DNA from: an uncultured archaeon
Lineage (GTDB): Archaea > Iainarchaeota > Iainarchaeia > Iainarchaeales > CSSED10-239
Length of the DNA stretch: 64,000 nucleotides
Assembly (NCBI GenBank): GCA_964586355.1
Contig: CAZPGO010000030.1
Span: 20,421 to 84,420, forward strand
Reading direction: 5' to 3'
Part shown: positions 1 to 64,000 of the stretch, in pieces
Layout of the letters: the number at the start of each line of letters is the position of its first letter
How positions within the stretch are numbered: position 1 is the first letter of the stretch
Made by a program: the position numbers and the translations under genes
Notes under the pieces: model-generated
The model's database searches: none
What the model was told of the DNA's origin: nothing
What the model saw: the letters and a program-made list of their open reading frames with translations, nothing else

Positions 1-636
1 GAAATATATAATGCCACAGAAAAATATCTTGAAAACTCATTATTAGAAACAGTTTCAGGACATGCCAATTATTCTGGACCAATAGGCCCTGGAGAAGAAA
101 AAATAATTAAATACTATATAAAAACTTTAGAAAACACAGACTATATGACGCCTAGAGCGATACTAAAATACACAGATGAATTTGGAATAGATAGAGAGAT
201 ATACACAGAAACAAAAATAATAACTGTTCTTAAAAATGATCAAAAATTAGATGCATTAATAGATATTGAAAACACAGTTTCATTAAATGAAAAAACTTAT
301 GGGAAAATAGTAATAAGAAACATCTCAGAAACAGATTTAAAAAACATAATAATAGAGCCAGAATTTACTGAAAACATTACAATAAGTAAAAAAAAAATAT
401 CCCTGTTAAATAAATTTGATGTAATAGAAGTACCTTTTATCATAAGCAAAGAAGATCAAACAAAAACAAACTTAAGTTTTTCAATAAAATATACTACTTT
501 AGATAATAGCAAACTAGAATTCAAAACAAAAGCAATAACACTATTTCCAGTAGAAAAAACAAACTACACCAATGAAATTATTGGTATCTTATTACTTTTT
601 TGTGTTTTAATATATATTTGGATAGTTAAACTTTAA
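1..636 (+). CDS. Hypothetical protein, 5'-truncated by the window edge. The frame is open from nt 1; the ORF-track Met at 145 is internal. A C-terminal hydrophobic segment (IIGILLLFCVLIYIWIV) suggests a C-terminal membrane anchor.
   Basis: Frame-1 translation from nt 1 has no stop before 636. There is a single C-terminal TM-like stretch. No recognisable catalytic motif. Confidence 0.4.
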   Translation, partial: EIYNATEKYLENSLLETVSGHANYSGPIGPGEEKIIKYYIKTLENTDYMTPRAILKYTDEFGIDREIYTETKIITVLKNDQKLDALIDIENTVSLNEKTYGKIVIRNISETDLKNIIIEPEFTENITISKKKISLLNKFDVIEVPFIISKEDQTKTNLSFSIKYTTLDNSKLEFKTKAITLFPVEKTNYTNEIIGILLLFCVLIYIWIVKL

Positions 637-2348
637 ACAATCCTTTTAAACAATTTTTCTAAATCCTTTACACTATAAAAAATATTTGTTGGTCTGCCAT
701 GAGCACAAATGTTTTTATCAACACAAGAATCTAATTTTTTTATAAGATCTTGAATCTCAAATACTGAAAGCTCGGTGTTTGATTTTAAAGATTCTTTACA
801 AGATTTTAATTTTATTATTTTATCCTCTAATTTAGTTATAACCTCTTTAGGGTTTTTTTCAAATTCATAAAGAAATTCCAAAAACAAATCAAAATCAAAA
901 AAATTATCTAAAAAAGCAGGAATTGATTTTAAATACAAACCATCTTTTTTTTGCTCAAAAGAAAAACCAACTTCAGAAAAATTGTCTTTGTGCTCTATAA
1001 GTAAAGAGGATTGCTCAGAAGTGATGTTTTTTATCTGCTTAGGCACCAATAACTCTTGCTTATCTAAATTAATATTAAGCTTTCTGTTTTTTTCTAAGTT
1101 TATTCTCTCTGCAGCTGCATGCTGATCTATTAATAAAAAGCCGTCTTTGGTTTCACAGACTATATAGGTTTTATGTAATTGTCCAAGAATTAGTGTGATT
1201 TCTTTATCATTTAATTTTAAGGTTGGATCTGTTGTAAATTCATTAAAATAACTATTTGTTTTTGTAAAAGTTGAATGATAATTTGGTAAAGAAGAAGAGG
1301 ATTTTATAAAGTTTTGCGAACTTACTGGTGTTGAGGAAAATAACCTATTTTGATTTGCAACTTCAAAACTTGCTTTTGGAGCAAACTTATTTGTACTTTC
1401 TAAAATTTTAGAAACCTCTAACTTTAACTCATTAATAAAAAGTGATTCATTCTGTATTTTTATGAATCTTTTTTTAGGATGAACATTAATATCCACTAAC
1501 CCTTTATTAATTTCAAAAAACAAAACAAAGAAGGGTTTTTGCTGAATCATTAAATAGTCTTTATAAGATTCTAGTATAGCTCTATTAATCTGTGAAGAAT
1601 AAATAGCTCTGTTATTTATATAAACAAAAGATTTTGGATAATAAAATCCATTGATAGGACTCATTAATATTCCTTTAATATTAAATAAATCATTTTTAAT
1701 ATCAACAGAAATTATATTGTTCTTAAAATCCTTACCAAAAACCTGCAAATATCTATTATTTGAATCTGTTTGAAAAAAAACTTCTCTTTTCTTAGAGGAA
1801 ATAAAACTAAATTTAATGCTAGGATATAATAAAACAAATTCTAAAAAAACATCATAAATTCTAGAAAACTCCACATATTTAGATTTTAAAAATTTCTTTC
1901 TTACTGGCACATTATAAAACAGATCTTTTATTTTTATGGTTGTGCCTTTTCTACACTCTATTTCTTTAATCACTTCTTTTTCTAGAAGATATCCTCTACC
2001 TGAGTTGTCAACAGACGAAACTATATTTAAATTAGAGATTACATTAATACTAGACAAAGCCTCGCCTCTAAAACCAAAAGAATCTAAAGAATAGAGATCA
2101 TCTATTTTTTTTAATTTACTTGTGGTGTGTTTTTCTAAACAAAGAGAAAGATCTTCTCTAGTAATACCACACCCGTTATCAATAATCTCAATTGAATCTA
2201 GCCCAGTATTCTCTATTTTCAGGGTTATTGAATCAGCACCAGAATCTATGGAATTTTCAATTAATTCTTTTACAACATCACTAGGTGCTTCAATAACTTC
2301 TCCAGCACTTATTAGATTAATAGTTTCTTTATCCAATCTTTCAATCAT
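633..2348 (-). CDS. mutL: DNA mismatch repair protein MutL (GHKL ATPase N-domain, C-terminal dimerisation domain).
   Basis: The N-terminus MIERLDKETINLISAGEVIEAPSDVVKELIENSIDSGA has the ELIENS/GHKL Bergerat fold motifs. It sits immediately downstream of mutS and overlaps its neighbours by 4 nt. Confidence 0.9.
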   Translation of the reverse strand: MIERLDKETINLISAGEVIEAPSDVVKELIENSIDSGADSITLKIENTGLDSIEIIDNGCGITREDLSLCLEKHTTSKLKKIDDLYSLDSFGFRGEALSSINVISNLNIVSSVDNSGRGYLLEKEVIKEIECRKGTTIKIKDLFYNVPVRKKFLKSKYVEFSRIYDVFLEFVLLYPSIKFSFISSKKREVFFQTDSNNRYLQVFGKDFKNNIISVDIKNDLFNIKGILMSPINGFYYPKSFVYINNRAIYSSQINRAILESYKDYLMIQQKPFFVLFFEINKGLVDINVHPKKRFIKIQNESLFINELKLEVSKILESTNKFAPKASFEVANQNRLFSSTPVSSQNFIKSSSSLPNYHSTFTKTNSYFNEFTTDPTLKLNDKEITLILGQLHKTYIVCETKDGFLLIDQHAAAERINLEKNRKLNINLDKQELLVPKQIKNITSEQSSLLIEHKDNFSEVGFSFEQKKDGLYLKSIPAFLDNFFDFDLFLEFLYEFEKNPKEVITKLEDKIIKLKSCKESLKSNTELSVFEIQDLIKKLDSCVDKNICAHGRPTNIFYSVKDLEKLFKRIV

Positions 2349-2351
2349 TTT

Positions 2352-4856
2352 TTATTCACCATTAAATTCACTTAGGGATTTTTGTTCTGAGTCGTAAATT
2401 ACTGGTTTTTCTGTTTCTTGAGAATCTATAGTATTATTATCATTATTTTTTAATTTTAAGAAAGAATCATTTTCTAGATCTCTTTGAATAATTAAAGCTC
2501 TATTTATTACTGAGTTTTTAATACCAGCTAGTTTTGCAACCTGTATACCATAACTTTTGTTAATTCCACCTTTTTGAAGTTTGTGAAAGAAGTGAAGAGA
2601 GTCTCCTTCTTCTTTTGCAGTTACGTGAAAATTATTAATACCAGTATAAAGCTCTTGCAATTTATTTAAGATATGATAATGAGTAGCAACAAGAGTTTTT
2701 GAACAAACACTATTATTTAGCTCTTCAACAATAGCCCAAGCAAGACTAAGTCCATCATATGTGCTTGTACCTCTTCCTATTTCGTCCAAAATAACTAAAC
2801 TATTGTTTGTGGAATTATTTAAAATATAAGCAACTTCTGACATTTCAACTAAAAAAGTGCTTTGCCCATGTATAATATCATCAGAAGCACCTACTCTAGT
2901 AAAAACAGCATCAATCTCGCCTATTTTTGCATAACTTGCAGGAACAAAGCATCCACTAAGCCCTAAAATAACTCCGACACAAACACTTCTCATATAACTG
3001 CTTTTACCTGCCATATTTGGACCTGTTATTATCATCGTTTTATTTGTTTTGGATAAATCACAATCATTTGGAATAAAATGTGTTAATTTTTCTATTATCG
3101 GGTGTCTTAGATCTTTAAAGATTAATTGATCTGAATCATCAATAATAGGTCTTACATAATCAAAATTATTACTTACAAAAGAATGTGAAAAATAAACATC
3201 TAATTTTGCAATCAAAGAAGAAAGCACTTTAATTTCTTCTTGATATTCTAAAGTTTCTTTACAAAGATTAGTAAATATTTCAAACTCTAATTCATTTCTT
3301 TTATCTTTTGCAGATAATATTTGTTGTTCTTTAAAAGAAAGTTCTTCAGTTGTATATCTTTCAGAATTTACTAAAGTTTGTTTTCTTATAAAATATTTTG
3401 GAACTTGATTTGCTTGGGATTTTGGAATTTCTATATAATATCCAAATATTTTATTAAATTTTAATTTTAAAGATTTAATATTTGTTTCAGATTTTAGTTT
3501 TGCTTCAAATTCTGATAACCAAGAACTTGAGTTTTTTGTTATATTTATTAGATCATATAGTTCTTTAGAAAAACTTGGTTTTATGAAATTACCTTCTCTT
3601 AAACTAAAAGGAGGATCTTTTACAATTGTTTGTGATATTTTTTCTGTTAAGGTATCTAAACTTGGCATTTCTAATAATTTTCTTAAATTTTCTGATTTTG
3701 TTTCTAATAGGGTTTTTTTAATTAGAGGGATTATTTCTAGACTTTGTTTTAAAGATATAAGATCTCTTGCATTTGCATTTCCAAAACCAATTTTACAGAT
3801 TATTTTATCAAGATCTCCAATATAAGAAAGATTATTTTTTAATTCCTCTTGTAGAAATAGATCTGCTCTTATCTCATCAACAGAATCATGAATTTGTTTT
3901 AGTTTTTGTTTATCTGTTAATGGATGAAGTAGATCAAAATATAGTTTTCTATAACCCATTGCTGTTTTTGTATGGTTTATTAAACTAAATAAACTATTTT
4001 TTATAGAATCATCTTTTAGATTTGAGACTAGTTCTAGATTTTTAATTGTTTTTCTATCTAGTTTTAAAAATTTAGATTTATTGAATTTTTTAATAGTTTT
4101 AATATAATTAAGATCACAAAATTGTGTTTCTTTTAAATAATTTAGAGCATTATATGCAGAAATTATTGAAGCATCTTCTTCAAAACCAAAACTCTCTAAT
4201 GATTTTAAATTAAAATGTGTTAGTAATTTTTCTGTTGATGTTTGTAGATCTGTGTTTATGGTATAATTAATTATTATATTGTTAATGTGTTTTTTTATTT
4301 TTTCAATATTTTTATAATCATCTAAAAGATTTTTAGTAACTATTAGTTCTTTTGGTTTTATAATTATTAATTGATCTAATAAATTATCAAAGGAATCAAT
4401 AACGCCTGATTTAAAATCTCCTGTAGTAATATCTACTATAGAAAAACCATAATTCTTTTTTGCTTTTACTATTGAACATAAAAAATTATTTTCATAATCA
4501 TTATTAAAAATAGTGCTTGGAGTTATTATTCTTGTTACTGCTCTTTTAACTAATCCTTTTGCTAACTTAGGATCTTCTATTTGCTCACAAATAACAACTT
4601 TTTTTCCTGCTTTTATTAATTTAGTAATATATGGATCTATTGAGTGATAAGGAATTCCTGCAAGTGGTGCTTCTCCAGTACCTTTTCCTCTTTTTGTTAG
4701 AGTTATGTTTAATATCTGTGCAGCTATTTTTGCATCATCATAAAACATTTCATAAAAATCTCCTGCTCTAAAAAGCAATACACCATCAGGATATTCTTTC
4801 TTGGTTTGAATATATTGCCTCATCATCGGAGTTAAGTTAGAATTTAGATCTTGCAT
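2352..4856 (-). CDS. mutS: DNA mismatch repair protein MutS (bacterial MutS1 type).
   Basis: The MutS N-terminal mismatch-binding motif is present (MMRQYIQTKKEYPDGVLLFRAGDFYEMFYDDA). Walker A GPNMAGKSSYMR and the ST-rich DEIGRGTSTYDG motif are present. It is 834 aa. Confidence 0.9.
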   Translation of the reverse strand: MQDLNSNLTPMMRQYIQTKKEYPDGVLLFRAGDFYEMFYDDAKIAAQILNITLTKRGKGTGEAPLAGIPYHSIDPYITKLIKAGKKVVICEQIEDPKLAKGLVKRAVTRIITPSTIFNNDYENNFLCSIVKAKKNYGFSIVDITTGDFKSGVIDSFDNLLDQLIIIKPKELIVTKNLLDDYKNIEKIKKHINNIIINYTINTDLQTSTEKLLTHFNLKSLESFGFEEDASIISAYNALNYLKETQFCDLNYIKTIKKFNKSKFLKLDRKTIKNLELVSNLKDDSIKNSLFSLINHTKTAMGYRKLYFDLLHPLTDKQKLKQIHDSVDEIRADLFLQEELKNNLSYIGDLDKIICKIGFGNANARDLISLKQSLEIIPLIKKTLLETKSENLRKLLEMPSLDTLTEKISQTIVKDPPFSLREGNFIKPSFSKELYDLINITKNSSSWLSEFEAKLKSETNIKSLKLKFNKIFGYYIEIPKSQANQVPKYFIRKQTLVNSERYTTEELSFKEQQILSAKDKRNELEFEIFTNLCKETLEYQEEIKVLSSLIAKLDVYFSHSFVSNNFDYVRPIIDDSDQLIFKDLRHPIIEKLTHFIPNDCDLSKTNKTMIITGPNMAGKSSYMRSVCVGVILGLSGCFVPASYAKIGEIDAVFTRVGASDDIIHGQSTFLVEMSEVAYILNNSTNNSLVILDEIGRGTSTYDGLSLAWAIVEELNNSVCSKTLVATHYHILNKLQELYTGINNFHVTAKEEGDSLHFFHKLQKGGINKSYGIQVAKLAGIKNSVINRALIIQRDLENDSFLKLKNNDNNTIDSQETEKPVIYDSEQKSLSEFNGE

Positions 4857-4882
4857 ATTTTACTCAAAGATTAATTATAATA

Positions 4883-4956
4883 TGGGATCGGTGGGATTTG
4901 AACCCACGACACATAGGTCTTCAGCCTATTGCTCTCCCAGGCTGAGCTACGACCCC
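4883..4956 (-). tRNA. tRNA-Phe (anticodon GAA).
   Basis: The reverse complement folds as a cloverleaf: acceptor GGGGTCG/CGATCCC, anticodon stem AATAGG/CCTAT with loop CTGAAGA, and T-arm GTGGGTTCAAATCCCAC. No CCA is encoded. Confidence 0.85.
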
Positions 4957-4970
4957 ATAACATTTTAGAA

Positions 4971-5047
4971 TGGTGAGCCCGAGGGGATTTGAACCCCCGA
5001 CACCAAGATTAAGAGTCTTGTGCTCTACCAAGCTGAGCTACGAGCCC
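4971..5047 (-). tRNA. tRNA-Lys (anticodon CUU), with the 3' CCA encoded in the genome.
   Basis: The reverse complement is GGGCTCGTAGCTCAGCTTGGTAGAGCACAAGACTCTTAATCTTGGTGTCGGGGGTTCAAATCCCCTCGGGCTCACCA. The anticodon loop is CTCTTAA and the terminal CCA is present. Confidence 0.85.
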
Positions 5048-5066
5048 ATACTATTTTAATATAATT

Positions 5067-5141
5067 TGAATCTGAGGGGATTCGAACCCCCGACACCGGG
5101 ATTAAAAGTCCCGTGCTCTAACCAGGCTGAGCTACAGATCC
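5067..5141 (-). tRNA. tRNA-Lys (anticodon UUU).
   Basis: The reverse complement is GGATCTGTAGCTCAGCCTGGTTAGAGCACGGGACTTTTAATCCCGGTGTCGGGGGTTCGAATCCCCTCAGATTCA. The anticodon loop is CTTTTAA. Confidence 0.85.
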
Positions 5142-5183
5142 AAAAGGTATATATTATATAATAAAATAGTATATACAATATAT

Positions 5184-5729
5184 ATGACTCAAAATATTTA
5201 TAAACTTAATATATTGAAATTAGATCATAGACCAGAAAGAGATAAAAGAATTACAACACATTGTGCACTTGTTTCTAGAGCTTTTGGGGCAGATTCTTTC
5301 TTTTTTTCTGGTATTGAGGATAAAAAGATCATAGAAAATATAAAAAATATTAATAAAACATGGGGCGGGGATTTTGGTGTTGAATATTGTAAAGGCCCTT
5401 TAAAATTTATTAAAGAATTGAAGTTAAAGAATTGGTATGTTATTCATTTGACTATGTATGGTTTAAACATAAATACTGAAATAGAAAATATTTTAGAAAT
5501 TAAAAAAAATAAAAATATATTAATAATAATTGGAGGACCTAAGGTTCCAAGAGAGTATTATGATATTTCAGATCTTAATTTAGCGGTGGGTAATCAGCCT
5601 CATAGTGAGGTTGCTGCTATTGCACTATTATTATATTTATTAAATCCTAAATATCTTACTAAAGAATTTAGTGATTCTAAAATAAAAATAGATCCAAATC
5701 AAAAATATAAAAAGGTTATTAATTTATAA
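5184..5729 (+). CDS. tRNA (cytidine56-2'-O)-methyltransferase aTrm56 (SPOUT family).
   Basis: The N-terminal LKLDHRPERDKRITTHCALVSRAFGAD matches the conserved aTrm56 signature (LGHRPERDKR-TTHVAL-ARAFGA). The size of about 180 aa is typical. Confidence 0.7.
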   Translation: MTQNIYKLNILKLDHRPERDKRITTHCALVSRAFGADSFFFSGIEDKKIIENIKNINKTWGGDFGVEYCKGPLKFIKELKLKNWYVIHLTMYGLNINTEIENILEIKKNKNILIIIGGPKVPREYYDISDLNLAVGNQPHSEVAAIALLLYLLNPKYLTKEFSDSKIKIDPNQKYKKVINL

Positions 5730-5776
5730 TTTGTTAGTTACATAAATATTATTGTAAATTAAAAAAAGGATCAATA

Positions 5777-6367
5777 ATGAGTAAAACTGCAACCTTAAAT
5801 AAATTAAAAAAAGATATCTTGAATGATAAAATAACAACACAATTTCTTGAACAAATTGCAGGACCTGTTGCACCAGATATTATAAAAATTTATGGAAAAG
5901 ATTCTGCTTTGTCTCCAGAAGATATATCTACTAAACTTAAGACTAAAATAACTTCTGTTAGATCTACATTAAATAGTTTACATTACAGAGGAATTGCTTG
6001 TTATAAAAAAGTTAAAAATAATCAAAATTTGTTTGAATTTTTTTGGGAAATTAAGTTTAAAAAAATTATTGAACTTGTTTTAGAAACAGAAATAGAAAAT
6101 ATTAAAAAATTAGAAGAATTAATATATCTACAACAAGATAGAGATTATTTCTTTTGTCCTAAAAAATGTATTGAAGCACCTTTTGAAGTTGCTGCTGCTT
6201 ATAATTTTAAATGCCCTAATTGTGGCAGAAATTTAGAAATGGCAGATACTAAAACTTATGTAGCATCTCTTAAAAGAAAAAAAACTATTGCCAAAAAAAA
6301 CATAGAAAAATTACATAAAATTTTAGAGAATATAGAGGATAAAACAACTGGATATATTTGTGAATAG
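5777..6367 (+). CDS. tfe: Transcription factor E (TFE, TFIIE-alpha homologue): winged helix plus a C-terminal zinc ribbon.
   Basis: There is an N-terminal winged-helix-like region. A Cys4 ribbon reads CPKKC...(17 aa)...CPNCG. The size and archaeal context fit TFE. Confidence 0.6.
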   Translation: MSKTATLNKLKKDILNDKITTQFLEQIAGPVAPDIIKIYGKDSALSPEDISTKLKTKITSVRSTLNSLHYRGIACYKKVKNNQNLFEFFWEIKFKKIIELVLETEIENIKKLEELIYLQQDRDYFFCPKKCIEAPFEVAAAYNFKCPNCGRNLEMADTKTYVASLKRKKTIAKKNIEKLHKILENIEDKTTGYICE

Positions 6368-6471
6368 ATAATATAAAAAAAATCTATTTAAATATCTTTT
6401 TATTTATTATATACTTAGAATGTCTTATAGTTATTAAATAAAAAATACTCTTTTTATTTAAAATCTACTTT

Positions 6472-6546
6472 AGCGGGGTGGGGCAGCCTGGAGTGCCCGT
6501 CGGGCTCATAACCCGAAGGTCGATGGTTCAAATCCATCCCCCGCTA
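6472..6546 (+). tRNA. Initiator tRNA-Met (anticodon CAU), archaeal type.
   Basis: It has the A1:U72 acceptor pair (AGCGGGG...CCCCGCT) and three G:C pairs in the anticodon stem (CGGGCTCATAACCCG). The T-arm is GGTTCAAATCC. These are hallmarks of archaeal tRNAi. Confidence 0.85.
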
Positions 6547-6781
6547 TTTTTTTTACTATTTTTAATTATTAAATTTTGTTAAAATACATTATTAATACTG
6601 GTTATTTCACACCAAATCTTGGACATAAAGCACTTATATTAAAAAGATAAAAACAAGAGCAAAAAAAAACAAAATAATATGATTAATCTATTTTTAACAG
6701 TTATTTTTCTTTTATTTTATTAAAAAACACTTTTTTTAACTTTTTTTAAGAAATAAAGCACAACAAGATCTTTTACATTTA

Positions 6782-6996
6782 GTAATTACCATAGAAATAA
6801 CCGTAATTACTAACATATTTTCTTAAAAATTTATTTAATTATCATAGTTATACATAATAAAAAAATGTTATTTTTACTGCAAAACAAATATTTAGTAATT
6901 ACTTTTGTCTTTTCTTAATAATTACCGTAATTACGAAAATAGCTCTAATATAATTACAGTAATTACAGAAGCATTTATAATAATTACGGTAATTAC
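6782..6996. repeat. Array of the perfect palindrome GTAATTAC. Single copies lie at 6782-6789, 6803-6810 and 6895-6902. Three copies of the 16-mer TAATTACNGTAATTAC lie at 6919-6934, 6951-6966 and 6981-6996, spaced about 31 bp apart.
   Basis: Counted directly in the sequence. The array lies between tRNAi-Met and the ATG at 7007. Confidence 0.7.
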
Positions 6997-7006
6997 TATA
7001 TATAAT
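6997..7006 (+). promoter_or_regulatory. TATA-like element (TATATATAAT) immediately upstream of the ATG at 7007. It is either a leaderless promoter or part of the A/T-rich spacer.
   Basis: The sequence is tatatataat directly 5' of the ATG. The archaeal TATA consensus is A/T-rich. Confidence 0.3.
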
Positions 7007-7753
7007 ATGAACATAATAAAAAAAAGCATTGGTTTTATTCTAAAAAAAGTACATAAACTTGATAGATATTTTATAGATAATAAAAAGATTCAAGAAATAG
7101 ATAATAAAAATATAGATCATCTAAAAAATGAAAAATTAAAAAAAGAATATAACGAATTAATTAAAAAAGAAGAAAATAATAAAATTAATCAAAATAAAGA
7201 TTCTATAAATTACCAAAATACTGTAGATAATTTTACTAATAATTACACTAAAACACAATCAAGTAATTTTCAAAATACTAATACATATTCTAATAATCAA
7301 AATTTTAGTTTAGAAAATTCTTCAAATAAAGAAATAGATGATTACTCTAATAAAGAAAGAAATAATTATTCTAATAATCAAAATAATTTAATAAATGAAA
7401 AACCCTTAAAAAATACTTATACAAAAACTGAATTAAATAAACTTGAAAATACTAAAATATATGATGTTAATAAAATAGATTTTAATAAAATAAATACTAT
7501 TTGGGATGTTATAAAAATAAAAGAAAACACACAAGCAGAACATATTATTAAATCATTGTCTGCAGATCAATGGATGGATATTGAAGATATTAAAAGAAGA
7601 ATAAAACTTGAATTTAATATAGAATATCAAAACGAAAAGAGTCTTTACCCTTACATAAAAACATTAACAGATATTAATTTAATTAAAGTAAATAATACTG
7701 GAAAAAAAAGAACTTGGAAAAAAAACATAATTTTAATTGAAAATAATAAGTAA
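7007..7753 (+). CDS. Hypothetical N/K-rich low-complexity protein with a more ordered C-terminal about 80 aa, possibly a winged-helix-like DNA-binding domain. The likely true start is the ATG at 7007; the ORF-track start at 6905 runs through the repeat array.
   Basis: The in-frame ATG at 7007 is preceded by the TATA-like run. The N-terminal 34 codons of the track ORF are encoded by the GTAATTAC repeats. Confidence 0.4.
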   Translation: MNIIKKSIGFILKKVHKLDRYFIDNKKIQEIDNKNIDHLKNEKLKKEYNELIKKEENNKINQNKDSINYQNTVDNFTNNYTKTQSSNFQNTNTYSNNQNFSLENSSNKEIDDYSNKERNNYSNNQNNLINEKPLKNTYTKTELNKLENTKIYDVNKIDFNKINTIWDVIKIKENTQAEHIIKSLSADQWMDIEDIKRRIKLEFNIEYQNEKSLYPYIKTLTDINLIKVNNTGKKRTWKKNIILIENNK

Positions 7754-7814
7754 TTTTATTAGAAATTATTCTTCCTTTTAATGCTAGTAGTTGCTTTTTA
7801 TTTTATAATAATTA

Positions 7815-8396
7815 TTACTCTTTATTTTTTAGTAATAAAATATTATTATAAAAAGAAGATAAGATTTCTGAGTGTTCTTTTGATTTATTAAACCAATCTA
7901 TATCTAAAACATAATTTATATCATTATCTAAATAATTAATATTAGATAAATTATTTAAAACAGCATAATTAACTTCATCAATTATTTTTTTTAAAGAACC
8001 ATCATGTGATATTATTAAATATTCTTTTAAAAAATCTTCTGTTGCTTTTATTATATTATTAATATCAATATCTATAACCTCTATTTTATAATCAACAGAC
8101 CAAGAACCTTTTTCTTTCCAATTATGAGTTGGGTTAACTCCTGTATTAAAAAAATCTATTAATTTATGTTCTAATTTTAATGGAATTACTACAGCATTTT
8201 TACCTGGTCTAATTAATGGCATATTACTTAAAACACCTTTTCTAAAATAAACATATTTTTTATTATTATTTTTAGAAACATTTTGTTTATAACCATAAAT
8301 AGATCTAAATATTCTTTGGTATGTATAACTTGAATGTTTAATATTATTTTCAAAAACAAACTTATATTTTATGTAGTTAGATTTTATAGTTTCCAT
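7815..8396 (-). CDS. Hypothetical protein (193 aa), no recognisable family.
   Basis: It is an intact ORF in the accessory-looking block between tRNAi-Met and the integrase. Confidence 0.35.
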   Translation of the reverse strand: METIKSNYIKYKFVFENNIKHSSYTYQRIFRSIYGYKQNVSKNNNKKYVYFRKGVLSNMPLIRPGKNAVVIPLKLEHKLIDFFNTGVNPTHNWKEKGSWSVDYKIEVIDIDINNIIKATEDFLKEYLIISHDGSLKKIIDEVNYAVLNNLSNINYLDNDINYVLDIDWFNKSKEHSEILSSFYNNILLLKNKE

Positions 8397-8456
8397 ATTA
8401 CTGACACCCCATAGTTCCTGTATTATTTATTTATTATATATAAACATAGTTATGTA

Positions 8457-8505
8457 TAATAATAATAATAATAATATATATATATATATATATATAAATA
8501 AAATA
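8457..8505. repeat. Simple-sequence repeat: (TAA)6 followed by (TA)12.
   Basis: The sequence reads aataataataataataatatatatatatatatatatataaat. Confidence 0.8.
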
Positions 8506-8548
8506 TAATTTAAAATTAAAAAAATAGAAATATTAAAAGAAGATTAAT

Positions 8549-8911
8549 TTATCTTCTTCCAGCTGTAGAATATTTACTTTTGTAACCAATATACTTTTTT
8601 CTTATTTTAGCATCATAAGTATTTTCAGGTTCTTCAGGTTTTTCTCTTATTACTTCTTTTTCTTGTATTGGTACATTACCTGAATTAATTAGTATAATAT
8701 CATCAACAGATATTACTTTTTTATATGGTATACTATGCTCAGTCATAATCTTTTTAGCTTCTTTTTTAGAGTTAACCTTTAATGGTTGTGTTGTTATTGT
8801 CTCTATTATTCCTTGTTCTAAGTTTACAACTAAATCATATACTTTTCCTCTATATAAGGCATTAGTCTCATATAGATCCATTCCAAATAATTTTGAGATT
8901 CTCATTGTCAT
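8549..8911 (-). CDS. PRC-barrel domain protein (120 aa).
   Basis: The N-terminal ISKLFGMDLYETNALYRGKVYDLVVNLEQGIIETI fits the PRC-barrel pattern (G-x-V-Y-D/N-[LV]-xxD-xxxG-x-I). Confidence 0.45.
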   Translation of the reverse strand: MTMRISKLFGMDLYETNALYRGKVYDLVVNLEQGIIETITTQPLKVNSKKEAKKIMTEHSIPYKKVISVDDIILINSGNVPIQEKEVIREKPEEPENTYDAKIRKKYIGYKSKYSTAGRR

Positions 8912-9174
8912 TTTAATTCCTCCAAATAAATTAAATATTATTTATTAAAAACTATATCTAAAAGGTTATACAAAGCATTTATATATATTACTTTTTTATT
9001 TTATATATAATTTAAATAGATAAGTTTGTTTTTAAAACCAATAATTAATAAATACTTACAAACAATATATAAATGTTATAGTTTTTTAGTTAATTTTATT
9101 AAGATTTTAATAAATTTAGAACTTTCTAAGCAATTTGTAAAATATTTTTAGTAATACAAGAAGTATGGGGTCTA

Positions 9175-10005
9175 TCATATGTTATCTAAAGGATTTTGAA
9201 TAGTTTTTAGTTTATTTGTATTAACTTTAGTATAAATTTGTGTGGTATTTAAGTTAGCATGTCCTAGTAGTTGTTGAATATATCTAATATTTACATCATT
9301 TTCTAATAAATTAGTAGCAAATGAGTGTCTTAATGTATGTGGACTAATTTTTTTATCAATATTTGATTTACTAGAATATATTTTTAAAAATTTTTGAATA
9401 GTGTCTACTGAAAGTGCATTACCTGAATTATTACAAAATAAATATTCTGATTTTATTTTTCTATTTTCTAAATATGTTTTATAATCTTCTACCCATTTTT
9501 TAGAAAGAATAATTATTCTATCCTTATTTCCTTTTCCACTAATAACATTACCAGTAAACTCATCAAAATTTAAATTACTTATTTTCATATTTACACATTC
9601 TGATATTCTAACACCTGTTGAAAACATAAATTCTACTATTAGTTTATTTCTAGTATTATCTATAACAGAAATAAGTTCTTTAATTTCTTTAGGTGTTAAG
9701 ACAATTGGTATTTTCTTAGCTTTTTTTGGCAGTTTTATATTTATTAAAATATTACTTTTTAAAAATTCAATATAAAAATGTTTAATAGCAGAAAGTACAA
9801 GATTAAGTGTTGCAGATCCTACTTTTTTTTCTGTTTTTAAATATGATAAAAAATTTATAATATCATCATCATTTATTTTATCTAGATCTTTTTTAACATA
9901 TTCATAAAACATATTTAAATATATCATATATGTATCAATAGTTCTTTGACTATAACCCATAATATTTAGTTCATTTTTGAATTTTTTTAATAGTATTTCT
10001 GACAT
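9175..10005 (-). CDS. xerA: Tyrosine recombinase, XerA/XerC/XerD-like integrase (276 aa).
   Basis: The N-terminal SAM-like core-binding domain is present. The catalytic R...HxxR...Y elements match a tyrosine recombinase catalytic domain: RISE, HTLRHSFATNLL and LGHANLNTTQIYTKV. Confidence 0.8.
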   Translation of the reverse strand: MSEILLKKFKNELNIMGYSQRTIDTYMIYLNMFYEYVKKDLDKINDDDIINFLSYLKTEKKVGSATLNLVLSAIKHFYIEFLKSNILINIKLPKKAKKIPIVLTPKEIKELISVIDNTRNKLIVEFMFSTGVRISECVNMKISNLNFDEFTGNVISGKGNKDRIIILSKKWVEDYKTYLENRKIKSEYLFCNNSGNALSVDTIQKFLKIYSSKSNIDKKISPHTLRHSFATNLLENDVNIRYIQQLLGHANLNTTQIYTKVNTNKLKTIQNPLDNI

Positions 10006-10356
10006 ATAAATAATAATAGCTCTATTTTCTTTATAATCTTATTGTTTTAAGCCGAAAAAGTGCTTTGTTTTTCAAACCTTTTTGACTCTTTTTTTTTCTA
10101 GTTTTTTAGTTTTTTTAATAAATTATATTAAACAAGTGTTATTTTGGCTTGTTTTATTTATACATAAATTTATTTTTTAGATCTTTTTTTCTTCTAACCT
10201 TTTATATTTTCTAGCTTTTTTCTAATTTATACATAAGTTAGTAAAACAAACAAAACCACTTATAAAATGATTGACCTTCTATTAATTATACTTTTTTTAA
10301 AAAAAGAAATATAATGTGATCAAATATAAATCCCAAATACATACTCAACAGAAAAG

Positions 10357-12353
10357 ATGAAAAAATCACTTATAATATTTATAAAATCAAATTAGCAATA
10401 TTAAAAGCACTTGATGCAATTGAGAATCCTGATATAGATCTTGCTGATTTTATTACTAAAAAAGTTGATACTGTTTTAGTTAATGAATATTTTAATAAAA
10501 AGATTTTACCTAAGATTGATGATATTCAAAATATTATTGAAGATGTTTTAATTAAAGAAGGATTAACTAAATTAGTAAAAGCTTATGTTATTTATAGAAA
10601 ACAACATGATGATTTTAGGCAATTTTCTAAATTAATAGATAGTGTTAATGCTGTTGAAAGTTACATAAACATTTCTGATTGGCAAGTAAAAGAAAATAGC
10701 AATATGGATTATTCATTACAAGGTCTAAATAATTATTTATCTACTAAAATAATTTCTGATTATTGGATAAAAAAAATATATCCTCCAGAAATAAAGGAAG
10801 CACACGAAAAAAGGCAATTACATATACACGATCTAAGCACATTAGGACCTTATTGTGTAGGTTGGGATCTACAATTTTTATTAAGAAATGGTTTTAAGGG
10901 AGGTCTTGGTAAAATTGTTGCATCTGCTCCAAAACATTTTGATATTGCATTAGGTCAAATAGTTAATTTCATTTATACTCTTCAAGGAGAAGCAGCAGGT
11001 GCTCAAGCTTTTAGTAATTTTGATACTCTTTTAGCTCCTTTTATTTTTTATGATAATCTGGATTATAAAAGAGTAAAGGCAGATCTTGAAAAATTTATTT
11101 ATAATATGAATGTTCCAACAAGGGTTGGATATCAAACTCCATTTTCAAATATAACCTTAGATCTAACAATACCATCAACTCTAAAAAACGAATCAGTAAT
11201 AATTGCAGGAAAACCTATGGACAAAACCTATGGGGAATTCCAAGAACAAGTTGATATGTTTAATAAAGCAATTTTAGAAATTTTTTATGAAGGTGATGCT
11301 GGAGGAAACATGTTTTCATTTCCAATACCTACAATAAATGTTACTAGTGACTTTAATTGGGATAGTGATCTTGCAAATAAAATAATTGATCTAACCATAA
11401 AATATGGTACCCCTTATTTTGCAAACTTTGTAAATTCTGATATGAAACCAGAAGATGCTAGAAGTATGTGTTGTAGATTAAGATTAGATAATCGTGAGCT
11501 TCAAAAAAGAGGAGGAGGGTTATTTGGATCTAATCCTCTAACAGGATCTATTGGTGTTGTAACAATTAACCTTGCACAGATAGGTTATCTTGCAAAAACA
11601 AAAGAAGAGTATTTTGAAAGACTTGGTTATTTAATGGATCTTGCTAAAAAATCATTAGATCTAAAAAGAAAGATTGTTGAAAAGTATACAGAGGATGGAC
11701 TATACCCTTATTCTAAATACAATCTTTCACAGATACATGATAGATTTGGATCTTATTGGAAAAATCATTTTTCTACTATTGGTCTACTTGGTATGAACGA
11801 ATCTGCTGTTAATTTTTTAGGTGAAGGCATATATACAGAAAAAGGTCAGGCTTTTGCTATTGAAGTTATGGATTTTATGAGAGATAGAATACAAAAATAT
11901 CAAGAAGATACAGGAAATTTATATAATCTAGAAGCAACTCCAGGAGAGAGTACTACTTATAGATTTGCAACTTATGATAAAAAAGAGCATCCTTCAATAA
12001 TTGTTGCTAATGAAGAAAATTATCAACAAGGTGCTCAGCCATATTATACAAATTCAACACAATTACCAGTAAATTATACAACAGATATTTTTGATGTCTT
12101 GGATTTACAAGACGATTTACAATGTAAGTACACTGGTGGAACAGTTCTTCATTTTTTTATTGGTGAAAAAAAACCTTCTAGAGAAGCAATAAAATCATTA
12201 ATAAAAAAAATCTCTAAAAATTACAAATTACCATACTTTACATTTAGTCCAACATTTTCAATTTGTCCAAAACACGGATATATTTTTGGAGAGCATGAAT
12301 ATTGCCCACTTTGTGATAAAGAAATAGGGTATATAGAAAAGGAGGAAAAGTAA
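10357..12353 (+). CDS. nrdD: Anaerobic ribonucleoside-triphosphate reductase NrdD (class III RNR). It has an N-terminal ATP-cone and a C-terminal Zn ribbon. There is an apparent +1/-1 frame problem in an A6 run just after the ATG at 10357; the ORF-track start at 10704 is internal.
   Basis: The frame is open from 10320 to 12353. Upstream of the track start it encodes ...LNRKDEKITYNIYKIKLAILKALDAIENPD...LVKAYVIYRKQ, which is an ATP-cone. The CxxC...CxxC motif is CPKHGY...CPLCDKE. Confidence 0.8.
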
Positions 12354-12508
12354 ATGGAAGCAAATATAGAAGAATTAAAAGCAAAAAGACAAAAATGTGA
12401 AATTTTTTCTAGAGTAGTAGGATATGTAAGAAGAGTAGATGCATGGAATTATGGTAAACAAGCAGAGTTTCATGATAGAAAATTATTTAATACAGATAAG
12501 AAGTAATT
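12354..12508 (+). CDS. Stand-alone NrdD C-terminal glycyl-radical domain (51 aa). It is in the same frame as nrdD, separated from it by a single TAA.
   Basis: MEANIEELKAKRQKCEIFSRVVGYVRRVDAWNYGKQAEFHDRK contains the RV-x-GY glycyl-radical motif and the W-N-x-GK-x-E tail typical of the NrdD C-terminus. Confidence 0.6.
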
Positions 12509-12511
12509 AAC

Positions 12512-13180
12512 ATGGAATTAAGAATAGGTGCAATAGAAAAATTTAGCACAATAGATTATCCTGACAAGATATCTTGTGCTATTTTTTTAAAAGGGTGTAA
12601 TTTTTTTTGTGGTTTTTGTTATAATAAACAACTAGTTTGTAAAGAACTATTGGACACCACTCCTGATCTTCCCCTAGAAGAACTTAAAGAATTTTTAAAC
12701 AAACGTGTTGGCTTAATTGATGCGGTTGTTGTTAGTGGTGGAGAACCAACAATATATGGCGATTCTCTTATTTCTTTTATTAGAGAGATAAAAACAAAAG
12801 GTTATCTAATAAAATTAGACACAAATGGTTCAAATCCAAAAGTATTAAAACAAATAATTTCTGAAAATTTGGTTGATTATATTGCTATGGATTTAAAAGA
12901 TTCTTTTGAAAATTATGATAAATATACTTTTGTTCCTGTTGAAAACATCAAAGAGTCTATTAATTTAATCCTAAATTCCAACATAGCTCATGAGTTTAGA
13001 GTTACCACTCACCCAGAACTAACTTTGGAGAATTTTAATATTTTATTAACTTATGTTCCTGAGCAAAAGGTTCTTGTCCAAGATTTCATGAACACCAATA
13101 CTATAAAAGAATATCCTGATGATTCTAAAACAATTTTTTCACAATTATCAAAAGAGGACAAAAGATATATTTTACGTTAA
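12512..13180 (+). CDS. nrdG: Anaerobic RNR activating enzyme NrdG (radical SAM).
   Basis: The CxxxCxxC cluster is CNFFCGFCYNKQ. It has the GGEP motif (VSGGEPTIY). It lies directly downstream of nrdD. Confidence 0.85.
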   Translation: MELRIGAIEKFSTIDYPDKISCAIFLKGCNFFCGFCYNKQLVCKELLDTTPDLPLEELKEFLNKRVGLIDAVVVSGGEPTIYGDSLISFIREIKTKGYLIKLDTNGSNPKVLKQIISENLVDYIAMDLKDSFENYDKYTFVPVENIKESINLILNSNIAHEFRVTTHPELTLENFNILLTYVPEQKVLVQDFMNTNTIKEYPDDSKTIFSQLSKEDKRYILR

Positions 13181-13204
13181 TATTTTTAAAAAGAGAGATT
13201 AATT

Positions 13205-15250
13205 ATGGTTTTTGTAAATACAATAATAAGCAATTCAAATGAAAAAGAAATATTTTCTAAAGAAAAATTAACTATTTTATTATTTGAAAATATGTGTACT
13301 ATTGGTTCACCAAATTTAAATCTTGCAGAAAAACTTTCTTTTTTAATAGTTGATAAAGTTAATGCTAGTTTTTCAGAGTCTATTTCTTTTGAAAAATTAG
13401 ATGATATTATAAAAGAGGTTTTATTTAAAGAAAATCAAAAAGATCTCTTACAAGCATATATTTTTAAGAAATCAAAACCTGATCATTCTTTAATAGATCA
13501 GGAGCTTAAAGAAAACATATTAAAATTTCTTTTGAATTTAAATGATTCTGAAAATATTTCTTCTTATTTAATAAATTTAAATAGTCAATTAAATGAATTA
13601 CAGAATAACACCCATGAAAAAATAAACAAAAATATTTTTGATTATATAAGAGAGGGTTTATTTTACCCAAGTTCAAAGATTTTAAAAAGTATTTCAAAAA
13701 ATCATTATTTTTCCTCCACATTTTCTTTTCATATTGAGGATACCTTAGAGTCTATTTTTGATAATTTGTCTTTATCTAGTAAGCTTCAAAAACAAGGTCT
13801 CTCAATATCAATTGATTTAAGTAAAATAAGATCTCAAAAAGAAAAAATAAAATCTATTAATGAAAATGCTTGTGGACCTATTAAAGTTGCAAATTTATTT
13901 AGATCTGCAAAGGCTATGATTGGGTACTCTATAAAAACATCTAGTAATGTTTTTTCTATATCTATTGAACATCCAGATATAATCTCTTTAATTAATTATA
14001 ATTTTTCAGAAACCTCTGATAATTTCACAATTTTAGTTCCAAATAGATTTGTTGAAAACTATATGAATAATGAAGACTATGTTATTGAGACTGTTTTTGG
14101 TAATCAAAAAATAACTCCTTCAATAATTTTTGATCTAATTTGTTCAAAAATAGCTATTGGGGAAAAAATAAATCTTGTCTTTGTAGATCTGATGTCTAAA
14201 AAAAACCCAATCTCTTTAGAACAAAAAATTTTTTCAATTTCTTCTGTCGGTTATCAACCAGTAATTGACAAAAGTGGTTTTCTCTCGGGGGTAATTGATG
14301 TTTCAAAATTAGTAAATATTTTAGGAGATGCTAAAACTTTTGATTGGCAAAAACTAAAAGCAATTATTTGGGATTCTGTAGAATTTTTAGATAATCTTAT
14401 TGATTCTTCTAATTATATTAATGATGAATATATGCAAGCGGCAAAAGATTATAGGCAGATCTATTTGTCTATAACTGGTTTTGCTACTCTTTTATCTAAA
14501 CTAAATATTTCCTATAATAGTGATGATGCGATCTTTTTTGCAGAAACTCTATCTAATTTTATATCCTACTATGCAAAGCTAAAATCCACTGAGCTTGCAA
14601 AAGAAAGAGGTCCATTTTTAAAATTCATAAAAAGTAAATATGAACAATCCTCTTTTTCTTTTGAAAAATCTTCTATTCAAAAAACTTTGTTTTCAAATGA
14701 TCTAAGCAAATCTAAAAAATTATTAAATAATATGCCTTTAATTGATTGGGTTGAACTTAGAAATAATATTAAGAAATACGGACTTAGAAACGCAACTACT
14801 TTTGGAATAATTTTTTCTGATTTTTATTCTATTGCAAATGATTCTACTAACTCTGTTAATCCTATTTTGAGTTATAAAAGTACATATCTAATTAATGGTT
14901 ATAAATCAGAAAAAATAAAGAAAGAACTTTCCTTAACTTCCCCAGACATAAATGAAAATTGGACAGAAGAGGAAATTGATTCTTTTTTATCTAATGATCT
15001 AAAAAAGTTGTTTGTTAAAGCCAAAAATATAGATCCTTATTTTTTAATAAGATTACAATCTGTTTTTGAAAAAAATTCTGACGGGCTTACAAATATAAAT
15101 ATTTTTATTACTGATAATTATACAATCTTAGATATAAAGAATCTAATAATCGAAAGTTACATGTTAGGAAATTCCTTATTTTTGCCAGAAAAAATAAATG
15201 GTCAAAATGACTTTAATACAGATAAAAAAACGAAAAAAAATAGTTTATAA
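13205..15250 (+). CDS. Large ATP-cone-containing RNR-like protein (681 aa), possibly a degenerate class II RNR paralog.
   Basis: The N-terminal about 95 aa look like an ATP-cone (FSKEKLTILLFENMC...LQAYIFKKSK, compare a.aYi.yR). An N-x-C-G-x-I loop (NENACGPIKVANL) resembles the RNR thiyl-radical finger loop SNPCGEI but has Pro where the catalytic Glu would be. Confidence 0.35.
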   Translation: MVFVNTIISNSNEKEIFSKEKLTILLFENMCTIGSPNLNLAEKLSFLIVDKVNASFSESISFEKLDDIIKEVLFKENQKDLLQAYIFKKSKPDHSLIDQELKENILKFLLNLNDSENISSYLINLNSQLNELQNNTHEKINKNIFDYIREGLFYPSSKILKSISKNHYFSSTFSFHIEDTLESIFDNLSLSSKLQKQGLSISIDLSKIRSQKEKIKSINENACGPIKVANLFRSAKAMIGYSIKTSSNVFSISIEHPDIISLINYNFSETSDNFTILVPNRFVENYMNNEDYVIETVFGNQKITPSIIFDLICSKIAIGEKINLVFVDLMSKKNPISLEQKIFSISSVGYQPVIDKSGFLSGVIDVSKLVNILGDAKTFDWQKLKAIIWDSVEFLDNLIDSSNYINDEYMQAAKDYRQIYLSITGFATLLSKLNISYNSDDAIFFAETLSNFISYYAKLKSTELAKERGPFLKFIKSKYEQSSFSFEKSSIQKTLFSNDLSKSKKLLNNMPLIDWVELRNNIKKYGLRNATTFGIIFSDFYSIANDSTNSVNPILSYKSTYLINGYKSEKIKKELSLTSPDINENWTEEEIDSFLSNDLKKLFVKAKNIDPYFLIRLQSVFEKNSDGLTNINIFITDNYTILDIKNLIIESYMLGNSLFLPEKINGQNDFNTDKKTKKNSL

Positions 15251-15278
15251 CTTATTTTAAACAAAGGAGTGATAGTAA

Positions 15279-15575
15279 ATGCCATTATTTAAAGGTCCTA
15301 TAAAAAGACCTGCAGTAAGGAAACCAAAAAAACCTACCCTGAATAAATTTGCAAATTCAAAAAAACCAAATAACTCTACACAAATAAGTAAAGATTTAAG
15401 AGAATCATTTGGAGATTTAGCAAAGTCTTTAATGCAAAACAAATCAAAACCAAAAACAAAAAGCACAATAACTAGCGAACAGCAAAAAAAGAAAGCAATT
15501 TTACTAACAAGACAAAAACAAAGAATAAAGCAAATTAAGAAAGCAAAAAAAGAAAATAAAAAAAGATCTGCATAA
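15279..15575 (+). CDS. Small, highly basic K/R-rich protein (98 aa), function unknown. It could be a nucleic-acid-binding or ribosome-associated protein.
   Basis: Composition only. No motif was recognised. Confidence 0.3.
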   Translation: MPLFKGPIKRPAVRKPKKPTLNKFANSKKPNNSTQISKDLRESFGDLAKSLMQNKSKPKTKSTITSEQQKKKAILLTRQKQRIKQIKKAKKENKKRSA

Positions 15576-15579
15576 ATGT

Positions 15580-17775
15580 CTAACTAATTGCAGAATCTGT
15601 TTTTTCTGTTTTTTCATTTTTCTTTTTAAATTTTTCAATAGCTTTTAAGAAAGCAGTTTTTGAAACTATTGGTTTTGTTTTTAGTTTTTTATTTTTTTCT
15701 GTTTTTTCTACAATTGTTCTTATTTCAGAAAGTCCTGCTTCTCTACATATTGCTTCAATATCAGCACCAGAAAACCCTTCTGTTTCTTTAGCTAGTTGTG
15801 ATATTTTTATTTGGGAATCCACATTCATCTTATTAATATATACTTCAAATATTTTTTCTCTGGTTTTTAGATCTGGTAAAGGGACTAATAATATTTTTTC
15901 AAATCTGCCTGGTCTTAAAAATGCAGAGTCTACCATATCTATTCTATTTGTTGCACCAATAATAACTATATCCTTAAGATTAGAAACTCCATCAATTTCT
16001 GTTAATAGTTGTGCAACTACATTATTTTTTGCCTCGTTGCCTATTTCTCCATATCTTGTTCCTGTAATAGAGTCTATCTCATCAATAAATATAATACTTG
16101 GCGCTAGTTGTCTTGCTTTTTTAAAAATATCTCTTATCTTTTTTTCTGATTCTCCAACCCATTTATTATAAATTTCAGGTCCTTTTACAGAAATAAAATT
16201 GGCATTTGCTTCAGTAGCAATGGCTTTTGCTAGTAGTGTTTTTCCTGTTCCTGGAAGCCCATAAAGTAAAACCCCTCTTGGTGCTTGAACCCCAACATCT
16301 TCAAACAATGTTTTGTGTTTCATAGGCCATTCTATCATTTCTTTAAGTTCTTGTTTAATATTTTCTAAACCACCAACAGCATCCCATTTTGTATTTGGAA
16401 TTGTAACCATAATTTCTCTTATAGCAGATGGTTCAACAACATTTAGTGCATCTGAAAAATCTTCTTGTGTTATAATTAGTTTATCCATTATCTCTTTTGA
16501 TAAATGATTTCCTGTTTCCTTATTAATTAACGGTATTAATCTTTTTAGTGCTTTTAGTGCTGCTTCTTTACAAAGTGCGGAAATATCAGCACCAGAAAAG
16601 CCATTAGTGTATTCAATTATCTTATCTAGATTTACATTTACTAAAGGCATCCCTCTAGTATGCACCAATAATATTTCTTTTCTAGCATCTTTTGTTGGTA
16701 TGTTAATCTCTATCTCTCTATCAAATCTTCCTGGTCTTCTAAGAGCAGGATCTAAGGAATCAGGAATGTTTGTTGCACCAATAACAACAACATCCCCTCT
16801 TGTTTTTAACCCATCCATTAATGTTAATAATTGTGCAACAATTCTTTTTTCTGTTTCTCCATGAATGTTTTCTCTTTTAGGGGCTATTGCATCAATCTCA
16901 TCAATAAATATTATGCTTGGTGCTTTTTCTTCTGCTTCTTTAAATATTTTTCGCAGATTTTCTTCTGATTGCCCATAAACTCCACTAACTATTTCTGGCC
17001 CATTAATTATTTGAAAATTAGAATCTGTTTCACTAGCTACTGCTTTTGCTAATAATGTTTTTCCAGTTCCTGGTGGTCCATAAAGTAAAATACCCTTTGG
17101 TGCAGATATTCCTAATTTTTTAAAAATTTCTGGTCTTTTTATTGGGAGTTCTACCATTTCTCTAATACTTTCTATTTCTTTTTTTAATCCACCAATATCA
17201 TCATAAGTGATTCCTAGTTTATTTGCTTCTTCTGGTTTATCAGTAATTGTTATTTTTGTTTCTGGTGTGATCATTACTGCTCCTTTAGGTAATGTTTTTA
17301 TTACTGTTAATTGTAGATCTCTTTGTTCTCCAGTTTTAGTAACCATTTTTATTCCTGGTATGATTACTGTATTTTGTTCAATAATATTTTTATTTAATAA
17401 TCTATCTTTAATATATGCTAAGACGTCTTGTCTTTTAAGATCAGAACTTTCATCAGAAGGAGAAAGTGTTATACTATTTGCAATCTGACAAACAGTTTTT
17501 TCAATAGTTACTTCTTCATCTATTTTTGTTCCTGCATTAAATCTTAAGGTTGCATCAAGGCATATGGAATTAAGCCCAGTGTCAGAGATTTTCCCTTTAA
17601 TTGCATAAGCAATTGCAGATTTAGTTGTTTTTATTCCTTGTATCTTTATGGTATCTCCAGTAGTTAACCCAAGTTTTTCAAAAACAACAGGATCTATTTT
17701 TGCAATCCCTTTTCCTACATCTGAAATATCTATTTCTTTTACTGTTAAATATGCTTTTTCCATTTTTCTAATCAC
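15580..17775 (-). CDS. cdc48: CDC48/VCP-type AAA+ ATPase, with an N-domain and two AAA modules.
   Basis: Two Walker A motifs are present ([15 protein letters not shown] and [15 protein letters not shown]). Two Walker B/second-region-of-homology blocks are present ([14 protein letters not shown] and [10 protein letters not shown]). It is 731 aa. Confidence 0.9.
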
Positions 17776-17909
17776 TCAATATATATTATAGAATATTTAT
17801 TTATAAATAACTACTAATATAAGAAATAGGTTTGAAAATAATTAAAAGTTTTGTGTAAATATTTTTATTAATTTTTCTTTTTTTATTAATTTTAAGTAGT
17901 GTTTTTTAA

Positions 17910-18731
17910 TTATAAAATTCTATTTTTTAGATCTTTTCTTATTTTGTAAGCAGTTTCTGCAATTTTTAATATATTTGTGTCTATTTCTTGAATAAACATT
18001 TCTTCTTTATTATGACTTAATTTTTTTATTGCACCTTTAAATGGAATAGTGATTTGTGAATGCCCAATTAGCGAATCCTTTATTTTATTATATTTAAATT
18101 CTCCAGCTGCATTACAAAAAACAAAAATGATTTCATTTTCAAAAGCGCGAGCAACACATATAGAATCTACAGATTTTATTTCTGCATTTGCATCTTCTTT
18201 TATTCCTTTGCCTGCATCTCCTGCAGACCAATGGCTTGGACAAATAATGATATTTGCGCCTTTTTTAACCATTTTTCTAAATATTTCTGGAAATATCAAA
18301 TCCCAACAAATAATTAATCCGATTTTTCCATATTTTGTATTAAATACAGAAATTTGATTTCCTGGTGTGAGATATTTTCTTTCAGGTAACCAAAGATTTA
18401 TTTTTTTGTATCTTGATTTTATTTTTCCTTTTGAATCAATATAATATGTCACATTATAAATTCCTGTATTTTCTTTTTCAATTATAGATCCAGGAACAAT
18501 ATCTATTTTGTATTTTTTTGCCAATTTTTGAAAATAGGCAACGAATAATCTTTTATGATCTACAAACTCGTCATTTCCCATAGTTGGGCCAGTAATAAAA
18601 TCTTCTGGAAAAACAATTATTTTTGCATTTTGATCTGCCGCCTTTTTGATAAATATTTCTGCTTTTTTTAAATTAGTTTCTGGTAGGAATTGATTTATTT
18701 TAAATTGTACTACTGCAATGTTTATTTTCAT
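17910..18731 (-). CDS. Carbon-nitrogen hydrolase (nitrilase superfamily).
   Basis: The E-K-C triad context is present: KINIAVVQF...IVFPE, then K, then GLIICWD. Its 3' end overlaps the topA start by 4 nt. Confidence 0.75.
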   Translation of the reverse strand: MKINIAVVQFKINQFLPETNLKKAEIFIKKAADQNAKIIVFPEDFITGPTMGNDEFVDHKRLFVAYFQKLAKKYKIDIVPGSIIEKENTGIYNVTYYIDSKGKIKSRYKKINLWLPERKYLTPGNQISVFNTKYGKIGLIICWDLIFPEIFRKMVKKGANIIICPSHWSAGDAGKGIKEDANAEIKSVDSICVARAFENEIIFVFCNAAGEFKYNKIKDSLIGHSQITIPFKGAIKKLSHNKEEMFIQEIDTNILKIAETAYKIRKDLKNRIL

Positions 18732-20926
18732 GTTGATTTTTTTTTAATAGTTTTTTTTACTGCTGGTTTTTCTTTTTTTATTTGTTTTTTATCTTCTGCT
18801 TTTTTTTCTTTAAGTTTTATTTTTTCTGCATCTTTTATTGCTTTTGCATTTGCTTTTTCGACTTTTGCTTTTTCTCTTTCTTTTACTCTTGCTTCATATT
18901 CTTTTTGTTGTTCAATTCTTAATTTACATTTATGATTTAAGCAAACTTCTACTCCACCACGTTTACTTAGTATTTTAATTATTGGATATTTACACTCCTC
19001 ACAAACTTTTCCTGTTCCTTCAACTTTATATTTCTGAGGCAAAGGAAATGTGTTTTTACAATTAGGATACCCTGAACAGGCTGCAAATTGTTTATTATTT
19101 CTACTTATTCTAACAATTAAATCTTTTCCACAAAGAACACATTTTCCAAGGGTATTATCATATCTTGTTGCTGTTCTTAACTCTTGAGAGATTTCTTGTC
19201 TTTCTTTTACTAATATTTTTACAATATCTAATAATATGTCTCTAGTTTCATCAACAACCTCTGTTTTCTTTTTTTTACCAGCAGCAACAACATCCATCTC
19301 TCCTTCAATCATTGCTGTTAGTTTTGGTTTTGTAATTAGCTGACAATGTTTGTTTAGTACAGAGCAAACAGCTATTGCAATATTGGTTGCAGATATACTT
19401 TTATTTCCTTGAACATACCCTCTATCTCTTAATTTTTTAATAATTACAGGTCTTGTGGATTTTGTTCCTAGATTTTGATCTTCCATTAATTTAATTAAAC
19501 CGCCTTCTGTATAATGGTCTGGAGGGGTTGTCTCTTTTTGATATTTTTGATTATCTACAATATCTACAATTTCGCCTATTTTTAGATTAGGTAATATCAC
19601 TTCATTAATTTTTGAATAAATATATATTTTTTTCCAACCAATTTCTATAATTCTTTGACCAGTTACTACAAATGGTTCTTTTTTTACTTCAATTATTGCT
19701 GAGATATTTTCTGTTTTTGCATCAATATACAATGTTGCAAGAAATCTTCTAACAATAAGATCATATACTTTTTTTTCTAAGCCAGTTATTTTTGAGGAAT
19801 AAGATACTGGATAAATAGGGGGGTGATCTGTTGTTTCTTTTGCTCCTCTTGATGGGTTAATTGGTTTAGATTCTATTTCTTTTATTATTTTTTTAATATC
19901 TGTCTCAGGACATAAAGATAATGTTTTTAATATTTCTAAAAAATTAATACTTTGTGGATAAACAGTGTTATCTGTTCTTGGATAACTAATATATCCTTGT
20001 TGATAAAGACTTTCTGCAATATTCATAGCTTGATTAGTGTTTATGCCAATAGCAGCAGAGGCTCTTAAAAAACTAGTAGTGTTAAAAGGAGCTGGTCTTT
20101 TAAGGTTTTTTTCTTTTTTGTTAATTGTTTTTACTATTCCTGTTTTCTCGTCTTTGATTTTTTCAAAGATCTCTATAGCTTTTTTAAGATCAAATATTTT
20201 TCCGTCTTTATGGGACCCAACAAATTTAATTTTTTCTTTTAAAAAAGTAAGTTCTAATTCTATATATTTTTCTGGCACAAATTTTTCTCTTTCTAGTTCC
20301 CTTTCAACAATAAAATTTAATAAAGGTGTCTGAACTCTGCCTGCGGACAAAAACAGTTTCCCTTTTCTGTTTGCAGTAACTGACAAATATCTAGTAAGTA
20401 TGGCACCCCAAAGTAGATCTATTTCTTCTCTTGTAAAAACAGAATCTGCATAGTTAAAATCAACTTTTCTCAATTTTTCTTCTTGAAAAGAATCATTAAT
20501 TTCTTTTTCTGTAAGTGCACTAAAATATGCTCTTTTCAAATCAAATTTAGTGTTTTTTTCAGAAACATAAGTATATGCTTCTACTCCTATTGCTTCTCCT
20601 TCCCTATCTGCATCTGTTGCTATTATAACTTTTTCAAGTTCTCTTTTTTTTTTAAGTGTTGAGATTATAGCTTTTTCTTTAGGTATGTATCTTAATGCTT
20701 TTTTTGCAAGAACATCTAAATTATTGGTGCTCCAATAACTATCTCCTTCTACAAAATCAACTCCATTAATATGTCCTCTTAATGGAATCACTAAATAATT
20801 TTTTTTATCTTTTGTAAATGAAAAAACATTTACTCCGTTCTCATGATTTGTTTCAAATTTATTTTTAGAAAGTATGCTTGCAATTCTTTTTCCTGCAATT
20901 GCTTTTTCTGAAATTATCAAATTCAT
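18728..20926 (-). CDS. topA: DNA topoisomerase type IA (TopA/Topo III-like) with C-terminal zinc ribbons and a K/E-rich tail.
   Basis: The TOPRIM motif is KVIIATDADREGE. The active-site Tyr lies in QGYISYPRTDN. The C-terminal zinc ribbons read CVLCGK...CSGYPNC and CEECKYP...CLNHKC. Confidence 0.9.
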   Translation of the reverse strand: MNLIISEKAIAGKRIASILSKNKFETNHENGVNVFSFTKDKKNYLVIPLRGHINGVDFVEGDSYWSTNNLDVLAKKALRYIPKEKAIISTLKKKRELEKVIIATDADREGEAIGVEAYTYVSEKNTKFDLKRAYFSALTEKEINDSFQEEKLRKVDFNYADSVFTREEIDLLWGAILTRYLSVTANRKGKLFLSAGRVQTPLLNFIVERELEREKFVPEKYIELELTFLKEKIKFVGSHKDGKIFDLKKAIEIFEKIKDEKTGIVKTINKKEKNLKRPAPFNTTSFLRASAAIGINTNQAMNIAESLYQQGYISYPRTDNTVYPQSINFLEILKTLSLCPETDIKKIIKEIESKPINPSRGAKETTDHPPIYPVSYSSKITGLEKKVYDLIVRRFLATLYIDAKTENISAIIEVKKEPFVVTGQRIIEIGWKKIYIYSKINEVILPNLKIGEIVDIVDNQKYQKETTPPDHYTEGGLIKLMEDQNLGTKSTRPVIIKKLRDRGYVQGNKSISATNIAIAVCSVLNKHCQLITKPKLTAMIEGEMDVVAAGKKKKTEVVDETRDILLDIVKILVKERQEISQELRTATRYDNTLGKCVLCGKDLIVRISRNNKQFAACSGYPNCKNTFPLPQKYKVEGTGKVCEECKYPIIKILSKRGGVEVCLNHKCKLRIEQQKEYEARVKEREKAKVEKANAKAIKDAEKIKLKEKKAEDKKQIKKEKPAVKKTIKKKST

Positions 20927-20989
20927 TATTAATCAAATAGTTTTTTTTAAAGGCATATAAAAAAAATATTAACTAAAAAAAGTTAATTT

Positions 20990-21460
20990 TTAAAAAGTGG
21001 TTTGTAATATTTTCCCTGGAAGATTTTTACTGTTTTTGTGTTCTTTTAATAGTGTTAGAATACTTATTTTTGTTATGCCATCTATTTTAAAAATATTATC
21101 CAGTAATTGCTTTAGATCTGTTTTATCTATTGCCATTATTCTAACAATAATATTATATTCTCCAGTTACTTCTAAAACTTCTTTAACATCTTCAATATCT
21201 TTTAATTTTTTTATAATTTCATTTTGTTTAGATGGATCTATAGTAATTAACATTTCTGCTTTTTCTGTAAATCCAAGTATTTCATAGTCAATTTCTGCAC
21301 TTATTGCTTTAATTATCCCTTTTTGCATCAATCGATCAAGTCTTTTTTTAATTGCAACATCAGTAAGATTAATATCTTTTGCTATATTTGCAAATGACGC
21401 TCTCCCGTTTACTGTTAGTTGTTCAATTATATATTTATCTATTTTATCTATTGCAGGCAT
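20990..21460 (-). CDS. lrp: Lrp/AsnC-family transcriptional regulator (HTH plus RAM domain).
   Basis: The N-terminal HTH is IIEQLTVNGRASFANIAKDINLTDVAIKKRLDRL. A C-terminal alpha-beta RAM domain is present. It is 156 aa. Confidence 0.8.
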   Translation of the reverse strand: MPAIDKIDKYIIEQLTVNGRASFANIAKDINLTDVAIKKRLDRLMQKGIIKAISAEIDYEILGFTEKAEMLITIDPSKQNEIIKKLKDIEDVKEVLEVTGEYNIIVRIMAIDKTDLKQLLDNIFKIDGITKISILTLLKEHKNSKNLPGKILQTTF

Positions 21461-21470
21461 ATTTTTTCAC

Positions 21471-22184
21471 TTACCAATTTGGTTTTAATAATTTATATTT
21501 ATCAAGATACACTTCTGTTTTTAAAATCTCAATAAAAGGAATTACAAATAATACAAAAAACAAACTTGATATTATTGTACCACCTAATAACCCAAAAATA
21601 ACATCTAGAAAGTATGTTATTAATGTTAAAATAAATGCTGTTACAAACAAATAAACTAATAATATTGCATTTTTTTTAAGATAATTAAAATTAATTATTA
21701 GTGCTCTTTCTGTTTTTTCTTTTTCCATAATTATAATTTGGGGCATAAACCAAAATATAACACTCACAAAAAGAAGTATAATATTTATTAAAATATTTTC
21801 TAATAAACCAACATCATATAAAAAACAAATAATAATAAATAATAATAAATAAAAAATAAGATTGAATTTTAATAATTCAAAGAATGGTTCCTTTATTTCT
21901 TTAGATTGTTTTTTATCAAATTCGTATTCATTCTCTACCCTAAACACAATAATTGTTTGAAAGAATGTAAATGCAACAATAAAAACTGCTATTGCTACCA
22001 TAATTAATAAGAGCGTAAATGGATCTTGATTTAATATATTATAAGATATGTTTAAACTTCCTCCAAATAAACTAAATAAAGGGTTTATTAAAAATAATAC
22101 AAATATCAATAATAAACTTATAGAGAATATAACCTTTATATTCTGCAAATATTTTTTTAGTGATAATATAATATCTAAACCCAT
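21471..22184 (-). CDS. Hypothetical polytopic membrane protein (237 aa).
   Basis: It has about 6 hydrophobic helices and no recognised motif. Confidence 0.35.
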   Translation of the reverse strand: MGLDIILSLKKYLQNIKVIFSISLLLIFVLFLINPLFSLFGGSLNISYNILNQDPFTLLLIMVAIAVFIVAFTFFQTIIVFRVENEYEFDKKQSKEIKEPFFELLKFNLIFYLLLFIIICFLYDVGLLENILINIILLFVSVIFWFMPQIIIMEKEKTERALIINFNYLKKNAILLVYLFVTAFILTLITYFLDVIFGLLGGTIISSLFFVLFVIPFIEILKTEVYLDKYKLLKPNW

Positions 22185-22261
22185 TTTTCTACCCTTTGTT
22201 TTTATCTTTATATATACTTTACAAGTAATTCTTTTTAAATAATTAACTTTTTGTGCAGTTT

Positions 22262-23521
22262 TTATTCTTTTTTCAAAAGATCTGTTCTTTTTAAGTTTTG
22301 TTTTTCTATTTTACTTCCTAGTAAGTAATGTTCTTTGGCATTTGTTATTAATATATCAAGTGTTTTGCCTATTTTTTCTTTTTTATTTACTAATATTACT
22401 TGTTTATATTCTTTTGTTCTGCATATTGTGTCTTTGTTATTAAAACCCACTACTCTAACTGTTTTTATTTTATTTAAGTATTTTAAATTATTTTCTAATG
22501 CTATTTTTTTACAAAGAATAGTTGTCTCCCTAGATCTCTTTTTTTTTATGCTTCCAGGTAGATTTGGATATTTATTTGCTTCAATATTTTTTCTTTGCCC
22601 AAACCTAGAGATATTTACAATATCAAACTTAAGTTTTTTAATAATAGTCAAAGTGTCTTTAAACTGTTCTTCGCTTTCTGTTGGAAAACCAACAATAACA
22701 TCTGTTGATAATGTAAGTTCTTTATGTTTTTTTTTAAAATAAGTTATAAGTTCTTCACATTCTTTAACTGTATATGGTCTATTCATTTTTTTAAGTATCT
22801 CGTCGTTTCCACTCTGAATAGGGATATGTAAGAATTTATACATTTTTTTAGAATTAAGTATTTTAGATATCTCTTCTTTATATTTTAATAAATATTTAGG
22901 ATTAGCCATACCAAGTCTAATCTTGAAATCTCCTGGTATTTTTATAATTTCTTTAAGTAGTTCTACAATGTTTGTATTTATATCAAAGCCATAACATCCA
23001 GTATCTTGAGAAGTTAACAATATTTCTTTTGTGTTATTTTCTATAGTTTTGGTTACTTCTTTTTTTATTTCTAAAATATTTTTACTCTTCAAAGTTCCTC
23101 TAGCAAACTTAACCGCACAATAGCTACAAGCACCAAGACAGCCATTAGAGATTATTATGGTTTCTGTGTTTTTATAGTTCTCTTTTTGTTTACTGTTTAT
23201 TAATTCTTTTAGTTTTTCTTTTTCTTCAACTTTAAAGTATTTGGCATTTGGCAAGATTTCTTTAAGACCAAAATCATTAATTGTAACCAAACACCCCGTA
23301 ATAATTATTTTTTCTTCCTTTATTCCTTTCTTTTTAATTTCTCTTAAATATTTTAATATTTTTTGTTCTGTTTGTTCTTTTACACCACAGGTGTTAATTA
23401 TAATAAGATCTGCTTCTGTAATTTTTTTTTCATCAGAAAAAGAAGAGAGATTTCCAATAATCTCTTCACTGTCCTTTTGGTTTAGTGTACAACCAAATGT
23501 TTTAATAAATATTTTTTTCAT
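22262..23521 (-). CDS. MiaB/MtaB-like radical-SAM methylthiotransferase (tRNA modification).
   Basis: There is an N-terminal MTTase domain with three Cys (FGCTLN..., NTCGV, TGCL). The radical SAM cluster is GCLGACSYCAVKFARG. A TRAM-like C-terminus is present. Confidence 0.85.
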   Translation of the reverse strand: MKKIFIKTFGCTLNQKDSEEIIGNLSSFSDEKKITEADLIIINTCGVKEQTEQKILKYLREIKKKGIKEEKIIITGCLVTINDFGLKEILPNAKYFKVEEKEKLKELINSKQKENYKNTETIIISNGCLGACSYCAVKFARGTLKSKNILEIKKEVTKTIENNTKEILLTSQDTGCYGFDINTNIVELLKEIIKIPGDFKIRLGMANPKYLLKYKEEISKILNSKKMYKFLHIPIQSGNDEILKKMNRPYTVKECEELITYFKKKHKELTLSTDVIVGFPTESEEQFKDTLTIIKKLKFDIVNISRFGQRKNIEANKYPNLPGSIKKKRSRETTILCKKIALENNLKYLNKIKTVRVVGFNNKDTICRTKEYKQVILVNKKEKIGKTLDILITNAKEHYLLGSKIEKQNLKRTDLLKKE

Positions 23522-23536
23522 TTACAAAAAATGGTT

Positions 23537-23947
23537 TTATTTTTTAGAAAATATCAAACCTATAATTGCACTAAATAAAAACTCTAAATAGGCAGAATCT
23601 AATAGTGTTTTAAAAAAACCTTTGTTTAATATTTCTAGTGTTTTTAAGAAAGCTACATTATTTAATACAACATAGATCTGATAATAATAAATAAAAAGTA
23701 CAAAATAATAAATAAAAAACCCCATAACTACAAAAACAATTAAAAAAGTCAATTTTTTAATTTTTGCAAATTCTAAAAAATATTTTGTAAGAAAATAAGT
23801 TCCAAAAAATCCAACTATTGGTAATAATACATACATTGGACTTTTCAAAAAATTCTCTTTAGAAATAAAGTAAACCAGTATTTGTGAAATTAAAAAGGTT
23901 ATTATTGATAATATTATTATAAAAAAAATGTTTTTCTTCTCTTTCAT
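23537..23947 (-). CDS. Small hypothetical membrane protein (136 aa, 4 TM).
   Basis: Hydrophobicity only. Confidence 0.3.
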   Translation of the reverse strand: MKEKKNIFFIIILSIITFLISQILVYFISKENFLKSPMYVLLPIVGFFGTYFLTKYFLEFAKIKKLTFLIVFVVMGFFIYYFVLFIYYYQIYVVLNNVAFLKTLEILNKGFFKTLLDSAYLEFLFSAIIGLIFSKK

Positions 23948-24082
23948 ATCTTTTCACCAAATTTTATATATATTTATTGTGTAATATGTTTTTTTAATAG
24001 ATTTGATTTCAATATAACAAGTAATTTAAATATATTGGTAATTTATTTATGTAATAATATATTTATAGGAGTTCTTAATAAC

Positions 24083-25069
24083 ATGTCAACAAATACAAAC
24101 TTTATGCCCTGGACAGAGAAATATAGACCTAGTAGATTAGAAAACATTAGTGGGCAAGATCAAATTATTACTAAACTTAAAAAATATGTGGAAAAAAGAT
24201 CATTACCAAACCTTCTTTTTTCAGGACCACCTGGTGTTGGAAAAACCTGTTGTGCTGTTGCTTTGGCAAAGGAGTTGTTTGGAGAGGGATTTTCACAAGA
24301 TTTTTTAGAATTAAATGCTAGTGATGAAAGAGGTATTAATGTAGTAAGAGGTGCAATAAAGGATTTTGCAAGAACAATAGCCTTAACCTCTGATTTTAAA
24401 ATAATTTTTTTAGATGAGGCTGATGCATTAACTACAGAAGCTCAGCAAGCTTTAAGAAGAACTATGGAAAAATACACTGGAACTGTTAGGTTTATTTTAA
24501 ATGCTAATTATTCTTCTAAATTAATTGCTCCTATTCAAAGCAGATGTTCTTTATTTAAGTTTAAACCATTAACTAATGAGGATGTTAAAAAAAGATTATT
24601 ATTTATTGCAAAAGAAGAAAATGTAGAGATAGATGATCCTGCACTAAATGCTATTAATGACATCTCAGAAGGAGATCTAAGAACAGCTATTAATCTATTA
24701 CAAGCAGCAGCATCAACTAGTGAAAAAATAACAGAAAAAGAAATTTATGATGTTTCTAACACAGCTCAACCAAAAGATGTAATGAATCTTATCGATTCTT
24801 CTCTTGCTGGTGATTTTTTAACCTCTAGGTCTTACTTAGAAAATCTTTTATTTGAACATGGTTTATCTGGTGAAGACATAATAAGTCAGATTTACAAAAA
24901 AATAATTTCTTACCCAGAAGAAAAACTTTCTGTGGAAGGCAAAGTAAAAATAATTGATAAAATTGCAGAATATAATTATAGAATTGTTCAAGGTGCAAAT
25001 GATCGAATACAATTAGAAGCATTAATTTCTCAATTAATATTATTAAATTTAAAAAAAGATGGTGAATAA
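24083..25069 (+). CDS. rfcS: Replication factor C small subunit (clamp loader). The likely start is MSTNTNFMPWTEKYRP at 24083; the ORF-track start at 24035 adds 16 non-conserved residues.
   Basis: The RFC box II is PWTEKYRP. Walker A is GPPGVGKTCCAVALA. The DEAD-like box is IIFLDEADALT, followed by SRC (IQSRCSLFKFKPL). Confidence 0.9.
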   Translation: MSTNTNFMPWTEKYRPSRLENISGQDQIITKLKKYVEKRSLPNLLFSGPPGVGKTCCAVALAKELFGEGFSQDFLELNASDERGINVVRGAIKDFARTIALTSDFKIIFLDEADALTTEAQQALRRTMEKYTGTVRFILNANYSSKLIAPIQSRCSLFKFKPLTNEDVKKRLLFIAKEENVEIDDPALNAINDISEGDLRTAINLLQAAASTSEKITEKEIYDVSNTAQPKDVMNLIDSSLAGDFLTSRSYLENLLFEHGLSGEDIISQIYKKIISYPEEKLSVEGKVKIIDKIAEYNYRIVQGANDRIQLEALISQLILLNLKKDGE

Positions 25070-25071
25070 AA

Positions 25072-26985
25072 ATGGCATCATATATAGATGAATTAAAATC
25101 TCAATTAAACAAAGCTAAAGAGAATAAACCAGAAGAAGTTAAATTAGAAAAAAAGCAGATGGATTGGTCTCAACCAGATAAACAAAAAACACAAGATCTT
25201 TCTTCTGAAAAATCTATAACTGAAGAAAATATTTCCAACACAAAAAATAATAATCAGTCTAAATCAGATAGTTTCTTAGAATTAGATTCTTTAAAAGATG
25301 CTTTTTCAAACAAATCTAATAAGCAACCATATTCTGATATTAATAAAGTCCAAACAGAGCAAAATAAAGATTCTGATTTAAATTTTAAGGAATCTCACCA
25401 AGAATCAAAACTAGCATCTAAGGAAGATTCTGTCTTTGATGAGAATATAAAAGAAACAATTGATAGATCTGTTAATTCTGGAAAAATAGATGTTGAAAAA
25501 ATAGAGACTAAAAAAGATAAACCTAATTTTGAAAAAGTATGGGCCGAAAATTCTCATTTAGTTACAAAGTATGGTGATGTTGAGATTTATAGAATTGAAA
25601 ATCAAGCACTTTATCATTATAAAATTCCAACCCCAAAACCAACAGCAAGTCAGAAATTAATAATTAATACCTTAAAGGAAGCAGCAACAAGATTAATTAC
25701 AATAGATCCTTATAAGATCAGAGATCCTTTACAAAGAAAAAACATTTATTATCAAAAAATTTTAGATATTTTAGAAAATGCACCTGAAATAAATGTTCCA
25801 AAGCACATGTTTGATTTTTATGCAGGGGCAGTTGTAAAAGAAATGGTTGGTTTTGGTCAAATTGAACCATTATTACAAGATGACAAGTTAGAAGAAATTA
25901 TGATCGTTGGTCCAAATAAACCAACTTATGTTTATCATAGAGATTATGGTATGATGACTAGTAATGTTGTATTTTATTCTGATGATGGGATCTTAGAAAT
26001 TATTGATAAAATTTCAAGAATCTTAGGAAGAAGAGTTGATATTTCTAATCCTTTATTAGATGCAAGACTTCCAGATGGTTCTAGAGTAAATGCAACAATT
26101 CATCCAGCATCCATTGATGGGGCAACAATCACTATTAGAAAATTTAAAGCTGACCCTTACACTATTGTAGATCTAATTAAATTTCGTACAATTAACTTAG
26201 AAGTTGCTGGATTTTTATGGTGTATTGTTGATGGGTTTGGGTCAAAACCAGCAAACATAGTTATATCTGGTGGAACAGGTTCAGGAAAAACTACTTTATT
26301 AAATGTTTTAGCAAACTTCATTCCAGATTCTAATCGTGTATTAACTATTGAAGACACTGCTGAGCTAAAATTACCTATAAAACAAGTAATTAGGTTTGAA
26401 GGACGACCACCTGGCTTAGAAGGTAAAGGTGAACTAACATTAGATGTTTTAGTAAAAAACAGTTTAAGAATGAGACCTGATAGAGTAATAGTTGGTGAAA
26501 TTAGACACACAGAAGCTTTATCTTTATTTACTGCTATGAATACCGGCCACGATGGTTGTATGGGTACAATTCACGCGAACTCTCCTAGAGAAACATTAGT
26601 AAGAATAACGTCCCCCCCAATGGAAGTGCCTTTGATGATGCTTGCCGGTCTAGATTTTATAGTTGTTCAGAAAAGATTAAACACTAGTAAAGGAATGGTA
26701 AGAAGAATAGTAAATATTGCTGAGATTAGTGGTGTTTTAGATAATGATCCAAAGGCAGATATTATTTTTAAATGGGATCCAAACACAGATTCTTTAAAAA
26801 GAACAGAGGCACCTATAAAGTTTTTTGAAATGATAAAAACATATACGAATTATACAGATCAGGATATAAAGAATATTTTGACAAAAAGAATAAGTATTTT
26901 AAATGATTTAGTTACTAAGAATATACATGCTCTTGACGATGTGTCAGAAACTATTCAACATGAGTATCTTGATAGAAAATCATAA
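25072..26985 (+). CDS. Type IV pilus / archaellum-family secretion ATPase (FlaI/TadA/VirB11 superfamily) with an N-terminal low-complexity extension of about 200 aa.
   Basis: Walker A is ISGGTGSGKTTLLNVLANFIP. The Asp box and His box are present (TIEDTAELKL and GHDGCMGTIHANSPRE). It immediately follows rfcS. Confidence 0.85.
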   Translation: MASYIDELKSQLNKAKENKPEEVKLEKKQMDWSQPDKQKTQDLSSEKSITEENISNTKNNNQSKSDSFLELDSLKDAFSNKSNKQPYSDINKVQTEQNKDSDLNFKESHQESKLASKEDSVFDENIKETIDRSVNSGKIDVEKIETKKDKPNFEKVWAENSHLVTKYGDVEIYRIENQALYHYKIPTPKPTASQKLIINTLKEAATRLITIDPYKIRDPLQRKNIYYQKILDILENAPEINVPKHMFDFYAGAVVKEMVGFGQIEPLLQDDKLEEIMIVGPNKPTYVYHRDYGMMTSNVVFYSDDGILEIIDKISRILGRRVDISNPLLDARLPDGSRVNATIHPASIDGATITIRKFKADPYTIVDLIKFRTINLEVAGFLWCIVDGFGSKPANIVISGGTGSGKTTLLNVLANFIPDSNRVLTIEDTAELKLPIKQVIRFEGRPPGLEGKGELTLDVLVKNSLRMRPDRVIVGEIRHTEALSLFTAMNTGHDGCMGTIHANSPRETLVRITSPPMEVPLMMLAGLDFIVVQKRLNTSKGMVRRIVNIAEISGVLDNDPKADIIFKWDPNTDSLKRTEAPIKFFEMIKTYTNYTDQDIKNILTKRISILNDLVTKNIHALDDVSETIQHEYLDRKS

Positions 26986-26996
26986 TTATAAATTGA

Positions 26997-28154
26997 TTGT
27001 TAATGACAGAAGTAAATGATAAACAATTAGAATTATTAAAAAAAGAGATGTCTAAATCTAAAGATAACAGCAGTAATATAGATCTAGATGCTGTTGATAG
27101 TATAGTAAACAAACTAAAACAAAAAGACAAATCTAAAGGCATAACAGGCCCAGTTTCAGAATCTCATTTAAAAGAATTAAGAGATATTATTTCTGAAGGA
27201 AAATTAACAAAATTAAATATAGACACTGAAGCAAAGCTAATGGAAGGTTCAGAATCTGTTATAGACAAAAAAATAGTGAAATTATATAAACCTTTTCAAG
27301 GATTTATAAACACAATTGTAAAATACATGCTTAAGCAAAGTATAGGCAAAAAGATTTCTTTTTATCTTTATTCTGCAAATATTAAAAGAACATTAGTACA
27401 ACATTTGGTTTTAGCAGTTTTGTTTTCTATGTTAGTTACTGTTTTTTTATCTTTTTTATTATTTATTATTTTAACTGTTATTAATCCATTATTTTTAATA
27501 GTTCTTCCATTTATTGCTTTAGCAATTTTTCTATTTTCTATTTTTATATTTTCATATATTTTGCCAATGCAGAAAGCAAAGCAAAGAGGAGCTCAAATAG
27601 ATACTGAATTGCCATATGCTTTAAGACACCTGTCTACCGAATTACAAGCAGGTATTGGATTATATAAAACTCTACAATCTATTGCAAAAAACGATTATGG
27701 TTTATTAGCTGACGAGCTTAGTAGAACAATAATTGAAATAGAGAACGGGACTGATACAAAAACAGCATTAAGACATACTGCATTAAGAAGTCAATCCAAA
27801 AATTTCAATATTGCTTTGTTTCATATAATAAGAACATTAAATACTGGTGGAAATTTAGCACAAAGTATTGATGGAGTTGCAGAAACAGTATCTTTTGATC
27901 TTTTAGAGTCTGCTAAACAGTTTGGAGAAAAAATGAATTTTTTTGGAATTATTTTTATATTTGTAGCTATTGTTTTGCCGGTGTTTTTAGCAGTTTTATC
28001 AGCAATAGCAAATGCGCCAATTGGTCAAGGTGGCGAATTGTTTTTACCAGGGGTTTTAAGTGCAGAATTATTAGGGGTTGTTTATTTAGTGGTACTTCCT
28101 GTAATTTTAGGATTTATATCCTTTTATATTAAAGTAATAGAACCAAAAACATAG
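26997..28154 (+). CDS. TadC/FlaJ-like (T2SS-F domain) pilus platform membrane protein, part 1.
   Basis: It is polytopic with T2SS-F-like cytoplasmic helical segments (LPYALRHLSTELQAGIGLYKTLQSIA). It is adjacent to the ATPase. Confidence 0.7.
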   Translation: MLMTEVNDKQLELLKKEMSKSKDNSSNIDLDAVDSIVNKLKQKDKSKGITGPVSESHLKELRDIISEGKLTKLNIDTEAKLMEGSESVIDKKIVKLYKPFQGFINTIVKYMLKQSIGKKISFYLYSANIKRTLVQHLVLAVLFSMLVTVFLSFLLFIILTVINPLFLIVLPFIALAIFLFSIFIFSYILPMQKAKQRGAQIDTELPYALRHLSTELQAGIGLYKTLQSIAKNDYGLLADELSRTIIEIENGTDTKTALRHTALRSQSKNFNIALFHIIRTLNTGGNLAQSIDGVAETVSFDLLESAKQFGEKMNFFGIIFIFVAIVLPVFLAVLSAIANAPIGQGGELFLPGVLSAELLGVVYLVVLPVILGFISFYIKVIEPKT

Positions 28155-28156
28155 AT

Positions 28157-29065
28157 GTGATTAAAGTGAAATTATTAGATAAATATCAAATATATCTTTA
28201 CTCAATAAAAATAAAAGTTCCTGCATTATATTGGATTGCTTCATTTTTTTTGATAGCTATAATATTTAGTGCCTTAATTTATTTAATTTTTAGAAGTTCT
28301 ATTTTTTCAATTTTGGTTTTTACGGTTGTTTTGGATTTGGGGGTGGGTACCCCTTTATTTTTATATACAAAACATATTGAAACAATTGAAAGATTTTGGC
28401 CAGATGCATTAAGATTGATTGCAGATACTATGAAAGCTGGAACTTCTTTTGATTTTGCATTAAGAGAAGTGGCATCAGCTGATTTTGGACCAGTTTCTGT
28501 AGAGTTTAATGAAGTAGTAAGAAGATTAGAGATGGGCGATACAACAAATGATGCATTAACTCATTTATCTATAAGAGTTGATTCTAAAATAATAAAAAGA
28601 ACAGTTACAATTATTCAAGAGTGTTTAAGAACTGGTGCTCAGTTAGCTGAAGTTTTAGATGAAATTGCAAATGATACTAAATATATGTACAGAGTAAAAG
28701 TAGAAAGACAAACAAAAACCCTTTTACAAACTATTTTTGTTTTTGCTGCAGGAGGAGTTATAGCACCTTTTATTTTTGGATTAACAAACGTTATTACACA
28801 GTTTTTAACAAATGTTGCAACAGCATCAGGCATTGCAAATGAAACTTCTATGGCTATTGCAATAGCAACACAGACAACTATAATTTTATTATTAGATATT
28901 TATGTTATGATTGAAGTTGCAGCAGCATCATTAATGATAAGTCTTATGAGAAATGGAAAAATAAGCGGTGCTTTTATTTATTTTCCTATAATGCTTACAG
29001 TAGCATATATTGTGTATTCTATATCTCAATTTATTTTAAATCAGATGTTAGTTACTATGGTATAA
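28157..29065 (+). CDS. TadC/FlaJ-like pilus platform membrane protein, part 2 (GTG start).
   Basis: A second T2SS-F-like repeat is present (WPDALRLIADTMKAGTSFDFALREVA). This gives a split two-gene arrangement. Confidence 0.65.
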   Translation: MIKVKLLDKYQIYLYSIKIKVPALYWIASFFLIAIIFSALIYLIFRSSIFSILVFTVVLDLGVGTPLFLYTKHIETIERFWPDALRLIADTMKAGTSFDFALREVASADFGPVSVEFNEVVRRLEMGDTTNDALTHLSIRVDSKIIKRTVTIIQECLRTGAQLAEVLDEIANDTKYMYRVKVERQTKTLLQTIFVFAAGGVIAPFIFGLTNVITQFLTNVATASGIANETSMAIAIATQTTIILLLDIYVMIEVAAASLMISLMRNGKISGAFIYFPIMLTVAYIVYSISQFILNQMLVTMV

Positions 29066-29085
29066 ATTTTTTAATGTGATAAAAT

Positions 29086-29277
29086 ATGAAAAAAACACAG
29101 AAACTAGAAAAAATAATTAAAGATCAAAAAGCACAGATCTCTTTAGAATTTTTATTAATTATGGGAGTTGTTGTTTTAATTTCATTAATTGTTGGTTTTT
29201 ATTTAAAACAGACTTCTGCAAATCAAGCAAATAAAATTACAGATTATCAGGATAAAAGTTATCAAGGTAATAACTAA
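29086..29277 (+). CDS. Small class-III-signal-peptide pilin-like protein (63 aa; DUF361/Epd-like, Q at +1).
   Basis: It has a basic N-terminus, then KAQ|ISLEF (K-2, A-1, Q+1, E+5), then a hydrophobic helix LLIMGVVVLISLIVGF. Confidence 0.6.
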   Translation: MKKTQKLEKIIKDQKAQISLEFLLIMGVVVLISLIVGFYLKQTSANQANKITDYQDKSYQGNN

Positions 29278-29324
29278 ATTGGTTTGTGGTTGTTTTTATT
29301 GGTTTAGTTTACAAAAAAGAAAAG

Positions 29325-29333
29325 TATATAAAT
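29325..29333 (+). promoter_or_regulatory. TATA box (TATATAAAT) for pilin paralog 1. The SD GGAGGG lies at 29378-29383 and the ATG at 29390.
   Basis: The A/T-rich octamer TATATAAA lies about 57 nt upstream of the ATG. The same TATATAAAT is found upstream of paralog 2. Confidence 0.45.
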
Positions 29334-29389
29334 ATATTAGTAATAATATTAATATATTATTTTTTTTATTAATTTATGGAGGGAAACTT

Positions 29390-29944
29390 ATGTTTAAAAA
29401 GAAAAAAGGACAAGGTGCTTTAGAGTATCTTTTGTTAATAGGTGGTGCGGTATTAATTACTGTTATTGTTATTGCATTATTGGTTGGTATGGGTGGTCAA
29501 AGTAGAGACACAGCTCAAGATCAAGCAAATAGAGTTCAATCAGCAACAGATGTACCACAACCAGCTCAAATAATTTCTGTTGACGCATCTTATAATGAAT
29601 GTACACAGAATGGAGATGCAACAATAACAGTAAATTGGAGAGCTTTAGGTGAAGGAGGAAGTCATAGGTTATATGTTTCTGATTCATCTAATAAAGATCT
29701 AAATATTACACATTTGCCAAATACTAGTTCTGGTGAGGGTAATGTGGGTCATGAAATAGGAAATAGTGGTGGTACTACTGGCCCAGATGATCTAATTATT
29801 TTAAATCCAAACAATTTAGCTGTTACTGATTTCAATATTGGAAATGTAAAAAAATGTGGTGATTCTTATTATGTAAGAATTGAAACAACAAAAAATAATC
29901 AAACAGTTGTTTCTGCTAAATACCAGTTTAGTTGGGTTAATTAA
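29390..29944 (+). CDS. Type IV pilin, major-pilin-like paralog 1 (184 aa). The ORF-track N-terminal extension from 29279 is probably not translated.
   Basis: MFKKKKGQ|GALEYLLLIGGAVLI is a class III signal peptide. There is an SD-ATG arrangement. The C-terminal CGDSYYVRIETTKNNQTVVSAKYQFSWVN is conserved among the paralogs. Confidence 0.8.
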   Translation: MFKKKKGQGALEYLLLIGGAVLITVIVIALLVGMGGQSRDTAQDQANRVQSATDVPQPAQIISVDASYNECTQNGDATITVNWRALGEGGSHRLYVSDSSNKDLNITHLPNTSSGEGNVGHEIGNSGGTTGPDDLIILNPNNLAVTDFNIGNVKKCGDSYYVRIETTKNNQTVVSAKYQFSWVN

Positions 29945-29950
29945 TTTTAA

Positions 29951-29966
29951 TCCTTCTTTTTTTTTC
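29951..29966 (+). terminator. Oligo-T tract (T9) directly after the pilin paralog 1 stop, the archaeal terminator type.
   Basis: The sequence is ccttcttttttttttc. Confidence 0.35.
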
Positions 29967-29985
29967 AAAAAATTAAATAGAAACA

Positions 29986-29994
29986 TATATAAAT
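29986..29994 (+). promoter_or_regulatory. TATA box (TATATAAAT) upstream of pilin paralog 2. The SD GGAGG lies at 30053-30057 and the ATG at 30065.
   Basis: It is the same element as upstream of paralog 1. Confidence 0.4.
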
Positions 29995-30064
29995 GTATTT
30001 TACTTAATATATATTAATGTTTTTTATAAAACAAAAATAAAATTTATTTAATGGAGGAAAATTT

Positions 30065-30544
30065 ATGTTTAAAAAGAAAAAAGGACAAGGTGCTTTAGAG
30101 TACCTTTTGTTAATCGGTGGTGCTGTGTTAATTGCAGTTATTGTAATTGCTTTATTAGTTGGTATGGGTGGTCAAAGTAGAGATACTGCTCAAGATCAAG
30201 CAAATAGAGTACAACAAGCAACAGATGTTCCACAACCAGCTCAAATAGTTTCTGTAAGAGCTCCATATGATGAATGTGGTGATGGAAATATTAGTGTTAG
30301 TTGGAGACCACTTGGCGAAGGCGGAAGTAATGAAATGGTTGTTTTAGATTCTAGCAATACTGAATTACAGATCGATGATGCAGGTACAAGAAAAGTACTT
30401 GATCCAAATGACTTAACTTTTGATGTTAATGTAACTTTAACTTCTGCTCATGAGTGTGGTGATTCTTACTATGTAAAAATAATTACAGAGAAGAACAATC
30501 AAGAAGTTACTTCATCAGCATATCAATTTAGTTGGATTGACTAA
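30065..30544 (+). CDS. Type IV pilin, paralog 2 (159 aa).
   Basis: The N-terminal 60 aa are near-identical to paralog 1 at both protein and DNA level. The C-terminal motif CGDSYYVKIITEKNNQEVTSSAYQFSWID is conserved. Confidence 0.8.
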   Translation: MFKKKKGQGALEYLLLIGGAVLIAVIVIALLVGMGGQSRDTAQDQANRVQQATDVPQPAQIVSVRAPYDECGDGNISVSWRPLGEGGSNEMVVLDSSNTELQIDDAGTRKVLDPNDLTFDVNVTLTSAHECGDSYYVKIITEKNNQEVTSSAYQFSWID

Positions 30545-30568
30545 GTTTAATTTTAAAAGGAATTGTAA

Positions 30569-31117
30569 TTGATCTTCACAAAAAAAAAAGGACAAGGTGC
30601 TTTAGAGTATCTTTTGCTAATAGGTGGTGCGGTATTAATTGCGGTGATTGTAATTGCTTTGTTAGTTGGTATGGGTGGTCAAAGTAGAGATTCTGCCCAA
30701 AATCAATCTAATAAAGTACAACAAGCATCAGATCTTCCGCAACCTGCTCAAATAGTATCAATAAATGCAGTTTATAGTAATTGTCCTAGTTTTGATGGAG
30801 ATCAAAACAAAACTTCTAAAATTTCTTTTACTTGGAGACCACTAGGAGAAGGGGGTACTTATCATTTATCTTTTTATGATTTTAGAGATCGCCAGTTAAA
30901 GATAATGTCTGCTGAGGGGCACACCATCGATAGTGATGGTGTTGATTCTTTAATTTTAGATCCAACAGACTTAACCTTAGATATAAATGTTTTAAGATTA
31001 AATACTACTGAAATTGTACATAATTGTGGAAATTCATATTATGCGCAAATAATTACTGAAAAAAATAATCAAAAAGTAAAATCATCAATTTTTGGTTTTA
31101 GTTGGATTCCAAATTAA
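30569..31117 (+). CDS. Type IV pilin, paralog 3 (182 aa; TTG start, 24-nt gap from paralog 2).
   Basis: MIFTKKKGQGALEYLLLIGGAVLIAVIVIALLVGMGGQSRD is conserved. The C-terminal motif is NCGNSYYAQIITEKNNQKVKSSIFGFSWIPN. Confidence 0.75.
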   Translation: MIFTKKKGQGALEYLLLIGGAVLIAVIVIALLVGMGGQSRDSAQNQSNKVQQASDLPQPAQIVSINAVYSNCPSFDGDQNKTSKISFTWRPLGEGGTYHLSFYDFRDRQLKIMSAEGHTIDSDGVDSLILDPTDLTLDINVLRLNTTEIVHNCGNSYYAQIITEKNNQKVKSSIFGFSWIPN

Positions 31118-31167
31118 TTTTTAAGAAAAAAATAATTTTTTAAAAATAATAAAAACAGGAGTTTATT

Positions 31168-31638
31168 TTGAAAAAAAATATTAATTCAAACAAAGGACAA
31201 GGTGCCTTAGAATATTTGCTAATTATCGGTGGTGTTTTAGTTATTGCTGTTGTTGTTATCTCATTAATTATGTCAACAGGCAGATCAAACACAGACAAAG
31301 TAAATGAATCAGAACAACAACATTCTCAATTAATAGATAGCACTATTATTCCACCAATGATTCTTAAAGTAAATTGTTTAGATCAAGGTGGTAATGACAC
31401 TAATATTATAGTAACTTACAACAGATCTACAACAAATGGGGTTGCTGAATATTGTTTAGTTTTAAACGAATCAATAACCACAAATTGTAAACCACCTGCA
31501 ACAACAGGCAATGTTGTTTTTTTTGATAATATTTCTGGATTAGCTACTGGAGTAAAACACAAAGTTTCTTTAGTTGCAAAAAGAGGAGATTATATGTCTC
31601 AACCTGCTTTACCAACACCAACTTGTGAGGTTGAATAA
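31168..31638 (+). CDS. Type IV pilin, divergent paralog 4 (156 aa, TTG start, 4 Cys).
   Basis: It has the same KGQ|GALEYLLIIGGVLVI signal peptide but an unrelated globular domain. The upstream SD-like sequence is caggag. Confidence 0.7.
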   Translation: MKKNINSNKGQGALEYLLIIGGVLVIAVVVISLIMSTGRSNTDKVNESEQQHSQLIDSTIIPPMILKVNCLDQGGNDTNIIVTYNRSTTNGVAEYCLVLNESITTNCKPPATTGNVVFFDNISGLATGVKHKVSLVAKRGDYMSQPALPTPTCEVE

Positions 31639-31654
31639 TTTTAATTTGGTAGCT

Positions 31655-31834
31655 ATGAAAAAATTAATTTTAGATCAAAGAGCTCAAGTATCTGTTGAAT
31701 ATCTAATCTTAATTGTTTTTGGAATGATGCTTGTAATCACAACAGGTATTATAGTAATTAATATCAATACTTTAGTAGCTGTTGCAAAATCTAAAATATT
31801 ATCTTATAGAGATAATATCATTGCTACTTTATAA
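31655..31834 (+). CDS. Small DUF361-like pilin (59 aa).
   Basis: The start is MKKLILDQRAQ|VSVEYLILIVFGMMLV. The ORF-track start at 31574 overlaps the paralog 4 terminus. Confidence 0.5.
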   Translation: MKKLILDQRAQVSVEYLILIVFGMMLVITTGIIVININTLVAVAKSKILSYRDNIIATL

Positions 31835-31845
31835 TTTAGAAAAAT

Positions 31846-32973
31846 ATGTTTTCTATTTTTAATTTTCTGATTTTTTTTGTTTTATTAATTTTTATTATTC
31901 TTTGTACTTATTTTGATTTAAAAAAAAGAATTATTCCTAATAAATTAATTTTTATTTTTTTAATACTTTTTTTATGTTTGTTTTTAATAAAACTGGTTTT
32001 GTTTTTTTCATTTTCTTTATTATATAATACTTTTTTGTCAGTAACAATAACTTTTTTTGTTTGTTATTTACTTTGGGAGTTTGGGGTGATTGCCGGAGGA
32101 GATCTAAAATTTTTTTTTGTAATTTCTATTTTACTGCCTTTTAATCTCTCTGTTTTTTCTAATTTTTTTAATATTGGTTTAAATCTTACTTTATTAAAAC
32201 ACCCTATTTTTTCCATTTTTTTATTGTTTTTTAGTTTTTTAATGATGTTACCCTATATTTTATTATTTTCTATTATTAAACTATTTACAAAAAAAAATCT
32301 TATATACTTAAAAAGATTTTTTTTTACAAAAAAGAATTTTGAAAATTTATTTTTAAGTACTCTTTCTTTATTTTTAGTTTCTATTATTGTAAGCTTTTTT
32401 GCTCTCTCTTTTAATTTGATTTTTTTGTTTATATTTTCTTTTATTTTGTTTAATTTAATTATGTTACTTAAAAATAAAAATCAACATTATTTTATTTGCA
32501 TTTTGATATTTTCTTTTTCTGTTTTAATTTTTTTAGAAATAATATTAAAACAATCTTTTTTTGTGTTTACAGATCTTGGTTTAATTTTTGTGATTAATAT
32601 ATCTGTCTCTTTTCTTTTGTTTTTAATAAAATTTACAAAAGAAAATATTTTAACAACCCCAATAAGTATTAAAAATTTACAAGAGGGGGTAGTTCTATCT
32701 AAAAATTATTATTTTAATAAACAAACAAACAAATTAACTGTTGAAAACACCAGTTTTGTTAATCAATTCAAAAGATTAGTTTCTGGAACCTATTATCTTA
32801 ACCTAAAAATAGATTCTAACAAAGCAGGGGGTCTAAAGAAAGAAGACATTGCTTTTTTAAATACTATGTATGAAAATAATTTAATAGGCAACTGGATTTA
32901 TGTTAAAAAAACATTGCCTTTTATGCCTGTTGTGTTAATAACTTTTATTGTTTTAAATTTTATAAAATTTTAA
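31846..32973 (+). CDS. Prepilin (class III signal) peptidase, PibD/FlaK/EppA-like A24 aspartic protease with an additional C-terminal domain.
   Basis: The first Asp context is YFDLKKRIIPN. The second catalytic Asp lies in IAGGDLKFFF, matching the GGGD-[VL]-K-L motif. It is polytopic and sits within the pilin cluster. Confidence 0.75.
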   Translation: MFSIFNFLIFFVLLIFIILCTYFDLKKRIIPNKLIFIFLILFLCLFLIKLVLFFSFSLLYNTFLSVTITFFVCYLLWEFGVIAGGDLKFFFVISILLPFNLSVFSNFFNIGLNLTLLKHPIFSIFLLFFSFLMMLPYILLFSIIKLFTKKNLIYLKRFFFTKKNFENLFLSTLSLFLVSIIVSFFALSFNLIFLFIFSFILFNLIMLLKNKNQHYFICILIFSFSVLIFLEIILKQSFFVFTDLGLIFVINISVSFLLFLIKFTKENILTTPISIKNLQEGVVLSKNYYFNKQTNKLTVENTSFVNQFKRLVSGTYYLNLKIDSNKAGGLKKEDIAFLNTMYENNLIGNWIYVKKTLPFMPVVLITFIVLNFIKF

Positions 32974-32986
32974 AGATGTGTAATTT

Positions 32987-33457
32987 ATGATAAAAAATAT
33001 TAAAGCACAAATTTCTGTAGAATTCATTATATTATTAGCTATATTTATGTTGTTTTTTCAAGCAACTATTTTGCCAACAATAGAGTTTTCTGAAAATATT
33101 ATAAAAGACACTCATAGCTTAAGTATAGCTAGTGATAATGTTTCTAGATTAATAACACATATAGAAAATTTTTCAAATAGTCCAGGGTATGGTAAAAGAA
33201 GTGTTTTTTTCTATCTTCCTGAGAATGCAACTATTACTTCTTGTGGTGGATCTGAGAATAACATAAAATATAATGTAAAAATATCCACTCAAAACCCAAT
33301 ACCCTTAACTTGTGATAGTACTGGTGACTGTAATTTTACAAAAAATATAGAAACCTCTTTAGAAATTAGTTGTTCTCCAAATAAGATAGGCCCTGGTTTT
33401 TCAGGAAATATTGTTTTAGAAAAAACAAGTATAGGGGAAATTATAATTAATGGTTAG
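32987..33457 (+). CDS. DUF361-like pilin or pilus-associated protein (156 aa, Cys-rich globular part).
   Basis: The N-terminal is MIKNIKAQ|ISVEFIILLAIFMLFF. There are 5 Cys in the C-terminal domain. Confidence 0.55.
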   Translation: MIKNIKAQISVEFIILLAIFMLFFQATILPTIEFSENIIKDTHSLSIASDNVSRLITHIENFSNSPGYGKRSVFFYLPENATITSCGGSENNIKYNVKISTQNPIPLTCDSTGDCNFTKNIETSLEISCSPNKIGPGFSGNIVLEKTSIGEIIING

Positions 33458-33460
33458 ATT

Positions 33461-33808
33461 ATGAATAAGCAAGGACAGATTAGTGTTGAGTTTATAATGA
33501 TATTAGGTTTGTTATTATTATTTTTGTTTTTTATATTAAACACAACACAAAAAGATCTAAATCAAAATAGAGCAATTCTATCTATAAAATCAAGAACTAT
33601 TGATTTGATTAATTTATCAGACTCTAGAGCTGTTCTTTTAAATATGGATTATTTAATTCAAGGTAGTTATTTAGATGTTACCATAAACATAAAAAAAAAC
33701 GGATCAACATTTACACTGGCTGTTTCTGATTATTTAGATGTAATTGCTTATATCAAAAGAACAACTGGTTTTAGGAATGTTAATTTAGATTTTGTTTATT
33801 TAACATAA
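33461..33808 (+). CDS. DUF361-like pilin (115 aa).
   Basis: The N-terminal is MNKQGQ|ISVEFIMILGLLLLFLFF. Confidence 0.55.
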   Translation: MNKQGQISVEFIMILGLLLLFLFFILNTTQKDLNQNRAILSIKSRTIDLINLSDSRAVLLNMDYLIQGSYLDVTINIKKNGSTFTLAVSDYLDVIAYIKRTTGFRNVNLDFVYLT

Positions 33809-33810
33809 GG

Positions 33811-34461
33811 GTGAATTTTATGATTAGTAAAGATTTATTATATATTCAAATATTTTTTTTATTTTCATTAATAGTTAATTTATTTACAGAGGGTCTTTTA
33901 TTTTTAAAGATTTTATTAATTATTTTGCTTTTGTTGTTTATTATAAAGTCAAAAGATTCTTTTATCTATAATAGACAAAAATACAACTTTTTTTCTTATG
34001 GTCTTTTATTTTTTTCTATTTTATTTCTTTTAACAAATTATCTTACAAGTAGTTATTTTTATATGTTTTTATTTTGTGTTTTAATATTATATATTTATTT
34101 ATTTAAGGTTTTATTTAACACCTCTTATGGAGAAGTAATAAGTAATAAAAATGGTTTTATAGGTGTAAAAGTTTTAGATGCTTTTTACAAATCAAAAAGT
34201 CTCTCTTTTAAACATAAAACTCTATTAACAGGTTCAATAGTTGTTTTTTCTTTAACTAGATTTCCTTTAAGAAAAAAACCAATAGCTATTATAGATGTTG
34301 TTCCTCCTTATGACCTAAAACCCAAAAAGCAAAGTACTAAGAGGCCACCAATAAAACACGCAGCAAAGAAAACCCCTAAAAAGCAAGCGGTTAAAAAAAC
34401 CCCTAACAAAAAAAACATCTCCAGACAAAAAACTTCAAAAACTATTAAAAAGAAAAAATAA
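33811..34461 (+). CDS. Hypothetical membrane protein (4 TM) with a possible C-terminal beta-rich domain and a Lys/Pro-rich tail.
   Basis: It has hydrophobic helices and a KKTPKKQAVKKTPNKK tail. It has a GTG or nearby ATG start. Confidence 0.3.
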   Translation: MNFMISKDLLYIQIFFLFSLIVNLFTEGLLFLKILLIILLLLFIIKSKDSFIYNRQKYNFFSYGLLFFSILFLLTNYLTSSYFYMFLFCVLILYIYLFKVLFNTSYGEVISNKNGFIGVKVLDAFYKSKSLSFKHKTLLTGSIVVFSLTRFPLRKKPIAIIDVVPPYDLKPKKQSTKRPPIKHAAKKTPKKQAVKKTPNKKNISRQKTSKTIKKKK

Positions 34462-34803
34462 ATGACTTTTGAAAAAATAAAATATTTTGTTTTTGTTTTT
34501 GCATTACTTTCTTTGTGTCTTTTATTATTTTCGATTTATTTTTTCTCACCAAAATTTTTTTCTGTAACGGATTTTTTAGTCTCTGACACCTCAAAGGTAG
34601 TTACTCTTTATGGAACTATAAGAGAATTAGATAACACAAACACAACCTATTTTTTTAATTTATGTGATGGATCTAAATGTGTTGAGTGTATTTTTTTTAA
34701 TCCTTCTTCTTTTCAAAAAGATTTGTTAATCAACAATACAACTATTAAAATAACCGGTAAAAAAGAAGACAAATTTTTTGTTTATAAAATAGAAAAAGGC
34801 TAA
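34462..34803 (+). CDS. Membrane-anchored OB-fold protein (tRNA_anti-like/BOF-like pattern).
   Basis: An N-terminal TM is present. Then VVTLYGTIRELDNTNTTYFFNLCDGSKCVECIFFNP...TIKITGKKEDKFFVYKIE follows the pattern seen in extracytoplasmic OB-folds. Confidence 0.35.
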   Translation: MTFEKIKYFVFVFALLSLCLLLFSIYFFSPKFFSVTDFLVSDTSKVVTLYGTIRELDNTNTTYFFNLCDGSKCVECIFFNPSSFQKDLLINNTTIKITGKKEDKFFVYKIEKG

Positions 34804-34808
34804 CTACT

Positions 34809-35990
34809 ATGATTTTATTACTTCAAATAATATTAGGTGTTTTCTTAGGGGTGTTGTTTGGTTTTATACCTTCTCTTCATATTAATGTTATTGGTTATCT
34901 TATTTTATTAATTGGATTTTTTAGTAACCAATTTGATTTTTTATTCTTTTTAGCTTTTTCCATAGCTCAGTTAATTACTTCTATTATTCCTGCTATTGTT
35001 TTTGGAGTTCCAACAGATGAAACCATAAATACATTATTTCCTGGACAGCGAATGTTTCTTTTAGGTAAAGCTAAACAAGCAATTTACCTTTGTTTTATTG
35101 GTTATTTTTTAGGTGTTTTTTTTGCAATTCTTATTTTGCCTATTTTATATTTGTTGTTCTCTTTATTATCCTCTTTTTATATTTTAATTGTTTTTGTGAT
35201 CTTATTTATTTTGTTTTTGTTTATTTATGAGCAAAAGTTTCTTTTTGATAAAATAATTGTTTTGATAATGATCTTGTTTTCAGGGGTTCTAGGCATATTT
35301 ACTTTAAGCTATAATTATTTTTTTACAGAGCCTATTTTTGTGTGTGTTTTTGGTTTGTTTGGTGCACCTACTTTGATATTTTCTTTATTTTCAAACAAAA
35401 AAGTTTTTCAAAAAACAGAGATTCAATATTTAAACTTAAAAAACTCAATTTCAACTTCTTTTTTAGGAGCCCTCTCTTCAGTATTAGTTATTTTAATTCC
35501 TTCTTTAAGTTCTGCTCAATCTGGACTAATAATTTCCAAAATTAAAAAGAAATTAACTTCTCAAGAGTATCTAATATTGTTTTCAAGTATTTCTATAAGC
35601 ACTCTTATTTTTTCTTTTTTTCTTTCTATCTTTTTCCGTAAATCTAGGTTAGGTTTTATTTCTTTATTACTTTCTAATAAGATCGTAGTTCCTTCTATAA
35701 ATATTTTTTTATTTATCACAACAATCCTTTTTGCAACGATTTTTAGTATTTTAATATTGGTTTTGCTTTTAGATTCTTTTTTAAAATTTGTAAATAAAGT
35801 TAATCAAGTTGTTATAAATTTAACCATTTTGATTTTTTCTATACTCTTGATACTTTTAATATCTGGTCCAACAGCTTTATTTTTATTATTTCTCAGCGCC
35901 TCTATTGGTTTTTTGCCTTTGTTATTTAATAAGCCTAGGGTTGTTTTAATGAGTTATATTATGTTTCCAACTTTGCTTTATTTTATATAA
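34809..35990 (+). CDS. Polytopic membrane protein, possibly TctA/DUF112-like.
   Basis: It has a Gly-rich N-terminal helix (LGVFLGVLFGFIPSLH) and a ...FGVPTDETINTLFPG segment, reminiscent of DUF112. The match is weak. Confidence 0.3.
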   Translation: MILLLQIILGVFLGVLFGFIPSLHINVIGYLILLIGFFSNQFDFLFFLAFSIAQLITSIIPAIVFGVPTDETINTLFPGQRMFLLGKAKQAIYLCFIGYFLGVFFAILILPILYLLFSLLSSFYILIVFVILFILFLFIYEQKFLFDKIIVLIMILFSGVLGIFTLSYNYFFTEPIFVCVFGLFGAPTLIFSLFSNKKVFQKTEIQYLNLKNSISTSFLGALSSVLVILIPSLSSAQSGLIISKIKKKLTSQEYLILFSSISISTLIFSFFLSIFFRKSRLGFISLLLSNKIVVPSINIFLFITTILFATIFSILILVLLLDSFLKFVNKVNQVVINLTILIFSILLILLISGPTALFLLFLSASIGFLPLLFNKPRVVLMSYIMFPTLLYFI

Positions 35991-36012
35991 CCATATATTA
36001 CATATATTCTTT

Positions 36013-36375
36013 ATGACTTGGAAGATAAAAAAAGAAGTTTTAGCATCTATTTTAGAATTTAGTAAAGCAAGTTATCCTAATGAGTTTTCTGGGCTTTTAA
36101 TTGGAGAAGAGAATTTAATAACTGATATATATATTTTACCAGCTACACAAAATTACGCTCATTCTTCGGTTTTAAGATTAGATCTTGCCCCCCTAAGCAC
36201 ATCAATTATTGGTTCTGTGCATTCACACCCCATAAGATCTGGTAAACCTTCTTCTGCTGATTTAAAGTTTTTTTCTTCTAAAAAAATAAATATTATTTCC
36301 TATTATCCTTTTGATTTTAGTTCTTTTTCTGTTTATGATAGTTTTGGAAAAGAAGTTTTTTTAGAGGTTTTTTAG
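36013..36375 (+). CDS. JAMM/MPN+ metalloprotease domain protein (120 aa).
   Basis: The JAMM motif elements are present: E (EFSGLL) ... HSHP-x7-S-x2-D (GSVHSHPIRSGKPSSADL). Confidence 0.65.
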   Translation: MTWKIKKEVLASILEFSKASYPNEFSGLLIGEENLITDIYILPATQNYAHSSVLRLDLAPLSTSIIGSVHSHPIRSGKPSSADLKFFSSKKINIISYYPFDFSSFSVYDSFGKEVFLEVF

Positions 36376-36518
36376 TGAAATTTCTCTAAATTTTGCAAAG
36401 TTTTATAAACCTTACAGCAAAAAGAATTTATTAATTTTGGTCTCTATCTTTATTATAGTTGAATTTTTAAAATAATTTTTATTTTTCGATTTTAGATAAG
36501 ATTTATGGTTAGATATTT

Positions 36519-37181
36519 ATGAGTATGGATAATTTAGAAAACAGCAAAGATCAAAACAAAGAAGATCAAGATAAAAAAAACACAGATCAAAATGATCAAG
36601 ACATAAACACATCAGAAGAATTTTTAAAAAAAAATCTAATTAAAGAAACTAAGCATAACAAAGGTTCTCAAAATAAGGAAAACATTTCAAAAGAGCAAGC
36701 GACAGAGATAAAATCAGAAATAGATCTAATAAAGCATAAGTTAAATGAACAAAATAAGTTGTCTGATGAGTATTTAGATCTATTACAAAGAAGCCAAGCA
36801 AATTTTATTAACTACAAAAACAGAGTTGAAAAAGAAACTAAGGATCTGTTATTTATTGAACAGAAAAAAATAATTAGTAGTTTTTTAGATTTTAAAGAGA
36901 CTTTAAAAAAAGCTTATGAACATGAATATGATTCAAAAAACAAAGAAAATATTTTACAATTGATTAATAACTATGATATAATTTTAAAAAGATTAAGTGT
37001 TGAAAAAATGGAGCTCTTAAACAAAGAGTTTGACTATAATTATCACGAGTGTGTTTTTAAAAAAGAAACAGAAAAAGAGAATCATAATAAGATTATAGAA
37101 ATTATAGAAGATGGTTATTTATTAAATAACAGATTATTAAAACCAGCAAAAGTAGTTGTTGGAAATTATATAAAAAAATGA
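36519..37181 (+). CDS. grpE: Nucleotide exchange factor GrpE.
   Basis: It has an acidic N-terminus, then a long helix with [18 protein letters not shown] (GrpE signature AEFENYRKR-like). It lies immediately upstream of dnaK. Confidence 0.75.
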
Positions 37182-37197
37182 TTTTGGAGGAAAAATT

Positions 37198-39021
37198 ATG
37201 ACAAAAGTAATTGGAATAGATTTAGGTACAACAAATTCAGCAGTTGCTGTAATAGAAGGTGCAGCACCAAAGATTGTTATTAATTCAGAAGGTGCAAGAA
37301 CAACTCCCTCAGTAATTGCATATTCAAATGATCAGGTTATTGTTGGTACTCTTGCAAAAAGACAATCAGTAGTTAATCCAGAGAATACTATTTATTCAGT
37401 AAAAAGAAAAATGGGTACAAACGAAACAATTAAATTTCATGGAAAAGATAAAACCCCTGAGCAGATCTCTGCAATGATATTACAAAAGCTAAAAAAAGAT
37501 GCTGAAGAACAATTAGGTGAAAAAATAACAAAAGCTGTTATTACTGTTCCTGCATATTTTTCAGACTCTCAAAGAAAAGCAACAAAGGCTGCTGGAGAGA
37601 TTGCGGGTTTAGATGTTTTAAGAATAATTAATGAACCAACTGCAGCAGCACTAGCATATGGTTTAGATAAGAAACACACACATAATGTTCTAATCTTTGA
37701 TTTTGGTGGTGGAACTTTTGATGTTTCTATCTTAGAGTTAGATGATGGTGTGTTTGAAGTAAAGTCAACTGCTGGAGATAATCAGTTGGGTGGAGATGAT
37801 ATTGATCAAAAGATTATTGATTATTTAGTAAAAGAGTTTAAACAAAAGGAAGGCATAGATCTAACAAAAGATAAAATGGCTATGCAAAGATTAAAAGATG
37901 AAGCCGAAAAAACAAAAATAGAGTTATCATCAACAGTAAAAGCAACAATCAATGTTCCATATATAACTGCAACTCCAGAAGGTCCAAAGCACTTAAACAT
38001 AGAACTAACTAGAGCGAAATTTGAGGAAATTTGTGCTGATGTTTTTAAAAAGTTAGAAGCTCCACTAAATCAAGCAATTAAGGATTCAAAACTAAGTTTA
38101 TCTGAAATAAGTGAAGTTATCTTAGTTGGAGGGTCTACAAGGATTCCTAAAGTAGTTGAGCTTGTGGAAAAAATCACAGGTAAGAAAGCAAACAAAAGTA
38201 TTAATCCTGATGAAGTTGTGGCTTTGGGTGCTGCTGTTCAAGGAGCTGTATTAATAGGGGATGTTAAAGATGTTTTATTATTAGATGTTACTCCTTTGTC
38301 CTTAGGTATTGAAACCTTAGGAGGTGTTTTTACAAAACTGATTGAAAGAAACACAACAATCCCTACAAAAAGATCTCAAGTATTTTCAACAGCATCAGAT
38401 AATCAACCCTCAGTAGATATTCATGTGTTGCAAGGGGAAAGACCAATGGCCAGAGACAATCTGACACTTGGTAATTTTCAATTAGCAGGTATTCCTCCAG
38501 CACCAAGGGGTGTTCCACAAATAGAGGTTACTTTTGATATTGATTCTAATGGAATAATAAATGTTTCTGCAAAAGATCTTGCAACAAATAAATCCCAAGC
38601 AATAAAAATAACTTCTGCCTCTTTATCTAAAGATGATATTGAAAAAATGAAAAAAGAAGCTCAAGAGCATGAAGAAGAAGATAAAAAAATCAGGGAAAAA
38701 ATAGAGGTTAAAAACAAAGCAGAGACTTTAGTTTATTCTGTTGATTCTTTATTATCTGAAAATAAAGATAAGTTAGAGTCAAGTGATGTTGATGAAATAA
38801 CAAAGCTAAAAGACGAGCTTAAAGAATCTTTAGAAAAAGAAAAAGATGATATAAGTCAAAAAACAGAGGCTTTACAGAAAAAAGTTTATGAGGTTTCTCA
38901 AAAACTATATCAAACAGCAAATAAAGCTTCTCAAGAAAACAATTCTAAGGAATCTACAGAAGACCCAAAATCTTCTGACGATTCTAAAACAGTTGATGCT
39001 GATTACACAGTAGACAAATAA
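37198..39021 (+). CDS. dnaK: Hsp70 chaperone DnaK.
   Basis: The start is [26 protein letters not shown] is present, and [11 protein letters not shown] becomes [13 protein letters not shown]. It is 607 aa. Confidence 0.95.
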
Positions 39022-39034
39022 AAGGTAAAAGATC

Positions 39035-40147
39035 ATGGCTAAAGATTATTATGATATTTTAGGTGTTAGTAAAGGTTCTTCAAAAGAAGAAATAAAATCA
39101 GCATATAAAAAACTAGCAAAAAAATATCATCCTGATGTTAATAAAGAAGAGGATTCTGAAGAGAAACTTAAAGAAATTACTCAAGCCTATTCAATTTTAA
39201 GTGATGATCAAAAAAGAGCACAGTATGATAGGTTTGGTGCAGATGCTTCTAATTATGGTTCCTCAGGATTTTCTAGCCGTGGATTTTCTTTTGATTTTTC
39301 TGATCTCTTTTCTGATTTTGACACAGATTTTTTTTCAAATTTTGGTGGGTTTAGAAGTTCCAAACGAGATGAGTGGCAAAACCTAGATATAAAGACCAGA
39401 ATAGATCTTGATTTTATTAGTGCTGCAAAAGGAACAAAGAAAACAATTAATTTAACCAAAGAAGTTATTTGTGATTTTTGTAATGGTACTGGTTCAAAAA
39501 GTGGAAAAAAAACAACCTGCCCAGAATGTGGGGGTAGAGGCAGCACAGTAACTAGAAAGCAAACCCCCTTTGGATTATTTGCTGTTCAACAAACCTGTCA
39601 GAGATGTCATGGAACAGGAAAAATTATTACTGATGAGTGTAAGAAGTGTTCTGGAAAAGGTTATGTAAAGCAAACCTCAACAATTAGTGTGGATATTCCT
39701 TCAGGTATTAATAATGGTGATTATCTAAGATTAAGGAATCAAGGAAATGAGAGAGTAGATAAGAAGGGCGATTTGTTTATATTAATTAGTGTAGCAAATC
39801 ACGAGTTTTTTAAAAGAAGTGGAGCAGATCTATATTGTGAAGTTCCTTTAACATATTCTGATTTGGTTTTAGGTACAAAAATAACCATTAAAGGAATACA
39901 AGACACTATTAACTTAAAAGTACCTTCTGAGACAACCCCAGGAACCCTTTTTAATGTAAGAGGTAAGGGTTTATCAGATCCAAATAAAAGAGGAGTTCAT
40001 GGATCTTTGTTTGTTAAGGTTACTTTGGCTATGCCTACTAATGTTAATAAGGATTATAAAGAGTTTTTATCTAAAATAAATTCTATTGATGATAAATATA
40101 CTAAGAAAAAAATACAACAAAAATTAAAAGAATATGTTTCTGTTTAA
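39035..40147 (+). CDS. dnaJ: Hsp40 co-chaperone DnaJ (type I, with a zinc-finger domain).
   Basis: The J-domain HPD is present (KYHPDVN). The G/F region is present. Four CxxCxGxG repeats are present (CDFCNGTG, CPECGGRG, CQRCHGTG, CKKCSGKG). Confidence 0.9.
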   Translation: MAKDYYDILGVSKGSSKEEIKSAYKKLAKKYHPDVNKEEDSEEKLKEITQAYSILSDDQKRAQYDRFGADASNYGSSGFSSRGFSFDFSDLFSDFDTDFFSNFGGFRSSKRDEWQNLDIKTRIDLDFISAAKGTKKTINLTKEVICDFCNGTGSKSGKKTTCPECGGRGSTVTRKQTPFGLFAVQQTCQRCHGTGKIITDECKKCSGKGYVKQTSTISVDIPSGINNGDYLRLRNQGNERVDKKGDLFILISVANHEFFKRSGADLYCEVPLTYSDLVLGTKITIKGIQDTINLKVPSETTPGTLFNVRGKGLSDPNKRGVHGSLFVKVTLAMPTNVNKDYKEFLSKINSIDDKYTKKKIQQKLKEYVSV

Positions 40148-43100
40148 AAAAAGTCTGATAAAGATCTTTGTTTTTTTTCTTCTTTATCTAAAAATAGACT
40201 GTCAATTTCTTCTTCACAAAGATTTATTCTTTGTAGTAGGTATGGTTTTAGATCGTACTCAATAATTATTTTTTTAGCTATTTCTAGATATTTTTTAATA
40301 GATCCTTTTGCAATTGTTAGTATAATGTTTCCTCCACAAGAGCAGGTTCCTGATAGAGGTATTCTTCTAAATTTTGCATTACATTTTACGCATCTTAATT
40401 TTTGTCTGGAAAAAGCTCTAGTGTTTCCAATAATATCTGGAAATAAATGATAATGTAGTAATCTTTCTAGGGCGTCTTTTTGATCAACAGCAATAAGTCT
40501 TTCTTGAAGTTTTGCTTGTTTTAGAACTTTATCGCTCATTGCTTTTATGGTAATATATGCACTTTGCTTTGGTCCTTCATCAAAGGAATTGGTATCATGT
40601 GTGAATTTTATGGAGTTGTATTGGTCTTTTGTTCCAAGTAATTTTCTAGCACTAATAATCCCTGGTATTTTGTCCGGATCTCCAAAGTTTTTGGCCATCT
40701 CGTAAAACTCGTAAGGATAACTGGTATTTGTTTCTATCTCGTGAGACTCATCATCAATCTCATAAGGGCTTAGGGTTGTTGTAAAAGCTATTGGTGCATC
40801 CATTCTACCGCCCCTACCAACACTTAGATAACTTTGAGAAAAGTTAAGTAGCCCATCTAATAGTAAAAGCATAGAATCCTGATCCCCATCAACATTTCTT
40901 CTTTTTGCAGTAATATAATAAGGATGTCCCCAACAAAGTTTTGCTTTAGAAAAACCAATGATTCTTCCAACAATTCCTGCTGATGTGTGTGGTGCAAGTC
41001 CAATTACATATTGTCCAATCAGGTCTTCTCTTGTTTTTGCATTATAATATTTATTTAACCCATAGAATTTTTCTAAAAGATCATCAATAAACCAACTAAC
41101 TCTTAAAAAATATTCTCCACAGTTTTCATCAACAATAATATCTTGTGGAAATATAGATGCTCTTTGGTTTTCGTCTTTTAGTTCTTTATCAAGATAATCT
41201 TTTTTATAACCTAATTCTTTAAATTTATCTAAAGACAAGTTAAGTTCTTTTGCTGACACTTGAGAGATGGTTGCATTTAGTGCTTCATATCTACAGGTGC
41301 CATCTCTAAAAACATATACTTCATGTTTTGCTCTAAGAATTCCTTTTTCTAATGGTTCTGCTATTCTTTTTGAGCTTACAAGTCCTTTTACTCCTTTTAG
41401 TGTTTGAGGTATTCCTACTTTTAGGTTTTTACTTGCTCTTTCTATTAATGAATCTAAATTTATTTTGTGATTAGTTTCAGGAATAGTTTCCTCTTTACAA
41501 ACCGGACAGACTTTTTCAAAAGTTTTTTTGCCGCATTTTGCGCAGCTTCTCATCTCATTTGCTTCTAACTGACATTCAAAGCAATAGTTATGATAAAGTA
41601 TTTTTTTACAGTTAGGGCAATAATAAGATCTAACTTCCACAGAATTGATTCCATATTCTCCAGCAGCAGCACGATCTGATTTTTTTGTGCTTGCTTTTAT
41701 TAGATCTCTATTGTTTCCAAAGCCTCTACCAATAGGGAAAAGAACATTTGGTTTTCCTGCCATTATTCTTTCGTGTGCTGCTTCTGGTCTGCCCATTCTT
41801 GTTCCTATATAGGTTCCTGATTTTTCTTTAATCTCTATTCCTGAAATTTGACTTAATATTTCTACTATTGGTTTCTCTTTTAATTCTTCAAAATTGAATT
41901 TTGTTAATGGATCTAAAGCATTTAGTGCTCCAACAGTTTTTAGAAAAGGATATGCTTGATCTTTATCTATAAAAATCTTATTCTCTTCTTCTAGGTATTT
42001 ATGCACTAAACCTATTTTTTCTAGTATTTTTTTTATTTCTTTATTATAATTTATTTTTATTCCTATTATGTTTTCAGTAGGTTTTGTAAGTTTAAAAAAA
42101 TCAATTTTTTCTAAAATTTCTTTTAGATCTGCCAAATGTTTGTTTTTTGTGCTTTCTACATCTCCAAAAAGTTTTTCTGAGGTTCTTATTTCTTTTATTA
42201 GGGTTTGTAGTTCTTCTATTGTTAGCAGATCATAATAAAATAAATATTTTGGAAATAATGGTAAGTTATATTTTAAGCTAATAGCAACAGCTGTATACGG
42301 ATCAGGATTTTTATAAAAATCATTACAGAACTCAAATGTTTTTTTATCTATTTTTTCTTTAATTAATAAATATTCTATTAATGACAACCACTCTTCTTCA
42401 ACAAAACCATTTTTCAACAAAGGGTGTCCACTTTTTCTAAAGTCTCCTATGTTTATTAAAAGATCTCCTAAAAACAAAACTTTTTCTATTTCTTCTCTAT
42501 ATTCTAAAGCTGTTTTTACATCTTTTATATAAATAACATCTTTATTTTTAAGTCTTACAATTGGGCCATCAATTGTAGAACAAGGGAAAAACTGTAAAGA
42601 TTTTCCTGGTCTTTCTATTCTTCCATGTGTGCCAACAGCAATAAATTCATCTAGAACATACATGGTTGAGGGATTGATCGCTTTTGCCATTAATCCAGTG
42701 TTTCTACCTTTTCCATATCTAAGCCTAAAACCACCAGGCACAAAAGGGTATCCAAAAACCGGTCTGCCAGCTGCTAGTCCTTCTAAATATTTTGTAGATG
42801 GTTTTAATTCAAAAGAACCTTCTGAAGTTTTTTCCACTTTTATTAATTTTTCTAACCAACTCCAATTAAGTCCCATCTTTTTACTGGTCTTAAGTATTTT
42901 CATCGCTCTTACATAAAGCCCATCAATTAAAACCAAACACATTGCTCCACGAATTCTGTTTGTTGGTATTGATTTTATATCTCTATTTACTATTATTTCT
43001 ACATTGCTATCTGGAAAACTATTTACACAGATAGCACAGTTTTCAATAATTATTTTCATTTCTTGTTCTGTTACTCTTTGTTGTCTTGCAACAATCTCGT

Positions 43101-43692
43101 CTTGATAGATTGATACTTCTTCAATTACTCTATCAACTATTTCTTTTGAAGGTTTAAATCTATCCAAATGTAATTTTTCTCTAGCAAGATCTGCAAGTAA
43201 CAAAGGAAGTGTTTGTGCATTACCTCCAGCTGCTCTGATAGGTCCTGCATAGTAAATATCAGCATATTTAGTTCCATCTTGGTTTTCTGAAATCTTAATC
43301 TCAGGAAGTCCATCTAAGGGGGATACTACAACACCTTCTGTTTCAATAATCAGTGCTGTTCTTATTGCTTGATCTAATCTTTTTTCAGGGTCTTCTATAT
43401 TTCCTAGTTTTTTATCAAGAATCAGGTGAAAAATATCAAGCATTACTTTGAATCTATCGTGAGAATGTTTTTCCCAAAGTTCATCATATACCTCTGCAAC
43501 ACCCTTAGGTCCAACCAACAGTTCTGTTTTTTCTGCAATTCCTGTTGCTGGTATAGATTCTATATCTTCACAAACATCTCTTTTTGTGGCTCTGGCTTTT
43601 TTTGCTAGATCTACAGTTAGAGTTACATCTTCATTTAGTTTTTTATAATATTCTTTAACTTCTTTGGTTGCAACTAATTTTTCTAAATTCAT
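40144..43692 (-). CDS. polC: DNA polymerase II (PolD) large subunit DP2. No intein.
   Basis: It is 1182 aa. The Cys clusters are CPNCKK...CFEC...CAKCGKK...CPVCK and CVKCNAKF...CSCGG. It is conserved throughout and overlaps the DP1 gene by 4 nt. Confidence 0.9.
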   Translation of the reverse strand: MNLEKLVATKEVKEYYKKLNEDVTLTVDLAKKARATKRDVCEDIESIPATGIAEKTELLVGPKGVAEVYDELWEKHSHDRFKVMLDIFHLILDKKLGNIEDPEKRLDQAIRTALIIETEGVVVSPLDGLPEIKISENQDGTKYADIYYAGPIRAAGGNAQTLPLLLADLAREKLHLDRFKPSKEIVDRVIEEVSIYQDEIVARQQRVTEQEMKIIIENCAICVNSFPDSNVEIIVNRDIKSIPTNRIRGAMCLVLIDGLYVRAMKILKTSKKMGLNWSWLEKLIKVEKTSEGSFELKPSTKYLEGLAAGRPVFGYPFVPGGFRLRYGKGRNTGLMAKAINPSTMYVLDEFIAVGTHGRIERPGKSLQFFPCSTIDGPIVRLKNKDVIYIKDVKTALEYREEIEKVLFLGDLLINIGDFRKSGHPLLKNGFVEEEWLSLIEYLLIKEKIDKKTFEFCNDFYKNPDPYTAVAISLKYNLPLFPKYLFYYDLLTIEELQTLIKEIRTSEKLFGDVESTKNKHLADLKEILEKIDFFKLTKPTENIIGIKINYNKEIKKILEKIGLVHKYLEEENKIFIDKDQAYPFLKTVGALNALDPLTKFNFEELKEKPIVEILSQISGIEIKEKSGTYIGTRMGRPEAAHERIMAGKPNVLFPIGRGFGNNRDLIKASTKKSDRAAAGEYGINSVEVRSYYCPNCKKILYHNYCFECQLEANEMRSCAKCGKKTFEKVCPVCKEETIPETNHKINLDSLIERASKNLKVGIPQTLKGVKGLVSSKRIAEPLEKGILRAKHEVYVFRDGTCRYEALNATISQVSAKELNLSLDKFKELGYKKDYLDKELKDENQRASIFPQDIIVDENCGEYFLRVSWFIDDLLEKFYGLNKYYNAKTREDLIGQYVIGLAPHTSAGIVGRIIGFSKAKLCWGHPYYITAKRRNVDGDQDSMLLLLDGLLNFSQSYLSVGRGGRMDAPIAFTTTLSPYEIDDESHEIETNTSYPYEFYEMAKNFGDPDKIPGIISARKLLGTKDQYNSIKFTHDTNSFDEGPKQSAYITIKAMSDKVLKQAKLQERLIAVDQKDALERLLHYHLFPDIIGNTRAFSRQKLRCVKCNAKFRRIPLSGTCSCGGNIILTIAKGSIKKYLEIAKKIIIEYDLKPYLLQRINLCEEEIDSLFLDKEEKKQRSLSDFF

Positions 43693-45122
43693 TTTCTATC
43701 CTTATAAAAATCTTTAACAATAATTTCTTGTGTTTTTAAATTAAATAAAATTACTTTTGATAACGTTGGTATATGCCCATTTTCTATTTGATAGCTAGTT
43801 ATTGATTGCCAACATGATGCAGCAATAAGATGTGTATGTTTGTATTTAGAAAAGGAGTGGTGGTGTATATGTCCACAAATAAAAACATCTGGAACCTCAG
43901 TAATTGTTAAAAAGTTTTTTTCAATAGGCATAAACATTTGTCTTTCCCCATATTGTGGCATAAGATCTCTTCTTTTTAGTAATTCTCTTAATGCATGATC
44001 AGGCCGGTCTGTTTTAACACCTTGTATTTCTCCAAAAATCCCATGTAAGGAATTCCCATGATACACTAAAAATAAAAGTCCTTCTAAATCTATCCAAGTA
44101 GGAGATCCTAACATATGTATGTTTTCTTTAGTGTATAACCTTGGCAAAAATTTATCACTAACCGCAGGTTGTGGATCTGAAAGTCTAACAGCATCATGAT
44201 TTCCTGGGCTTATAAATATTTCAATATCTTGTGGAATTTTTAGTATGTGTTCTTCAAATAGGCGATATTGTTCAAAGATGTCTGTTATTGCAAGTTCACT
44301 AAACTGTTTAGGATATATGCCAATACCATCTACAAGATCTCCAGCAACTATTAAATATTTTATTTTTGAAACTAGTTCTGTATCTTCACAGTTTTTATTA
44401 TTTAACCAATCTATAAAATCAATAAAATCATCTTCTAAAAAAAGATTACTGCCTACATGTGTATCTGCAATTATTGCAACATAACAATCATCATCAAGAT
44501 TTGTGTTTTTTTGTTCATATGGTATGTCTGGGAAATAATATTCTTTTACAATTAGCATATCTTTAGATAAAACACCACATCTAAACCCGATAACATTATC
44601 ATTTAACAACTGTTTTGCTTGAATAAGTTCTTCAGGAGTTTTACAAGTCATAATTAGATTTATTTTTCCTGTGGGATCATCAACTACTATAAGCATATTC
44701 CCGTTTTTGGTTATCCTTTTTTCATAAACCATTGCAATAATATCTACTTCTTTGTTTTTTATTTCTGTTTTTGCTTGTGCTATAGTAATTGGTTTAAAGT
44801 CTACTCTTTTTTTTATAATCCCAGAAAGTGTTTCATATTTATCTAAAAAAAGTTTTAAAAAATCTGGAACCGATCCTTGCGACAAATTTTTATTAGTAAC
44901 ATCATATTTTTCAAGAATATTAAAATTTTTATGATATTCTTTTTTATCTTCTATTTTACAGGTATTAAGAATTTTTTTAATATGTTCAGGAGTGATAAAC
45001 AGATCTTCTGTTGAAAGGCTATCTATTACTTTTTTATAATTATAAATATTTAGAAGTCTTAATGCTTCTTCAGTAATGATCAAATTTTTATTTTCTGCGT
45101 ATTTTAGTATTTTTTCATCCAT
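43689..45122 (-). CDS. polB: DNA polymerase II (PolD) small subunit DP1 (calcineurin-like phosphoesterase exonuclease).
   Basis: The metallophosphatase motifs are IIADTHVG, VAGDLVD, GNHD and GHIHH. It is 477 aa. Confidence 0.85.
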   Translation of the reverse strand: MDEKILKYAENKNLIITEEALRLLNIYNYKKVIDSLSTEDLFITPEHIKKILNTCKIEDKKEYHKNFNILEKYDVTNKNLSQGSVPDFLKLFLDKYETLSGIIKKRVDFKPITIAQAKTEIKNKEVDIIAMVYEKRITKNGNMLIVVDDPTGKINLIMTCKTPEELIQAKQLLNDNVIGFRCGVLSKDMLIVKEYYFPDIPYEQKNTNLDDDCYVAIIADTHVGSNLFLEDDFIDFIDWLNNKNCEDTELVSKIKYLIVAGDLVDGIGIYPKQFSELAITDIFEQYRLFEEHILKIPQDIEIFISPGNHDAVRLSDPQPAVSDKFLPRLYTKENIHMLGSPTWIDLEGLLFLVYHGNSLHGIFGEIQGVKTDRPDHALRELLKRRDLMPQYGERQMFMPIEKNFLTITEVPDVFICGHIHHHSFSKYKHTHLIAASCWQSITSYQIENGHIPTLSKVILFNLKTQEIIVKDFYKDRK

Positions 45123-45130
45123 TACTTTCT

Positions 45131-45403
45131 TTATTTTATAGTTTCTTTAAGTTTTTCTAGTTTGCTTATTAATGACCACACAGCACTTCTACAAAATTGT
45201 GGTACATTGTTGTTGTTTGTTATTTCTTCTAATTGATAAAGTATGCTAGAGATCTCTACTACATCTTCTTTTTTAGTTAATCTAGCTTCTATTCCATTTA
45301 ATAGTAATTTAAGATTTTTAGGTATTGAAGAATCTTCTATTAAAAATTCAATTTCTGCAATTATTTCTTCAAGAATTTCTGAAGTGTCTATCTTTTTTTT
45401 CAT
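45131..45403 (-). CDS. UPF0147-family small conserved archaeal protein (90 aa).
   Basis: The size and the pattern LEEI...IP-NLK...I...L......ISSIL-LEEI...NNVP...R..VW.LIS.L resemble UPF0147. Confidence 0.45.
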   Translation of the reverse strand: MKKKIDTSEILEEIIAEIEFLIEDSSIPKNLKLLLNGIEARLTKKEDVVEISSILYQLEEITNNNNVPQFCRSAVWSLISKLEKLKETIK

Positions 45404-45544
45404 ATTTATCGCCTTTTTGTTTTTTAGATTATTAAAATTAGTAAACCCTTTATTATATTTTTGTTTGAAACTATTTTTAATAGCTATGGTTAGGTGTTTT
45501 AAAATTAAGTTTTTTTTAAAAACTTTTTTTTTAAAAGTGAAATT

Positions 45545-46447
45545 TTAGTGTTTTTTAAAAGGATATTTTATAATATCTTTCATAAGCACATTTTCTTCGC
45601 CCTTAAGCTCAGAATCTTTTTCATAGGTGCTAGAAACTATTATTTTTTTATTTGGATTATTTTCTTTTATAGACTCCAAAACCTTTTTTTGTTCTTCTTT
45701 TGAGATTGTAGGATTATACACAAAAACAACAAGATCTGCAATAGTTTTTATTGCAACAATTGCTTGTTTTTCTATCTTGTTCATATCCTTAAAATCTAAA
45801 TGTATAATTCCTGGAGTGTCAACTACTTGAATCATTTCTTCTCTTCTACTAAAGTATCCAATATTAAGTGCTTTTGTGGTAAACGCATAACTATTGATCT
45901 CAGGATTTGCACTAGTTATATTAGTAAGAAAAGTAGTTTTTCCAGCATTTGGTGCGCCCACTAAACAAATAGTAAAAAGATTAAAGTCTGGTTTTGCTAT
46001 TCTTTTATACTCTTTTGCTAAATTTAGTAATTCTTCATTGGTTTTATCCAGTTTTTTAATAACTGAAGCTATTCTTCCAAAGAATTCTTTTCTTACTAGT
46101 ATTTGTCTACTCATTTTGCTTTTTCTATCAGTATATCTTACAAGCACTTTCTTATATTTTTCACAGAGCTTGTTGATAATATGTATGGTGCTTCTATAAT
46201 GATTTTTATATCTTTCAAGTGTGCTTTCTGCAACTATGTTTTTAGACATAAATCTATAATAATCATTCATTTTCTCATTATCTGGTAAGCCATTAAGTAT
46301 TTTTGTGTATTTTTCTGTAATTAATATTTGATAGGTTGAGATATATTTTACTGCATTTTCTTTTCTTTGTAACTCTCTATTTTTTTTAATACTATTTACA
46401 ATAATATCAAGCATCTCTTGAGATTTATATATTCTTGGAAATTGCAT
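45545..46447 (-). CDS. NOG1-family GTPase (archaeal Nog1-like).
   Basis: G1 is GAPNAGKTTFLTNIT. FTTK...G is present. G3 is DTPGI. KIEKQAIVAIKTIADLVVF follows the NOG1 pattern. An N-terminal NOG1-N helical domain is present. Confidence 0.7.
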   Translation of the reverse strand: MQFPRIYKSQEMLDIIVNSIKKNRELQRKENAVKYISTYQILITEKYTKILNGLPDNEKMNDYYRFMSKNIVAESTLERYKNHYRSTIHIINKLCEKYKKVLVRYTDRKSKMSRQILVRKEFFGRIASVIKKLDKTNEELLNLAKEYKRIAKPDFNLFTICLVGAPNAGKTTFLTNITSANPEINSYAFTTKALNIGYFSRREEMIQVVDTPGIIHLDFKDMNKIEKQAIVAIKTIADLVVFVYNPTISKEEQKKVLESIKENNPNKKIIVSSTYEKDSELKGEENVLMKDIIKYPFKKH

Positions 46448-46581
46448 ATTTGATTTCTCTTGAAAAAATTTATTTAAAAAGGGTTCTATTTATAATTATA
46501 ATATATATAAAATATAATATAAGTCTATGTTATTTTTAAAAATAGCAAATCTTTATTTTAATTTAATTTGAGGAATTATAT

Positions 46582-47658
46582 ATGAAATTTATTACAGAAA
46601 AGAATTATAAACGTCTTATGATTATTCCAATTATTATGTTGGTAATCTTTTTATTTTTAATTTTAGTTTATCCAGGAGTTCAAAAAGGAATTGATCTTAA
46701 AGGAGGAAATCAACTTATTTTAAGATATGATGAAAAAAAAGATTTTCAAGGTTTAGATCAAGAGCTATTAAATAATTTTAGAGTAATGGAGGCTAAAGTA
46801 AGTGAAACAGTTAGCCCAACAGAATATGGTTTGTTAATAGAATATTCTCATCAACCTGATATTGAGTCAGTAAGAGCTCAAAAAGATTCTTTAGATTATT
46901 TAAATAGTAATATAGAAGATCTAAAATCTCAAGCAAAATCTCTTTTAGATCCTTTGTTAGAAAAGGGTTTTTTAACGTCTGCAAATGTTAATGAAATTGA
47001 TATCATAAATAACAAAGATGATCTAAAAACATATGTAAACGAATCCATTGTTCTTGCAAATAATTCTTTTAATGAAAATGTAGTGAATTTTATAAAAGAA
47101 TATTTAGATCTAACAGATGATGAAAATGTAAGAATTCAAACAAGAGATGTTTCTGCAACTCTTGGAGATGACTTTGTAAAAAGTTCTGTTATTGTTGGTT
47201 TATTTGCTTTTATATTTTTAGTTTTAGTTATATTATTTTTCTTTAAAGAACTAATCCCATCAGGATTAATAATATTTTCCGCAATTTTTGATGTGCTGGC
47301 TGGTTTAGCTGGAATGGCTTTGTTGGGTTTACCATTAAGTTTAACAACTATTCCTGCGTTATTAATGCTTGTTGGTTACTCTGTTGATACAGATATATTA
47401 ATTGCTTCTAGGTTATTAAAACAAAGAAAAGGAGATTCCTTTTCTACTCTTAATAGATCTGCATCTACTGGTCTAACCATGACTTTTACAACATTAGCTA
47501 CTGTTATTGTTATGATGATTATTTCTTATTTTACACAAATGTATGTAATTTTAGAAATAGCAACAATATTATTTTTCGGTTTGATTGGAGATTTATTTAG
47601 TACTTGGTGCTTTAATGGTCCTGCATTAATCAGATATATTTTACATAAAAATAAATAA
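46582..47658 (+). CDS. secF: Protein-export membrane protein SecF (358 aa).
   Basis: It has an N-terminal TM, an extracytoplasmic domain and a 5-TM RND-like bundle. It is paired with the larger SecD downstream, in the archaeal secF-secD order. Confidence 0.65.
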   Translation: MKFITEKNYKRLMIIPIIMLVIFLFLILVYPGVQKGIDLKGGNQLILRYDEKKDFQGLDQELLNNFRVMEAKVSETVSPTEYGLLIEYSHQPDIESVRAQKDSLDYLNSNIEDLKSQAKSLLDPLLEKGFLTSANVNEIDIINNKDDLKTYVNESIVLANNSFNENVVNFIKEYLDLTDDENVRIQTRDVSATLGDDFVKSSVIVGLFAFIFLVLVILFFFKELIPSGLIIFSAIFDVLAGLAGMALLGLPLSLTTIPALLMLVGYSVDTDILIASRLLKQRKGDSFSTLNRSASTGLTMTFTTLATVIVMMIISYFTQMYVILEIATILFFGLIGDLFSTWCFNGPALIRYILHKNK

Positions 47659-47695
47659 AAACATTAAATGATATTTTTTAAAAAGGTGAATTTTC

Positions 47696-49333
47696 GTGAA
47701 AAGTTTAATAAAAAAACCAGTGATTATATTTTGGGCAATTTGTTTAATAATTGCAATATTTTTATTATCCACCAAAGGTTTACAATATGGGGTGGATTTT
47801 AGTGGAGGTACTGCTTTTTCAATTGTGTTAGAAGAGCCAGTACCTGCAGAAGATATTTCTAGAGTAACTTCTGTTATTTCTAGAAGACTTGATTGGGCAG
47901 GATTAAAGGATGCTAAAGTAAATGCTGCTGGTAATCAGTATATTACAGCACAGCTTGCTGAATCAGATCCAGAAAAAATTTCAAAATTAAGAACAAATCT
48001 TCTAAGACAGGGTAAATTTGAGGCCATATTAGATGGAGAAGTTCTTTTTGTAGGAGAAGAGATACGATCTATTCAAAAAGATCCAGCAAAAGGGTATGGA
48101 ACCTCTGTTGTTGATAATAGTGGTGCTGCAAGATGGGTTTTACCTTTCATGTTATCCCCAGAGGCAGCAAATAGATTTGCTGAAATGACCTTTCATAAAT
48201 GTAATCCTATAGGTTATGGTACTGAAATAGAGTATGATTGTGAAAAAACATATTTTTTTATTGATAGACCTATAGACTCTATAATTATAATAGATAATGA
48301 AACATATTTTGCAGAAAGAGAAGTACCTTCTGCTCCTGAGCTATTACAAAGTGATTTCCTAAAAATTGAAGAAATATTGGATCAAGTAAGAACAAAGTAT
48401 TATGTTGTTGATAGTAATCTTACTACTGAACAGTTAACAGAGATTACTGTTGATTTAAATGTTTATACTAAAGCCATAGTTTCTAGTAATGTTGCTAACT
48501 CCATAAAAGAGCAACTAAGAGATTTAGGTTATAAAATAACAATAAAAGAGAAAAGTAAGGAAACTGTTCCTTGGGTGTGGGAAGCAACAGGTCTAAAATC
48601 AGTAATCTCATTAACAGATAGTGTTACAAACATGGATGCTCCTACATTAGATTCTCCAAGATTTCAAAGATTTAATAATTTAACAATAACCGGTTCTGGA
48701 GAAACACAATCACAAGCAAAAGAAAGATTAGAAGAGATTGTAGTTATTCTAGAATCAGGTTCTCTACCAATTGCAATTGAAAGTATAAGTACTGAAACCA
48801 TTTCTCCATATCTTGGGGATTCTTTTTTAAAGAATTCTTTACTAATTGGTTTATTTGCTTTGCTTACAGTGGCTATTGTTTTGTTTTTTAGATATAAATT
48901 ACTTAGTTTAACAATACCAATATTAATTGCAGATCTTTCAGAGATAACCTTACTTTTAGCTGCATTATCTTTAATAAGTTATAGATTAGATCTAGCATCT
49001 GTTGCTGGTGTTCTTGCAATTATTGGTACTGCTGTTGATCATAAGATTATTATTACAGATGAGTTAATAAAAGGTAAAAAAGATGAAACAGATTCTAATG
49101 AAAGTCCAATAGTGAAGATCAAAAAAGCCTTTTTTGTAATCTTTGCATCTGCTGCGACCATTATGGCTACTATGCTTCCAATTATATTGTTTAGTACTGG
49201 TTTAAGTAAGCTAGTTGGTTTTGCAATAACTATTATCTTAGGATCATTAGTGGGTATTTTTATCTCTAGACCAGCATATGCAGAATTTGCTAAATATGCT
49301 GTAACTAAAGCTAAAAAAAAGAAAGCAAAATAG
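47696..49333 (+). CDS. secD: Protein-export membrane protein SecD (545 aa).
   Basis: It has a large extracytoplasmic domain between TM1 and the C-terminal 5-TM bundle. LIGLFALLTVAIVLFFRYK is typical of the SecD/F TM region. Confidence 0.65.
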   Translation: MKSLIKKPVIIFWAICLIIAIFLLSTKGLQYGVDFSGGTAFSIVLEEPVPAEDISRVTSVISRRLDWAGLKDAKVNAAGNQYITAQLAESDPEKISKLRTNLLRQGKFEAILDGEVLFVGEEIRSIQKDPAKGYGTSVVDNSGAARWVLPFMLSPEAANRFAEMTFHKCNPIGYGTEIEYDCEKTYFFIDRPIDSIIIIDNETYFAEREVPSAPELLQSDFLKIEEILDQVRTKYYVVDSNLTTEQLTEITVDLNVYTKAIVSSNVANSIKEQLRDLGYKITIKEKSKETVPWVWEATGLKSVISLTDSVTNMDAPTLDSPRFQRFNNLTITGSGETQSQAKERLEEIVVILESGSLPIAIESISTETISPYLGDSFLKNSLLIGLFALLTVAIVLFFRYKLLSLTIPILIADLSEITLLLAALSLISYRLDLASVAGVLAIIGTAVDHKIIITDELIKGKKDETDSNESPIVKIKKAFFVIFASAATIMATMLPIILFSTGLSKLVGFAITIILGSLVGIFISRPAYAEFAKYAVTKAKKKKAK

Positions 49334-49608
49334 TTTTTTAGTTCTTTTTTTATTTTCTATTTTTTTGTAACTAATATGTGTGGTGTTTTCTGGTTAACAA
49401 GAGGGCGATACTTAATCGTTTTTCTTTTTCTTTTACTCAGATCGCACCCTCTGTGAGCTTATTTTGCTGTTTTTTGTTTTGGTGGTATTAATTTTTATTG
49501 TGGTGGTGTATAATAGATATATATGACAGAAACCAATAGAACATAACCGTCCTACACTAATCTAACTAAATTTATTTATATTAGAATAAACCTAAAAATA
49601 TTTTTTTT

Positions 49609-50037
49609 CTAAACAGTTTTTTTAATAAGTAGCAATATAATAACAGCCATAAAAAACCAAGAGAAAATATGTGTTATTTCTGTAAGTAAAACACTGTTGC
49701 TTATTTTTTCTATAACTAAGATCAATATTAGTCTAATTATATTTATTAAAAATAAAGAAACTATGGATAAAAAAATAATGCTGTTTTTGGTTTTTATTTT
49801 AATTATTTTAAGTCCAATTATTACAGAAAAATAAACCGAAAGAGAGATTAAACCACTACAAAAAGGAACAAACACAAAATTCTGATAATTTAAATAGTTT
49901 CCAAACAATAGATGAATCAGATCTTTTTGTAATATAACTAGTTTTTGGCCTATTGGATTAAGTAAAATAATTAATAGAATATAAGAAATTATAAAACTAA
50001 CAATAAATCTGATTTTTAAGTATTTATTAAGATTCAT
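49609..50037 (-). CDS. Hypothetical membrane protein (142 aa).
   Basis: It has 4 hydrophobic helices and overlaps the DUF92 gene by 4 nt. Confidence 0.3.
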   Translation of the reverse strand: MNLNKYLKIRFIVSFIISYILLIILLNPIGQKLVILQKDLIHLLFGNYLNYQNFVFVPFCSGLISLSVYFSVIIGLKIIKIKTKNSIIFLSIVSLFLINIIRLILILVIEKISNSVLLTEITHIFSWFFMAVIILLLIKKTV

Positions 50038-50687
50038 ATTACTGCCAAAATTATAATAGCTATTATTCCAGAAATAGCTGTTGCTAAAAAATTGGTTTGT
50101 GCATTATCTATATATCCTTTATTTTCCCAAAGAGCTCCTATATAGCTATCAATAATGGTTCCTAGGATTCCTATTGTTGAAATAATTATTGCTATTTTTA
50201 TATTTATATCAAACAAATAATAAAAGTAAAAAAATGTTATTATACTTACTAAAAAAGCACCTAAAAAACCTAAAACAGTTATACCACCATTAACTCCTGT
50301 GTTTACTTTTTTAAAGTTTGTAATCAATCTTGGTTTTTTCTTTGATAATCTACCAATCTCTGAAGAAGCTGTATCACAAAAAGCTGCAGAGATGCTTGCA
50401 AGCCCTGCATAGATTTGCCCAAATGCTATTAATGCAGATCCAGCAAGGCAATTGCCTAGCAGATTAACATAAGATCTTTTCCCATGTTTTTTATTAAGTA
50501 TTGAAGTTATGCCTTCTGCAACTGTAAAGAAAAAGATAAGATATAGAAAAGAGGATAACCCACCAAATCCTAAAAAAACAGCTGATATGCCAAAAATCAA
50601 ACTAATGGTAAATAGATCATATTTTCTAGTTACCCAAAGAATAATTCCTAATAAATAAAAAATTGAAAGATAAAATAGAAATGACAT
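50034..50687 (-). CDS. DUF92 (TMEM19-like) integral membrane protein.
   Basis: AAFCDTASSEIGRLS...VNTGVNGGITVLGFLGA matches the DUF92 signature (A-DT-SEIG ... GTNGG-S-LG). Confidence 0.5.
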   Translation of the reverse strand: MSFLFYLSIFYLLGIILWVTRKYDLFTISLIFGISAVFLGFGGLSSFLYLIFFFTVAEGITSILNKKHGKRSYVNLLGNCLAGSALIAFGQIYAGLASISAAFCDTASSEIGRLSKKKPRLITNFKKVNTGVNGGITVLGFLGAFLVSIITFFYFYYLFDINIKIAIIISTIGILGTIIDSYIGALWENKGYIDNAQTNFLATAISGIIAIIILAVI

Positions 50688-50701
50688 ATTTGCCTATTTT
50701 T

Positions 50702-51274
50702 TTATTCCATTAATTTTGTTTTTGAAATTAAAACTTTGTTAACAAAACCTAATTTTTTCAAATTTGCTTTTGTTTTTTCAGCAATAACTGGAAAGATCAA
50801 ATCATGCCAACTTTCATAAACTGTTTTTGTGCTGATTTCTTCTTGTATGGTGTTTATTATTATTTTTCTTGCTTCTGTTCTTAATGGTGTTGAATATTTT
50901 CTGCCACTAATAAAGAGTGCTTTAATTTTTAGTTTATGTCCGTCTTTTGTTGTTGCATAGAACACTGGCTCTATTTTTGATCTTTGTTTTCTAATTAATC
51001 TTCTAAGATATCCTGCCTTTGCTTCAAAACAATAAAGAGCTGTATCTGCTTTTGTTGCTGTTACTTTTGTTATCCTAAAAGTTAATTCATAATATGAATC
51101 TCTTATATTTCCAGTTAGTTCATTTAAGGTTTTTTTAATTTTTCTATCTACTAGGTTTTTACTAGCAATAGCTACAGTTTCACCAATTAATTTTTCATCA
51201 AATGTTTTATCTGCAAAAATTTCAAACCATTTCTTTTTTTTCCAAGTATCTGTACTTCCTTTTTTATTTGCCAT
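50702..51274 (-). CDS. rps3ae: Ribosomal protein S3Ae (eS1).
   Basis: The N-terminal KKGSTDTWKKKKWFEIFADKTFDEKLIGETVA has the conserved KDKW-KKKW-EI-AP-F-IGET pattern. Confidence 0.85.
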   Translation of the reverse strand: MANKKGSTDTWKKKKWFEIFADKTFDEKLIGETVAIASKNLVDRKIKKTLNELTGNIRDSYYELTFRITKVTATKADTALYCFEAKAGYLRRLIRKQRSKIEPVFYATTKDGHKLKIKALFISGRKYSTPLRTEARKIIINTIQEEISTKTVYESWHDLIFPVIAEKTKANLKKLGFVNKVLISKTKLME

Positions 51275-51286
51275 TTTTTAACACCT

Positions 51287-51706
51287 TTACTTTACTAATA
51301 ATTTTGCCTCTGAATCAGAGTATCTCCAATTAGGGTCTATTTTTCCTTTTCTTATATAATATTTTCTAAGTCTATTTATTTTAGATACTGTTTTTTGTTT
51401 TCCTCTTTTAGCACTAGTATCTTTTTTATTATTTTCATTATGCTTTATTAGTTTTACTGCTTTTTTAATTAAAAAAACTAATTCATCAGGTAATTTTCCT
51501 TCTTTAAGGTTTTGTTCTTTTTGTATTTTTGAGATCTTTTTACCTGTTTTTTGTAAAACATTTTTAATTGCATATTCTTGTTTTAGATAAAGTCCAATTT
51601 CAGTTGTACTTTTACCTTTTTTTGTTAGTTCGTTTATTATTTGGTATATTTCTTCTGTTGACATATCTTTTACTTCTTTATTTACTTTTGCCATTTTTAT
51701 TATCAC
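51287..51706 (-). CDS. rps15: Ribosomal protein S15P/S13e (uS15).
   Basis: The N-terminal region is followed by EEIYQIINELTKKGKSTTEIGLYLKQEY and a C-terminal RLRKYYIRKGKIDPNWRYSDSEAKLLV, the typical uS15 archaeal layout. Confidence 0.7.
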   Translation of the reverse strand: MIIKMAKVNKEVKDMSTEEIYQIINELTKKGKSTTEIGLYLKQEYAIKNVLQKTGKKISKIQKEQNLKEGKLPDELVFLIKKAVKLIKHNENNKKDTSAKRGKQKTVSKINRLRKYYIRKGKIDPNWRYSDSEAKLLVK

Positions 51707-51839
51707 ATTTCTCTTTTTTTATTTGCGAAAGGCGTTTAAGTTGATAAAACCAAATTCTGGGGAATTTTTCTGGTTTTATAAAATAAGCACTATACTATAT
51801 ATTATTTTGGGGCGATTTATTTATAAATTGTGTTTATTT

Positions 51840-52415
51840 TTACAAATATCTTGCTCTTTTTTCAATAGCCTCAATTTTACTAATTATTTCTGGATTTTTT
51901 GCTTCTTTTTTATAACCTTCAATAATCTCTTCCCAATATTTTTTTGTTTTTTTGTTTGAAAGAAGAGTTTTTTTAAAAACAAGTAAGTCAGTTGCCTTGT
52001 CTTCTATTTTTTTAGAAATAAAACCTAATCCAAAGTCAATAAAATAGATCTTATTTTCTTTAATTATAATATTAATCAGATTAAGATCTCCATGTATAAC
52101 ATCAATAGCATGAAGCCTTGCAATTTCTTTTCCTATTTTTTTTAGATTTTTTTTATAGTTTTTTGTGTTTTTTAAATATTCTTGAATTATCTTATCTTTA
52201 GATACATAATACAGAGTTGGTGTGTTTATTTTTTCTTTTTTAACTTTATGTAATAAATTTGCTTCCTGTTTATTTCTGGTCTTTATTATTTTTTTATCTA
52301 GAACTGGGTTTCTATATTTTTTAGAAATTCTTTTTTTAATAATTATTTTTTTATCAAAAGCTTTGCCCAGATAGATTTCTGCTTCTGCACCGCTATTTAT
52401 TTTTTTAAGACTCAT
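51840..52415 (-). CDS. bud32: Bud32/PRPK-like atypical serine kinase (KEOPS complex subunit).
   Basis: It is a small kinase of 191 aa. It has a glycine loop-like INSGAEAEIYLG, a catalytic loop HGDLNLINI and a DFG motif (IDFGLG). Confidence 0.7.
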   Translation of the reverse strand: MSLKKINSGAEAEIYLGKAFDKKIIIKKRISKKYRNPVLDKKIIKTRNKQEANLLHKVKKEKINTPTLYYVSKDKIIQEYLKNTKNYKKNLKKIGKEIARLHAIDVIHGDLNLINIIIKENKIYFIDFGLGFISKKIEDKATDLLVFKKTLLSNKKTKKYWEEIIEGYKKEAKNPEIISKIEAIEKRARYL

Positions 52416-52441
52416 TTCCTATCAATTTTAAAAAAAACAGT

Positions 52442-52939
52442 TTAACATTTAGAAAGGGCGTGTAATCTTTCTAAAGTTGATTCTAATGATCTATTATCTA
52501 AACCAGTAATATATCTTTCCCAATATATCTTTTCTAATTTTTTTTTATTATAAAAAATAAACAGATCTTGATATGCTTCTCTTAATCCTATATAATATTC
52601 AAATTTTTCTAAAGTTTTTTCTGTAATACAAGGTGTTTCTAAGGAATAGATTTGAGTATACATTCTATCTAGTTTCTCAGCATCATCATAAAGTAAAACA
52701 TATTTTTTTATTAGATCTGCTTCTTTTGAGTTTATTTTATTTAGTTCTATTACATAACCGGTTCTATCATATGGTATTAAATTGTTAGTCGTTATCTCAA
52801 ATTCAATATTTGTTTTTTCAATTTGATTTAGAGTTATTTGTTCTGACAATTTAAAAAAACCAAATATCAATAAAGCAACAAAAATTAAAAAAACAACAAC
52901 ACCAAAAAAAGACAAAGGTCTTTTTCTATAACTCAACAT
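52442..52939 (-). CDS. Hypothetical protein with an N-terminal TM anchor (165 aa).
   Basis: It has one N-terminal hydrophobic helix. It overlaps the valS 3' end by 14 nt. Confidence 0.3.
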   Translation of the reverse strand: MLSYRKRPLSFFGVVVFLIFVALLIFGFFKLSEQITLNQIEKTNIEFEITTNNLIPYDRTGYVIELNKINSKEADLIKKYVLLYDDAEKLDRMYTQIYSLETPCITEKTLEKFEYYIGLREAYQDLFIFYNKKKLEKIYWERYITGLDNRSLESTLERLHALSKC

Positions 52940-55304
52940 CTATTGTTCCCTCTGATTCTTCCTTATATTCTATTTTTAATATATTGTGTGTCTTTATTAG
53001 GTCTTTTTCTATATATTTATATTTGTTTGTTATCTTTATAACACTTACTTTTTCTTTTAAAGAGTATCCTTTTTCTTTTTTTTCTTTCCAAATAGCATTA
53101 TTTATTTTTTCAATATCTTCTAAGGTTAGTTTACTAAAATATTTTTTAGTATCTGGAAATATTTCATCATCTAGATCTGTATCAAACATTTCTTTTGAGA
53201 TTCTGTTTGTTGTAAATGGTATTACAGGATAAAGCAAGTATAATATTTTGTTTAAGCAATAATAAAGTGTATCAATTGCACCCATTTGCTCTTCTTTAGT
53301 AAAATACTCCTCTTGATTATATGCTCTGCTTTTAATTAGTTCTAGATAGTGTGAGGAAAAAGTGTTTGTTAGGAAAAATTTAATCTTTAATAAAGGGTTA
53401 TGAAAATCATATTTTTTATAGGCTTGATCGCTTTCAATTATTAGATCGTTTATTTCTTTTCTAACAAATAGATCTAGTTCATTATATTTTGCAGTAATGT
53501 CTTTATCTAACTTAAATTGCCCAATAAATCTTGCAACATTCCAAAGTTTGTTAAGTGTTTTTTGTTCTGATTTTATTCTTTCTTTTGAGCACTTAAAATC
53601 TTTTTGATTAAGATTTCCTTCATAAGCTGTCCATAATCTAAAGGATTCTGCTCCAAATTCTTTAATAATTTCTTGAGGATCTATGCTATTTCCTGCAGAT
53701 TTTGACATTTTGTTTCCATTTTCATCAAGTATGTGTTGATGAATATAAACATCATCAAATATTTTTTTACCTGTTAATAAATATGCTTTTAAAACAGTAT
53801 AATATAGCCAAGTTCTAACAATCTCTTTTCCTTGAGGTCTTAGAGAACACACCGGATTTTTTTCAAAAAATTCTGTGCCATATTTGTGTATGTAAAGAGG
53901 TGTGTTTGAGGAATCAAACCAAGTATCTAAAACCCTTGTTTCTCCGATAAATTCTTTTCCTCCACATTTTGGGCAACTATCAATCGGTGGATTTTCGCAC
54001 CATGGTTTTTGATATACTCCTTCTTTTCCAAGAATTATCTCATTACAGTTTTTACAATACCATAATGGTATTTCTGTAGCATAATACCTTCTTCTAGAGA
54101 TTGGCCAATCAATGGAGACAACTTCTAACCAATCTAAAAATATTTTTTTTGTTGGAGCATATGAAAAATTAATTTGGTCTGCTAGTTCTTTTATTTTTTC
54201 AACATGCTCTAATTGCTTTAAATAAAATTCTTTTAAAGAAACAAATTCTATTTCGTCTTTAGATCTTTCACAAATAGGAACTTTATGTTGTATGGTTTTT
54301 TGTTCAGTAATTAGATTTTTTTCTTTTAAAATCTCAACCATCTTTTGTCTAGCTTCCTTAACTGTTAAGCCTTCTAAAATACCTGCATTTTTATTCATTT
54401 TTCCGGAAATATCTATGGACATTATTGGTTTAATATTTTGTTCCATAAAAAACCTTATATCTGAATAATCCCCTGCTGAGCACATCATAACTAATCCGGT
54501 TCCTTTTTCTAGCTTTGCTATAGGGTGTGCTTTTATTAAAACTTCTTTATTAAATATTGGAGAAATTGCGGTTTTTCCTTCAAGATGTTTATATCTTTCA
54601 TCGTCTGGGTTATATACTACCATTCCAAGACTACAGATAAGTTCTGGTCTAGTGGTTGCAATAGGTATCTGTTCTCCTGTTTCTTTTACTGTAAACAAAA
54701 CAGTATTAAATAAAGAGTCTGCTATTTTATAATCTATTTCTGAATCTGCTAATGTTGTTTTACATCCTGGACAATAGTTAGTTACTTTTTCATCTAGATA
54801 TATAAGGCCTTTTTTATAAAGATCTAAAAATGTTTTTTGAGTAAGAGCACGATATTTTTCTGAATCTGTTTTATATAATCCTCCAACACAAGCACATTCT
54901 TCCCATTCATTAAAAGAAATACCTAGCATTTTAAATGTTTTTCTTGTCTGATCTGACATTTCTGAGAGTAGTTTTTCACAATATTCTACATATGTTTTTC
55001 TATCTGTATTTAATATAGAAATTTTATATTTCTTTTCTGCTTCCATCTCTATTGGTAAGCCATTTCTATCAAGACCTAATGGAAATAAAACACTATACCC
55101 TTTCATTCTTTTATATCTTGCAATCATATCCATAATGGTATATGTTGCTGATTGTCCAATATGTATTGGTCTGTTTACATATGGTGGGGGTGTATCTATA
55201 CTAAAGACTGGTTTATTGCTATCTTTAAACTTAAATTTTTCTTTTTCTATATATTCTTCTATTAGTTCTTTTTCTAGTTCTTTAGTCCATTTATAGTCTA
55301 TCAT
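52926..55304 (-). CDS. valS: Valyl-tRNA synthetase (class I). The HIGH motif reads HIGQ.
   Basis: PPPYVNRPIHIGQSATYTIMDMIARYKRMKGYSVLFPLGLDRNGLPIE closely parallels archaeal ValRS (PPPTVSGKMHIGHAFSYT..DFIARYKRMRGYNV..P.G.D.NGLPTE). The KMSKS motif is present (KMSKSAGN). It is 792 aa. Confidence 0.7.
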   Translation of the reverse strand: MIDYKWTKELEKELIEEYIEKEKFKFKDSNKPVFSIDTPPPYVNRPIHIGQSATYTIMDMIARYKRMKGYSVLFPLGLDRNGLPIEMEAEKKYKISILNTDRKTYVEYCEKLLSEMSDQTRKTFKMLGISFNEWEECACVGGLYKTDSEKYRALTQKTFLDLYKKGLIYLDEKVTNYCPGCKTTLADSEIDYKIADSLFNTVLFTVKETGEQIPIATTRPELICSLGMVVYNPDDERYKHLEGKTAISPIFNKEVLIKAHPIAKLEKGTGLVMMCSAGDYSDIRFFMEQNIKPIMSIDISGKMNKNAGILEGLTVKEARQKMVEILKEKNLITEQKTIQHKVPICERSKDEIEFVSLKEFYLKQLEHVEKIKELADQINFSYAPTKKIFLDWLEVVSIDWPISRRRYYATEIPLWYCKNCNEIILGKEGVYQKPWCENPPIDSCPKCGGKEFIGETRVLDTWFDSSNTPLYIHKYGTEFFEKNPVCSLRPQGKEIVRTWLYYTVLKAYLLTGKKIFDDVYIHQHILDENGNKMSKSAGNSIDPQEIIKEFGAESFRLWTAYEGNLNQKDFKCSKERIKSEQKTLNKLWNVARFIGQFKLDKDITAKYNELDLFVRKEINDLIIESDQAYKKYDFHNPLLKIKFFLTNTFSSHYLELIKSRAYNQEEYFTKEEQMGAIDTLYYCLNKILYLLYPVIPFTTNRISKEMFDTDLDDEIFPDTKKYFSKLTLEDIEKINNAIWKEKKEKGYSLKEKVSVIKITNKYKYIEKDLIKTHNILKIEYKEESEGTIDVEL

Positions 55305-55392
55305 TTTTACTCACATTAAATATAATATATAATATTTTATTAGAAAATAATTAAAAACACTCTTTTATTTTAAAAAATAAAGAAAAAGAAGA

Positions 55393-56022
55393 CTATTTCT
55401 GTTTTTTAAGAAATTTCAAGATATATTTGTTAGCTAAAAGCTCTGTATTTATATTTTTTATTTTTTCATTTAAGGAATCATACATACTTTTTGCATTATC
55501 AGTTTTTAGTTTTTGTTTTTTTTTGCTATGTTCTCCAATATTTGCATCTTTGTATATTAATGATTTATTTACAGTGTCTACTAGTTTTTTTCTATAATCA
55601 TAATCTGTTAAAAAAGTATAAAATAATCTTTCATATCTTGGATCTAATAATGTATTATCACTTAACCTTGCATTTTTCACATCTAAATTATACTCTTTGT
55701 TAGTCATTTGTTTTAGCTTATGTTGCCAAAATTTTTTTTTAATAAATTTTGTATATTTTATTTTTTGATCATAATTTTTTGCAATAAATAGTTCTTTTTT
55801 CCAAAAGTTTTTTAGTTTGCTTATTTTCTCTTTATTCTCTTCTAGTTCTTTTATTTTTTCTGTGATGTCCTTACTTGTTGGATATCTTATTTTGTTATCC
55901 TCTATTACCAAAAATCTTTTTTTAAAAAAAAGATCTAAATGTTTTTTATCTTCTGTATTTTTATTAATATCAAACTCTTTAATAAAATCTTCAGAGTTAT
56001 TAATGGTTTTTGTGTTTTTCAT
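55393..56022 (-). CDS. Hypothetical K-rich protein (209 aa).
   Basis: ORF only. Confidence 0.3.
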   Translation of the reverse strand: MKNTKTINNSEDFIKEFDINKNTEDKKHLDLFFKKRFLVIEDNKIRYPTSKDITEKIKELEENKEKISKLKNFWKKELFIAKNYDQKIKYTKFIKKKFWQHKLKQMTNKEYNLDVKNARLSDNTLLDPRYERLFYTFLTDYDYRKKLVDTVNKSLIYKDANIGEHSKKKQKLKTDNAKSMYDSLNEKIKNINTELLANKYILKFLKKQK

Positions 56023-56155
56023 TTTAATGATCTGTTTTTCTAGTATATATTTATTTTTTTAATATATAAACAAATATTAAAAAGGTTTAAAAACAGAACA
56101 ATCTCTTTTTAATTGTTTTTTAGGTTAATTAATATATATTAATTTTAGAGAGGTT

Positions 56156-56506
56156 ATGATTATGATGCCAAATTTAGGAGGACTAGATCCTAGAAGAATA
56201 CAATCAATGATGAAACAGATGGGTATAGAAAATAATGAAATTTCTGCTAAAAGAGTAATTATTGAGACTACTGATAACAAAAAAATCATTGTAGAAAACC
56301 CATCAGTAACAGAAATAACAATGCAAGGTCAAAAAAGCTTTCAAATTGCTGGAGAGGTAAAAACAGAAGAAGAGTTACAGATCCCAAAAGAAGATATTTC
56401 TATGGTTTGTGAAGCCACAAAAGTTTCAGAGAAAGAAGCAAAAGAGCTTTTAGAAAAAACAGAAGGGGATATAGCAAAAGCTATATCTTTGGCAACAAAA
56501 GAATAA
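56156..56506 (+). CDS. nac: Nascent polypeptide-associated complex protein (NAC alpha) with a C-terminal UBA-like domain.
   Basis: The NAC domain is DPRRIQSMMKQMGIENNEISAKRVIIETTDNKKIIVENPSV. The C-terminal UBA-like region is ISMVCEATKVSEKEAKELLEKTEGDIAKAI. Confidence 0.75.
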   Translation: MIMMPNLGGLDPRRIQSMMKQMGIENNEISAKRVIIETTDNKKIIVENPSVTEITMQGQKSFQIAGEVKTEEELQIPKEDISMVCEATKVSEKEAKELLEKTEGDIAKAISLATKE

Positions 56507-56509
56507 ATT

Positions 56510-57763
56510 TTATTCTTTTTTTGTTAGATTTAAATAGAATATTTGATCTCTTGAAACATACCCTTGTAAAGTAAATATTTCTTTTGTTTTATTTAGATCT
56601 TCTGGATAATTTAACCAAGAGCTTGTTATATTTTGATCATATTGATATTTTTTTTCTTCCACTATTATTTCAGAAACATCAATTTTTGCTGATTTTTTTA
56701 TATTTAGATCTGTAATATTTAGATAATTTATTTTATTTATTAGATCCTCTTCTATTTTTTCAGCATCAAAAGAAATATTAATCTGTGTTTTTGGTTTTTG
56801 GATTATAGTTAAGTTTTGATCTTGTTCTTGTAACTCTTTTATTAATAAGTTATAAGACTCTAGATCTAAGGAGGTAGCATCTAGTGTTAATATCAATTCC
56901 TGATCACTTTTATTATAATCTAAAACCACTGATCCATTTTTATCTATAATTTCTTCTAAAGAAAAATTATTATCTTTAATTATTAGATCTCCTAAATAAT
57001 TTCTCTCTATATTAGTGTTGTTTTGATCAATAATTTCTTTAAGAGTGGATGTGTTGTTATCTATTTCTGTGATTCCAGATATTAAAAACTTATTTTCCCA
57101 CCCAATTATTTCAAATTCGCCTTCACTAAAAAGCATTTGTATACTTTCTGATAAGTTTTGTTGTTCTACACCTCTAATATAAGCCATACTTTCTCCTTGA
57201 AAGATTGCTTGTATCATTACAGATAATTGATCTCCTTTTTTGGTGGTGTTTTTTATAATACCTTCAATCTTTTCACTTACAAATGCTTGCTCTATTTCTT
57301 TATTTTGATCGTTTGTAAAGGTTATGGTGTAGGGCACTTTTAAAAGAGCAGATTGGTATATTTCTATTTCTTTTAAAACATCAATAGCTAAAATGTTTTT
57401 TTCAACATCCTCTTTTTTTTCTCCATCAATGTTTGCATTAATCATTACAAAAAAGTTGTTTTCATCTTCTTGTGTAAATTGTATTGTTGTATTTTTTATT
57501 CCTTCTATTTCATCAAATTTTTGTTGAATTATTTCTTGATCATAATCTAATGGTTTTGCAACTATGTTTAGTTGTGGAAATAGCTCTAGCACATTTGCAT
57601 CTGATTCTGCAGAATATAGCTCCTGCTTTTGTTCTTCTGGTATTTGATCTACTCCACCTTCTTCTTTTTCCCTTAATAATTCTACTAATCCTGTAGCTAG
57701 TATAGACCCTAAGAAAAGTACTACTAAAATAACTGATGCTATTGTTTTTTTATCCCATTTCAC
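56510..57763 (-). CDS. Exported acidic protein (417 aa) with an N-terminal signal/TM and at least 12 N-x-S/T sequons. It is probably a glycosylated surface protein.
   Basis: It has an N-terminal hydrophobic segment. It is E/Q/D-rich. It has many sequons (NTT, NLS, NTS, NFS, NGS, NKS, NLT, NIS, NIT, NKT). Confidence 0.35.
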   Translation of the reverse strand: MKWDKKTIASVILVVLFLGSILATGLVELLREKEEGGVDQIPEEQKQELYSAESDANVLELFPQLNIVAKPLDYDQEIIQQKFDEIEGIKNTTIQFTQEDENNFFVMINANIDGEKKEDVEKNILAIDVLKEIEIYQSALLKVPYTITFTNDQNKEIEQAFVSEKIEGIIKNTTKKGDQLSVMIQAIFQGESMAYIRGVEQQNLSESIQMLFSEGEFEIIGWENKFLISGITEIDNNTSTLKEIIDQNNTNIERNYLGDLIIKDNNFSLEEIIDKNGSVVLDYNKSDQELILTLDATSLDLESYNLLIKELQEQDQNLTIIQKPKTQINISFDAEKIEEDLINKINYLNITDLNIKKSAKIDVSEIIVEEKKYQYDQNITSSWLNYPEDLNKTKEIFTLQGYVSRDQIFYLNLTKKE

Positions 57764-57845
57764 AATTCGTTCACATTTATAATATTTTTTTAATATATAT
57801 TATATATTCAAAACAATTTATAAAATTGTTCTTAAAAGAAAAAAC

Positions 57846-58763
57846 ATGATCTATTATAAAATTGGCAAAATACCAATTAGAAAAAAAGGAGTTTTAGCTC
57901 CTATGTTAGAATATACCACAAAAAGTTTTAGAGACCTTTGTTCTCATTATGGTTGTGGATATTTATTTACTGAAATGGTTCATATAAATAAAATCATTAA
58001 TACTGGTGATTTGCCATTAATTTCAGAAAGCCCAACAGCATTACAGATTGTTGGTGATTTTAGAGATAAACAAAGTACTTTGTTAGCGCTAGAAAAAATA
58101 GAAAAATCAAAATTTAAGATAGTAGATTTTAATTTTGGGTGTCCTTCAAGAAAAATAATTTCAACAAATTCTGGTGCTTTTTTATTAAAATATCAAAAAG
58201 AGGTTTTTGAGGTTTTAAAAGAAATTAAGCAAATAAGTAATTTAGCAATAACTGTAAAGACCAGACTAGGTTTTGATAATAACCAAATTGAAAAAATAGC
58301 AAAACAATTAGAAAAAACAAATATAGATGGTTTTTCTGTTCATGGAAGATTAGCAAAAGAAAATTATAGTGTTCCTTCTGATTTTGAAAGTGTAAGAAAG
58401 ATCTCTGATCTTGTTTCTTTTCCTTTAATCTATAATGGAGATATAACCACAGAAAATTATAAAGATTTTTTAAATATTAATGAGTTTACTGATCTAATGA
58501 TTGGAAGAGGAGCACTTAAAGATCCTTTTGTTTTTAAGCAGATTAATAATTTTTTAGATCACAAATCTACTCCAACACTAACAAAAAAGGAAATTATTTT
58601 AAAATATCTTTATTATGCAAAAAAAAATAATGAAAACATAAGCTCACAGAAATTAATTTTACTTCAATTGTTAAATGGTTTAGATAATACCAGATCCTTA
58701 AAAAATAGTATTTGTAATTCTAAAACAAAAGAGGATCTACTCTCTCTTTTTTTATCTAAATAA
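57846..58763 (+). CDS. dus: tRNA-dihydrouridine synthase (Dus family, TIM barrel).
   Basis: LAPMLEYTTKSFRDLC is present. The FMN/catalytic motif is DFNFGCPSRKI. It is 305 aa. Confidence 0.8.
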   Translation: MIYYKIGKIPIRKKGVLAPMLEYTTKSFRDLCSHYGCGYLFTEMVHINKIINTGDLPLISESPTALQIVGDFRDKQSTLLALEKIEKSKFKIVDFNFGCPSRKIISTNSGAFLLKYQKEVFEVLKEIKQISNLAITVKTRLGFDNNQIEKIAKQLEKTNIDGFSVHGRLAKENYSVPSDFESVRKISDLVSFPLIYNGDITTENYKDFLNINEFTDLMIGRGALKDPFVFKQINNFLDHKSTPTLTKKEIILKYLYYAKKNNENISSQKLILLQLLNGLDNTRSLKNSICNSKTKEDLLSLFLSK

Positions 58764-58786
58764 TAAAATTATAAGTAACCTCTGTT

Positions 58787-59512
58787 TTATAGTAACAATA
58801 AGATTGCTAATAATATTAAAAAAATTAATAAAAAAACTGTGTTGTGTTTATAGACGTATAAAATTGCTTTTTTTAAACCTAAAAAAATATTTTTAAACAC
58901 CCATAAAACATATTCCAAAAGTCTAGAAGGTTCTTTTATTTCTTCAATCATTTCTTGAAATAGTTGATTGTTATTTTTTTGTTTAACTTTAATTTCTTTA
59001 AAATTATTTAGTTTATTATCTGTAGCATCAAAAATAAAATCTTTTTTATCAACAGTAATTTTCCAAAAAGGCACCCAAATCTCATCAAATCCACTAAGTG
59101 CAACTTCTTCTTTTTCTATTGTGTATTTACTTAATAATGTTTTAAGTATAATTTTTTCAGATTCTTTTTGACTAATAACAAGTTTTTTTATTTTTACTTC
59201 TGTTTTTTCAAAAACATTAATTTCTAGATTTTTAATTAGTTTTGGATTAGAAAATTCAAAAAGTTTTAGAATATCATCTTCTATTTTGTTTTTTGTGGCA
59301 TTTAGTGCGGTTTGTCCAGAGATATGCTTATATTTACCATCTATTTTAGTATCTATATCAAAAAAACAGACCCAATAAGGAAGGACTACTAATCTTAATC
59401 CTTCTTTATTGATTTTTATGTTGTGCCCTTTAGAACAAAATTCTTTACTAAATATATTAACAGCATCTTCTGTCGTTATATTAATTGGAAAACAGTTTTT
59501 ATTAAATTCCAT
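58787..59512 (-). CDS. Hypothetical protein with a C-terminal TM anchor (241 aa).
   Basis: The C-terminal segment is VFLLIFLILLAILLLL. Confidence 0.3.
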   Translation of the reverse strand: MEFNKNCFPINITTEDAVNIFSKEFCSKGHNIKINKEGLRLVVLPYWVCFFDIDTKIDGKYKHISGQTALNATKNKIEDDILKLFEFSNPKLIKNLEINVFEKTEVKIKKLVISQKESEKIILKTLLSKYTIEKEEVALSGFDEIWVPFWKITVDKKDFIFDATDNKLNNFKEIKVKQKNNNQLFQEMIEEIKEPSRLLEYVLWVFKNIFLGLKKAILYVYKHNTVFLLIFLILLAILLLL

Positions 59513-59530
59513 TTTTAATTAACATTAGAC

Positions 59531-59887
59531 TTAATTTCTGTTTTTAAAGATTTTTACTTTTGCAGGAGTTAACAAAACTTTTGTTTTTGAAACAAATGCT
59601 AAGTCTCCACCATTGTCTTTTACAAACATTTTTATTTGACCTAAAAATTGTTTTGCTCTTTGTTCATTTCTTTTAGACAACTTTTCTATATCTAAGATAA
59701 CTATATTTCTTTGTTTTAGTTCTCTTATAGTTTCTTCAACTTCTCCATTTGTTTGTAAGCTAATAGGTTTTACAAAAAAGTCAACATCTTCTGGTTCTTC
59801 TTCGACTTCCATATTATTTAAAAAGTCATCCATATCTAAACCATCTTTTTTTGAAAACACACCTTCGAAAAATGCCACCAAAACCAC
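59531..59887 (-). CDS. sepF: SepF-like cell division protein (DUF552).
   Basis: The C-terminal domain IVILDIEKLSKRNEQRAKQFLGQIKMFVKDNGGDLAFVSKTKVLLTPAKVKI matches the SepF core (..ld......r.iDfl.G...a.GG....i....fLltP..v.i). It is 118 aa. Confidence 0.5.
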   Translation of the reverse strand: MVLVAFFEGVFSKKDGLDMDDFLNNMEVEEEPEDVDFFVKPISLQTNGEVEETIRELKQRNIVILDIEKLSKRNEQRAKQFLGQIKMFVKDNGGDLAFVSKTKVLLTPAKVKIFKNRN

Positions 59888-60102
59888 CTCAAAATTCGTT
59901 TATTTTTTTATTGTTTCTTGTTTTTTTAATTAAAACAAATATCATATAATAATATATTTTGCACCAAAATGTATAAAAACTAGATTGTATTTTCTTTTTT
60001 TCTAATGGCTCTAAAAATAGCCAAAAATCCTAGTTTTTATAATTATTTTGCTTTTTAAAGTTTTGTGTTCTTTATTTATATATATAACTTATTTTATAAA
60101 AT

Positions 60103-61293
60103 ATGATACTTATGACAAAATATACCCACATAGTTATACACTATAGTGAACTTGGAATCAAGAAGGGAAATAGATCTAAATTTGAGGCCCAATTAATAAG
60201 AAATATTTCATATTCTTTGGAACCATATGTTTTAAGGGTTCACAGAAGATATGGGATTGTTGTGTGTGTATTAAAAGAAGATCTAAAAGAAAAAGATCTA
60301 AAAGAAATAGAAGACAAGCTCTTACAAGTAATAGGAATTTCTTTTTTTGCTTTTGTTGTGGCTTGTAAAAAAGAGATTAATGATATTGCCAATTCTGTTT
60401 TCGATCTAATAAAGGAAAAGGAATTTGCATCTTTTAAGATTAACTCTAGAAGATCTAACAAACAATTTTTCTATTCCTCTCAACAGATAAATGAAATTAT
60501 AGGTGCAAAAGTTGTTGAACTTTTTTCAAAAAAAGTAAATCTAGATAAACCAGATCTAGAAATTTTTATAGAAGTTACAGAAACAGAAGTTTTTGTGTAT
60601 TCTAAAAAACACGCAGGTGTTTGTGGTCTTCCAATTGGCTCTAGTGGAACAGTAATTTGTTCTTTATCCGGTGGGATTGATAGTCCAGTTTCGGCATATT
60701 ATTTAATGACTAGAGGATGTAAAGTCGTTTTTGTTCATATCTTATCTGGAAATTTACAAGTAAATTCTTTAAAATCAAAAATTTATAAACTTTGTGAAGT
60801 ATTATCAAAATTTCAAAATTCTGCAAAATTATATGTGGTGCCTTTTTCTGAGATTCAAAAGCAAATAATTACTTTTGTTCCTGCTGATTATAGGATGATT
60901 GTTTATAGAAGATATATGTTAAAAATCATGTGTGAAATTGCAAAAAAAGAAAATGCAAAAGCAATAGTTACTGGAGATAGTGTGGGACAAGTGGCTTCAC
61001 AAACACTAGATAATCTTGCTTGTATTTATGAAGCATCATCTTTACCAATTTTTTCTCCATTAATAGGTTTAAATAAAGAACAAATAATTTCTGTTGCAAA
61101 AAAGATAGGAACCTATGAACTCTCTATTTTACCCTATCCTGATTGTTGTTCTTTTATGGTAGATAAACACCCTCAGACAAAAGCAAAGTTAGAGGATGTT
61201 TTGACTTTAGAAAAAAACATAAGTGATTCTTCTAAATTAGTTTTAGATGCTGTTGTAAATTCTGAGTGTAAGAAAATATCTCTAAAGGATTAA
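60103..61293 (+). CDS. thiI: tRNA 4-thiouridine synthase ThiI (THUMP plus PP-loop ATPase).
   Basis: The PP-loop is LSGGIDSPVSAYYLMTRGCKVVFVH. An N-terminal THUMP-like region is present. Confidence 0.85.
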   Translation: MILMTKYTHIVIHYSELGIKKGNRSKFEAQLIRNISYSLEPYVLRVHRRYGIVVCVLKEDLKEKDLKEIEDKLLQVIGISFFAFVVACKKEINDIANSVFDLIKEKEFASFKINSRRSNKQFFYSSQQINEIIGAKVVELFSKKVNLDKPDLEIFIEVTETEVFVYSKKHAGVCGLPIGSSGTVICSLSGGIDSPVSAYYLMTRGCKVVFVHILSGNLQVNSLKSKIYKLCEVLSKFQNSAKLYVVPFSEIQKQIITFVPADYRMIVYRRYMLKIMCEIAKKENAKAIVTGDSVGQVASQTLDNLACIYEASSLPIFSPLIGLNKEQIISVAKKIGTYELSILPYPDCCSFMVDKHPQTKAKLEDVLTLEKNISDSSKLVLDAVVNSECKKISLKD

Positions 61294-61296
61294 TTT

Positions 61297-62346
61297 ATGA
61301 AAAAAAAAGTGGTTGTTGGATTATCTGGTGGAGTAGATTCAACAATAGCTCTAGTTTTATTAAAAGAAAAAGGTTATGATCCTATAGGCGTTTCTTTAAA
61401 ATTACCTATTTGGTCTAAAAGTTCTTGTAAAGAAAATAGTTGTTGTACTGATAAATCTGTTGCGATTGCAAGAAAGATCTGCAAATCCTTAAACATTCCT
61501 CATTATGTTGTTGATGGTTGTGCTGATTTTGAAGAAAAGGTGGTTTCTTATTTTGTGTCTGAGATAAAAAACAACAAGACTCCAAACCCTTGTGTTATTT
61601 GTAATAAAGCTCATAAATTTAAAGTGCTTTTAGAGTGGGCTAAGAAAAAGAAAATTCCTTTTGTTGCTACTGGTCATTATGCAAAAACAAGATTAAATAA
61701 AGAAACAAATAAATATGAGCTTTTAATTCCAAAAGATAAAACAAAAGATCAAACTTATGGGTTGTGTTTGTTATCTGAAAAAGAGCTTTCTAAAATACTT
61801 TTTCCCTTAGCAAATTTAACCAAAGATCAAGTTTATAAAAAAGCACAAGACACCAATTTTGATTTTTTTACAAAACAAAAGCAAAGTCAAGATTTTTGTT
61901 ATGTTTCAGGCAAAGATCTTTATTCTTTTTTGTTAGAAAAAATTGGCGAACAAAAAGGCCAGATTTTAGATGTTAATAATAAGATATTGGCTGCTCATGA
62001 CGGCTCTTGGCTATACACTATTGGTCAAAGAAAAGGTTTAGGGCTAAATAAAAAATATTATGTTTTTTTTAAAGATAAAAATAATGTTTATGTAACTAAT
62101 AAAAAAGATCAAGTGAAAATAAAAGAAATAAATTTAGAAAACCTTCATTTAATTTCTGGTAAATTGCCTAAAAAAAAAATAAAGGTTAAGATAAGATATT
62201 CTTCTGACTTTTTTTCTGCAAAACTTGTAAAAAATAAAAAAGGAATAAAAGTTGTTTTAGACAAACCACTAGAATTTATAACCCCCGGTCAATTTTGTGT
62301 ATTTTATTCTGGCAAGGTGTGTTTAGGTGGCGGAATAATTAAATAA
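61297..62346 (+). CDS. mnmA: tRNA-specific 2-thiouridylase MnmA-like.
   Basis: The PP-loop is VVVGLSGGVDSTIALVLL. Catalytic Cys contexts are NPCVICNK and C at 200. It is 349 aa and adjacent to thiI. Confidence 0.8.
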   Translation: MKKKVVVGLSGGVDSTIALVLLKEKGYDPIGVSLKLPIWSKSSCKENSCCTDKSVAIARKICKSLNIPHYVVDGCADFEEKVVSYFVSEIKNNKTPNPCVICNKAHKFKVLLEWAKKKKIPFVATGHYAKTRLNKETNKYELLIPKDKTKDQTYGLCLLSEKELSKILFPLANLTKDQVYKKAQDTNFDFFTKQKQSQDFCYVSGKDLYSFLLEKIGEQKGQILDVNNKILAAHDGSWLYTIGQRKGLGLNKKYYVFFKDKNNVYVTNKKDQVKIKEINLENLHLISGKLPKKKIKVKIRYSSDFFSAKLVKNKKGIKVVLDKPLEFITPGQFCVFYSGKVCLGGGIIK

Positions 62347-62467
62347 TTTTTTAACATTTTAATTTTATTTTCCAAATACCAAGTATATAAAAAGTATTTT
62401 GTTTATAATATATAATAGTTTCTTAGATGCAATAACTATTTAAGAGAAAAATTTAGGGTGTTAATTA

Positions 62468-63676
62468 ATGAGTGATAATATTTTTTATGAATTATTAAAT
62501 CAAGATTCTGTTTTTACTGACAAATCAAAAATATCACCACATTATGCTCCAGAGAAACTACCTTTTCGTGATCAACAAATAAAAAACCTCTCTTTATGGT
62601 TAGCACCAGCACTAAAAAAAGCAAAACCTCATAATATCTTTATTTATGGTAAAGTGGGTACAGGAAAAACAACTGTTGTAAAACATGTAATAGATCAATT
62701 AGAGCATTTTTCTAAAGATCAACAGCTTCCATTAAAAACAATTTATATAAATTGTAGAAATTATCAAACAAAATATGCGATTTTATTCTATTGTGTTCAA
62801 TTGTTTTATCCAGATCTAAATTTTATAGGTTATTCTAGATCTTTTATTTATGATAAATTTTTAACTTATGTTAAAGAAAATAAACTTAATTTTGTAGTTA
62901 TCTTAGATGAGATTGACAAAGTAAAAGAAATTGATGATCTAACTTATACCCTAATAAGATCAAATGATGAAATAGATCTAGGCTCTGTTTCTATGATTGG
63001 CATCTCAAACAACATTTTTTTTAAAAATAATTTAGATTCTAGAACAAAAAGCACACTTTGTGAGCAAGAAGCGGTTTATCCCCCCTATAATGCTGAAGAA
63101 CTAAAAAGTATTCTTGAGCAAAGAGTTGAACTAGCTTTTAAAGAAAACTCAGTTACTGATTCTGCAATAAATTCTGCAGCTGCAATTGCTGCAAAAGAGT
63201 CAGGGGATGCTAGGCGTGCTGTTATGTTATTATTAAGAGCAGGAGAGCTTGCTGATCTAAATAAATCCAAACAAGTTACAGATAAGGAAGTTTACAGAGC
63301 AAAAGAAAAAGTTGAGTTAGAAGTTATGAAAAGCATGGTTTTAACTCTACCATTACAATTACAACTAGTTTTATTTGCAATTGCTCAAAGCTCATTAAAA
63401 CCTAAGGGAATACTCAATCTAACTGGTCAAACACTAGATTCAAATATAATCTATTCAGGAGAAATATTTGATAAATATTCAGAGATTTGTGAAAGTTATT
63501 GTGAAAAGGCAGTTTCTATAAGATGGTTTAGAGAATATATTACTGAGTTAGAGACCTATGGTTTTATTTCTACTACTATTTCTGGTAAAGGAGTAAAAGG
63601 AAATACTACTTTAATAAAACTAGGTATTGATGCACAAAGTATAGTAGATCTTTTAGAAAATGAATTAAAGGTTTAA
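62468..63676 (+). CDS. cdc6: Orc1/Cdc6 replication initiator (AAA+ plus a C-terminal winged helix).
   Basis: LPFRDQQIKNL is present. Walker A is IYGKVGTGKTTVVKHV. Walker B is VVILDEIDK. Sensor 2 is GDARRAVMLL. Confidence 0.9.
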   Translation: MSDNIFYELLNQDSVFTDKSKISPHYAPEKLPFRDQQIKNLSLWLAPALKKAKPHNIFIYGKVGTGKTTVVKHVIDQLEHFSKDQQLPLKTIYINCRNYQTKYAILFYCVQLFYPDLNFIGYSRSFIYDKFLTYVKENKLNFVVILDEIDKVKEIDDLTYTLIRSNDEIDLGSVSMIGISNNIFFKNNLDSRTKSTLCEQEAVYPPYNAEELKSILEQRVELAFKENSVTDSAINSAAAIAAKESGDARRAVMLLLRAGELADLNKSKQVTDKEVYRAKEKVELEVMKSMVLTLPLQLQLVLFAIAQSSLKPKGILNLTGQTLDSNIIYSGEIFDKYSEICESYCEKAVSIRWFREYITELETYGFISTTISGKGVKGNTTLIKLGIDAQSIVDLLENELKV

Positions 63677-63744
63677 ATTGTTTTTTTTTGTACAATCTAT
63701 TTGCTTTATATATCTTTTTTTGTATAATTTATTTGTGGTTTATT

Positions 63745-64000
63745 ATGCCAGAAACAAAAAAAATAGTAGATTCTATAAGGGTAAAAATTTTATCAGCTAT
63801 GAAACAAAAAGGTTCCATTACTCCAAATGTAAGACAAATTAAGAAATTAACAGGTTTTCATAGAGCTACCATTAAATCATCAATAGATTTTTTAGAAAAT
63901 TCTAAATTTATTAATGGGTATAGACCATTATTAGATTCTAAAGTTGTTGGAAATAAATTAGTTGTTTGGTCTTTTTTAAATGTTGATTCAAGTGATAAAA
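63745..64000 (+). CDS. Winged-helix transcriptional regulator-like protein, 3'-truncated by the window end.
   Basis: The ATG is at 63745. The protein is MPETKKIVDSIRVKILSAMKQKGSITPNVRQIKKLTGFHRATIKSSIDFLENSKFI, an HTH/wH pattern. Confidence 0.35.
   Translation, partial: MPETKKIVDSIRVKILSAMKQKGSITPNVRQIKKLTGFHRATIKSSIDFLENSKFINGYRPLLDSKVVGNKLVVWSFLNVDSSDK

Follow-up and report, generated by a model that had tools for sequence, protein, structure and literature searches.

A tight cluster of short palindromic boxes, lying between an initiator tRNA gene and a small winged-helix gene in an archaeal window (the whole stretch of DNA analysed, 64,000 nucleotides), is most likely the downstream protein's own binding-site array, as predicted from sequence, and not a mobile-element or compositional feature, because the same boxes precede the same gene in distant relatives. 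We think it fairly probable that the array is a multi-box operator, which the winged-helix protein is predicted to bind cooperatively so as to repress its own gene. The features of the locus are listed here in order of position.

6471 to 6547, plus strand: initiator-type tRNA-Met(CAT), found by ARAGORN and the Rfam tRNA model; left boundary of the intergenic region.
6610 to 6625, plus strand: conserved block CTAAATCTTGGACA, not a GTAATTAC box; column identity at least 88% in nine lineages.
6782 to 6789, no strand: distal box 1, exact GTAATTAC; column invariant in 13 aligned loci.
6803 to 6810, no strand: distal box 2, exact GTAATTAC, 21 bp from box 1; supported by the alignment.
6848 to 6858, plus strand: conserved run TTATACATAAT, a possible second TATA-like promoter element.
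6895 to 6902, no strand: single box 3, GTAATTAC, specific to the clade of the window and L001.
6918 to 6934, no strand: double box A, ATAATTAC-C-GTAATTAC, from the sequence and the 16-mer scan.
6950 to 6966, no strand: double box B, ATAATTAC-A-GTAATTAC, 32 bp from A; invariant columns.
6974 to 6981, plus strand: predicted TATA box TTTATAAT, 26-33 nt upstream of the ATG.
6980 to 6996, no strand: double box C, ATAATTAC-G-GTAATTAC, overlapping the TATA box and filling the interval from it to the start.
7007 to 7753, plus strand: gene for a 248-aa protein with an N-terminal amphipathic helix, a linker and a C-terminal winged helix.
7239 to 7246, no strand: degenerate box ATAATTAC inside the gene, where the linker is encoded.
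7787 to 7794, no strand: decayed box GTAGTTGC, after the stop codon.

All six exact copies of the GTAATTAC 8-mer in the window (at 6782, 6803, 6895, 6927, 6959 and 6989) fall within the 215 bp from 6782 to 6996, and the other 63.7 kb contain none; dinucleotide shuffles of the whole window gave a mean of 1.45 copies and a maximum of 5. Each of three ATAATTAC boxes (6918, 6950 and 6980) lies 9 bp upstream of an exact GTAATTAC, for a total of nine boxes in the form of three 17-bp double boxes and three single boxes. The initial annotation had thus recognised the cluster correctly but put the number of copies at eight. Its description of three phased 16-mers about 31 bp apart, ending 10 bp before the ATG at 7007, agrees with the sequence: TAATTACNGTAATTAC occurs at 6919-6934, 6951-6966 and 6981-6996, at spacings of 32 and 30 bp, and 10 nt separate the final box from the ATG. 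The only other window match to this 16-mer at up to two mismatches is a degenerate one at 6795-6810. A literature search for GTAATTAC returned primers and unrelated sequences only.

Upstream of the gene the conserved layout is TTTA(T/A)AAT, then a double box, then about 10 nt, then the ATG, and TTTA(T/A)AAT is kept at the TATA position in 13 loci of the alignment. Double box C, between this conserved putative TATA box and the ATG at 7007, overlaps the presumed core promoter. No Shine-Dalgarno sequence precedes this ATG; other genes in the window have GGAGG or GGTG. At its distance of 26-33 nt from the ATG, the putative TATA box implies a leaderless mRNA. A reading frame opened at the TTG at 6905, the ORF-track start that the initial annotation had rightly called an artefact, runs through the boxes (...NIITVITEAFIIITVITIYN-MNIIKK); in homologues the alignment begins at the methionine at 7007. 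Two further conserved blocks share the intergenic region. An ACAC..TTGGACA version of the block at 6610-6625 is found in L172-L175, and TATACATAA, a 9-mer within the block at 6848-6858, looks promoter-like because it recurs in other intergenic regions. We considered dif sites for the TTGGACA and TTATACATAAT blocks and rejected them, neither having the 11-6-11 inverted-repeat structure; in Thermococcales, dif sites are not adjacent to xerA (XerA paper, PMC2958812). A non-coding RNA was likewise rejected, Rfam giving no match to the intergenic region at E<=1.

Conservation of the boxes, read directly from the sequences together with their spacing and the synteny of the locus, is sharply focused. 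We aligned 13 intergenic regions and scored the columns over nine non-redundant lineages: mean identity is 0.99 in the 64 box columns, of which 61 are invariant, against 0.65 in the other 377. Double box A aligns with GTAATTAC-N-GTAAT(G/A)AC in relatives, and the segment holding box 3 is missing from lineages outside the window/L001 clade. Spacing between boxes is quantised at 9 bp (56 cases), 21-23 bp (the second commonest, 46 cases) and also 30-32 bp. In L172-L175, loci from Micrarchaeota and Diapherotrites, the GTAATTAC motif still precedes the ATG, including promoter-proximal boxes equivalent to box C, and it also lies before a distant 134-aa homologue in L081. Even the most divergent family members retain it, over-long gene calls translating the boxes as VITVI or SNYGNY, and L081 and L175 carry four to five consecutive boxes with a 9-bp period. 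Wherever low-GC contigs bearing the array extend far enough, the winged-helix gene lies directly downstream. In relatives, then, the repeats do lie beside homologous genes, as the initial annotation had suggested checking; they do so in chromosomal synteny with no integrated element, and upstream of the conserved start codon rather than within the coding region. MAGs of Micrarchaeota and Diapherotrites share with the window one gene order: TFE-alpha, tRNAi-Met, array and winged-helix gene, followed by three opposite-strand genes, of which the first encodes 19x aa (193 aa in the window) and the others are a PRC-barrel gene and XerA. L081 and L175 keep the pairing of boxes and gene though the tRNA or upstream genes differ. 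A scan of 185,579 species genomes for the 16-mer gave mostly single chance matches in bacteria, with three useful archaeal loci (L036, L074 and L081) among the matches listed. High-GC matches of a metagenome array scan proved to be unrelated bacterial 9-bp tandem, microsatellite-like repeats. Viral-contig scans returned no double-box arrays, and the few triple-box viral matches were tandem or coding repeats with no winged-helix homologue.

The C-terminal winged helix anticipated for the 7007-7753 protein is borne out by AF2 and Foldseek. Residues 165-240 are modelled with pLDDT above 90, and the elements H176-183, H192-203, H214-222, E226-231 and E234-239 (pLDDT 93-96) form a three-helix bundle followed by a beta-hairpin wing, within a domain spanning residues ~160-245. 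The top Foldseek matches in the PDB are exclusively DNA-binding winged-helix regulators (Fur, PadR, ArsR and RosR DNA-binding domains), with probability 1.0 and TM-scores, normalised to the target, of 0.4-0.6. The fold is thereby shown at superfamily level. At the sequence level the 248-aa protein matches nothing in Pfam, NCBIfam or PDB sequences. It does not belong to PadR (PF03551), which it fails to match even at E<=10 (the L081 homologue scores a sub-threshold 18.4 bits against a cutoff of 27), nor to Fur or ArsR/SmtB, which likewise give no sequence match and which it resembles at fold level only. We found 81 homologues, all from uncultivated MAGs; 33 of these, when aligned, are 36-95% identical to it overall and 47-100% in their C-terminal domains. 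Judged by sequence, this is a conserved, sharply bounded protein family that has no Pfam model and is restricted to DPANN-type archaea, the window genome also being that of a DPANN-type archaeon. Its predicted recognition helix, (K/R)SLYPY(I/L/V)KT(L/M), is near-invariant and is essentially the same in all 37 clusters at 50% identity, so that protein-DNA covariation is uninformative. Family-wide, the N-terminus is a predicted cationic amphipathic helix of 14-17 aa (in most members the hydrophobic moment is 0.55-0.70 and the charge +3 to +5); after it come a disordered linker, which varies between members and is N/Q-rich and of low complexity in the window protein, and then the winged helix.

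The earlier suggestion of an operator or iteron array stands in its first part, operator-type protein-binding sites, and has no direct support in its second, there being no orc1/cdc6 nearby. Of the mechanisms considered, autoregulation by the downstream protein, also proposed at that stage, has the strongest support, since a proximal double box between putative TATA box and start is conserved across lineages. We infer that the winged-helix protein is the binder, where transcription starts, and that the outcome is repression; the match of a near-invariant predicted recognition helix to an invariant box makes this binder plausible. Each 8-bp palindromic box, R-GTAATTAC-Y, would be one recognition unit, and a double box with its 9-bp offset would probably take one dimer. 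Since the other boxes are about two or three helical turns apart (21-23 or 30-32 bp), bound proteins would lie on one face of the DNA and could bind cooperatively. Occupancy of box C (6980-6996) would then block recruitment of TBP/TFB or RNA polymerase, the resulting negative autoregulation would hold the protein at a constant level, and the upstream boxes would add cooperativity.

Ss-LrpB of Sulfolobus solfataricus autoregulates through cooperative binding to three palindromic boxes that lie at regular intervals within its control region. Our locus resembles it in having several such boxes, evenly spaced along one face of the DNA, in the gene's own promoter region. It differs in having a winged-helix protein that is unassigned to any family and unrelated to Ss-LrpB, an Lrp/AsnC protein; in that 8-bp boxes in 9-bp-offset doublets, nine over 215 bp, take the place of 15-bp boxes; and in that some relatives have further boxes beyond the end of the gene. 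Repressors of the PadR, ArsR/SmtB, Fur-DBD and RosR types share with the window protein the fold of its C-terminal domain and the principle of a palindromic operator over the promoter. Unlike these, the protein has no sequence membership and no metal-binding or C-terminal dimerisation domain, and its domain order is reversed, with the winged helix C-terminal behind the amphipathic helix and disordered linker. E. coli MetJ, a ribbon-helix-helix protein with a regulon of several operons, binds tandem 8-bp met boxes with an 8-bp period. The head-to-tail 8-bp palindromic boxes of L081 and L175 (four to five each) are similar, but have a 9-bp period and precede a winged-helix gene.

Several observations fit a plain operator poorly. 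A purely self-regulating factor would be purposeless, and no second target of the box was found in the 64-kb window. In L081 the boxes sit upstream of the TATA box and not over it. Boxes also occur away from promoters. Perfect ones are present in the linker-coding part of the gene in the L129, L138, L139 and L142 lineages, with one in L005, and the L129 lineage has boxes inside the Trm56 and winged-helix coding regions. Where the window has its decayed box at 7787-7794, L001, a relative with 91% identity, has an intact GTAATTAC, and post-stop arrays comprise seven 22-bp tandem units in L130, three boxes in L163 and two in L170. A mobile-element contig with a D5/VapE-type helicase, and with no winged-helix gene of its own, carries two double boxes in a non-coding region. 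Related flanks totalling 185 kb contain 19 boxes at distances above 1 kb from the centre of the cluster, where 4.2 would be expected; most of them are intragenic. Three misfits, namely the N-terminal amphipathic helix, the boxes after stop codons or in coding sequence, and those on a mobile element, leave room for a chromosome-tethering or centromere-like role.

In such a role, boxes and protein would mainly form a structural nucleoprotein complex, either an archaeal chromosome-membrane tether or a centromere-like, bridging organising centre, with autoregulation as a by-product; we view this as a tentative and rather unlikely alternative. The predicted helix would attach the protein to the membrane or mediate oligomerisation, the flexible linker would bridge the distance between, and the winged helix would coat a locus of ~0.3-1 kb including its own gene, while a mobile element with boxes would perhaps hitch-hike on the system. 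A family-wide predicted cationic amphipathic N-terminus, disordered linker and winged helix are the same parts list as in the bacterial DNA-membrane tethers Noc and RicO. Noc of B. subtilis, with its NBS sites, combines a sequence-specific DNA-binding domain with a terminal amphipathic helix, as is predicted here. RicO of S. aureus bridges specific chromosomal sites to the membrane, with nine ricS sites over ~700 kb (bioRxiv 10.64898/2026.03.06.710092). The boxes beyond the promoter point the same way, as does a cluster that is apparently the sole one in 64 kb, and so do the conserved neighbours: XerA resolves chromosome dimers, and the PRC-barrel family protein presumably acts in cell division. 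Against this, membrane binding is a prediction and the helix might just as well serve oligomerisation; there is no adjacent ParA/SegA-type ATPase; and autoregulation fully explains the conserved TATA overlap. The known tethers are bacterial proteins of other folds whose sites are dispersed over hundreds of kb, whereas the 64-kb window holds one tight cluster, on the protein's own gene. Closer to home, the crenarchaeal centromere-binding proteins AspA (pNOB8) and SegB, and WhiP (oriC3), have palindromic sites beside their own genes and combine a structural role, in partition or at an origin, with autoregulation; their systems include an adjacent ParA/SegA ATPase or origin features. Our protein is similarly a small archaeal putative site-specific binder with palindromic sites adjoining its own gene, but we found neither an adjacent ParA/SegA ATPase nor origin features.

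Both the operator and the tether take the winged-helix protein to be the binder. That another factor binds the boxes, with the winged-helix gene merely its target, seems very improbable: the link between protein and boxes is one of co-localisation only, yet the pairing survives to the limits of the family, including L081 and L175. Neither the box nor the family's predicted recognition helix varies, and the locus has no other DNA-binding gene as a constant neighbour, TFE-alpha being a general transcription factor without sequence specificity.

It is very improbable that the boxes are origin-recognition repeats and the protein a non-Orc initiator or accessory factor, like WhiP at Sulfolobus oriC3. 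The long, conserved, AT-rich intergenic region with many repeats beside the gene of the putative binder would suit an origin, as would the double boxes on the helicase-bearing contig. Moreover, orc1/cdc6 (62468-63676) is flanked by intergenic regions of only 121 and 70 bp, so there is no classical orc1-adjacent origin in the window. However, the array lies 55 kb from orc1/cdc6, with no initiator gene adjacent as at an archaeal oriC with ORB repeats, and tblastn with Orc1 found no orc1 in the fetched flanks of related loci (up to 10 kb each side); the proposed iterons or replication site are therefore not borne out. In addition, GC-skew (2-kb profile) follows gene orientation with no clear turning point at 6.9 kb, and the protein is a single small winged helix without an AAA+ or Cdt1-like tandem winged-helix architecture. 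On informal comparison, the boxes also seem unlike ORB or mini-ORB elements.

An element integrated at tRNAi-Met, with the repeats as its iterons or partition site and an accessory gene block beyond, had also been envisaged. The region adjoins a tRNA (of initiator type, since its sequence has A1:U72 and three G:C pairs, G29-31:C39-41, in the anticodon stem), a tyrosine recombinase is encoded 2 kb away, and GC content falls to 0.19-0.20 over 6-10 kb. This reading is nevertheless contradicted, and we give it scarcely any credence, because the gene order is conserved across distant lineages, the supposed accessory block included, and the recombinase scores as an XerA equivalog (NF040815 recomb_XerA_Arch, 273 bits against a cutoff of 220); by sequence, the "integrase" of the locus is the chromosomal XerA. 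Nor is the tRNA 3' end, present in single copy, duplicated anywhere in the window, and PHROGs and PADLOC gave no rep, par, phage or defence match for the winged-helix, 193-aa and PRC-barrel proteins. No ATPase domain of the Walker type used in partition was found in the neighbouring genes. The convergent 193-aa protein has no family match, no Walker A motif and no hit in a PDB profile search, and its single-sequence AF2 model has a pLDDT of 33; a match to RusA (E=0.017) was discarded, as it was not reproduced in seven orthologues. Finally, a compositional artefact of an AT-rich genome (~26% GC), or a translated repeat within the ORF that runs across the boxes from 6905, is refuted by the 63.7 kb free of exact copies, the initial annotation having named a similar density of the 8-mer throughout the genome as the sign of such an artefact, by boxes that are invariant amid diverged flanks, and by a conserved protein N-terminus that starts at 7007.

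In DPANN archaea, uncultivated organisms with reduced genomes, gene regulation and chromosome handling are almost unexplored. The result is a precise and testable candidate protein-DNA pair, conserved across at least two candidate phyla and defined by an invariant R-GTAATTAC-Y box, 9-bp doublets about two or three helical turns apart, and a predicted binding domain of ~95 aa. A further outcome is a correction of the gene starts annotated in public MAGs. If the protein is a plain autoregulator, it would represent a clean new regulator family. If the amphipathic helix binds membrane, the protein would be a candidate for chromosome positioning or segregation in these tiny cells, and a true tether, comparable to Noc or RicO in bacteria, would have no earlier counterpart among the systems proposed for DPANN archaea.

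The palindrome array placed at 6782-7010 by the initial annotation is present as described, with small corrections. All six exact copies of its box, GTAATTAC, in the 64-kb window (6782, 6803, 6895, 6927, 6959 and 6989) fall within the flagged region; 1.45 would be expected per window, and six were never reached in dinucleotide-preserving shuffles. Because the other 63.7 kb hold no exact box despite a window GC content of ~26%, a compositional artefact is excluded. Three extra boxes, ATAATTAC (6918, 6950 and 6980), each lie 9 bp 5′ of an exact box, which brings the total to nine rather than the eight first counted. The resulting double boxes (ATAATTAC-N-GTAATTAC, 17 bp each) start 32 and 30 bp apart, and 10 nt separate the last box from the ATG at 7007.

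6918-6934, double box A
6950-6966, double box B
6980-6996, double box C

Across 19 loci the box flanks lengthen the palindrome to R-GTAATTAC-Y, and box-to-box distances are quantised at 9 bp (n=56) and 21-23 bp (n=46), then at 30-32 and 42 bp.

The boxes are far better conserved than their surroundings. In an alignment of the tRNA-to-ATG intergenic region from 13 loci, with conservation scored across nine non-redundant lineages, mean identity is 0.99 in the 64 box columns (61 invariant), against 0.65 in the remaining 377. Outside the boxes, conservation is confined to two short blocks, CTAAATCTTGGACA at 6610-6625 and TTATACATAAT at 6848-6858. Searching metagenomes at large for pairs of double boxes separated by 10-20 bp gave 45 loci, and in every low-GC locus extending far enough the winged-helix gene directly follows the array. 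The motif is retained before the ATG in L172-L175 (MAGs labelled Micrarchaeota, Diapherotrites and Ainarchaeum), as four boxes at 9-bp period with a fifth nearby in L081, whose homologue has 134 aa, and in the most divergent family members, where over-extended public gene calls translate it as VITVI or SNYGNY. High-GC scan matches were ruled out as relatives, being unrelated 9-bp microsatellite-like repeats. In these contigs (GC 0.45-0.60; L127, L128, L131, L132, L134, L146, L149, L156-L159, L166, L167), GTAATTACN is repeated head to tail every 9 bp in 5-11 copies, in some cases in alternation with GTAATTGGC; the repeats look like bacterial microsatellites unrelated to the archaeal gene.

Two conserved intergenic elements other than the boxes were seen. 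The TTATACATAAT block, with the distal boxes on one side and the proximal ones on the other, is a candidate TATA-like promoter element; if so, it would point to a second promoter in a distal position. Its 9-mer TATACATAA is found again in intergenic regions elsewhere (10159, 10228, 8450-) and, as an inverted pair, in L148, the mobile-element contig (2207/2217). The block (ACAC)nAAATCTTGGACA (6610-6625) is conserved and non-repeated, and all lineages have it between TFE and the winged-helix gene (L172 ~790, L173 ~4275, L174 ~4420, L175 ~4720), following the tRNA in L175 and the window clade and preceding it in L172-L174; a second copy of the exact 12-mer lies inside a coding region at 13075-13086 (-). 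It has no Rfam match, and no known RNA family matches the intergenic region.

The surrounding genes, by their predicted products, identify the host as an archaeon:

5184-5729, aTrm56
5777-6367, TFE-alpha
6471-6547, initiator-type tRNA-Met (A1:U72 and G29-31:C39-41 read from the sequence)
7815-8396 (-), 193-aa protein of no family, downstream of the winged-helix gene

On the minus strand, the 193-aa protein is accompanied by a PRC-barrel protein, a tyrosine recombinase and then anaerobic ribonucleotide reductase. The initial annotation saw an accessory block here and named an integrated element as one candidate. The order TFE, (tRNAi-Met), long intergenic region, winged-helix gene, convergent 19x-aa and PRC-barrel genes and usually XerA recurs, however, in the related loci L001, L002 and L005 (orthologues 91% and ~60% identical) and in L172-L175, with L175 keeping the 19x-aa and PRC-barrel genes and lacking the recombinase at that position. 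At 273 bits vs a cutoff of 220, the recombinase matches the NCBIfam equivalog model for archaeal XerA and by that model is the chromosomal enzyme that resolves dimers rather than the integrase of an element; nor does the tRNA 3′ end have a second copy elsewhere in the window. Integration is therefore unsupported, and iterons of an integrated element are effectively refuted. In all cases the gene for the 19x-aa protein is convergent with the winged-helix gene and follows the PRC-barrel gene (and XerA, if there). Strong conservation marks the first 100 aa of the protein (YKF..KHSSY.YQK.FR.IYGY.Q), which has no match in Pfam, NCBIfam or PDB sequences.

The 248-aa winged-helix product has no match in Pfam, NCBIfam, PHROGs or PADLOC. 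A sequence search found 81 homologues and a profile search 533 matches, all from uncultivated archaeal MAGs, and HMMER, run exhaustively over 1.84 billion cluster representatives, gave only 37 clusters before a sharp cliff, with no distant relatives beyond them; so delineated, the family is compact and has sharp limits. Among 33 homologues that were aligned, the C-terminal domain (~95 residues) is 47-100% identical to that of the window protein, and the middle region is a variable N/Q-rich linker. AlphaFold2 with this alignment gives pLDDT 93-96 at residues ~170-240, comprising three helices and a beta-hairpin, and among PDB structures Foldseek ranks highest the DNA-binding domains of Fur, PadR, ArsR/SmtB/CzrA, RosR and BlaI, together with STIV F93, which at the level of fold confirms the proposed C-terminal winged helix. 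Its predicted recognition helix, (K/R)SLYPY(I/L/V)KT(L/M), is near-invariant, paralleling the invariant box. The N-terminus conserved among homologues begins with the Met at 7007, so the upstream TTG start (6905) is an artefact, as was first suspected; the same artefact affects public calls that begin too far upstream and translate boxes as ITVIT or SNYGNY (database entries P0006, P0054, P0080, P0081, P0184, P0192).

What might the array do? A conserved TTTA(T/A)AAT (6974-6981) lies 26-33 nt 5′ of the ATG, and no Shine-Dalgarno sequence precedes the gene, unlike several others in the window, which have GGAGG or GGTG; this combination fits a leaderless mRNA whose 5′ end is at the ATG or just ahead of it. 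Double box C would then overlap the predicted TATA box and fill the TATA-to-start interval, the position bound by archaeal repressors that block recruitment of TBP/TFB or RNA polymerase. Equivalent proximal boxes occur in L172-L175; those of L081 precede the TATA box. The upstream boxes, about two or three helical turns apart, would face the same side of the DNA and suit cooperative binding. Negative autoregulation, in which the adjacent winged-helix protein would bind the boxes and repress its own gene, is the best explanation, and a probable one. From the initial reading, the observation and the winged-helix fold stand, and an operator is the likeliest interpretation; the integrated element is unsupported.

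Some features go beyond a plain operator. No second target is visible in the window, and in related flanks totalling 185 kb the boxes at over 1 kb from the centre of the cluster number 19 vs 4.2 expected, a mild enrichment, with most of them inside genes. L130 has seven 22-bp tandem units directly after the stop codon, away from the promoter; boxes also follow the stop codon in L163 (n=3), L170 (n=2) and L001 (one perfect box, whose window counterpart at 7787-7794 is decayed). In the L129 lineage two boxes lie within the linker-coding region, and the Trm56 gene holds a double and a single box 1.45 kb 5′ of the main array (L129 2618-2660, 31 bp apart, encoding ...IITVITK...GGNYQ...; also L139, L140, L141, L145, L168). 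The mobile-element-like L148 (Ga0114918_10025908) encodes a DUF5906/VapE/D5-type helicase and a tyrosine integrase and has two perfect GTAATTAC double boxes (2478-2523) in an 800-bp non-coding region, with no winged-helix gene on its 4.3 kb; other iteron-like repeats, including ATTCGGCATAATCTCA twice, accompany them. Three GTAATTAC boxes 20-23 bp apart also occur on the viral contigs (IMG/VR) L177 (8962-9015), L178 (6858-6909) and L180 (903-950), in the latter two within tandem repeats of that length; none of the three carries a winged-helix homologue.

Boxes flanking or inside genes and on a mobile element would also suit a structural role, with boxes and protein acting in tethering, bridging or a centromere-like function, which we consider rather unlikely. 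A predicted amphipathic cationic helix of 14-17 residues opens every family member (in most, hydrophobic moment 0.55-0.70 and charge +3 to +5), in addition to the DNA-binding domain, and the conserved neighbours are XerA, which resolves chromosome dimers, and a PRC-barrel protein, from a class with links to archaeal cell division. Noc, reportedly a bacterial DNA-membrane tether, combines a DNA-binding domain with a terminal amphipathic helix, as is likewise predicted for the winged-helix protein; RicO is another such tether (bioRxiv 10.64898/2026.03.06.710092). Given this architecture and these neighbours, we keep a structural role as the main rival. Binding of the boxes by another factor is very improbable. 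So is a replication origin at the array, with orc1/cdc6 55 kb away, orc1 absent from every related flank (at most 10 kb to each side) and no clear GC-skew turning point at the array, although orc1 itself lacks adjacent intergenic space. The intergenic regions flanking orc1/cdc6 (62468-63676) span only 121 bp (62347-62467) and 70 bp (63677-63746), too little to hold a classical origin with ORB repeats next to orc1.

Judged on sequence, the array is most likely a cooperative autoregulatory operator of a known class. The pairing of a DPANN-specific winged-helix protein with a GTAATTAC array on its own promoter is strongly conserved and previously undescribed.

Follow-up and report, generated by a model that had tools for sequence, protein, structure and literature searches.

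Oxygen cleaves the chain of glycyl radical enzymes at the radical glycine, which destroys the enzyme. Small, stand-alone proteins that consist essentially of a glycyl-radical domain serve as cofactors of PFL, namely GrcA/YfiD in E. coli and Y06I in phage T4, both of which are activated by a radical-SAM enzyme and act in trans inside the barrel of the large enzyme. According to a June 2026 review (PMC13450708), such proteins are known only for formate lyases, and their existence for other glycyl radical enzymes is still open. A division into two polypeptides has been described for class II RNRs: NrdJa and NrdJb of Pseudomonas aeruginosa and of Thermus phage phiYS40 (PMC9669993, PMC3653736) are encoded by two adjacent ORFs and must associate, and the break sets the barrel apart from a C-terminal functional module. 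The annotation 'split nrdD' has also been given to phage genes for NrdD, the class III enzyme, in T-even phages and in Aeromonas phage phiAS4 (Dwivedi et al. 2013), where homing endonucleases, inteins or group I introns interrupt the gene; such breaks are due either to mobile elements removed by splicing or to recent fragmentation at differing sites. The fused NrdDs of the NF006126/PRK08270 subfamily, with the enzymes of T. maritima (4COI/4U3E), P. copri (8P2S) and T4 (1HK8) as solved relatives, are one polypeptide. While class II RNRs encoded in two pieces and phage nrdD genes with introns or inteins are already known, a two-piece class III RNR is apparently undescribed, as we could find none, and open-access papers yielded no account of an NrdD radical domain that stands alone.

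The locus analyzed here, in a stretch of archaeal DNA of 64,000 nucleotides (the window, taken at its full length), very probably encodes a class III (anaerobic) RNR built from two separately translated polypeptides. Its features, in positions of the window, are the following:

10320 to 10703, plus strand: ATP-cone domain of the reductase, in frame with the rest of the core and covered by NF006126, with ATG, GTG and TTG absent
10704 to 12353, plus strand: NrdD catalytic core lacking the radical domain, 549 aa when counted from the first canonical ATG (Pfam NRDD, NF006126, AF2 model)
11469 to 11474, plus strand: finger-loop Cys-Cys pair, SMCCRLRLD (C256, C257), presumed thiyl-radical site, invariant in the alignment
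12264 to 12314, plus strand: Zn-ribbon motif CPKH...CPLC, last folded element of the core (C521, H524, C534 and C537 invariant)
12341 to 12345, plus strand: Shine-Dalgarno-like GGAGG within the last core codons, 8 nt before the ATG of the small ORF
12351 to 12353, plus strand: TAA that terminates the core and directly adjoins the start codon of the small ORF; junction identical in L086-L089
12354 to 12506, plus strand: putative gene of a 50-aa autonomous glycyl-radical subunit (Pfam NRDD 530-562; 45 homologous clusters; dN/dS 0.02-0.13 with saturated dS)
12512 to 13180, plus strand: nrdG, radical-SAM activase (TIGR02495 NrdG2, Pfam Radical_SAM; conserved synteny)
13205 to 15250, plus strand: divergent class II-like RNR (Pfam Ribonuc_red_lgC, 7e-51), co-oriented and syntenic, operon context and not part of the split

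The nrdD frame is open as far as the TAA, and the core protein ends in ...SICPKHGYIFGEHEYCPLCDKEIGYIEKEEK (ORF list of the window), 12 residues past the Zn ribbon; the RVxGY motif sits on the next ORF and not on the same polypeptide. This ORF, which lies in the same frame as nrdD, encodes a product of 50 aa, MEANIEELKAKRQKCEIFSRVVGYVRRVDAWNYGKQAEFHDRKLFNTDKK, with the RVVGY motif, the radical glycine at residue 23 (GGA, 12420-12422) and a WNYGKQAEF tail. A preliminary description of the sequence had already noted that the nrdD frame ends at this TAA and that the ATG at 12354 opens, in frame, an ORF for the glycyl-radical domain, which the sequence, the ORF list and Pfam confirm; the end of the small ORF, given there as 12508, is at 12506 (stop codon TAA, 12504-12506), and the ribosome binding site, placed there 1-10 nt upstream of the ATG, corresponds to the GGAGG 8 nt before it. 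The downstream nrdG, which starts 5 nt after the small ORF, is intact as had been stated: its product matches TIGR02495 with 176 bits (cut-off 131) and contains the CX3CX2C motif as CNFFCGFC. The class II-like RNR that follows combines an RNR barrel with a weak ATP-cone match below the Pfam cut-off, stays below the cut-off of every NCBIfam class II model, and is present in relatives as well (L001-L005 and L086-L089).

The core and the small ORF match NrdD profiles consecutively and far beyond chance. In Pfam NRDD (PF13597, 562 positions) the core covers positions 6-532 (E 4.6e-173) and the small ORF positions 530-562 (E 5.9e-9); in NCBIfam NF006126 (684 positions) the core covers positions 4-653, with 971 bits at a cut-off of 548, and the small ORF positions 648-683. 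PF13597 is the sole Pfam match of the small ORF at E <= 0.01, the PFL-type Gly_radical family (PF01228) being unmatched, and its NCBIfam matches are exclusively to NrdD models. Homology to adenosylcobalamin-dependent NrdJ was detected for neither piece in Pfam and NCBIfam, where both match NrdD models only. Invariant in an alignment of 68 sequences including fused NrdDs are C256/C257, the presumed site of the thiyl radical by analogy with NrdD in general, and C521, H524, C534 and C537. The Zn ribbon of the core aligns to the Zn site of T. maritima NrdD, which ends at K610 and runs directly (CPVCGK610) into the radical hairpin, and fused relatives within the subfamily have a linker of 20-45 residues, which is long in some members (CDxEIGY...KRxxCEVYSR). 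The cut lies inside this linker, between Zn ribbon and radical hairpin and at the protein surface. Fused members of the subfamily and the window locus are alike in core (55-61% identity), finger-loop CC, Zn ribbon, RVVGY...WNxGK domain and adjacent NrdG; in the window locus, however, a stop codon, a Shine-Dalgarno-like motif and an ATG interrupt the chain within the linker. When concatenated, the two pieces are predicted to give a complete NrdD fold (AF2, pLDDT 85.6, pTM 0.87), a model biased towards a fused-like structure because it was made from a single concatenated chain with 67 fused homologues in the alignment; without an alignment, AlphaFold reached a pLDDT of 35.6 on the same chain. 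In the AF2 model the junction has a pLDDT of 82-85, the small piece forms a beta hairpin and a helix (pLDDT 82-92), the radical glycine is flanked by the hairpin, and the best structural matches are solved NrdDs (TM 0.71-0.78).

The stop of the core is conserved in close relatives: the proteins in all 20 of the closest NrdD clusters (69-100% identity) likewise end after the Zn ribbon, and the junction at the TAA is identical in four independent assemblies (L086-L089). The lineage of the window occurs in samples from anaerobic digesters, for example JGI 3300009781. Homologues of the small ORF fall into 45 clusters of 44-63 aa with 62-96% identity, which share an invariant RxxxxxxSRxVGxVR...NxGK core and have variable ends, and for the small ORF dN/dS amounts to 0.02-0.13, dS being saturated. 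The small ORF is therefore a gene in its own right, conserved, with a separate start and subject to strong purifying selection, which supports the stand-alone glycyl-radical module suggested in the preliminary description. In every relative examined a core without radical domain is followed by a small ORF, and synteny with nrdG is kept; the two-gene architecture is old and maintained. The comparative data speak decisively against the reading, also considered initially, that the locus is a pseudogene or an artefact, i.e. an ordinary nrdD broken by a nonsense mutation of recent date or by an error of sequencing or assembly. One gene frame does contain two in-frame stops (TGA at ATP-cone codon 2 and TAA before the radical domain), and the source is probably a metagenome assembly, but the junction recurs in independent assemblies, the split is kept to 69% core identity and beyond and in the 45 clusters of small proteins, dN/dS is low, and neither piece carries further lesions.

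The first of these two stops is part of an oddity at the 5' end of the nrdD frame that the preliminary description had missed. The ATP-cone codons (about 10320-10703) are open, yet they include no ATG, GTG or TTG; an ATG TGA at 10314-10319 precedes the frame, the TGA being codon 2 of the ATP-cone reading, and in the alignment the start Met of relatives falls on an ATA at 10326-10328. Because the ATP-cone has no canonical start codon, a small probability for a pseudogene stays alive. However, the ATP-cone is 83% identical to that of relatives, and close relatives share the ATG-TGA feature and differ downstream of it by synonymous changes only. Public proteins that begin with 'MW...' (P0200) or run through the TGA (P0204) are products of table 4 gene callers. 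An alternative genetic code with TGA or TAA as sense codons was rejected, as real genes in the window lack internal TGA codons and 11 of its 79 long ORFs end in TGA.

A further possibility, also raised in the preliminary description, is programmed stop-codon readthrough or recoding, by which the TAA would be decoded or bypassed at a useful frequency to yield a normal fused NrdD. L086-L089 and the window do have a single in-frame stop with an immediate continuation, and L095 represents an independent instance of this in-frame TAA|ATG abutment. In contrast, the nearest non-identical relative (L090) reads TAA-AA-ATG and is out of frame, and among relatives with the same synteny the small ORF begins 2, 20 or 44 nt past the core stop or overlaps the core by 4-8 nt, likewise out of frame. 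In a set of 51 non-redundant split loci the relative frames of core and small ORF look random (18/12/21 in the three frames), the distance from the core stop to the small ORF ranges from -8 to +199 nt, and the core stops are TAA (39 loci), TGA (8) and TAG (4); in one locus nrdG lies between the two genes. With a script that accepted ATG starts only, an in-frame ATG was found to open the small ORF in 51 of 51 loci, and a Shine-Dalgarno-like motif precedes it in 27 of them. In most clade relatives examined such a motif (GGAGG, GGGGG or GGTGA) is located 6-10 nt upstream of the small ORF, equally spaced despite differing junctions, while L091 has none; in L031, nrdD is fused. No stable RNA structure is predicted at the junction (MFE -5.5 kcal/mol, z -0.51), no Rfam element matches the window locus at E <= 1, and TAA and TGA act as ordinary stops throughout the window. 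Readthrough as the route to a functional enzyme is therefore very unlikely, although a minor readthrough fusion product is possible in the window lineage because the two ORFs abut in frame there, an arrangement specific to this lineage. A scan for sigma-70 promoters returned 29 sites where 37 were expected, together with 0 terminators; for an archaeon such a scan is uninformative.

The junctions also differ from those of interrupted phage nrdD genes. The window has a 0-nt gap and no intervening element, and its break is located at one conserved domain boundary; an Rfam search of the window and of 12 split loci whose gaps measure 120-200 nt turned up no intron family, and the intein present in the core of relatives resides at another site (GYQ|TPF). 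With NrdJa/NrdJb the window shares two adjacent ORFs and a break between the barrel and a C-terminal functional module, but this likeness is architectural, as NrdJa/NrdJb belong to another RNR class and have no activase, and NrdJb carries IscU-like and Zn-finger domains for re-reduction and no radical cofactor.

Most likely, the locus encodes a class III RNR of two obligate subunits that the adjacent NrdG activates. The small protein is regarded as an obligate subunit rather than a spare because its neighbour, the core, lacks a radical domain. Alternatively, it could be a spare part of the GrcA/YfiD type, that is, a reserve radical domain for a fused NrdD encoded elsewhere, which docks after oxygen cleavage and for which the adjacent core is irrelevant or a second client. 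The PFL system provides a precedent with YfiD/GrcA and T4 Y06I (PMC13450708), and like these the window protein is small, stand-alone and essentially a glycyl-radical domain; activation by a radical-SAM enzyme and action in trans inside a barrel would follow from its homology. Phage-encoded versions exist for the GrcA type and the NrdD type alike, and on phage contigs we found orphan copies of the NrdD-type radical domain with no core or nrdG within 5 kb. In addition, the genome was examined over 64 kb only, and a second, fused nrdD could lie elsewhere. However, the small gene is located directly behind a core that lacks the radical domain, and without a partner this core would be dead, yet it is well kept (83% identity to relatives and 971 bits to NF006126). 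PFL keeps its own radical domain, with GrcA as a spare, whereas the core in the 64-kb window and all its close relatives are without one. GrcA, with 127 aa and a disordered N-terminal half, is homologous to the C-terminus of PFL, while the 50-aa window protein is homologous to the C-terminus of NrdD only. We therefore consider a spare part unlikely. The GrcA/YfiD analogy drawn in the preliminary description is thus only partial: the adjacent core is without radical domain, the homology is to NrdD instead of PFL, and true orphan copies, although they exist, lie on phage contigs.

For the two-subunit enzyme we propose the following mechanism. Core, small ORF and nrdG would be transcribed as one operon; the large piece, which ends at the TAA, comprises the ATP-cone, a ten-stranded barrel with the finger-loop cysteines, and the Zn ribbon. 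The small ORF might be translated from its own ATG either via the upstream GGAGG or by termination-reinitiation at TAA|ATG, the latter of which would keep the subunits near 1:1. The two pieces presumably assemble non-covalently: NrdG would take a hydrogen from Gly23 of the small subunit, whose hairpin would dock in the barrel by the finger-loop Cys like the fused domain of ordinary NrdD and generate the thiyl radical with which nucleotide reduction begins. The split might bring two benefits. A free radical domain might be directly open to the activase, and, more speculatively, oxygen cleavage at the glycyl radical might be repaired by replacing a piece of 50 residues instead of a protein of 680-1000 residues. 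The same pattern would also arise without an adaptive benefit if the gene had split neutrally at a linker that tolerates a break.

The split arrangement is widespread. It is present in 10 of 80 genomes from related species, chiefly DPANN archaea and CPR bacteria, and the radical domain is absent from 50 of the 120 closest NrdD clusters. The best 150 matches of the small protein in a library of 1.84 billion proteins are all 42-149 aa long, and 139 of these 150 start with Met. In a neighbour-joining tree built from the C-terminal part of the core, split and fused forms seem to have interchanged about 14 times, but the tree is too crude for a reliable count of events. It is conceivable, at slightly less than an even chance in our estimation, that the locus is a member of a large, hitherto unrecognised class of class III RNRs made of two polypeptides, with a free, exchangeable glycyl-radical cofactor of about 50 residues, a class that would be common in DPANN and CPR and exploited by phages via orphan copies of the small subunit.

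If such a class exists, the small subunit would be the first example of an autonomous glycyl-radical cofactor for an enzyme other than a formate lyase, and the enzyme the first glycyl radical enzyme with an obligatorily separate radical-domain protein. The window locus and its many relatives show that a gene of its own, of about 50 residues, routinely encodes the radical domain of the anaerobic RNR, and phages carry this gene alone. The question whether radical proteins exist beyond formate lyases would become directly testable, and the small subunit would offer a natural minimal substrate for studying how the activase recognizes and opens the radical domain. There is also an annotation trap, as cores without the glycyl-radical domain and fragments of 50 aa are both named 'anaerobic ribonucleoside-triphosphate reductase'; in one published paper, a viral fragment of 144 aa was taken for a complete oxygen-sensitive reductase. 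Finally, a separate radical subunit would bear on how organisms with tiny genomes synthesize dNTPs under fluctuating oxygen.

The nrdD frame in the window is open until a TAA stop codon at 12351-12353, where the catalytic core ends in ...SICPKHGYIFGEHEYCPLCDKEIGYIEKEEK, and the glycyl-radical domain follows on an ORF of its own. The main features of the locus are:

9175-10005, minus strand: XerC/D-type tyrosine recombinase, divergent, upstream of nrdD
10314-10703 (with a leading ATG TGA), plus strand: ATP-cone portion of the nrdD frame, about 129 codons, 83% identity to relatives
12354-12506, plus strand: small radical-domain ORF, 50 aa, ATG at 12354, same frame as the core, protein MEANIEELKAKRQKCEIFSRVVGYVRRVDAWNYGKQAEFHDRKLFNTDKK
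13205-15250, 3' of nrdG: class II-like ribonucleotide reductase (RNR), 681 aa, with a weak sub-threshold ATP-cone match and an RNR barrel

Core and small ORF match complementary portions of a single family profile: the core covers positions 6-532 and the small ORF positions 530-562 of Pfam NRDD (562 positions), and the corresponding ranges for NCBIfam NF006126 (684 positions) are 4-653 and 648-683. An intact gene for the activase NrdG, whose TIGR02495 score exceeds the cut-off, begins 5 nt downstream of the small ORF. The position of the class II-like RNR after nrdG is kept in synteny; because none of the NCBIfam NrdJ/NrdA cut-offs is nearly reached by this protein (e.g. 186 versus 961 bits), it represents a divergent family of uncertain cofactor. 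The window has a G+C content of about 26%, uses TGA and TAA as ordinary stops throughout, and is marked as archaeal DNA by genes for the DNA polymerase D large subunit and CDC48. The recombinase is found in the same place upstream of nrdD in all clade relatives examined and is for this reason probably a chromosomal Xer recombinase, not a mobile-element integrase.

The preliminary description considered that the TAA might be a recent nonsense mutation or a read error. The closest relatives contradict this, with the same TAA-ATG junction in four independent assemblies, and so do 45 protein clusters retrieved with the 50-aa peptide, every one of them 44-63 aa long (62-96% identity, some annotated from archaeal metagenome-assembled genomes (MAGs)), in whose alignment the radical-domain core is invariant and the ends are variable. 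In a search with the concatenated core and small ORF, the best 20 clusters (69-100% identity; one labelled Candidatus Diapherotrites, a DPANN lineage) likewise all stop soon after the Zn ribbon. Over a block of 34 codons in the small ORF, dN/dS is 0.02-0.13 and synonymous sites are close to saturation, which supports the proposal of a stand-alone radical module. Three cluster contexts share the order opposite-strand integrase, NrdD core, small ORF, nrdG and class II-like RNR, continuing with one or two small ORFs and CDC48 on the opposite strand. Further out in the clade the junction differs: the small ORF begins 2, 20 or 44 nt past the core stop (TAA or TGA) or overlaps the end of the core by 4-8 nt, and is out of frame with the core.

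This variation also bears on translational readthrough or recoding, which would join both pieces into one product. Across 51 non-redundant split loci, gaps range from -8 to +199 nt, the three frame relations occur 18, 12 and 21 times, in keeping with chance, and an in-frame ATG for the small ORF is present in 51 of 51 in a scan accepting ATG as the sole start. The junction RNA in the window is unstructured (z -0.51), and an Rfam scan found no family there or in 12 long-gap split loci. All this marks the two pieces as separate cistrons and speaks against readthrough, though the in-frame junction of the window may yield a small share of fusion product. A start signal at suitable spacing, noted before, was recovered: GGAGG lies at 12341-12345, and GGAGG, GGGGG or GGTGA precedes the small-ORF ATG by 6-10 nt in most clade relatives examined, whatever the junction (one relative, L091, lacks the motif). 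The in-frame abutment is therefore peculiar to the window's lineage, and is best read as a putative termination-reinitiation arrangement. In one of the 51 split loci, a metagenome contig (L164, 3275-4140), nrdG lies between core and small gene, which need not adjoin the core directly.

Two further features concern the core. The ATP-cone codons contain no ATG, GTG or TTG and are preceded by ATG TGA; ATA 10326-10328 aligns with the start methionine of relatives, and public gene calls resort to table 4 ('MWSNINPKY...'). As the close relatives L086 and L089 share ATG-TGA-TCA-AAT-ATA with only synonymous differences downstream, the feature is conserved, and translation of the region, possibly starting at a non-canonical codon, is probable. 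In addition, in most relatives (L001-L005, L086-L089) an intein of some 320 aa, which may include a homing-endonuclease region, sits between GYQ and TPFSN (window equivalent about 11133-11138) and lengthens the core to 992-1000 aa. Intein-free alleles (675-679 aa) occur in the window and a few others, although they can be 99% identical to copies with the intein.

The split is not restricted to this clade. Among the 80 species-representative genomes whose NrdD is most similar, ten are split (two unclassified archaea, Micrarchaeota, Azambacteria, Moraniibacteriota, an Elusimicrobiaceae MAG and others) and the remainder fused; when the 120 NrdD clusters nearest to the protein of the window are taken, 50 have no radical domain. 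The radical domain stands alone in 54 and is fused in 22 of 80 metagenome loci that were found via small-ORF patterns and, like the viral loci, sampled in order of similarity to the small ORF. Searching 1.84 billion cluster representatives with a profile built from the small proteins gave 4,596 hits (1,169 at E <= 1e-10); the best 150 are all 42-149 aa long, 139 have a Met start, and just one is suspected to be a fragment of a fused protein. A rough neighbour-joining tree, too crude for event counting, gives about 14 split/fused switches and places the window in a wholly split cluster of 20 leaves. The small proteins include these subtypes:

plain, 45-60 aa
with a conserved N-terminal extension, ...GNLxLxDGTVIPxxxR...
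with an additional N-terminal double-CxxC Zn ribbon before the radical domain, about 90-125 aa
with Cys-rich C-terminal tails (…DCAC, …ACC, …CCC, …CSCGC, …CSCNC)

The extension and double-CxxC subtypes occur at L027, L032, L039, L077, L193, L204 and L239 and in proteins P0146, P0151 and P0169; partner cores of the double-CxxC subtype nonetheless retain their own Zn ribbon. Cys-rich tails, reminiscent of the redox-shuttle cysteines at the C-terminus of class I and II RNRs, end about 24 of the 150 representatives, from other lineages (L009, L012, L032, L056, L102, L105, L106, L115, L137, L163; P0065, P0066, P0145 and others); the window's protein has no such tail.

Stand-alone ORFs of 43-126 aa account for 64 of the 80 best IMG/VR matches; they encode 51 distinct proteins and lie on contigs with G+C contents of 0.27-0.62. 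No NrdD core or nrdG lies within 5 kb of any of the 51 proteins, 29 of which have at least 3 kb on both flanks; their neighbours encode terminases (within 2 kb in L171, L186 and L193), portal and head proteins, anti-repressors and nucleases. Such orphans (43-144 aa) were recorded at L170-L249 in IMG/VR, at L130 and L148 in metagenomes, and in the archaeal virus ANMV-1 (KP703175.1, 25525-25959). Their PHROGs counterpart is phrog_4132, a family of unknown function; the 144-aa ANMV-1 version is annotated 'anaerobic ribonucleoside triphosphate reductase', and its authors took it for a (complete) oxygen-sensitive reductase. The viral orphans may serve as 'spare parts' of class III RNRs or as host-takeover factors; they are the real counterpart of Y06I of T4 and of GrcA, and are an argument for in-trans action of the NrdD radical domain.

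GrcA/YfiD follows the same logic as the window's small protein, a small radical domain acting in trans, but is non-homologous, and its partner enzyme retains its own radical domain. The split class II RNRs NrdJa/b also distribute the RNR chain over two ORFs, but the separated part is not a radical cofactor, and phage 'split nrdD' genes, interrupted by introns, inteins or homing endonucleases, have the label alone in common with the window. A June 2026 review (PMC13450708) knows spare-part proteins for formate lyases only and calls it undetermined whether other glycyl radical enzymes have them; our full-text searches of open-access literature brought up no account of an NrdD radical domain encoded on its own.

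The chain is cut at a point where fused enzymes differ. In Thermotoga maritima NrdD the second Zn-ribbon CxxC (…CPVCGK610) continues directly into the radical hairpin AKVDEYMRIVGY, and some fused NF006126-subfamily enzymes contain a linker of 20-45 residues (CDxEIGY…(linker)…KRxxCEVYSRVVGY) whose ends align with the core tail (CDKEIGYIEKEEK) and small-ORF head (MEANIEELKAKRQKCEIFSR) of the window. As a null alternative, the split could have arisen by neutral fission at such a tolerant linker, with no advantage attached. A structure model of both pieces as a single concatenated chain, based on 67 fused homologues and skewed to a fused-like fold by construction, reached an overall pLDDT of 85.6 (82-85 at the junction) and a pTM of 0.87. 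The radical domain is modelled as a beta hairpin around the glycine (chain residue 572) followed by a helix, and the top structural matches are the solved NrdDs of P. copri, T. maritima, T4 and S. thermophilus (TM 0.71-0.78). As modelled, the two pieces together lack no portion of NrdD.

For the split enzyme, we suggest that a single operon would supply core, small subunit and NrdG, that NrdG would place the radical on the small subunit's Gly23, and that the hairpin of this subunit would lie in the barrel beside the finger-loop cysteines C256/C257 of the core, which are invariant in the alignment. Because our view of the genome is confined to 64 kb, a second nrdD may exist elsewhere. If the split is advantageous, one possible gain is that a free domain could reach the activase without swinging out of the barrel. 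Another is that after oxygen cleavage a piece of 50 residues might be replaced instead of a chain of 680 residues or, for intein-bearing cores, of about 1,000.

What the first reader, a model, noticed from the sequence alone, without database searches (positions are those of the whole stretch)
13205..15250. Large ATP-cone protein next to nrdDG resembling a degenerate class II RNR
The 681-aa ORF directly downstream of nrdG begins with an ATP-cone-like about 95 aa segment ending in the characteristic ...LQAYIFKKSK (compare AKAYILYR). It also contains NENACGPIKVANLF, which resembles the thiyl-radical finger loop of class I/II RNRs (SNPCGEI / SNLCSEI). The catalytic Glu is replaced by Pro and the rest is highly diverged. 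It may be a pseudo-enzyme or allosteric regulator paralog, or a very divergent NrdJ. Co-location with the class III system is suggestive.
Basis: inference. Interest (0 to 1): 0.55.

Follow-up and report, generated by a model that had tools for sequence, protein, structure and literature searches.

The report
Catalytically dead class II RNR paralogue
Next to the anaerobic ribonucleotide reductase genes of a small, AT-rich (probably DPANN) archaeon lies a well-conserved copy of the B12-type reductase that has lost every catalytic residue but kept its nucleotide-effector pocket, so it is most likely a nucleotide-binding helper protein and not an enzyme.

Summary
The 681-aa ORF (13205..15250, +) is real and is a true homologue of class II ribonucleotide reductase (NrdJ). 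Pfam barrel domain scores 174 bits. The AF2 model (pLDDT 83) matches T. maritima NrdJ at TM 0.65-0.72. The N-terminus is an ATP-cone (hhalign 97.6%).

It aligns to loop 1/helix B (Tm 'GKASGP'). The true finger loop is 'SSVGYQ'. All five catalytic residues are gone (C134T, N320S, C322V, E324Y, C333F in Tm numbering), and so is the C-terminal Cys tail. This holds in all 25 family members.

The gene is not decaying. dN/dS is 0.11-0.13, the same as nrdG, and the ORF is intact down to 42% identity. The three effector-binding residues of the specificity site (D179, K196, R209) are invariant.

The family is tiny: about 3 clusters at 50% identity among 1.84 billion representatives, all unclassified archaeal MAGs. 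It always lies directly after nrdD, a small glycyl-radical ORF and nrdG.

Best reading: a non-catalytic pseudo-RNR, probably a dNTP-binding accessory of the class III system. The function is inferred, not shown.

By-catch: NrdD here is split, with a free 50-aa glycyl-radical peptide. The split is widespread in DPANN and CPR organisms, and one virus carries the peptide alone.

The parts
13205..15250 (+). NrdJ-like pseudo-RNR ORF, 681 aa (ATP-cone plus RNR alpha/beta barrel, no catalytic residues)
   Evidence: ORF list. Pfam PF02867 at 174 bits. TmNrdJ at E=3e-29. AF2 pLDDT 83.4 and pTM 0.80. Foldseek top hits are TmNrdJ at TM 0.65-0.72. dN/dS 0.11-0.13.
13205..13480 (+). Degenerate ATP-cone, aa 1-92. 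The canonical hairpin Lys-Arg is replaced by S9-N10 in this protein.
   Evidence: Pfam PF03477 at 23.4 bits against a 25.8 cut-off. hhalign 97.6%, E=2.6e-12. Beta-hairpin plus 4 helices in the model. 24% of positions are invariant in the clade.
13718..13720 (+). Thr172, at the position of the first redox Cys (Tm C134)
   Evidence: The column is T/S/G across the clade.
13730..13918 (+). Retained specificity-site region (helix A, loop 1, helix B; aa 176-238) with invariant D179, K196 and R209. These correspond to Tm D141, K158 and R171.
   Evidence: Alignment. All three residues are invariant in 25/25 members and 29% of the region is invariant. Residue roles come from the table in PMC4728125.
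13859..13900 (+). C223 is a clade-invariant Cys where canonical NrdJs have Ser.
14231..14290 (+). Remnant of the finger loop and following strand (aa 343-362): S346, V348, Y350 and F359 in place of N320, C322, E324 and C333
   Evidence: The hairpin strands 343-345 and 352-354 are seen in the model.
15197..15247 (+). Disordered C-terminal tail without Cys. The ending FN(T/S)..K..(M/K)SL is conserved. It stands where canonical enzymes carry the redox Cys tail.
   Evidence: pLDDT below 50 for aa 666-681. Tails listed. Canonical tails with Cys shown.
10320..12353 (+). nrdD large subunit (ATP-cone 10320-10703 plus core 10704-12353). It ends after the Zn-ribbon.
12354..12506 (+). Separate 50-aa ORF encoding the NrdD glycyl-radical loop (SRVVGYVRRVDAWNYGKQAEF)
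   Evidence: dN/dS 0.05-0.10.
12512..13180 (+). nrdG, the radical-SAM activase of class III RNR
   Evidence: TIGR02495 NrdG2 at 176 bits against a 131 cut-off.

Best explanation
The ORF encodes a non-catalytic descendant of an ATP-cone-bearing class II (NrdJ) ribonucleotide reductase, that is, a pseudo-enzyme.

Shown:
- It keeps the RNR fold.
- It has lost the thiyl-radical Cys, the redox Cys pair, the Asn and Glu that hold the substrate ribose, the loop-2 substrate readers and the C-terminal reducing tail. It therefore cannot reduce ribonucleotides.
- It evolves under purifying selection as strong as that on nrdG.
- It is always the gene directly after nrdD, the glycyl-radical peptide ORF and nrdG.

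Inferred:
- The three side chains that hold the deoxyribose 3'-OH and triphosphate of the allosteric effector in class I/II RNRs (D179, K196, R209) are invariant, as are helix A, loop 1 and helix B around them. The protein therefore most likely still dimerises through the helix A/B bundle and binds a dNTP, or a related nucleotide, at the old specificity site.
- Its conserved but degenerate ATP-cone and its conserved C-terminal tail probably serve as interaction surfaces.
- It would then act as a nucleotide-sensing accessory, either a regulator or a buffer, for deoxynucleotide supply by the co-transcribed class III RNR.

Sub-confidences: dead NrdJ homologue 0.97; functional and selected 0.9; binds a nucleotide at the s-site 0.5; acts on the class III RNR 0.3.
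For: - **Homology and fold:**
- **Catalytic residues absent in all 25 members and in P0053:**
- **Relaxed constraint at the old active site:** positions 172 (T/S/G) and 350 (Y/F/L/M/N) vary within the clade, and replacements are mostly bulky hydrophobics such as V/I348, F359, Y420, I536 and F537.
- **Loop 2:** K202 and Q203 become G240 and Y241 (residue roles from PMC3267527).
- **Effector triad:** D179, K196 and R209 are invariant, with the same 17- and 13-residue spacing as Tm D141/K158/R171 (roles from PMC4728125).
- **Selection:** dN/dS is 0.11-0.13, against 0.13-0.19 for nrdG.
- **Gene order:** conserved in L001-L012, L014-L016 and L021-L024, with 11-24 nt gaps and no terminator-like site.
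- **ATP-cone homology:**
Against: - No binding or interaction data exist. The function is inferred from residue retention only.
- Loop 2, which normally contacts the effector base, is remodelled, so the ligand may differ or be absent.
- The ATP-cone has lost the hairpin Lys-Arg in this protein (S9-N10), so canonical ATP/dATP sensing is doubtful.
- The whole neighbourhood (XerA-like, PRC, TFIIE, CDC48, topA, Lrp) is syntenic in all loci. Adjacency to nrdG may therefore reflect shared descent in a narrow lineage and not functional coupling.
- The same split nrdD/peptide/nrdG system works without this gene in CPR bacteria and in many other DPANN archaea.
- Another dead NrdJ-like protein (P0074) is not next to nrdDG.
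Confidence: 0.5

Rival explanations
1. It is a non-catalytic scaffold or interaction protein whose role has nothing to do with nucleotide sensing. The barrel would be a stable platform, and the conserved cone, the conserved 479-527 segment and the C-terminal (M/K)SL tail would bind partners. The retained D/K/R triad would be structural.
For: - The most invariant segments include the ATP-cone (24%) and aa 479-527 (35%), not only the s-site region.
- The cone hairpin Lys-Arg is lost.
- Loop 2 is remodelled.
- The tail is disordered but has a conserved ending.
Against: Three charged residues with exact canonical spacing are invariant in 25/25 members, while the neighbouring catalytic positions drift. 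This is hard to explain by structure alone.
Confidence: 0.25
2. The dead barrel binds the free 50-aa glycyl-radical peptide of the split NrdD. It would act as a holder, chaperone or presenter to NrdG, or as radical storage, using the former AdoCbl pocket. That pocket lies where the glycyl-radical loop sits in class III enzymes.
For: - The peptide is a separate gene two ORFs upstream in every locus.
- The peptide evidently works in trans, since a virus carries it alone.
- The space next to the finger loop holds the adenosyl group in class II (PMC9531940).
- Val replaces the radical Cys, so a bound glycyl radical would not be passed on.
Against: - The split NrdD is widespread without any NrdJ-like gene: 112 of the 120 closest NrdDs, and the Falkowbacteria locus L028.
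- There is no structural or co-variation evidence.
- Complex prediction could not be run.
Confidence: 0.08
3. It is a very divergent but still active AdoCbl-dependent ribonucleotide reductase.
For: The fold and overall architecture are those of NrdJ.
Against: - The thiyl Cys, both redox Cys, the Asn, the Glu and the C-terminal Cys tail are all absent in every member.
- NCBIfam NrdJ equivalog scores are far below their cut-offs: 186 against 961 and 172 against 400.
- No cobalamin gene lies nearby, unlike P0059.
Confidence: 0.02
4. It is a decaying relic (pseudogene) of an NrdJ that became useless.
For: The catalytic residues are lost, and the family is confined to one narrow lineage.
Against: - dN/dS is 0.11-0.13, equal to nrdG.
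- The ORFs are full length and uninterrupted in 25 or more clusters, down to 42% identity.
- 130 or more positions are invariant.
- The predicted fold is confident.
Confidence: 0.03

Closest known systems
Dimeric class II ribonucleotide reductase NrdJ (Thermotoga maritima NrdJ, PDB 1XJE/3O0O; archaeal ATP-cone NrdJs such as P0031)
   Same: - Same fold (TM 0.65-0.72).
- Same domain order: ATP-cone, then barrel.
- Same helix A / loop 1 / helix B specificity-site residues (D, K, R).
- Many shared structural motifs: HPD, FLDN.ID, RN, and Q..F..D.
   Different: - No thiyl Cys, no redox Cys pair, no Asn/Glu, and no loop-2 Lys/Gln.
- The 'APTG' and 'GGG' substrate-phosphate motifs are replaced (IFSD, G-S-S).
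- No Pfam Ribonuc_red_lgN hit.
- No C-terminal Cys or Zn-finger tail.
- At most 28% identity.
- It scores at a fifth to under a half of the NCBIfam NrdJ cut-offs.
Catalytically inactive R1 homologues of betaherpesviruses (e.g. MCMV M45; cited in bioRxiv 10.1101/324590, otherwise from my own knowledge)
   Same: An RNR large-subunit homologue that has lost catalytic residues but is kept for a non-enzymatic role.
   Different: Those derive from class Ia R1 of a eukaryotic virus and act through an added N-terminal RHIM on host cell-death signalling. This protein is class II-derived, archaeal and operon-linked to a class III RNR, and it keeps its effector site.
NrdR (Zn-ribbon plus ATP-cone repressor of nrd genes; from my own knowledge)
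   Same: It uses an RNR-type allosteric nucleotide-binding module for regulation and not for catalysis.
   Different: NrdR has a DNA-binding Zn-ribbon and no barrel. Here there is no DNA-binding domain, and the cone itself looks degenerate.
Other degenerate NrdJ-like proteins found here (P0074, P0062, P0076, P0097, P0116 and others)
   Same: They are normal-length NrdJ homologues, often with ATP-cones, that lack some or all catalytic residues.
   Different: They are only about 25% identical to this family, keep the Ribonuc_red_lgN domain, and lie in unrelated gene contexts. They are probably independent losses.

Membership tests
Class II RNR (NrdJ), functional enzyme | RNR/PFL-type 10-stranded alpha/beta barrel homologous to PF02867 | tested here: met
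   PF02867 at 174 bits. 1xje at E=3e-29. Foldseek E=4e-33, TM 0.65-0.72.
Class II RNR (NrdJ), functional enzyme | Thiyl-radical Cys at the tip of the finger loop (Tm C322), with flanking Asn320 and Glu324 | tested here: not met
   The positions hold S346, V348 and Y350. The same loss is seen in 25/25 members.
Class II RNR (NrdJ), functional enzyme | Redox-active Cys pair in the active site (Tm C134/C333) | tested here: not met
   The positions hold T172 and F359.
Class II RNR (NrdJ), functional enzyme | C-terminal Cys pair or Cys-rich Zn-finger tail for re-reduction (PMC5704485) | tested here: not met
   The tail ends ...DKKTKKNSL and has no Cys. Canonical hits carry CxxC-type tails.
Class II RNR (NrdJ), functional enzyme | Specificity-site effector contacts (Tm D141, K158, R171) | tested here: met
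   D179, K196 and R209 are invariant.
Class II RNR (NrdJ), functional enzyme | Loop 2 substrate and effector readers (Tm K202, Q203, R207) | tested here: not met
   The positions hold G240, Y241 and T245.
Class II RNR (NrdJ), functional enzyme | Adenosylcobalamin binding and nucleotide reduction | not testable with these tools
   This needs biochemistry. No cobalamin genes are adjacent.
Class II RNR (NrdJ), functional enzyme | Score above the curated NCBIfam equivalog cut-off | tested here: not met
   NF006417 scores 186 against 961. TIGR02504 scores 172 against 400.
ATP-cone domain (PF03477) | Sequence homology to the family | tested here: met
   hhalign 97.6%, E=2.6e-12. Pfam gives 23.4 bits, just below the 25.8 cut-off. 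Precomputed PF03477 hits exist for most clade members.
ATP-cone domain (PF03477) | Beta-hairpin lid plus four-helix bundle | tested here: met
   The model has E6-8, E14-16, H19-33, H38-55, H62-75 and H79-89.
ATP-cone domain (PF03477) | Basic Lys-Arg pair in the hairpin and basic or aromatic residues of the last helix that bind the triphosphates (PcNrdD Lys7, Arg8, Arg87, Arg91; PMC11226230) | tested here: not met
   The canonical invariant K8 and R9 align to S9 and N10 here (x-K in most relatives). Y88 and R89 align to K88 and K89.
ATP-cone domain (PF03477) | Binds ATP or dATP | not testable with these tools
   This needs binding assays.
Pseudo-enzyme (inactive homologue kept by selection) | Catalytic motifs lost, but the gene is under purifying selection and conserved across species | tested here: met
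   dN/dS 0.11-0.13. 25 clusters down to 42% identity.

The most novel reading that the evidence does not exclude
The dead NrdJ barrel is a docking protein for the free-standing glycyl-radical peptide of the split class III RNR. The emptied adenosylcobalamin pocket, which lies where class III enzymes house their glycyl-radical loop, would hold the peptide. With Val in place of the radical Cys, it would store or protect the radical, or present the peptide to NrdG, perhaps under control of a dNTP bound at the retained specificity site. This would be a protein that parks a radical cofactor subunit, made from a retired enzyme of another RNR class.
Probability: 0.07. Interest if true: 0.85.

Novelty: new variant of a known kind. 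Interest (0 to 1): 0.55.

Why it matters
RNRs are among the best-studied allosteric enzymes. I found no description of a cellular (prokaryotic) RNR pseudo-enzyme in the searchable literature. The known inactive RNR homologues are herpesviral.

This protein has discarded the whole catalytic apparatus but has kept the specificity-site contacts invariant. That makes it a natural experiment separating RNR allostery from catalysis. It could reveal a new way in which very small anaerobic archaea sense or control dNTP supply.

It also flags an annotation problem. Such proteins are annotated as 'ribonucleoside-diphosphate reductase alpha', so metabolic reconstructions would wrongly credit these genomes with a B12-dependent RNR.

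The operon it sits in carries a split NrdD with a free glycyl-radical peptide. A 2026 review (PMC13450708) lists it as an open question whether spare-part proteins exist for glycyl-radical enzymes other than pyruvate formate-lyase.

Tried and rejected
Rejected by three alignments.
2. **My early idea that NrdD here lacks an ATP-cone and the NrdJ-like protein supplies one.** Rejected. The cone is encoded at 10320-10703, in frame, 87% identical to relatives, with dN/dS 0.15.
3. **Recoded TGA as an explanation for the 'ATG TGA' in front of that cone.** Rejected. TGA ends 5 of 51 long ORFs, and no long ORF pairs are joined by a TGA.
4. **NrdJ-like protein as an obligate partner of the split NrdD.** Rejected. 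The split is widespread without it.
5. **Small Lys-rich ORF 15279-15575 as part of the module.** Rejected. It is not conserved, and relatives have different small genes there.
6. **Adjacency of other degenerate NrdJ-likes to nrdDG.** Not found.
7. **Literature searches for prokaryotic RNR pseudo-enzymes or a split NrdD.** Nothing relevant.
8. **Bacterial promoter and terminator scan.** Uninformative for an archaeon.
9. **Mapping conservation onto the 3D model, and predicting complexes.** Not possible. Model coordinates are not exposed, and only single chains can be predicted.
Full report
**Observation.** The window is very AT-rich, about 26% GC. It carries archaeal genes, including PolD DP2, CDC48, a XerA-like integrase and TFIIE in relatives. 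The ORF at 13205..15250 (+) is exactly as described: 681 aa, starting 24 nt after the stop of nrdG. Upstream lie nrdD (NF006126, 874 bits), a 50-aa ORF matching the extreme C-terminus of NrdD, and nrdG (TIGR02495, 176 bits).

**What the protein is.** Pfam places aa 369-655 and a second stretch in the RNR barrel domain PF02867 (174 bits, cut-off 23.9). It gives a sub-threshold ATP-cone hit at aa 7-87 (23.4 against 25.8 bits). The best solved relative is the dimeric class II enzyme of Thermotoga maritima (1xje, E=3e-29, query 158-652 aligned to chain 120-618). An AlphaFold2 model built on 26 sequences is confident (pLDDT 83.4, pTM 0.80). Its best structural matches are all TmNrdJ entries (E about 4e-33, TM 0.65-0.72), followed by class I R1 proteins. 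A profile-profile comparison of the clade's first 95 residues with canonical NrdJ and NrdD ATP-cones gives 97.6% probability, E=2.6e-12, over 89 columns. The model shows the hairpin-plus-four-helix topology. The 'ATP-cone plus RNR barrel' description is therefore correct.

**Catalytic status.** The pairwise alignment to TmNrdJ can be numbered directly. C134 becomes T172, N320 becomes S346, C322 (the thiyl radical) becomes V348, E324 becomes Y350, and C333 becomes F359. MAFFT alignments with canonical NrdJs give the same columns, as does an hmmalign of 200 sequences to a canonical profile. Loop-2 residues K202 and Q203, which read the substrate (PMC3267527), are G240 and Y241. R207 is T245. The 'GGG', 'APTG' and 'PNSP' substrate-binding motifs are replaced. 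The C-terminal tail carries no Cys, whereas canonical hits end in Cys-containing tails. NCBIfam NrdJ equivalog models score a fifth to under a half of their cut-offs.

That is the end of loop 1 and the start of helix B, so the Cys there (C223) is not the finger-loop Cys. It is, however, invariant in the clade, where canonical enzymes have Ser.

**Is it a decaying gene?** No.
- The homologue search found a tight clade of 24 clusters (45-96% identity, 679-727 aa), then a gap to ordinary NrdJs at 28% or less.
- An exhaustive HMMER pass over 1.84 billion representatives found only P0001, P0023 and P0053 (42%) plus two fragments, before the score fell from 399 to 224 bits.
- All members lack the five catalytic residues.
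- Against two close relatives for which DNA was retrieved (L014 at 96% and L015 at 87% amino-acid identity), dN/dS is 0.13 and 0.12, and 0.11 between those two. For comparison, nrdG gives 0.13-0.19, the nrdD core 0.06, and the small peptide 0.05-0.10.

**What is conserved.** A published comparison table names the TmNrdJ side chains that hold the allosteric effector (PMC4728125). Asp141 contacts the deoxyribose 3'-OH, and Lys158 and Arg171 contact the triphosphate. Their counterparts D179, K196 and R209 have identical spacing (17 and 13 residues) and are invariant in 25/25 sequences. The surrounding helix A / loop 1 / helix B segment has 29% invariant positions. The inter-domain linker has 3%.

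By contrast, former active-site positions drift: 172 is T/S/G and 350 is Y/F/L/M/N. Several are replaced by bulky hydrophobics, as expected for a pocket that is no longer used.

The ATP-cone is well conserved (24% invariant). Yet the canonical invariant Lys-Arg of the hairpin, which binds the triphosphates in NrdD cones (PMC11226230), aligns to S9-N10 in this protein and to x-K in most relatives.

**Context.** Sequences matching the window's nrdD (cone and core), small glycyl-radical ORF, nrdG, NrdJ-like gene and CDC48 (opposite strand) recur in that order in loci L001-L012, where contig ends allow. Gene calls show the same order in L001-L007, L014 and L015, L016 and L021-L024. This includes the most diverged member. 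Gaps between the four plus-strand genes are 0-24 nt in the window, and no terminator-like site lies among them.

Synteny extends well beyond the operon, so adjacency alone is weak evidence of coupling. Only five species-level genomes in the GTDB representative set carry the gene, and all are unclassified 'archaeon' MAGs. One NCBI record labels the lineage's NrdD 'Candidatus Diapherotrites archaeon', a DPANN group.

**Mechanism.** I conclude that this is a pseudo-RNR. Catalysis is excluded with high confidence. Selection and the invariant effector triad argue for a retained nucleotide-binding site at a helix A/B dimer interface. The operon position suggests a role in dNTP supply by the class III enzyme, either as a sensor or regulator or as a dNTP-binding buffer. 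These last steps are inference. Loop 2 is remodelled and the cone hairpin is degenerate, so the ligand and the output are uncertain. The rival explanations are scored in their own section of this report.

**Side results.**
- NrdD is truly split. The large subunit ends after the Zn-ribbon. The glycyl-radical loop is a separate 44-63 aa ORF with different junctions in different genomes: a 50-nt gap with its own ribosome-binding site, a 20-nt gap, or overlap in another frame.
- 112 of the 120 closest NrdD large subunits lack the radical motif. They come from DPANN archaea and CPR bacteria.
- A Falkowbacteria locus shows nrdD, a separate 47-aa ORF and nrdG, with no NrdJ-like gene. The NrdJ-like gene is therefore a lineage-specific addition and not a required partner of the split.
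- One peptide (P0244) lies in a virus-like locus among capsid genes, with no NrdD large subunit or nrdG detected in the locus.
- A 2026 review states that spare-part proteins are known only for formate lyases, and that their existence for other glycyl-radical enzymes is undetermined (PMC13450708).

**Novelty.** I found no description of a cellular RNR pseudo-enzyme. The nearest analogues are the inactive herpesviral R1 homologues. About a dozen other degenerate NrdJ-like representatives turned up in unrelated contexts, so loss of catalysis in NrdJ paralogues may be recurrent. I rate this a new variant of a known kind, of moderate interest. The function is unproven, and the family is confined to a narrow lineage.

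Noticed in passing
window 10320..12353 (nrdD large subunit) and 12354..12506 (50-aa ORF); L001-L012, L014-L015, L021-L024, L028: Class III RNR is split. NrdD ends after the Zn-ribbon, and the glycyl-radical loop (SRVVGYVRRVDAWNYGKQAEF) is a separate 44-63 aa gene. Its junctions differ between genomes and its dN/dS is 0.05-0.10. 112 of the 120 closest NrdD large subunits, from DPANN archaea and CPR bacteria, lack the radical motif. A Falkowbacteria locus shows nrdD, a 47-aa ORF and nrdG. A 2026 review says spare-part or autonomous glycyl-radical proteins are known only for pyruvate formate-lyase.
   Followed up: partly
L025 7001-7156 (also L026 and L027): A 51-aa NrdD glycyl-radical peptide (P0244, 67% identical to the window's) is encoded alone in a virus-like locus. 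It sits between a 781-aa ORF with a weak phage Mu-F-like match and structural genes (Phage_capsid_4, Mtd_N). No NrdD large subunit or nrdG was detected in the locus: none of the other called genes has a Pfam NRDD hit on record, and the 175-aa ORF directly downstream matches no Pfam family. It may be a viral 'spare part' for the host's split NrdD.
   Followed up: partly
window 10314..10330: The NrdD ATP-cone reading frame (10320-10703, dN/dS 0.15) has no ATG, GTG or TTG start. It is preceded by 'ATG TGA TCA AAT ATA'. The same sequence occurs in two independent assemblies (L014, L015). A JGI gene call of the identical protein begins 'MWSNINP', so it read the TGA as Trp. TGA otherwise behaves as a stop in the window. 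Possible explanations are a non-canonical start, termination-reinitiation, or local read-through.
   Followed up: partly
L014 about 2969-3931 (also L002, L005-L010 and L021-L024); absent at window about 11135: Many relatives carry a 321-aa insertion in nrdD exactly after 'PTRVGYQ'. It begins with Cys and ends '...ITGN' before Thr, and the flanks rejoin seamlessly. This looks like an intein, but Pfam finds no intein domain. The window's nrdD lacks the insertion.
   Followed up: partly
P0074 (L018 8001-9983), P0062 (L017 542-2524), P0059 (L020 6742-8757), and P0076, P0097, P0110, P0114, P0116, P0117, P0149, P0158, P0161, P0189: Other normal-length NrdJ homologues, often with ATP-cones, also lack some or all catalytic residues. 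P0074 (ESSGC at the five positions) stands among archaeal ribosomal genes. P0062 has the finger loop deleted and lies next to glutaredoxin and DsbD-like genes. P0059 keeps the thiyl Cys and the Glu but lacks both redox Cys, and lies next to a cobalamin adenosyltransferase gene. Degenerate NrdJ paralogues may be recurrent.
   Followed up: partly
window 15279..15575: A 98-aa Lys-rich ORF lies just downstream of the NrdJ-like gene. It has no Pfam hit and is not conserved across the clade. Relatives have an unrelated ~92-aa hydrophobic ORF at that position.
   Followed up: yes
L025 1504-4287: The virus-like contig encodes a 928-aa protein that contains an intein with a LAGLIDADG endonuclease. The host protein was not identified.
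   Followed up: no
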